Shown: positions 1 through 15,378 of the stretch, piece by piece
How the letters are laid out: each line of letters opens with the position of its first letter
Numbering within the stretch: position 1 is the stretch's first letter
From: Candidatus Bathyarchaeota archaeon
Lineage (GTDB): Archaea > Thermoproteota > Bathyarchaeia > Bathyarchaeales > Bathycorpusculaceae
Direction: 5' to 3'
DNA: 15,378 nt
Assembly (NCBI GenBank): GCA_963768425.1
Contig: CAVYHV010000026.1
Coordinates: 1-15,378 of the forward strand
Program-made: the position numbers and the translations under genes
The notes under the pieces: model-generated
The model's database searches: none
Seen by the model: only the letters and a program-made list of their open reading frames with translations
Told to the model about the DNA's origin: nothing

Positions 1-2
1 CC

Positions 3-731
3 AGGATAAATGAAACGCTGACCCAAAGCAAGGTTTCCATAATCGGGATTTCCAACGATCTTCGCCTAAAAGAGTTCTTAGATCCGCGGGTTTTTAGTTC
101 GCTAAGCGAGGAAGAATTGGTTTTCAGACCGTACGACGCAGCAGAGCTCCGAAACATCCTCTCAGAACGTTCCAAATTGTCGTTCAGAGAAGGAGTTTTG
201 TCTGAACCCGCACTGAGTATTTGCTCCGCTTTAGCCGCTGCAGAACATGGAGATGCACGCCGGGCTCTAGACCTATTGCGTGTGGCAGGAGAAGTCGCTG
301 AACGCCAGGGCGCCAGCTCCATTTTAGAGGAGCATGTACGTTTGGCAGAGAAACATATTGAACATAATCGTGTGGTCGAAGCAATCAAGAACTTGACGCT
401 TCATTCAAAACTCGTTCTTCTAAGCGTTTTCCACCTAAACAAGCCAAGCGCCAACACAGGCGAAATATACGATGTTTACAACGAGTTGTGCGGCGAATTC
501 GGCGCTGGTCTTCTAACGCAGCGTAGATTAGGCACATTGATTAATGAACTTGATTCAATGGGTCTTGTTAACGCAAAAGTCGTAAGTATGGGCAGATACG
601 GCAGAACCAAAAAGATCAGGCTTGAAATTTCAAGGGGTATCATTCGCGACGTGTTCGCAGATGATCCTCGGTTCAACCAACTGATCAATTATTCGCCTCA
701 AGCTTCCCGCAAAAATACGAATGAGTTGTAA
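3..731 (+). CDS. cdc6: Cdc6/Orc1 replication initiator, C-terminal part (5' end lies outside the window)
   Basis: The frame is open from base 3 (RINETLTQSKVSIIGISNDLRLKEFLDPRVFSSLSEEELVFRPYDAAELRNIL), upstream of the track's TTG at 117. Motifs: IGISND, DPRV.SSL, F.PY, HGDARRALDLLR (sensor 2) and the winged-helix end SMGRYGRTK. Confidence 0.97.
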   Translation, partial: RINETLTQSKVSIIGISNDLRLKEFLDPRVFSSLSEEELVFRPYDAAELRNILSERSKLSFREGVLSEPALSICSALAAAEHGDARRALDLLRVAGEVAERQGASSILEEHVRLAEKHIEHNRVVEAIKNLTLHSKLVLLSVFHLNKPSANTGEIYDVYNELCGEFGAGLLTQRRLGTLINELDSMGLVNAKVVSMGRYGRTKKIRLEISRGIIRDVFADDPRFNQLINYSPQASRKNTNEL

Positions 732-746
732 CCTGAAATTAGTCGT

Positions 747-2318
747 TCAGATGAATGAGAGAATTGTCGTTTCGAGTGTTTGTAGGTTGACAACAGGAAC
801 CTTTCCAGGTGTGGGGACCAACCCCAGTTTTTCCATATAGTCCGTTTGTTTCTGCCAGCCGCCGGAATTCACCACGAGAACACCGCGGTAGTTACAATAG
901 CCTAACACGTGAATGTGACCAGCGTGAAAGATGTCTGGCACTCGGTCGATGACGAGGTAGTCACGGTTTTCCGGGGAAAGCATAGTTTTTCCTCCGTAAG
1001 AAGGAGCCAAATGACGGCTTTGCATAAGCAGCCTCATTGCTTTTTCTGGGTGATCATGGTCCATCCCCGGCACAACCCCTATGATGTCGTCTAAGCTTCG
1101 GCCATGATACATCAAAACTTCAACGCCATGAAGACTTAATAGACATGGGCTTCCGACTGAACGGATGTTGCTCTTTCCTTGCATTCCCTTCAAGTAACCT
1201 TCAGGTATAGCCGGCTGCGGAAGGGCTTTTCGGGCTGCATCGTGATTACCCGGGGAAATTATTACTTCGATGTAGCTGGGGATCTTTTCGATGTATTTGA
1301 ACGCGAAGTCATATTGTTTATGAACGTCCCTAATCGATAATTCCTTTGCTTGACCAGGGTACACTCCAACCCCGTCAACTATGTCGCCCGCTATTAAGAG
1401 GTACTTGACTCTGCCGGCTATCTCCCTCATCTGCTCGTTCCCATACTTGCCTCTGAGCCACAGTAAGAACCTCTTGAACGCTTCCTTTTCGAATTTATTG
1501 CTGCCGATGTGAAGATCCGACGTTAACACTGCATAGACTGGTTCTTGCGCTCGCTGCTGAGTTTTTCGGCCGATTTCAGGGAAAATGATATCTTCGGCAA
1601 GGAAGAGGTTGGTTCGCGTTTTGATTACTGCCAGGCAGATAACCTGATCGGGCATTAGCATAAGTGCTTTCTTTCGGACGTCTTCGGGTGCTTTTTGAGG
1701 CACCAAAACAGTAGCAGTTCCTTGTAAGTCTTCTACAGAGAGGATCATATGGTTCTTTGAATCTCTTTTCTCGGTTAACATGCAGATTATTTTTAGTTTT
1801 GTTTTGGGCTGCGACTTGAGGGCTTCAAGTATTGGTGTTGCGGCTCTGACGTCGATTCTTTGCCTAAACAAACGCTCGATTCGTCTAAACCTATCTTGAA
1901 AATAGGAAAAGTATTCTTCAATGGTACCGTTGGAGCTAAGCTTTCCTGTTGCATCTTCGAGAATGGAAACTTCCGCTTTAATATCCTTAGCAAAAGGGTA
2001 AAAAACACCTTCAACAGCACTTTGATCTATCGGCGGTGGTTGTTCCATTATTGGCGTTGGTTGCGGCTCGGGTTCGTGTTCTATGACTGGGGCGGCCGGA
2101 TCTTTTAGCTTTTGTATCAGTGTTTCCAGAAAAACTTTGTCTATGAAAAATGGTTTCTCCTGCAGGTCGGCTATTCTTTGAAGGGCTAAGTCCATTATGT
2201 CGACTGGGTCGTTTGTGTCTGCGTTTTGGCTCAGAAATTGGAAAGCTTCGCTGTCCAATTGGTACCCAGCTGCGATTGTTGCCTGTATCGCTCTTTGAAG
2301 TTTTTCTTCCCCGCTCAT
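747..2318 (-). CDS. polD1: DNA polymerase D (Pol II) small proofreading subunit DP1
   Basis: 523 aa with an N-terminal helical domain, a Pro-rich linker, an OB fold (VEDLQG) and calcineurin-like phosphoesterase motifs SDLHIGS, AGDIVDG.GVYPGQ, PGNHD, YHG.SLDD, HLAP.YG and FHAGHIH. Adjacent to cdc6. Confidence 0.97.
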   Translation of the reverse strand: MSGEEKLQRAIQATIAAGYQLDSEAFQFLSQNADTNDPVDIMDLALQRIADLQEKPFFIDKVFLETLIQKLKDPAAPVIEHEPEPQPTPIMEQPPPIDQSAVEGVFYPFAKDIKAEVSILEDATGKLSSNGTIEEYFSYFQDRFRRIERLFRQRIDVRAATPILEALKSQPKTKLKIICMLTEKRDSKNHMILSVEDLQGTATVLVPQKAPEDVRKKALMLMPDQVICLAVIKTRTNLFLAEDIIFPEIGRKTQQRAQEPVYAVLTSDLHIGSNKFEKEAFKRFLLWLRGKYGNEQMREIAGRVKYLLIAGDIVDGVGVYPGQAKELSIRDVHKQYDFAFKYIEKIPSYIEVIISPGNHDAARKALPQPAIPEGYLKGMQGKSNIRSVGSPCLLSLHGVEVLMYHGRSLDDIIGVVPGMDHDHPEKAMRLLMQSRHLAPSYGGKTMLSPENRDYLVIDRVPDIFHAGHIHVLGYCNYRGVLVVNSGGWQKQTDYMEKLGLVPTPGKVPVVNLQTLETTILSFI

Positions 2319-2492
2319 TTATGCTTCGCTGCCATCAGCTTTAACCGCTTCACGCTTACCCTCTTATATTTATGACTTATTTACCACTTTTCGTTCGAAG
2401 ACTATTTTTTGGGTTTCGCAATTCTGGTCATCTGAGCTTGCATATACTTTGAGTTGTGTGGTTTCAACTCACCTTGTGGGCCAATAATTAAT

Positions 2493-2513
2493 CGAAACCA
2501 ATTTAATTTATAT
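2493..2513 (+). promoter_or_regulatory. Putative BRE/TATA region of the PhoU-type regulator
   Basis: CGAAACCAATTTAATTTATAT about 50 nt upstream of ATG 2561. Pattern match only. Confidence 0.35.
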
Positions 2514-2560
2514 GAGTGAATCTCCGTTTAGATGAGTTATATCATGCTTGAGGAATTCCT

Positions 2561-3534
2561 ATGGCTGACCTACGCAAGATTCAACAAACGCCAACTGGCA
2601 CATTTTTTGTTTGCTTACCCAAAGATTGGGCTAAAATGAAAGGGCTCAAAAAAGGCACTTTGGTTTGTTTAGATATAACCAGCGACGGCAAACTTGTCGT
2701 GGACCCCGAATACAACGCTGAACCCCCAACGCGAACTACTTCTTTAACCGTTGGACCCAACCTCGGCAGGGAAATCGTGGGTCGTTACCTTTTGGGCTAC
2801 GACACCATTGATATTGAAGCAAAAGACCGAATTGACTCCGCTGCAAGAAACGTAGTTAAGTCGACTGCCAGCTCCCTTTCGGGCTTGGAAATTTTTGAGG
2901 AAACCAGCTCAAAAATTTCGCTGCACAGTTTAATGCAGCAACAGCCTTCCACTTCGCCCGAAAAAATACTACAACGCAACTACGCCATTGTAGCAGGGAT
3001 GATTCGCGACGCTGCAAATTCGTTCGTCTACGGCGACGTAAGTTGGCTAGAAACGTCATTGCAAGAGATGATGAAAGCAACAGACTTTATTTTCTACTAG
3101 TTAGGATTTTGCGAACCATAATTCAGAATCCACGGCTAAACGACAAGCTTGGAATAACCCCGATTGAGTGCTTGGATTACCGTTTAGCCGCAAGCTTAAT
3201 CGAAGGGATCGGCGATGCTTGCGTGCAAGTTGCGACAAAAACCATTGCCCTGAACGGACAAAAGTTTTCAGGAGAACTACAAAACTTGCTGGTCGAATTG
3301 GAAACTATTTGTTACGATGCTCATGAACAAGCTTTGAAATCTTTTGTAACCAAGGATATTGCTTTGGCAGCTAGCGTGCGTTGCTTGCGCGAGAAAGTTG
3401 ATACCGCCGCAATAAGCATTGAACAGTTTGCGAAGGGGTCTTCGGTGGATTTGATGCCTCAAATCTTAGCTGCAACGTCTTTTCTAAGACAGATCTATGA
3501 GCACAGCGTAGACATTGCTGACCTAGTAGCCTAA
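2561..3534 (+). CDS. AbrB/MazE-PhoU family phosphate-uptake regulator (~324 aa if repaired), interrupted by a 1-nt deletion at about 3038-3042 (sequencing error or pseudogene)
   Basis: ORF 2561-3100 begins with an AbrB-like segment (RKIQQTPTGTFFVCLPKDWA) and runs into a PhoU helix (GMIRDAANSFVYGDV). The -1 frame continues LARNVIARDDESNRLYFLLVR...LIEGIGD...YEHSVDIADLV, a typical PhoU repeat. Confidence 0.88.
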
Positions 3535-3557
3535 CTTGTTTGCCCTCACTTATTGGT

Positions 3558-3571
3558 AAAGGGTTAAATTT
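3558..3571 (+). promoter_or_regulatory. Putative BRE/TATA upstream of pyrE
   Basis: AAAGGGTTAAATTT about 35 nt before ATG 3604, a purine-rich BRE followed by TTAAAT. A second TTTATAT at 3577-3583 makes the exact element ambiguous. Confidence 0.4.
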
Positions 3572-3603
3572 CCATTTTTATATTCACAACAGGGAACAAA
3601 GGT

Positions 3604-4236
3604 ATGTCAAGCACAATCGATAAAGTCGCTAACGCTCTCTACTTGTCAGGATGCCTAAAATTTGGCAGCTTCAAAATAAAGTCTGGTTCAATCAGCCCTT
3701 ACTACATTGACCTTGCACGTCTCCTATCTACGCCCGAACAATTCTGCGCCATCGCTGATGCGATTGCTGAGCAAGCCACCAAAATAGTCATTGCTGACGA
3801 AATAGACAAAATGGCTACCATAGAGCTTAAGGGCGCATTGATTGCACCAAGCATTGCATGTAAACTTAACCTGCCCTGCATTATAGTGCGCAAAGAAGAA
3901 AAAGCATATGGAGTGACGGGAAGAATTGCCGGCGCAGACGTTGAAGAAGGCGATCGGATCCTCTTCTTCGACGACGTAATAAGCGAAGGGTTATCCAAAA
4001 TTGAAGGAATCAAGCCTCTGCAGGAGCTCGGCGGCGTCGTGAACCATTTCCTTGTGGTGGTCAACCGGGAGCAAGGAGGCAAAGAGAACTTGGAGAAACT
4101 TGGCTTTAGGGTCCACGCTCTCGCCAAAGTTTCCGACCTCGTGAAATCGCTCTGCGGAAGGCACATTTCTAAAGAGCAGGCTGACGAGGTTTTGAATTAC
4201 TTGAAAGGGTTTCAAGAGGCTAAGAATACCCTTTGA
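3604..4236 (+). CDS. pyrE: Orotate phosphoribosyltransferase
   Basis: LKFGSFKIKSG..SPYYIDL N-terminus, IVRKEEKAYG flexible loop, PRPP-binding FFDDVISEG.SK, and VVNREQGG. Confidence 0.93.
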   Translation: MSSTIDKVANALYLSGCLKFGSFKIKSGSISPYYIDLARLLSTPEQFCAIADAIAEQATKIVIADEIDKMATIELKGALIAPSIACKLNLPCIIVRKEEKAYGVTGRIAGADVEEGDRILFFDDVISEGLSKIEGIKPLQELGGVVNHFLVVVNREQGGKENLEKLGFRVHALAKVSDLVKSLCGRHISKEQADEVLNYLKGFQEAKNTL

Positions 4237-4408
4237 AAACCTGCTGCTTCACTGCCTCAAATGAATAACTATACTCTACGAGTGCACTATTCTGTTCAGC
4301 TTTCATCACACTTTAGTTCCTGCAAAGCTGCATCAACAACTACCTAAAAAACACTCTACATTTATTGGCTGGCTAATCAAATATAATGCTTAAAGGAAGC
4401 GTCTCCCG

Positions 4409-5416
4409 ATGCAAACCCAAAAAGAAATAGTTGATGCCCTGATGATTCCCGATGCTTACCCTGAAGGCGCAGGCGAAATCGAGCTCATCCAAACCCACAT
4501 CTCATTTGTCTTCTTAACTGAAAAATTCGTTTACAAGATAAAAAAAGCAGTAAACTTTGGGTTTCTGGATTTTTCCACGCTCTCGAAGCGCAAGTTTTTT
4601 TGCGAAAAAGAGTTAGAGCTAAACAGGCGCCTTTGTCCAGAAATATATCTCAAAGTTGTCCCAATCACAAAATCAAAAGGGATCAAGATAGACGGCGACG
4701 GCGAAACCGTTGAGTACGCCCTAAAAATGAAGCGTCTCCCTCAAGAAACAATCATGACCTGCCTTCTCAGTGAGAACAAAGTAAACAACAAAACGATTGA
4801 TGAGTTGGCAAAAATAATTGCCAGATTCCATCAAAATGTTCAATGCAATGAAGCAATAGACGAGTTTGGTTCCTTCAAAATTATCAAACTTAATTGGGAC
4901 GAAAACTTCGCTCAAACCAAGAAATACGTTGGCCAAACCATCCCGACAGAGGAGTACAAATTCCTCGAGAACCAAGTCGGTGGATTTATGAAAACAAACA
5001 ATGCGTTATTCGAGGGCAGAATAAAAAACGGAAAAATCAGAGATTGTCACGGGGATTTGCACTCAGGAAACATCTTCATAACTGACCGAATCTGTATCTT
5101 CGACGCTATAGAATTCAACGACCGCTTCAGGTATTCGGATGTAGCTTCGGACATTGCTTTTTTAGCGATGGATCTTGACTTCCAACAAAGGCGAGACTTA
5201 GCCGATTACCTTATAGATAGATACGTTGCCTACTCGAAAGACACGGATTTAACGAAGGTACTTGGGTTCTACAAGTGTTACAGGGCGTATGTTCGGGGCA
5301 AAGTTATCAGCTTCAAACTTGACGACCCAAGCGTTAGCCAAAAAGAAAAAGCAGAGGCATCCAAAGACTCAAAAGCCTATTTCAAGCTCGCCGCCGAATA
5401 CGCGAAAAAACTGTAA
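4409..5416 (+). CDS. Aminoglycoside-phosphotransferase-like kinase domain (COG2187 type), stand-alone without its usual C-terminal P-loop domain
   Basis: IQTHISFVFLT, YKIKKAVNFGFLDFSTL..R...C..EL.LNRRL, catalytic IRDCHGDLHSGNI, FDAIEFNDRFRY.DV..DIAFLAMDL and FYKCYRAYVRGKV. Confidence 0.9.
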   Translation: MQTQKEIVDALMIPDAYPEGAGEIELIQTHISFVFLTEKFVYKIKKAVNFGFLDFSTLSKRKFFCEKELELNRRLCPEIYLKVVPITKSKGIKIDGDGETVEYALKMKRLPQETIMTCLLSENKVNNKTIDELAKIIARFHQNVQCNEAIDEFGSFKIIKLNWDENFAQTKKYVGQTIPTEEYKFLENQVGGFMKTNNALFEGRIKNGKIRDCHGDLHSGNIFITDRICIFDAIEFNDRFRYSDVASDIAFLAMDLDFQQRRDLADYLIDRYVAYSKDTDLTKVLGFYKCYRAYVRGKVISFKLDDPSVSQKEKAEASKDSKAYFKLAAEYAKKL

Positions 5417-5419
5417 CCT

Positions 5420-6286
5420 TTAGACGAATTGACTAGCTACCCACTCGGGAACTTGAACCGTGCCCATGATGATGGGCTTTTGGTGGCAATCGCTTCCCCC
5501 AGTCATCTTTAGCCCAAGCTTCTTGGCGAACGCCACGTAATGGCTCGTTGTTTCCGGTGTGTTTCTTGAGTGCCAGCATTCAACGCCATCAATATGCTCC
5601 AGCATTTTTTCTTGGATTATACCCGTTTGCTCCTGCAGAGATTTAGTTAACGCCATCAGCGAGGTTCCATGGGGATCATTGGGGTGAGCCAAAACCAACA
5701 TTCCACCTGCATCCCTTACGAGTTTTGACGCTTCATCCAAGTAAAGTGGGTACTTGGGCACATCACACTTAACAAGGTATCTGTCGAATGCTTCCTGCCT
5801 GCTTTTGACAATGTTCTTCTTAACCAAGTAATCGGCTATGTGGGGTCTGCCCAGTACACCATCGACAGACTCTTCAATCTGCCTAAAGTCATCTTTAGTT
5901 AATACCTGGATGTTTTCTCTTTTGAATTCACTATTTAGGTTGTCAAAGATTTTTGCGGCCCTTTCTTCCCGGTACTTCGCCATTGTTTCAAGTTTGCTTT
6001 CTAACGCTTTATCTGTGGGTTCGAACTTGTAACCAAGGAAATCTAGTGAAACGGCTTTACCTTCATGGTACTTTGGGTGAGCGAAGGTTACGTTTAACTC
6101 GACTCCTGTAACATAGCTAATGCCTTCTTTTTTGGCTGTGGCGATGGCTTGGATTTGGCAGCCGATGCAGTCGTGGTCAGTGATTGCCATAAAACCGATT
6201 TTACGATTTTTTGCTACCTGAAAAATTTCTTGGACAGTAAGTTTTCCGTCTGAGGCACTTGAGTGAATATGCAGGTCAGTTATCAT
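5420..6286 (-). CDS. PHP-domain metal-dependent phosphoesterase (TrpH/YciV-like)
   Basis: DLHIHSSASDG, ITDHD, GVELN, GRPHIA, LAHP, GVEC and TGGSDCH metal-binding motifs. Confidence 0.93.
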   Translation of the reverse strand: MITDLHIHSSASDGKLTVQEIFQVAKNRKIGFMAITDHDCIGCQIQAIATAKKEGISYVTGVELNVTFAHPKYHEGKAVSLDFLGYKFEPTDKALESKLETMAKYREERAAKIFDNLNSEFKRENIQVLTKDDFRQIEESVDGVLGRPHIADYLVKKNIVKSRQEAFDRYLVKCDVPKYPLYLDEASKLVRDAGGMLVLAHPNDPHGTSLMALTKSLQEQTGIIQEKMLEHIDGVECWHSRNTPETTSHYVAFAKKLGLKMTGGSDCHQKPIIMGTVQVPEWVASQFV

Positions 6287-6303
6287 CTTTTAGATGGTTC
6301 CCT

Positions 6304-6909
6304 TTAGGCGTTTTCCATTCCGATAACGTACCAATCTTCACGGTTGTCATGGCATGTGTCAACTGTTAAATGAAGTATTTTGAGAGTTGGATATTTTTTC
6401 TTTAAGTCAGCGATGTCTACGGGCTCAAACTTTTTCTTGTTTGCGAGATATGCATCTACGGTTAGGGCATTTGATTCGTAGTTCTCCTTGGTGCGTCGCT
6501 GGATTCTAGCGACCGAGACCTCTTCGGGACAGCTTGTCTGTAGAATGACAAAAGTCATCCCGTGTTTTGCAGCGACTTCAGCTGCTCGACGCCTTAAATC
6601 TTGAGTGACAAAGGTGGCGTCCAAAATAATTCCTTTTGTGCCCTTCTGGGCCAGGTCATCTGCCCTTCGAAAGACTTCATCGTAGACGGACAGTCGCTTG
6701 TTCATGTTTCCAGCAACTTTTGCGTCGAAGACGTCCTCGTTCTTCAAAACCTCCAAGCGTATGATGTCGCTTCGAAGAATACAGTACCCTTTAATCTTGG
6801 ACGTTTCCTCAGAGGTTTCCGTTTTCCAAGTTCCAGGCAACCCCGTTGTAATCAGTAAGGTTTTTGGTCCTAAATTTGCTTCGATGAATCTCGAGAAAGG
6901 TTCCTTCAT
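6304..6909 (-). CDS. AAA_33 / COG0645-type P-loop kinase with a variant Walker A
   Basis: TGLPGTWKT (Walker A-like), LRSDIIRLE, ILDATF and a lid segment ARIQRR. Co-oriented with the PHP gene, 17 nt apart. Confidence 0.85.
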   Translation of the reverse strand: MKEPFSRFIEANLGPKTLLITTGLPGTWKTETSEETSKIKGYCILRSDIIRLEVLKNEDVFDAKVAGNMNKRLSVYDEVFRRADDLAQKGTKGIILDATFVTQDLRRRAAEVAAKHGMTFVILQTSCPEEVSVARIQRRTKENYESNALTVDAYLANKKKFEPVDIADLKKKYPTLKILHLTVDTCHDNREDWYVIGMENA

Positions 6910-6985
6910 TATTCTACCTTCATACTGTTAGCTTTGACATGTTGAACTTAAAACTTTTTCCAGTGGACGCAACCTTTAGTTGGAA

Positions 6986-6998
6986 GAAAATCTAAATA
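6986..6998 (+). promoter_or_regulatory. Putative BRE/TATA of ahcY within the divergent intergenic region
   Basis: GAAAATCTAAATA about 40 nt before ATG 7037. On the minus strand, AAAAAGTTTTAAG (6959-6947) could serve the AAA_33 gene. Confidence 0.35.
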
Positions 6999-7036
6999 GG
7001 TTGAGGATTACATTATTCTGAAAAGAAGGGACAATC

Positions 7037-8293
7037 ATGGAAGAATTCCTAGTTAAAGACAAAAGTTTGGCACCTCAAGGTCATTTGCAAATCGAATGGG
7101 CCACAAATCACATGCCCGTGCTTAAGTTGATAAAAAACCGTTTAGAAAAAGAAAAGCCGTTCAAAGGCTTGACTTTAGGAGCATGTCTCCACGTGACAAA
7201 AGAAACGGCTGTCCTGGTGAAGGCGTTAATTGCGGGAGGCGCCAACGTCGCATTATGCGGTTCTAACCCTCTTTCAACTCAGGATGATGTCGCTGCAGCA
7301 CTGGCTGACAGCGGTGTTCATGTTTTTGCTTGGAGAGGGCAAAACACTGAGGAATATTACAAATGTTTAGACAGCGCTTTGGATTACAAGCCACAGATAA
7401 CTTTGGACGACGGGGCAGATTTAGTCGGAACCTTACATAGCAAACGCCAAACGCAACTGAAGACACTGAAGGGCGGAACCGAAGAAACCACAACAGGGGT
7501 TATCCGTTTAAGAGCTATGGAAAAGGATGGCAGCCTGAAATACCCCATCGTTGCCGTGAATGACGCTTATACAAAATACCTCTTTGACAACCGCTACGGG
7601 ACCGGGCAAAGCAGCATGGACGGCATATTGCGCGCCACCAATACTTTGATCGCTGGAAAAACCTTCGTGGTCTGCGGTTACGGTTGGTGCTCAAGAGGCA
7701 TAGCTATGCGGGCTCAAGGGTTAGGCGCCAACGTCATCGTAACTGAAGTGCAACCTATCCGCGCATTGGAAGCTGTAATGAACGGTTTACGAGTCATGCC
7801 TATAGCTGAAGCAGCGTCAGTTGGCGACATATTCATCACTGCGACAGGCGACATCAGCGTCATACGGAAAGAGCATATGATGAAAATGAAGGACGGCGCC
7901 ATATTGGCTAACAGTGGTCACTTCAATGTCGAAGTGAACATAAAAGATTTAGAATCGCTCTCAACATCTAAAAGAACCATGCGTCCCAATCTCGAAGAAT
8001 ACGTGCTCAAGGATGGCAGAAAACTTTATCTTCTCGCAGAAGGCAGGCTGGTGAATTTGGCTGCGGCAGAAGGTCACCCATCCGAAGTCATGGACATGTC
8101 ATTTGCGAATCAAGCATTATGCTCAGAATACATCGCCAAAGCAGAGAGCCTGAAGCCGAAGGTTTATACGGTTCCGAAGGAAATCGACGAAAAAGTTGCT
8201 GAGCTAAAGTTGAAATCGATGAATGTTGCAATTGACGAGCTTACCGAAGAGCAGAAGAAATACCTGTCAACTTGGGAAATGGGAACAACTTAG
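7037..8293 (+). CDS. ahcY: S-adenosylhomocysteine hydrolase (adenosylhomocysteinase)
   Basis: [50 protein letters not shown]-binding [15 protein letters not shown] and [24 protein letters not shown]. Confidence 0.99.
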
Positions 8294-8371
8294 GCGAGCA
8301 AGCGTACTCTTAAAAGCATGACAAACTTTAAATTGTTTGAGCATATACATGGCTATAAAGTGGTGACTTAA

Positions 8372-8704
8372 ATGGTTAGCAAAGATCAAGGAATAGGTGG
8401 AGCAATACTCGCAGTGTGCGTTATAGTTGCTGTAGGCTACATAGTTTTAGTGGCTGATCCAGGCTTGTTTAGTTTGAATACGACCACCGCCCGGCTGGAT
8501 GCAGTATTGGTTCTTGTTTCCATAGCATTCATCGCTATACTCGCGATCGGTGCATGGATAGGCTGGACAATGGCAACGACACCCCCGCCAAAACCAATCG
8601 AAGAAATCACAACAGAAATTGAAGAGAAGAAAGAAGAGCCCAAAGAAGAGACAGCACCAACCTCCGAAGCAACTGCCACCGAACCGGCTAAGAAAAAGAA
8701 ATAA
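8372..8704 (+). CDS. Small two-TM membrane protein with an acidic/Pro-rich tail; resembles DPM2
   Basis: Shine-Dalgarno GGTGA at 8362-8366 and TATA-like TTTAAAT at 8327-8333. Two hydrophobic helices, then WIGWTMATTPPPKPIEEI and a low-complexity E/K/T/P tail. Confidence 0.85.
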   Translation: MVSKDQGIGGAILAVCVIVAVGYIVLVADPGLFSLNTTTARLDAVLVLVSIAFIAILAIGAWIGWTMATTPPPKPIEEITTEIEEKKEEPKEETAPTSEATATEPAKKKK

Positions 8705-8780
8705 AAAAATTCATTTTTCTAAAAAATCAATTCTTTGTTTTTTTAATTCTCTTAATTTTGCTTTTCATATTATCTTTAAA
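8705..8780. terminator. AT-rich gap between convergent genes with oligo-T runs, probable archaeal terminators
   Basis: T5-T7 runs on + (e.g. TTCTTTGTTTTTTTAATT at about 8731-8748) and A6 runs at about 8703-8726, which read as T runs on the minus strand. Confidence 0.55.
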
Positions 8781-9107
8781 TTAAGCTCTCATTTTTTGAA
8801 GCATACAATCTAAAAGGTGCTGGCAAACCATGCAGTCATCTGGAATTTTTTGTTTGTCTTGCCTTTCACTCAGGTAGCCTAGGTGATAGTTGCAGGTTTG
8901 GGGCTTTTCTTTGTTTTTATCCTTCTTGTCTTTAGAAGAGCGATTTTCCTCTTGGGTTTCACTTTTAATGATTTCAGTTTGAGGGTAAGTTATTAATGTC
9001 AGACAGAAGGGACATGCTGGGTAGGGTCCCGCTGAATCCCGCAGATTCAAGGTCTTAAGTGGTGTAGCAAAAACTTTTCCGCATGAAGGATTCGGGCAGG
9101 TGAACAT
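8781..9107 (-). CDS. Cys-rich, probably Zn-binding, hypothetical protein
   Basis: 108 aa: CPNPSC...CPFC ribbon, a charged linker, and a C-terminal CNYHLGYLSER...IPDDCMVCQHLLDCM cluster. GAAGGGA lies upstream of the ATG. Confidence 0.8.
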   Translation of the reverse strand: MFTCPNPSCGKVFATPLKTLNLRDSAGPYPACPFCLTLITYPQTEIIKSETQEENRSSKDKKDKNKEKPQTCNYHLGYLSERQDKQKIPDDCMVCQHLLDCMLQKMRA

Positions 9108-9200
9108 TTTTGTCCCTTCTCGTTTCAGAGAACGATGACATAGTCTAGTTATCAGATAGGCTTCACTGCTTATAGTGTTGATGAATTCAAAATACAGACG

Positions 9201-10400
9201 TTAACTATCGATGCTGCATGTTTGGGTTGGGGACGCAATCTTTTTTAAGTTTTCGGCACCTTCCGCATATCCTGAAGCAACCAATACGTCGCCTGCTTGA
9301 ATCCTTGAATCAGCACGTGGGCGCAGGGTTTTTTCGCCTCTTTTAATCACTAAAACCCACATGCCTGTTTCTTCATGCACCTGTGCTTCCTTCAAGGTCT
9401 TGTTCACTAGCGGCGAGTCAGCGGTTACGCAGGCTTGGGCAACTGTTTCTTCTGCTTCTCTAATTGTTAATTTCAAAATCGGGTGCGGCTCAATACCTCG
9501 TAACACAACTTCCGCTATATCCGCGGCGGCATCAGCGATCTTTTCTGTTGCCACACCTAACCTGATTAACCCAAGGAAACCAGACGCTTCTTCTTTTTTG
9601 AAGTCACTTTTTAGGGCAAGCAGTTCAAATTCAGTATGCAGCTGATCAACTTTCTCTTCTAGCCTTTCAACTTCTTCAGCTAGCTCCTTGCTGTTGAGCA
9701 TCACAGCGGAGTAGGCTAAATCCAGCATTATTTCTGAGGTATCTTTGAGCTCGACGAATCTCAAGCCGATTTCCTCAAATTTAGCTCGTTCTTCAACGTT
9801 GAGTTTTGCCAGTTCTCCTTCAGCTAAGTCTTTGAAGGCTTCAATACCCGTGGGTGCGCCACGCGTAATTAAGACATCGCCTTGGAATATTCTTTCTCCA
9901 CCTTTTGGGTCTAGAATCCAATCCTGGTTACGGCGGATCGCAATTATATCAATGCCCATTGTCGGAGCTAATTCAAGCTCATCAATGGTTTTCTTAACTA
10001 TGGTTGAATTAGGTTTAACTGTTACTTTCATCAGATGCTCTTCTACCTTCTCAAAAAATTTTCCCACAACCGGGTGAACTCCGATATTACGAGTTACAAT
10101 TGCCGCGATGTCTGCGGCTGCGTCGGAAATTTTATCGGTGGCGGAAGCTACTCGAGAAATCCCTACCATTGCCTCGGCTTCCTTTGGGTTTCTTGAAGCA
10201 ACCATTATTTCCATTTCCAAAAGGTACCCCAATGTGTCTACACGGGTTTCAAGAGCCAAAACGTCTTCCGCGAGATCTTTGTCATTGTAAAGGGCTGAGG
10301 AATAAGCGAGGTCAATCATTAATTCGGATAGATTTTTCATTTCGAGCAAAAGTTCCCTGACGGGTATGGGTTTGTACTCTATTCTTTCGAACTTTGGCAT
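9201..10400 (-). CDS. Tandem (PhoU-like + TrkA-C/RCK_C)x2 ion-transport regulatory protein
   Basis: Internal duplication: EMKNLSELMIDLAYSSALYN.../ELKDTSEIMLDLAYSAVMLN..., ATDKISDAAADIA/ATEKIADAAADIA, and RCK_C segments GIDIIAIRR...GDVLITRG / GMWVLVIKRG...GDVLVASG. Confidence 0.9.
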   Translation of the reverse strand: MPKFERIEYKPIPVRELLLEMKNLSELMIDLAYSSALYNDKDLAEDVLALETRVDTLGYLLEMEIMVASRNPKEAEAMVGISRVASATDKISDAAADIAAIVTRNIGVHPVVGKFFEKVEEHLMKVTVKPNSTIVKKTIDELELAPTMGIDIIAIRRNQDWILDPKGGERIFQGDVLITRGAPTGIEAFKDLAEGELAKLNVEERAKFEEIGLRFVELKDTSEIMLDLAYSAVMLNSKELAEEVERLEEKVDQLHTEFELLALKSDFKKEEASGFLGLIRLGVATEKIADAAADIAEVVLRGIEPHPILKLTIREAEETVAQACVTADSPLVNKTLKEAQVHEETGMWVLVIKRGEKTLRPRADSRIQAGDVLVASGYAEGAENLKKIASPTQTCSIDS

Positions 10401-10454
10401 TGACCAGAGGTCTCTCCAAACAAGATACCGTTTTGAATTATTTTAATTATGCCC

Positions 10455-11717
10455 TTAATGCAATGTGAACAAAAGCAGTGTTATTAGCAGAGAGATTGAC
10501 ATTATGATTGTTGCGAAGGATGTTTCAAGCGGTATCACGAAGTTCTCTGGGTTTAATCCTCTTCTAAAGGTTAGTATCGCTATGCTGTATGATACAAGGA
10601 CTATGCCGATGACAGCTATTACGTTGGATACCCAGATTATCGTCACCACATCAAGAACATTTGATAATGAAGACACGCGGTTAATAGCTAACGAGCTCAA
10701 AGCCAAGACAACAAAAATAAAAAACGACGCTAGCCATGCGCTGGCTATGTTTTTGGCATGGCTTCGAATGGAGTTGAACGTTGGTTTAAGCAAGCCTAAA
10801 GCGAGCTTCGTGTTGGCGGTTGAGCCTACAACTGAGCCGACGTTGCTTATGTTGTTGATTAAGGCTGGGTAAGCTGTGAGCAGGGCGGGGTAAATCATAA
10901 CAATTTCTTTTTGGGTAAATCTTGTTAATCCCCCGAAAATTGTTCCCGTCAAAGTAACAATTAAGGCCACAAGAATCAGCATCAAGAATGATTCGTGTAC
11001 GGTTCTTTTAAATTCAAAGTCGTTCCTATCCCTTGAAACTAAGAATAAAACAAGGAGCAAATGCGCTAAACCGATTCCTGCAATCAATAACGTTCCAGGA
11101 AAAAAGGTCGAAAGCTTCAGCACTCCGACGTAGCAGAGTGTGATAAAGATACTGGCTGACGTCGCTATAACGGGGTAGACAATGATGTCGGGGTCTAATC
11201 CTCTCTTGAAGGAAACGAAAGCAACCTTAATGGTGACCAACGAAAACAGCAGCCCTATTGCCAACGTTGAAACCGTCACCAAAAGGAGCGTTGGGAAGTC
11301 CGAGAGCCTGATACCCAAGAACAAGTAGCCGAAAAACACCGATATAACGCTGACAGTTAAGCTTGTGACTAGAGTTAAAACGATTATTCCGTGGAGAAGT
11401 TTATAGAATGATTGGGTGTTTTTGGAAAATTGGGGGTTGATTGTTCCGAGGTGAAGGGCGGTACTCAATCGACCGCTGAGCAACCCGTTAATTATTCTGG
11501 TGCTTATAAGCGCTGGATAAAGCGCCAATGCCCAACGGTAATGCTCGAATACGTTAAGTTGATATGCAATCAGAAAACCGGCAATTAGCCCAGCTATGTC
11601 AAACAAGTAAGCGAGTGTTGTTTGCTTAAGCATCCCACGGAAAGAAATAGAAAGGCTGCCATTTGAGATCCTGATTGCCCCCTTAAGGTTGACTGCAAAA
11701 AAGCTGTCTAGATCCAA
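10455..11717 (-). CDS. MgtE/SLC41-family divalent cation transporter with two integral-membrane repeats; start uncertain (TTG 11717 or ATG 11633)
   Basis: About 10-11 TM helices. YPAL...SGRLSTALHLG / YPAL...GSTANTKLALG and GLDPD / GLNPEN repeats. Directly upstream of the PhoU-RCK_C gene, a pairing known in archaea. Confidence 0.88.
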   Translation of the reverse strand: MDLDSFFAVNLKGAIRISNGSLSISFRGMLKQTTLAYLFDIAGLIAGFLIAYQLNVFEHYRWALALYPALISTRIINGLLSGRLSTALHLGTINPQFSKNTQSFYKLLHGIIVLTLVTSLTVSVISVFFGYLFLGIRLSDFPTLLLVTVSTLAIGLLFSLVTIKVAFVSFKRGLDPDIIVYPVIATSASIFITLCYVGVLKLSTFFPGTLLIAGIGLAHLLLVLFLVSRDRNDFEFKRTVHESFLMLILVALIVTLTGTIFGGLTRFTQKEIVMIYPALLTAYPALINNISNVGSVVGSTANTKLALGLLKPTFNSIRSHAKNIASAWLASFFIFVVLALSSLAINRVSSLSNVLDVVTIIWVSNVIAVIGIVLVSYSIAILTFRRGLNPENFVIPLETSFATIIMSISLLITLLLFTLH

Positions 11718-11898
11718 ATGTTTGAAGCTTGCCAGTTAGTTCTTGGCGAAAACTGAAGTGTTCCACTGCTGTTTGCAGTAAAGAGGCTGCTTCGTGGGCA
11801 ACTTTTGAATTTCTTGATTTGTGGACTTCTTGCATTTTTCCGCCATCCCTTTCTTTTGGCTGTCCACAGGTCACAGAATATGCGTGCGGGCTGCCAAA

Positions 11899-11920
11899 GC
11901 CGATTAAACTGCCGATTAAA
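11899..11920. repeat. 10-bp direct repeat GCCGATTAAA x2 (period 12)
   Basis: Copies at 11899-11908 and 11911-11920. Confidence 0.85.
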
Positions 11921-11939
11921 GTTTCTGAAAGACAGTGAT

Positions 11940-11956
11940 GTTATAAATAGTTTCCG
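11940..11956 (-). promoter_or_regulatory. Putative BRE/TATA for a minus-strand transcript heading into the MgtE-like gene
   Basis: Minus strand reads CGGAAACTATTTATAAC, a good BRE followed by TTTATAA. The predicted start site (about 11915-11920) falls on the direct repeat. Confidence 0.5.
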
Positions 11957-11998
11957 ACCCAAAAGGTTGGCTTGGCTCTGAATGTGTCGGATTGCTGT

Positions 11999-14150
11999 TT
12001 AGTGTTTTTGTGAGTAGTTTTTTGGTTGGTAAACGCACCAGGGATCTTCGGTTAGGTAGTCTCTTTTTAGTTCGGTTGGTTCGTGAAGGTCGCCGCAGTA
12101 ATCGATGAAGTCGTTGGATAAGCCGTAGGCGCGGGCTCGGCAGCCGCCGCATAAAGAGCGGTGTTCACAGACTCCGCATTTGCCTTTTAACATGTTTGGG
12201 TTTCTTAGGGCTTTGAAGACTTCTGAGTTAAACCAAATGTCTTTGAAACTCTTCTCTCGCACGTTTCCAAGTTTGATCGGCAAGTAGGGACACGGAGTAA
12301 CGTCGCCGTTTGGATATATGCGGCAGTAGTACTGTCCTGCGATGCAGCCGCGAATCCACTGCCTCATATCCAAGCCCATGCCTTTTGCAATTCTCATAAA
12401 CTGAGGCGCGCATGAAGGTCTTACGTTTAGCGTATGATTGGCGGTTTTCGCGAACGTTTTCGTTATCATTTCCTCATATTGCGCTGGGGAAATGTCGGCT
12501 AATTTGGTTCCCCTCCCCGTTGGAACAAGGAAGAACAAATGGAAATTTTCAACGCCGATGCTTTCCGCAAGCGCCATTATATCGTCTATTTGATTGTAGT
12601 TCTGCTGAGTTAAGGTCGTGTTAACTTGGACAAGCACGTTGTTTTTTCTCAAAGCCTTGCAGGCTTCAACTGCTTTTTCCCAAGCGCCAGCTACTCCGCG
12701 GAACTCGTCGTGCTGACCTGGGATATTGGAGTCTAAGCTGACTGAAACTGTGGCTATTCCTGCGTCTTTGAGTTTTTTTGCTACAGCCTCGTCAATGAGG
12801 CTTCCGTTGCTTCCTAAACCCATCTTCAATCCAATCTTTGCACCGTACCTGATGAGTTCATAAATGTCAGGGCGCAAAAGAGGTTCACCGCCGCTCAGAA
12901 TCAGAAGCGGACGACTGACCTGGTAGATTTGATCCATTAGGTTTTTTGCTTCTTTAGTGTTCAATTCGTTGTCGAGCTTTTTGTCCGTGGCGTTGATGTA
13001 GCAGTGGGAACATTTCATGTTGCATTCGCGGGTTATGTTCCACGACATGACAAGGGGAACAAACTGCTCCTGCTTCTTGGCAAGCGGCGAATAAGCCAAT
13101 TTGAGGTAAAACTCACAGTTAGGATGTGTTGCTAATCTTTTGGGTTGCCAAAGGGTGAATGGGAAAGGCAGAACCGTATCCAACATTGCTTTGGCATGGG
13201 CAAAACAGAAATGGGTGCAAAAAAGTGAAGCTGCTTCGGGATTTACGCCGTACTTCTCCTCGGCATATTTGTGGCTTCCAAAGATCGGGCAATTCATGAA
13301 CTCCATGCGCCCATCCAACGTTTCAGTGCTCATCGTGTAGTTGATCAAGTGGTCGCTTAGCATGATTGACTGCAGCTTTTCCCTTCGCATCCCGACTTTT
13401 AAGTGTAACGTCAAGCGCGATTTCAACGGTTTCTTGACCGAACCTGTCCTGCACCCTCTCCATCGCATCTTCAACCGCCTGCACCCCCAAATCCTCAGCC
13501 AGCTTAGCCGTGACCAGTAGACCCTTAATTGTCTCATACTCTTGGATCAGCCGCATTCGAATAATCTGTTCTGTCCAAGCAAGAAACAGTTTTTCCAACG
13601 CTTCAGACGCCTTGGGATCCTTGTTAGTTAAAGGCTCTTCAACGTTTTTTCTTTCTTTTTTTAGCTTATTGAAAAGGTTAATTTTGTCTGTGTTTTCAAG
13701 ATGTGTGCTTGACGCTATTTCTTGGGCGCTTAAAGTGAAAGGCGTGATTTCTCCGGTGAGCTCTTTGGCGTCTGCTTGAAAATCACTATAGATACTCTCA
13801 AGTTTTAGGGATACGTCGGGTAAACACAGTTGCAACTCGTTTAGCAGCACACTGGTTTCCGCCTCCATCTTTGTGACCATAGCCATATGGTAAAGCAGCG
13901 AACCCGACATGCCAGGGTCAGCCAGTTTGCCATTTACTCCTGAGAAAATTTCTGATGATAGACGCTTCGCCAAATCAAAATCTTCGTCCTCAATCGCGGC
14001 TAATGCTTGTTTAAGCTTTTGCTGCCTTAGAAGCAGCAGCTGCGCCCATCTGTGGCATTGTTTGGGGTCGAAGTTTGTTAATGCATCCACGTCCTTGAGG
14101 TAGTATTGATTCATGGGTTGATGGTAAAAAAGGTTAGCGGTGTTGCCCAT
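11999..14150 (-). CDS. Multidomain radical SAM/SPASM protein (AhbD/NirJ-like) with N-terminal helical and V4R/ATC-hydrolase-like Cys domains; ~716 aa if the extra base at 13397-13400 is removed
   Basis: CNMKCSHC radical SAM motif, LSGGEPLLR, VSVSLD, FHLFFLVPTGRG, SCAPQF, and SPASM GCIAG..YC...G.V.PC...KCGVC....CGGCRARA...DPWC. ORFs 13323-14150 and 11999-13537 join at CTT AAA A GTC GGG ATG (minus strand). Confidence 0.8.
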
Positions 14151-14223
14151 GTTATGTTACGATGCATCTTCTTCGATAACCTAATAAGGCGCTAAACCAA
14201 CATAGCCAGACTAACAGGTGAAA

Positions 14224-14310
14224 ATGTTGAATTTCGATTGGATCTACGCTTTGGTAGGTTTCCTAATCATGTTCGGCGTTCTTAGGTGGCATAGGTATCG
14301 AGAAGCCTAG
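14224..14310 (+). CDS. 28-aa single-TM small protein MLNFDWIYALVGFLIMFGVLRWHRYREA (below the ORF-track cutoff)
   Basis: AGGTGA at 14216-14221 just before the ATG (in-frame GTG at 14218 is an alternative start). Hydrophobic core plus basic tail. Stop lies 4 nt before the next ATG. Confidence 0.55.
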   Translation: MLNFDWIYALVGFLIMFGVLRWHRYREA

Positions 14311-14314
14311 AGGA

Positions 14315-14515
14315 ATGAGCGTTAAAATGTGGTGCGTAGGCTACTTGGCGGTGGCAGTGGTCTTCGATGTACTGGTGGTTTTCGGGTTGGTCGGAAACTA
14401 TGCACCTCTTAACGATTTACTTATAGGGCTTTCAGCAGGAGCTGCAACAGGATTAGCCCTTCACGTTATGCATCACATAAACGAAGAAAACATCAACCCA
14501 ACAATAATGGGTTAA
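14315..14515 (+). CDS. 66-aa two-TM small membrane protein
   Basis: Two hydrophobic helices, GAGGA before the ATG, and a His cluster LHVMHH after helix 2. Confidence 0.7.
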   Translation: MSVKMWCVGYLAVAVVFDVLVVFGLVGNYAPLNDLLIGLSAGAATGLALHVMHHINEENINPTIMG

Positions 14516-14557
14516 AACTTAGATATTTGCGCGTCTTCCACTTTTCGGATTCTTCGA

Positions 14558-14640
14558 CAAGCAAACGATGAACTTGCTTCCCTCTCTTTTTGGCTATCAA
14601 AACTCACCTTGCCGCCGAGCGCTTCGGTCATGCATTTAAG
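14558..14640 (-). pseudogene. Remnant of a histidine-kinase HATPase_c C-terminus
   Basis: Minus strand encodes LKCMTEALGGKVSFDSQK, then after a 1-nt shift at about 14585 EGSKFIVCL. This matches the sensor-kinase ending 'K.. EA.GG.I.FES..GKG.KF.V.L'. No G2 box upstream. Confidence 0.6.
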
Positions 14641-14712
14641 AGTAAGGAAGAAATTTGGAAAATTCATAAGAAAGTGTCAAAGGTTCAGTGGTATACTAAA
14701 AAGATAAAGTCC

Positions 14713-15378
14713 TCATTTTCGTAATCTTTTCAAGCTTTCATCAACGCGTTCCAGTTTCAGCTTGGTCAGCGTCTCCGACATTGGTACGCCGTTTTGATCC
14801 CATCCAGCTTGCTCATAGTATTGCATCACTTTTTCCTTCACGCTTGCCCTATCCGCGGCTTGCCCCTTGCAGGGTCCAGTCGGTAGTGGCTCATAGAATC
14901 TCTGCGGGTTGTCATCGTCAGCTTTGGGGTTCCACGTTAAGTCAGGTCCGCCAAGAAGCAGAAGAGCCCGTTGTATCTCCAGTGTTTTCATTCCGCCGCC
15001 GTTAAGCCATCCTTTGCGGGTCAAGGTTTGGCCTGTGAGGGCGTTGTAGAATTCGTATCGGAAAGTCGGCGTTAGGCTGAACGAGGTGAAAATGCACATT
15101 ACCGCTGAATCGTTAAATATCGTCCAAATCTCGCTGCCCCACCCGTCAATGGGTAAGTCAGTCATGGACGTGTGGTCGCCACCCTGCACACTGCATGCAT
15201 AGCCTATTTCACGTGAAAAGTCCATGCCGCTTCGGATTCCATGCGCGCCGATGCTGATGCCTTTGCCTGTTACAGCGTATGGTAGAAGGTTTTTGCCCTT
15301 CATTTTTCCAAGCTTAATTGCCGCTCGGTATACTCCTTCAGCTAAAATGTCGCCTATGCCTTCCCTGTTCGCGATTTT
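14713..15378 (-). CDS. Aldehyde:ferredoxin oxidoreductase family (W/Mo-pterin), C-terminal part (5' end lies outside the window)
   Basis: The frame is open to the window edge: KIANREGIGDILAEGVYRAA, KG...GAH..R, GGDH, DSAVMCIF (Fe-S Cys), DDNPQRFYEPLPTGP and YYEQAGWDQNGVP..ETL.KLKL. Confidence 0.93.
   Translation of the reverse strand, partial: KIANREGIGDILAEGVYRAAIKLGKMKGKNLLPYAVTGKGISIGAHGIRSGMDFSREIGYACSVQGGDHTSMTDLPIDGWGSEIWTIFNDSAVMCIFTSFSLTPTFRYEFYNALTGQTLTRKGWLNGGGMKTLEIQRALLLLGGPDLTWNPKADDDNPQRFYEPLPTGPCKGQAADRASVKEKVMQYYEQAGWDQNGVPMSETLTKLKLERVDESLKRLRK

Follow-up and report, generated by a model that had tools for sequence, protein, structure and literature searches.

AhbD, a radical SAM/SPASM enzyme, is described as having two auxiliary clusters (PMC10452713). 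Its homologue Gms, GMGT synthase for the tetraether lipids of archaea, is reported to carry an additional N-terminal extension of ~100 aa, comprising six helices and assigned to COG4001, which has been proposed to hold the hydrophobic substrate (PMC11214058, PMC11186832). Among small-molecule-binding folds, V4R and Bet3 are reported to be homologues (PMC2253512), and Cys151, Cys177, and Cys185 are given as the zinc ligands of DmpR (PMC7264223).

Here, we analyze a gene from a member of the Bathyarchaeia, located in a window of 15,378 nucleotides (the whole stretch of DNA that was analyzed), whose product consists, in order, of a four-helix bundle, a Bet3/V4R-like domain with four cysteines, and an AhbD-clade radical SAM/SPASM core. 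Bathyarchaeia, most of which are uncultured, are abundant in peat, wetlands, and sediments. The original prediction, made from the sequence of the window, held that AhbD/NirJ members normally consist of the core only, a statement that overlooked Gms and its reported N-terminal substrate domain (PMC11214058). For the fusion architecture itself, full-text searches combining radical SAM with V4R, 4-vinyl reductase, H-NOX, or Bet3, and Bathyarchaeota with AhbD, returned no description, in line with what had been supposed, although the supplementary datasets of two Gms papers may list such proteins among their BLAST hits.

A single gene interrupted by one extra base

The fusion gene occupies 11999..14150 on the minus strand, with its stop codon at 11999–12001 and its start at 14150 or possibly at an ATG 12 codons downstream. 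These boundaries follow from the ORFs, intact homologues, and length arithmetic, and give 716 aa once one base is removed. In the window the gene is read as two minus-strand ORFs, 13323–14150 (275 aa) and 11999–13537, which overlap by 215 nt. The frame breaks at a run of four A (13397..13400, minus strand) that is one base shorter in intact relatives, and dropping one A from this run yields 251 + 465 = 716 aa. At the junction the window encodes ...DVTLK followed by SRDAK... up to a stop; in intact homologues such as P0003 (696 aa, 99% identity over the 95 residues queried) the junction is continuous, ...DVTLKVGMRREK.... ORF 13323–14150 and the frame of ORF 11999–13537 are a single gene, broken by one extra A. 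The predicted joining of two ORFs into ~716 aa by the removal of one base is thus borne out by homologues that run uninterrupted across the junction, and all of the motifs quoted with it are found (NCPIFG, LFCTHFCFAHAKAML, NCEFYLK, CX3CX2C, HLFFLVPTGRG, CAPQF, and CGGCRARAY).

Among the best 120 of 670 database matches to the Cys-rich stretch, 110 are 607–728 aa long, and the two ORFs are therefore no chance pair. We rejected the reading of two natural overlapping genes, with an ATG at 13333 and an 11-nt overlap with the upstream stop, because the homologues read through in one frame. A programmed frameshift was likewise rejected, as matches to the front (N-terminal) module all lie in single open frames apart from the broken copies in genome G000.

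The two-ORF call in the source assembly is probably an artefact of the single extra base. It is improbable that the split is instead real in the source strain, leaving a pseudogene or two truncated products with no assembly error. The A4 run is present in the window as given, the exact strain was found in no public run (the best run contained 0.26 of sampled words), and the public-run contigs compared at the site, 90–99% alike to the window, come from strains other than the source. Against this, the break falls in a homopolymer, and in 4 of 4 public runs, which come from four studies, the contigs of close relatives are one letter shorter at this site (reported at ~13401). Both halves are otherwise undamaged, with 92–99% identity to intact relatives. 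A second gene of the same 15-kb contig is also cut, inside a PhoU domain, and the genome's other copy of the fusion (contig C13) has two breaks, with the adjoining MgtE-like gene split too.

Conservation and distribution

Intact single-frame orthologues of ~690–740 aa are the rule. When 301 genomes from the class Bathyarchaeia were searched, the front module was detected in 37, which come from two families only, and the fusion gene belongs to archaea of peat and wetlands. Its matches are open frames of 688–741 aa, except in G318 (538 aa) and the broken copies in G000, and there is one match per genome, G000 again excepted. No stand-alone front module was found among the 301 genomes. The predicted fusion thereby proves to be the norm, and the front region, whose occurrence as separate, unlinked genes would have spoken against the prediction, is always fused. 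Within the genus, 19 of 24 genomes have an uninterrupted full-length match, and in another 2 the match includes a single counted stop. The gene is highly conserved, with a mean column identity of 71%.

Searches for distant kin of the front module gave little beyond the family itself. A search of representatives returned 90 clusters, most of them fragments and none from outside the family; a PDB profile search returned radical SAM enzymes only; and a first Atlas search returned nothing above 0.76. Neither Pfam nor NCBIfam has a model that covers the module (~350 aa).

An AhbD-clade radical SAM/SPASM core

The radical SAM core domain (PF04055, Pfam E 1.6e-24, residues 99–255 of P0001) lies at 12569..13039 on the minus strand. 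Its cluster motif CNMKCSHC (C376, C380, and C383), placed by sequence and the Pfam Radical_SAM match, is encoded at 13001..13024, and the SPASM domain (PF13186, E 3.4e-12, consistent with the Cys positions) at 12167..12346, both on the minus strand. The SPASM region contains Cys602, 609, 620, 658, 661, 667, and 670, plus 580 and 685 (716-residue numbering). These cysteines suffice for two auxiliary clusters, and the core as a whole has those required for three [4Fe-4S] clusters.

The best family models for the core are NirJ2 (TIGR04055, 371.8 bits) and AhbD (TIGR04545, 357.4 bits), both scoring below the curated cut-off of 500 bits that applies to either model. In a genome search the fusion is its own genome's best AhbD-model match (352.4 bits). 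Each genome examined encodes ~10 AhbD/NirJ-like radical SAM genes, none of which reaches the AhbD or AhbC model cut-offs. In a maximum-likelihood tree of 40 cores, the fusion and its core-only sister paralogues group together with support of 97/95, and this group joins AhbD genes located inside ahb clusters at 97/90. AhbC and the Gms-like proteins are on the tree's other side, where Gms is represented by 475-aa Gms-like proteins rather than by an experimentally validated Gms. The predicted placement of the core in the AhbD/NirJ subgroup therefore holds, more precisely on the AhbD/NirJ2 side, though below both cut-offs.

Many SPASM enzymes are peptide maturases, and among proteins of solved structure the core is best matched in sequence by SkfB, SuiB, CteB, and PqqE. 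These matches would suit an enzyme that modifies a peptide or protein, in which the front module recognizes the protein or its own cysteines are the targets of thioether cross-links; a methanogen SPASM enzyme reported to put thioethers on a Cys-rich protein provides a precedent (PMC13692751). We nevertheless regard a maturase as very improbable. The tree puts the core with AhbD, the front module has no RRE-type fold or family match, and outside the genus no small ORF resembling a precursor is conserved next to the gene. The gene is also single copy per genome and highly conserved, and it has no cluster of partner genes.

Relation to heme and tetrapyrrole synthesis

In two genomes, G008 and G014, ahbA/B/C/D clusters include a separate AhbD that has only the core, and the fusion lies at another place in the genome. 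The closed genome G003 keeps the fusion as a 697-aa gene (L010:1510–3603) yet has no hemB, hemC, cobA, or ahbABC, and no AhbA- or AhbC-grade match was found in G000, G003, or G040. Because a separate AhbD coexists with the fusion in the first two genomes and G003 keeps the fusion without heme genes, the fusion is not the organism's heme synthase, and the name "AdoMet-dependent heme synthase" that it carries in some sources is probably wrong. The same three genomes strengthen the earlier suspicion that the substrate may not be heme, and a heme-pathway intermediate is probably excluded with it.

Of 23 fusion-bearing genomes tested, 8 lack hemC (G000, G003, G013, G348, G170, G179, G229, and G232), and G003 also lacks hemB and cobA; cellular tetrapyrrole synthesis is therefore not required for retention of the fusion. 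Across 61 genomes of the family, 11 have both the fusion and hemC, 4 the fusion only, 1 hemC only, and 45 neither. This association speaks for a link to tetrapyrroles, though it may come from shared ancestry alone, since related genomes are not independent.

Architecture of the front module

The N-terminal four-helix bundle (about residues 28–175; 13626..14069, minus strand) was delineated on an AF2 model of an orthologue's N-terminus (pLDDT 88.7, pTM 0.88). It contains an invariant Met-rich stretch, DPGM.GSLLYHMAMVTKMESE, in an alignment of 54 sequences. Pfam gave no family match to the bundle at E <= 10, and its structural matches are generic helical bundles, with a best Z of 7.5. A hemerythrin-like di-iron bundle was considered and rejected, given only generic bundles at Z <= 7.5 and a single invariant His. 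An AF2 model of the full-length protein (pLDDT 70.5, pTM 0.52) was too poor in its SPASM part for the domain arrangement to be read.

The second domain (about residues 198–364; 13058..13559, minus strand), defined from AF2 secondary structure, Foldseek, VIA, and a language-model search, spans the frame break and has the topology a-a-b-b-a-a-b-b in the model. Foldseek consistently matched it to Bet3, PoxR/MopR/DmpR, and H-NOX (probability ~1.0, E 0.03–0.3). The best structural matches are Bet3/TRAPPC3 chains, one of them with covalently bound palmitate. VIA placed model residues 179/180–345 on Bet3 residues 12–170, nearly the whole Bet3 chain, at Z 5.6–6.4; over all matches it aligned 141–163 residues with an rmsd of ~4.1–4.4 and Z 5.5–6.4, where a Z of 8 is clear and scores below 8 are within the tool's range for unrelated models. 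In the protein-language-model search, the nearest named clusters were ATC_hydrolase/DUF6125 at 0.85–0.87, below 0.9.

Sequence comparisons did not extend this likeness to family membership. Neither Pfam V4R (PF02830) nor ATC_hydrolase (PF14196) matched the fusion even at E <= 10, and a PF02830 search of 13 same-genus genomes (G000 to G012) found nothing at the fusion locus. Profile alignment with hhalign gave a probability of 0.1% against 9 V4R proteins of related genomes and 0.6% (E ~0.1) against 9 ATC_hydrolase members, compared with 95% for a control alignment of V4R with ATC_hydrolase. The ATC_hydrolase alignment, although not significant at this probability, spans 126–136 columns, and ATC_hydrolase/DUF6125 shares with the fusion a colinear Cys after strand 2, a Cys in helix 4, and a terminal G-D/N-x-C-x-F. 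The modelled domain is a moderate match to the V4R/Bet3/H-NOX type of fold, without membership at the level of sequence. Of the V4R/H-NOX/ATC-hydrolase-like domain originally predicted, the type of fold is thus supported by topology, Foldseek, and the language-model lead, while the family assignment finds no Pfam match, hhalign probabilities below 1%, and Z-scores in the noise band.

A conserved four-cysteine site

Four conserved cysteines of the alpha/beta domain, encoded within 13115..13291 on the minus strand, were located from coordinates and conservation: C287 (13289–13291), C311 (13217–13219), C315 (13205–13207), and C345 (13115–13117). All four are invariant or nearly so in the 54-sequence alignment, and loss of conservation, which would have weakened the prediction, is not seen. 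The helix around C311 and C315 is conserved and strongly hydrophobic (LFCTHFCFAHAKAMLDTVLPFPFTLW).

True V4R proteins of the related genomes have a Cys spacing of 26 + 8, the spacing of the DmpR zinc ligands. The fusion keeps the first-to-last spacing of 34 (C311–C345) together with the "CEF" motif, but of the Cys, Glu, Cys, Cys set of the V4R/DmpR site the middle Cys ligand has given way to Lys/Arg. Of the Cys positions in a DmpR-type zinc site, the fusion therefore keeps only the first and the last, and it instead conserves two other cysteines, C287 and C315.

These cysteines could also be read as part of a sensor rather than of a substrate site, with the V4R-like domain responding to a metal, a redox signal, or a small aromatic effector and switching the core on or off, in the manner of DmpR/MopR or MsvR. 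The phenol- and zinc-binding V4R domains of DmpR/PoxR/MopR are among the Foldseek matches, MsvR is reported with Cys-dependent redox sensing, and the conservation of all four cysteines is compatible with such a role. We consider a sensor quite unlikely, as literature searches returned no earlier case of a radical SAM/SPASM enzyme with a fused sensor, and the module lies directly before the core, the position reported for substrate-recognition domains in SPASM enzymes and Gms.

Gene neighbourhood

A small membrane protein with no Pfam family is encoded divergently from the fusion at 14315..14515 on the plus strand. The same neighbour occurs in C13 and G003, and the gene is kept beside the fusion within the genus and absent beside the G040 orthologue. 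No conserved, functionally telling neighbour is common to the genus and G040. The nearby AOR gene reflects synteny at the level of the genus; a histidine kinase intervenes in G003, and the arrangement is absent in G040. A tungsten-cofactor maturase tied to this AOR gene was rejected, the fusion scoring 83 bits against TIGR04317 (cut-off 380).

In G040, the closest core-only paralogue pair adjoins a polyprenyl synthetase, which favours a fusion that acts on a lipid or another hydrophobic substrate. An enzyme of Gms-like build would accommodate an isoprenoid or acyl chain in its Bet3-like domain, as Bet3 does palmitate, and its SPASM core would make or break a C–C or C–H bond in a membrane lipid. 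The palmitate-bound Bet3 match, the hydrophobic helix around C311/C315, and the persistence of the fusion in genomes without tetrapyrrole synthesis are consistent with such an enzyme, as is the reported precedent of Gms, a tetraether-lipid enzyme whose AhbD-like core is preceded by a hydrophobic domain. On the other side, the tree places the fusion with AhbD and not with the 475-aa Gms-like proteins (no validated Gms being in the tree), the front module has no detectable similarity to the Gms-like N-terminus, and the fusion itself has no lipid genes next to it. A lipid enzyme in this specific form seems unlikely to us.

A proposed built-in cap for a radical enzyme

We infer a ligand-binding role for the front module, which probably holds the substrate of the radical enzyme. 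In the mechanism we propose, the ~350-aa module would be a built-in substrate-holding cap that offers the active site a small molecule of hydrophobic or planar nature. Its Cys4 site, a putative metal site derived by remodelling of the zinc site of V4R, may have a structural or redox role. Reductive cleavage of SAM would generate a 5'-deoxyadenosyl radical that abstracts a hydrogen from the substrate, and the two auxiliary clusters would remove an electron, as in AhbD. Our first choice of substrate is a tetrapyrrole other than an Ahb-pathway intermediate, either cell-made or salvaged, for which a carboxyalkyl side chain would be expected to undergo an oxidative change of the AhbD type. As a whole, this reading of a single ~716-aa gene with a substrate-holding front cap and a tetrapyrrole as first choice is tentative, and we believe it somewhat less than we doubt it; a lipid or aromatic substrate is nearly as likely as a tetrapyrrole.

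A bolder version, which we find doubtful, is that an AhbD-derived enzyme with a sequence-orphan Bet3/V4R-like pocket and a remodelled Cys4 metal site performs new chemistry on a non-heme substrate, one that these peat archaea would require with or without tetrapyrrole synthesis. Candidates would be a corrinoid or porphyrin obtained by salvage, a tetraether lipid of the membrane, or a phenylpropanoid derived from lignin, with its propionate side chain converted to vinyl. If true, any such reaction would be radical SAM chemistry not yet described.

Comparison with known systems

The fusion has in common with AhbD and NirJ2 the CX3CX2C motif and a full SPASM domain, and is 38% identical over the whole core to an AhbD from an ahbABCD cluster. 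It differs from AhbD in its ~365 extra N-terminal residues, in a 17-aa insert near the C-terminus that carries a conserved Cys, and in being unlinked to ahbABC. For annotation, the heme-synthase name and the two-ORF call are both probably misleading.

The modelled alpha/beta domain resembles V4R, Bet3, and DmpR/MopR/PoxR in its a-a-b-b-a-a-b-b topology and in its near full-length alignment with Bet3. It differs in being joined to an enzyme, rather than to a regulator or standing alone.

In design, Gms is the closest known system, sharing an AhbD-homologous radical SAM/SPASM core behind an N-terminal domain. The reported Gms extension is all-helical and ~100 aa long, compared with ~365 aa comprising a four-helix bundle and an alpha/beta domain with four beta strands in the fusion. 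The 475-aa proteins of the same genomes, putatively Gms by length and architecture, lie on the tree's opposite side from the fusion, which groups with AhbD. A weak BLASTP match (E 0.64) between their N-terminus and the front module was not upheld by hhalign (probability <1%), and homology between the two was rejected. The case of Gms illustrates that wholly different chemistry can lie behind a resemblance to AhbD when a further N-terminal domain is present, and the fusion is a well-defined second candidate of this sort, with intact orthologues available for expression.

A single gene behind a split reading frame

In the window, the fusion of an N-terminal module with a radical SAM/SPASM core lies in two minus-strand frames: an upstream open reading frame of 275 aa (13323–14150), and a second frame that is open from 13537 down to 11999 and overlaps the first. 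The TGA ending the upstream frame overlaps an in-frame ATG at 13333, which suggested two coupled genes, but this reading is ruled out by homologues that read through in one frame: in five proteins (P0003, P0005, P0006, P0008 and P0013) the stretch ...DVTLKVGMRREKLQS... runs uninterrupted across the window's frame-change point. Because homologues read across the junction and one A fewer in the AAAA at 13397–13400 joins 251 and 465 residues into 716 aa, the original prediction that removing one base would unite two frames into a protein of about 716 aa is correct in every detail. The 95 residues preceding the radical SAM core match 670 proteins, and 110 of the best 120 of these 670 are 607–728 aa long.

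Contigs of a relative ~96–97% identical, taken from four of four runs examined (four studies), are one letter short at the break site. The exact strain was not found in public runs, the best of which contains 0.26 of the sampled words. We consider the frame break to be probably an assembly error. The window is the whole of contig C26 in a genome (G000; 33 contigs, 91% complete, 4.75% contaminated) that carries the fusion a second time, in a syntenic, 88% identical copy on contig C13 (L002:1486–3439, minus strand). This copy is broken in two places and adjoins an MgtE-like gene that is itself split. Other genomes have one fusion match each as against two here, and the window contig may therefore derive from a second, co-binned strain, the stated contamination being 4.75%. 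On the 15-kb contig C26, plus-strand positions 2561–3534 seem to hold another gene interrupted by a frame break: frames 2561–3100 and 3043–3534 overlap by 58 nt, the former with a weak SpoVT/AbrB-type N-terminus and the latter beginning mid PhoU domain (profile positions 26–87).

Distribution of the fusion

Using an intact 704-aa homologue as query, we found an uninterrupted full-length match in 19 of 24 same-genus genomes; two others had one stop counted inside the match, in one the match was in two pieces, and two lacked a full-length match. A class-wide search with only the N-terminal 347 aa of P0213, from the closed genome G003, matched 37 of 301 genomes in 8 of 107 genera, and within the class the module is confined to two families, with 30 of 48 genomes in one and 6 of 12 in the other. 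Broken G000 copies aside, all matches lie inside open frames of 688–741 aa, except one of 538 aa, and full-length fusions are the norm. Against 1.84 billion representative proteins, the upstream frame recovered 90 clusters, all of the fusion family and mostly fragments. Together these searches show that the front module is always fused, is lineage-specific and has no distant relatives detectable by sequence.

The core is AhbD-like and distinct from the heme synthase

The core contains a CX3CX2C motif and a full SPASM domain. It scores highest against the NirJ2 (372 bits) and AhbD (357 bits) models, in each case below the 500-bit cut-off. About ten AhbD/NirJ-like paralogues were found in each related genome searched, and the scanned ones all fell short of the AhbD and AhbC cut-offs. 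In a careful maximum-likelihood tree of 40 cores, all experimentally uncharacterised sequences and rooted only at the midpoint, the 18 fusion cores cluster together (89/92), with a core-only paralogue of G040, G023 and G010 as their sister (97/95). Next outside these comes AhbD encoded within ahbABCD clusters (97/90), with 475-aa Gms-like proteins and in-cluster AhbC on the other side (97/87). The closest core-only relative (51–53% identical; L022:6014–8786, L023:6138–8758 and L052) is always adjoined by a second radical SAM/SPASM gene (374–429 aa), and the two are an uncharacterised pair; a small membrane protein without family match comes next at L022 and L023, and a polyprenyl synthetase in G040. 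Fusion cores carry a 17-aa insert (GLSNDFIDYCGDLHEPT; window 12050–12110, minus strand, aa 675–695) with a nearly invariant Cys and His, which may supply a further cluster ligand and which in-cluster AhbD lacks.

In the related genomes G008 and G014, ahbA (148 bits, above cut-off, and 136 bits, just below, respectively), ahbB and ahbC (550 and 544 bits) stand in a row with a core-only AhbD. The window's core shares 38% identity with this AhbD, and the fusion lies away from the clusters. Some genomes of the genus have compact clusters of an Lrp-like gene with ahbA, ahbB, ahbC and core-only ahbD; these occur at L043 (G008:C2:188300–192800), L044 (G014) and L045 (G019) and were not found in G000, G003 or G040. 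No AhbA- or AhbC-grade match was found in these last three genomes, though the fusion is present. These results show that the fusion is not the heme synthase and support the earlier suggestion that the substrate may not be heme.

Evidence for a wider tetrapyrrole association cuts both ways. Among 61 genomes of the family, a fixed sample with completeness of 90% or more, 11 have both the fusion and hemC, 4 the fusion alone, 1 hemC alone and 45 neither. By co-occurrence counts nearly all genomes with hemC (15 of 16) also have the fusion, but related genomes are not independent and the link may reflect shared ancestry. hemC is absent from 8 of 23 tested fusion bearers, about one third. Whole-genome searches recovered hemC, cobA/cysG and hemB from G014, G008 and G040 but from neither G000 nor the closed genome G003; some members of the genus seem to lack tetrapyrrole synthesis and would depend on corrinoid salvage. 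Of the second family's genomes, G040 and G132 carry fusion and hemC, G179, G229 and G232 the fusion only, and G030 neither.

A helical bundle and a probable V4R/Bet3-like domain

The first ~365 residues match no Pfam or NCBIfam model. The N-terminal 347 aa gave a confident AF2 model (pLDDT 88.7, pTM 0.88), with a helical bundle in front of two long helices and a b-b-a-a-b-b unit. Structures similar to the bundle are generic four-helix ones only (best Z 7.5). For the second half of the model, Foldseek returned Bet3/TRAPPC3, the phenol-sensing V4R domains of PoxR/MopR/DmpR, and H-NOX (probability ~1.0 but E 0.03–0.3). VIA structure alignment placed model residues 179/180–345 on Bet3 residues 12–170 (Z 5.6–6.4), with DmpR at Z 5.6 and H-NOX at Z 5.5; homology of V4R and Bet3 has been reported (PMC2253512). 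A language-model search gave ATC_hydrolase and DUF6125 clusters at 0.85–0.87, under the tool's 0.9 line. By hhalign, the module matched nine real V4R proteins at a probability of 0.1% and nine ATC_hydrolase proteins of related genomes at 0.6%, as against 95% between the two families themselves in the same set-up. In agreement with that control, a 158-aa protein (L063, G028:C35:12410–12802) weakly matches both Pfam models. The proposed V4R/ATC-hydrolase-like domain is probably largely right as a fold, and sequence comparison does not bear it out. With fair confidence, we assign the second half to the V4R/Bet3 fold class as a divergent member.

Real V4R proteins have three Cys spaced 26 + 8, resembling the zinc ligands Cys151, Cys177 and Cys185 described for DmpR (PMC7264223). 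The fusion retains the two outer Cys (C311 and C345, at a spacing of 34) and the closing C-E-F, but Lys takes the middle position and two further Cys (C287 and C315) are conserved. We read the predicted metal site as a remodelled V4R-type site.

Function and comparison with Gms

The surrounding genes do not point to a function. Genomes of the genus share the order AOR, small membrane protein, fusion, MgtE-like and TrkA-C/PhoU; the G040 orthologue (57% identical) has unrelated neighbours, namely MGS-like, thymidylate-synthase-like, TIR effector and ABC transporter genes. The G040 TIR protein (L021:3756–4538, minus strand) has a CAP12/Pycsar-type effector domain and lies ~1.5 kb downstream of the orthologue.

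We infer a ligand-binding role for the front module, which could act as a built-in cap that presents the substrate for an AhbD-type radical reaction; the first-choice substrate would be a non-Ahb tetrapyrrole, with a lipid or aromatic substrate close behind. Full-text literature searches turned up no account of a radical SAM fusion to a V4R/Bet3/H-NOX-type domain. A 477-aa AhbD-like protein with an N-terminal CPxC...CPxC stretch and helices (L006:1162–2595, G000:C17), whose neighbours are a nucleotidyl-transferase-like and a 325-aa gene and which is conserved in G003, G008, G014 and G040, is likely a Gms-type enzyme.

Gms, which produces GMGT lipids, is described as homologous to AhbD, sharing 36% identity with the M. 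barkeri enzyme, and as carrying ~100 extra N-terminal residues, a set of six helices with a hydrophobic cavity towards the active site (PMC11214058, PMC11186832). No similarity was detected between the fusion's front module and the Gms-like N-terminus. Gms is the nearest design, following the same logic of an AhbD-like core behind an N-terminal module, whereas the module of the fusion is larger, different and includes beta strands.
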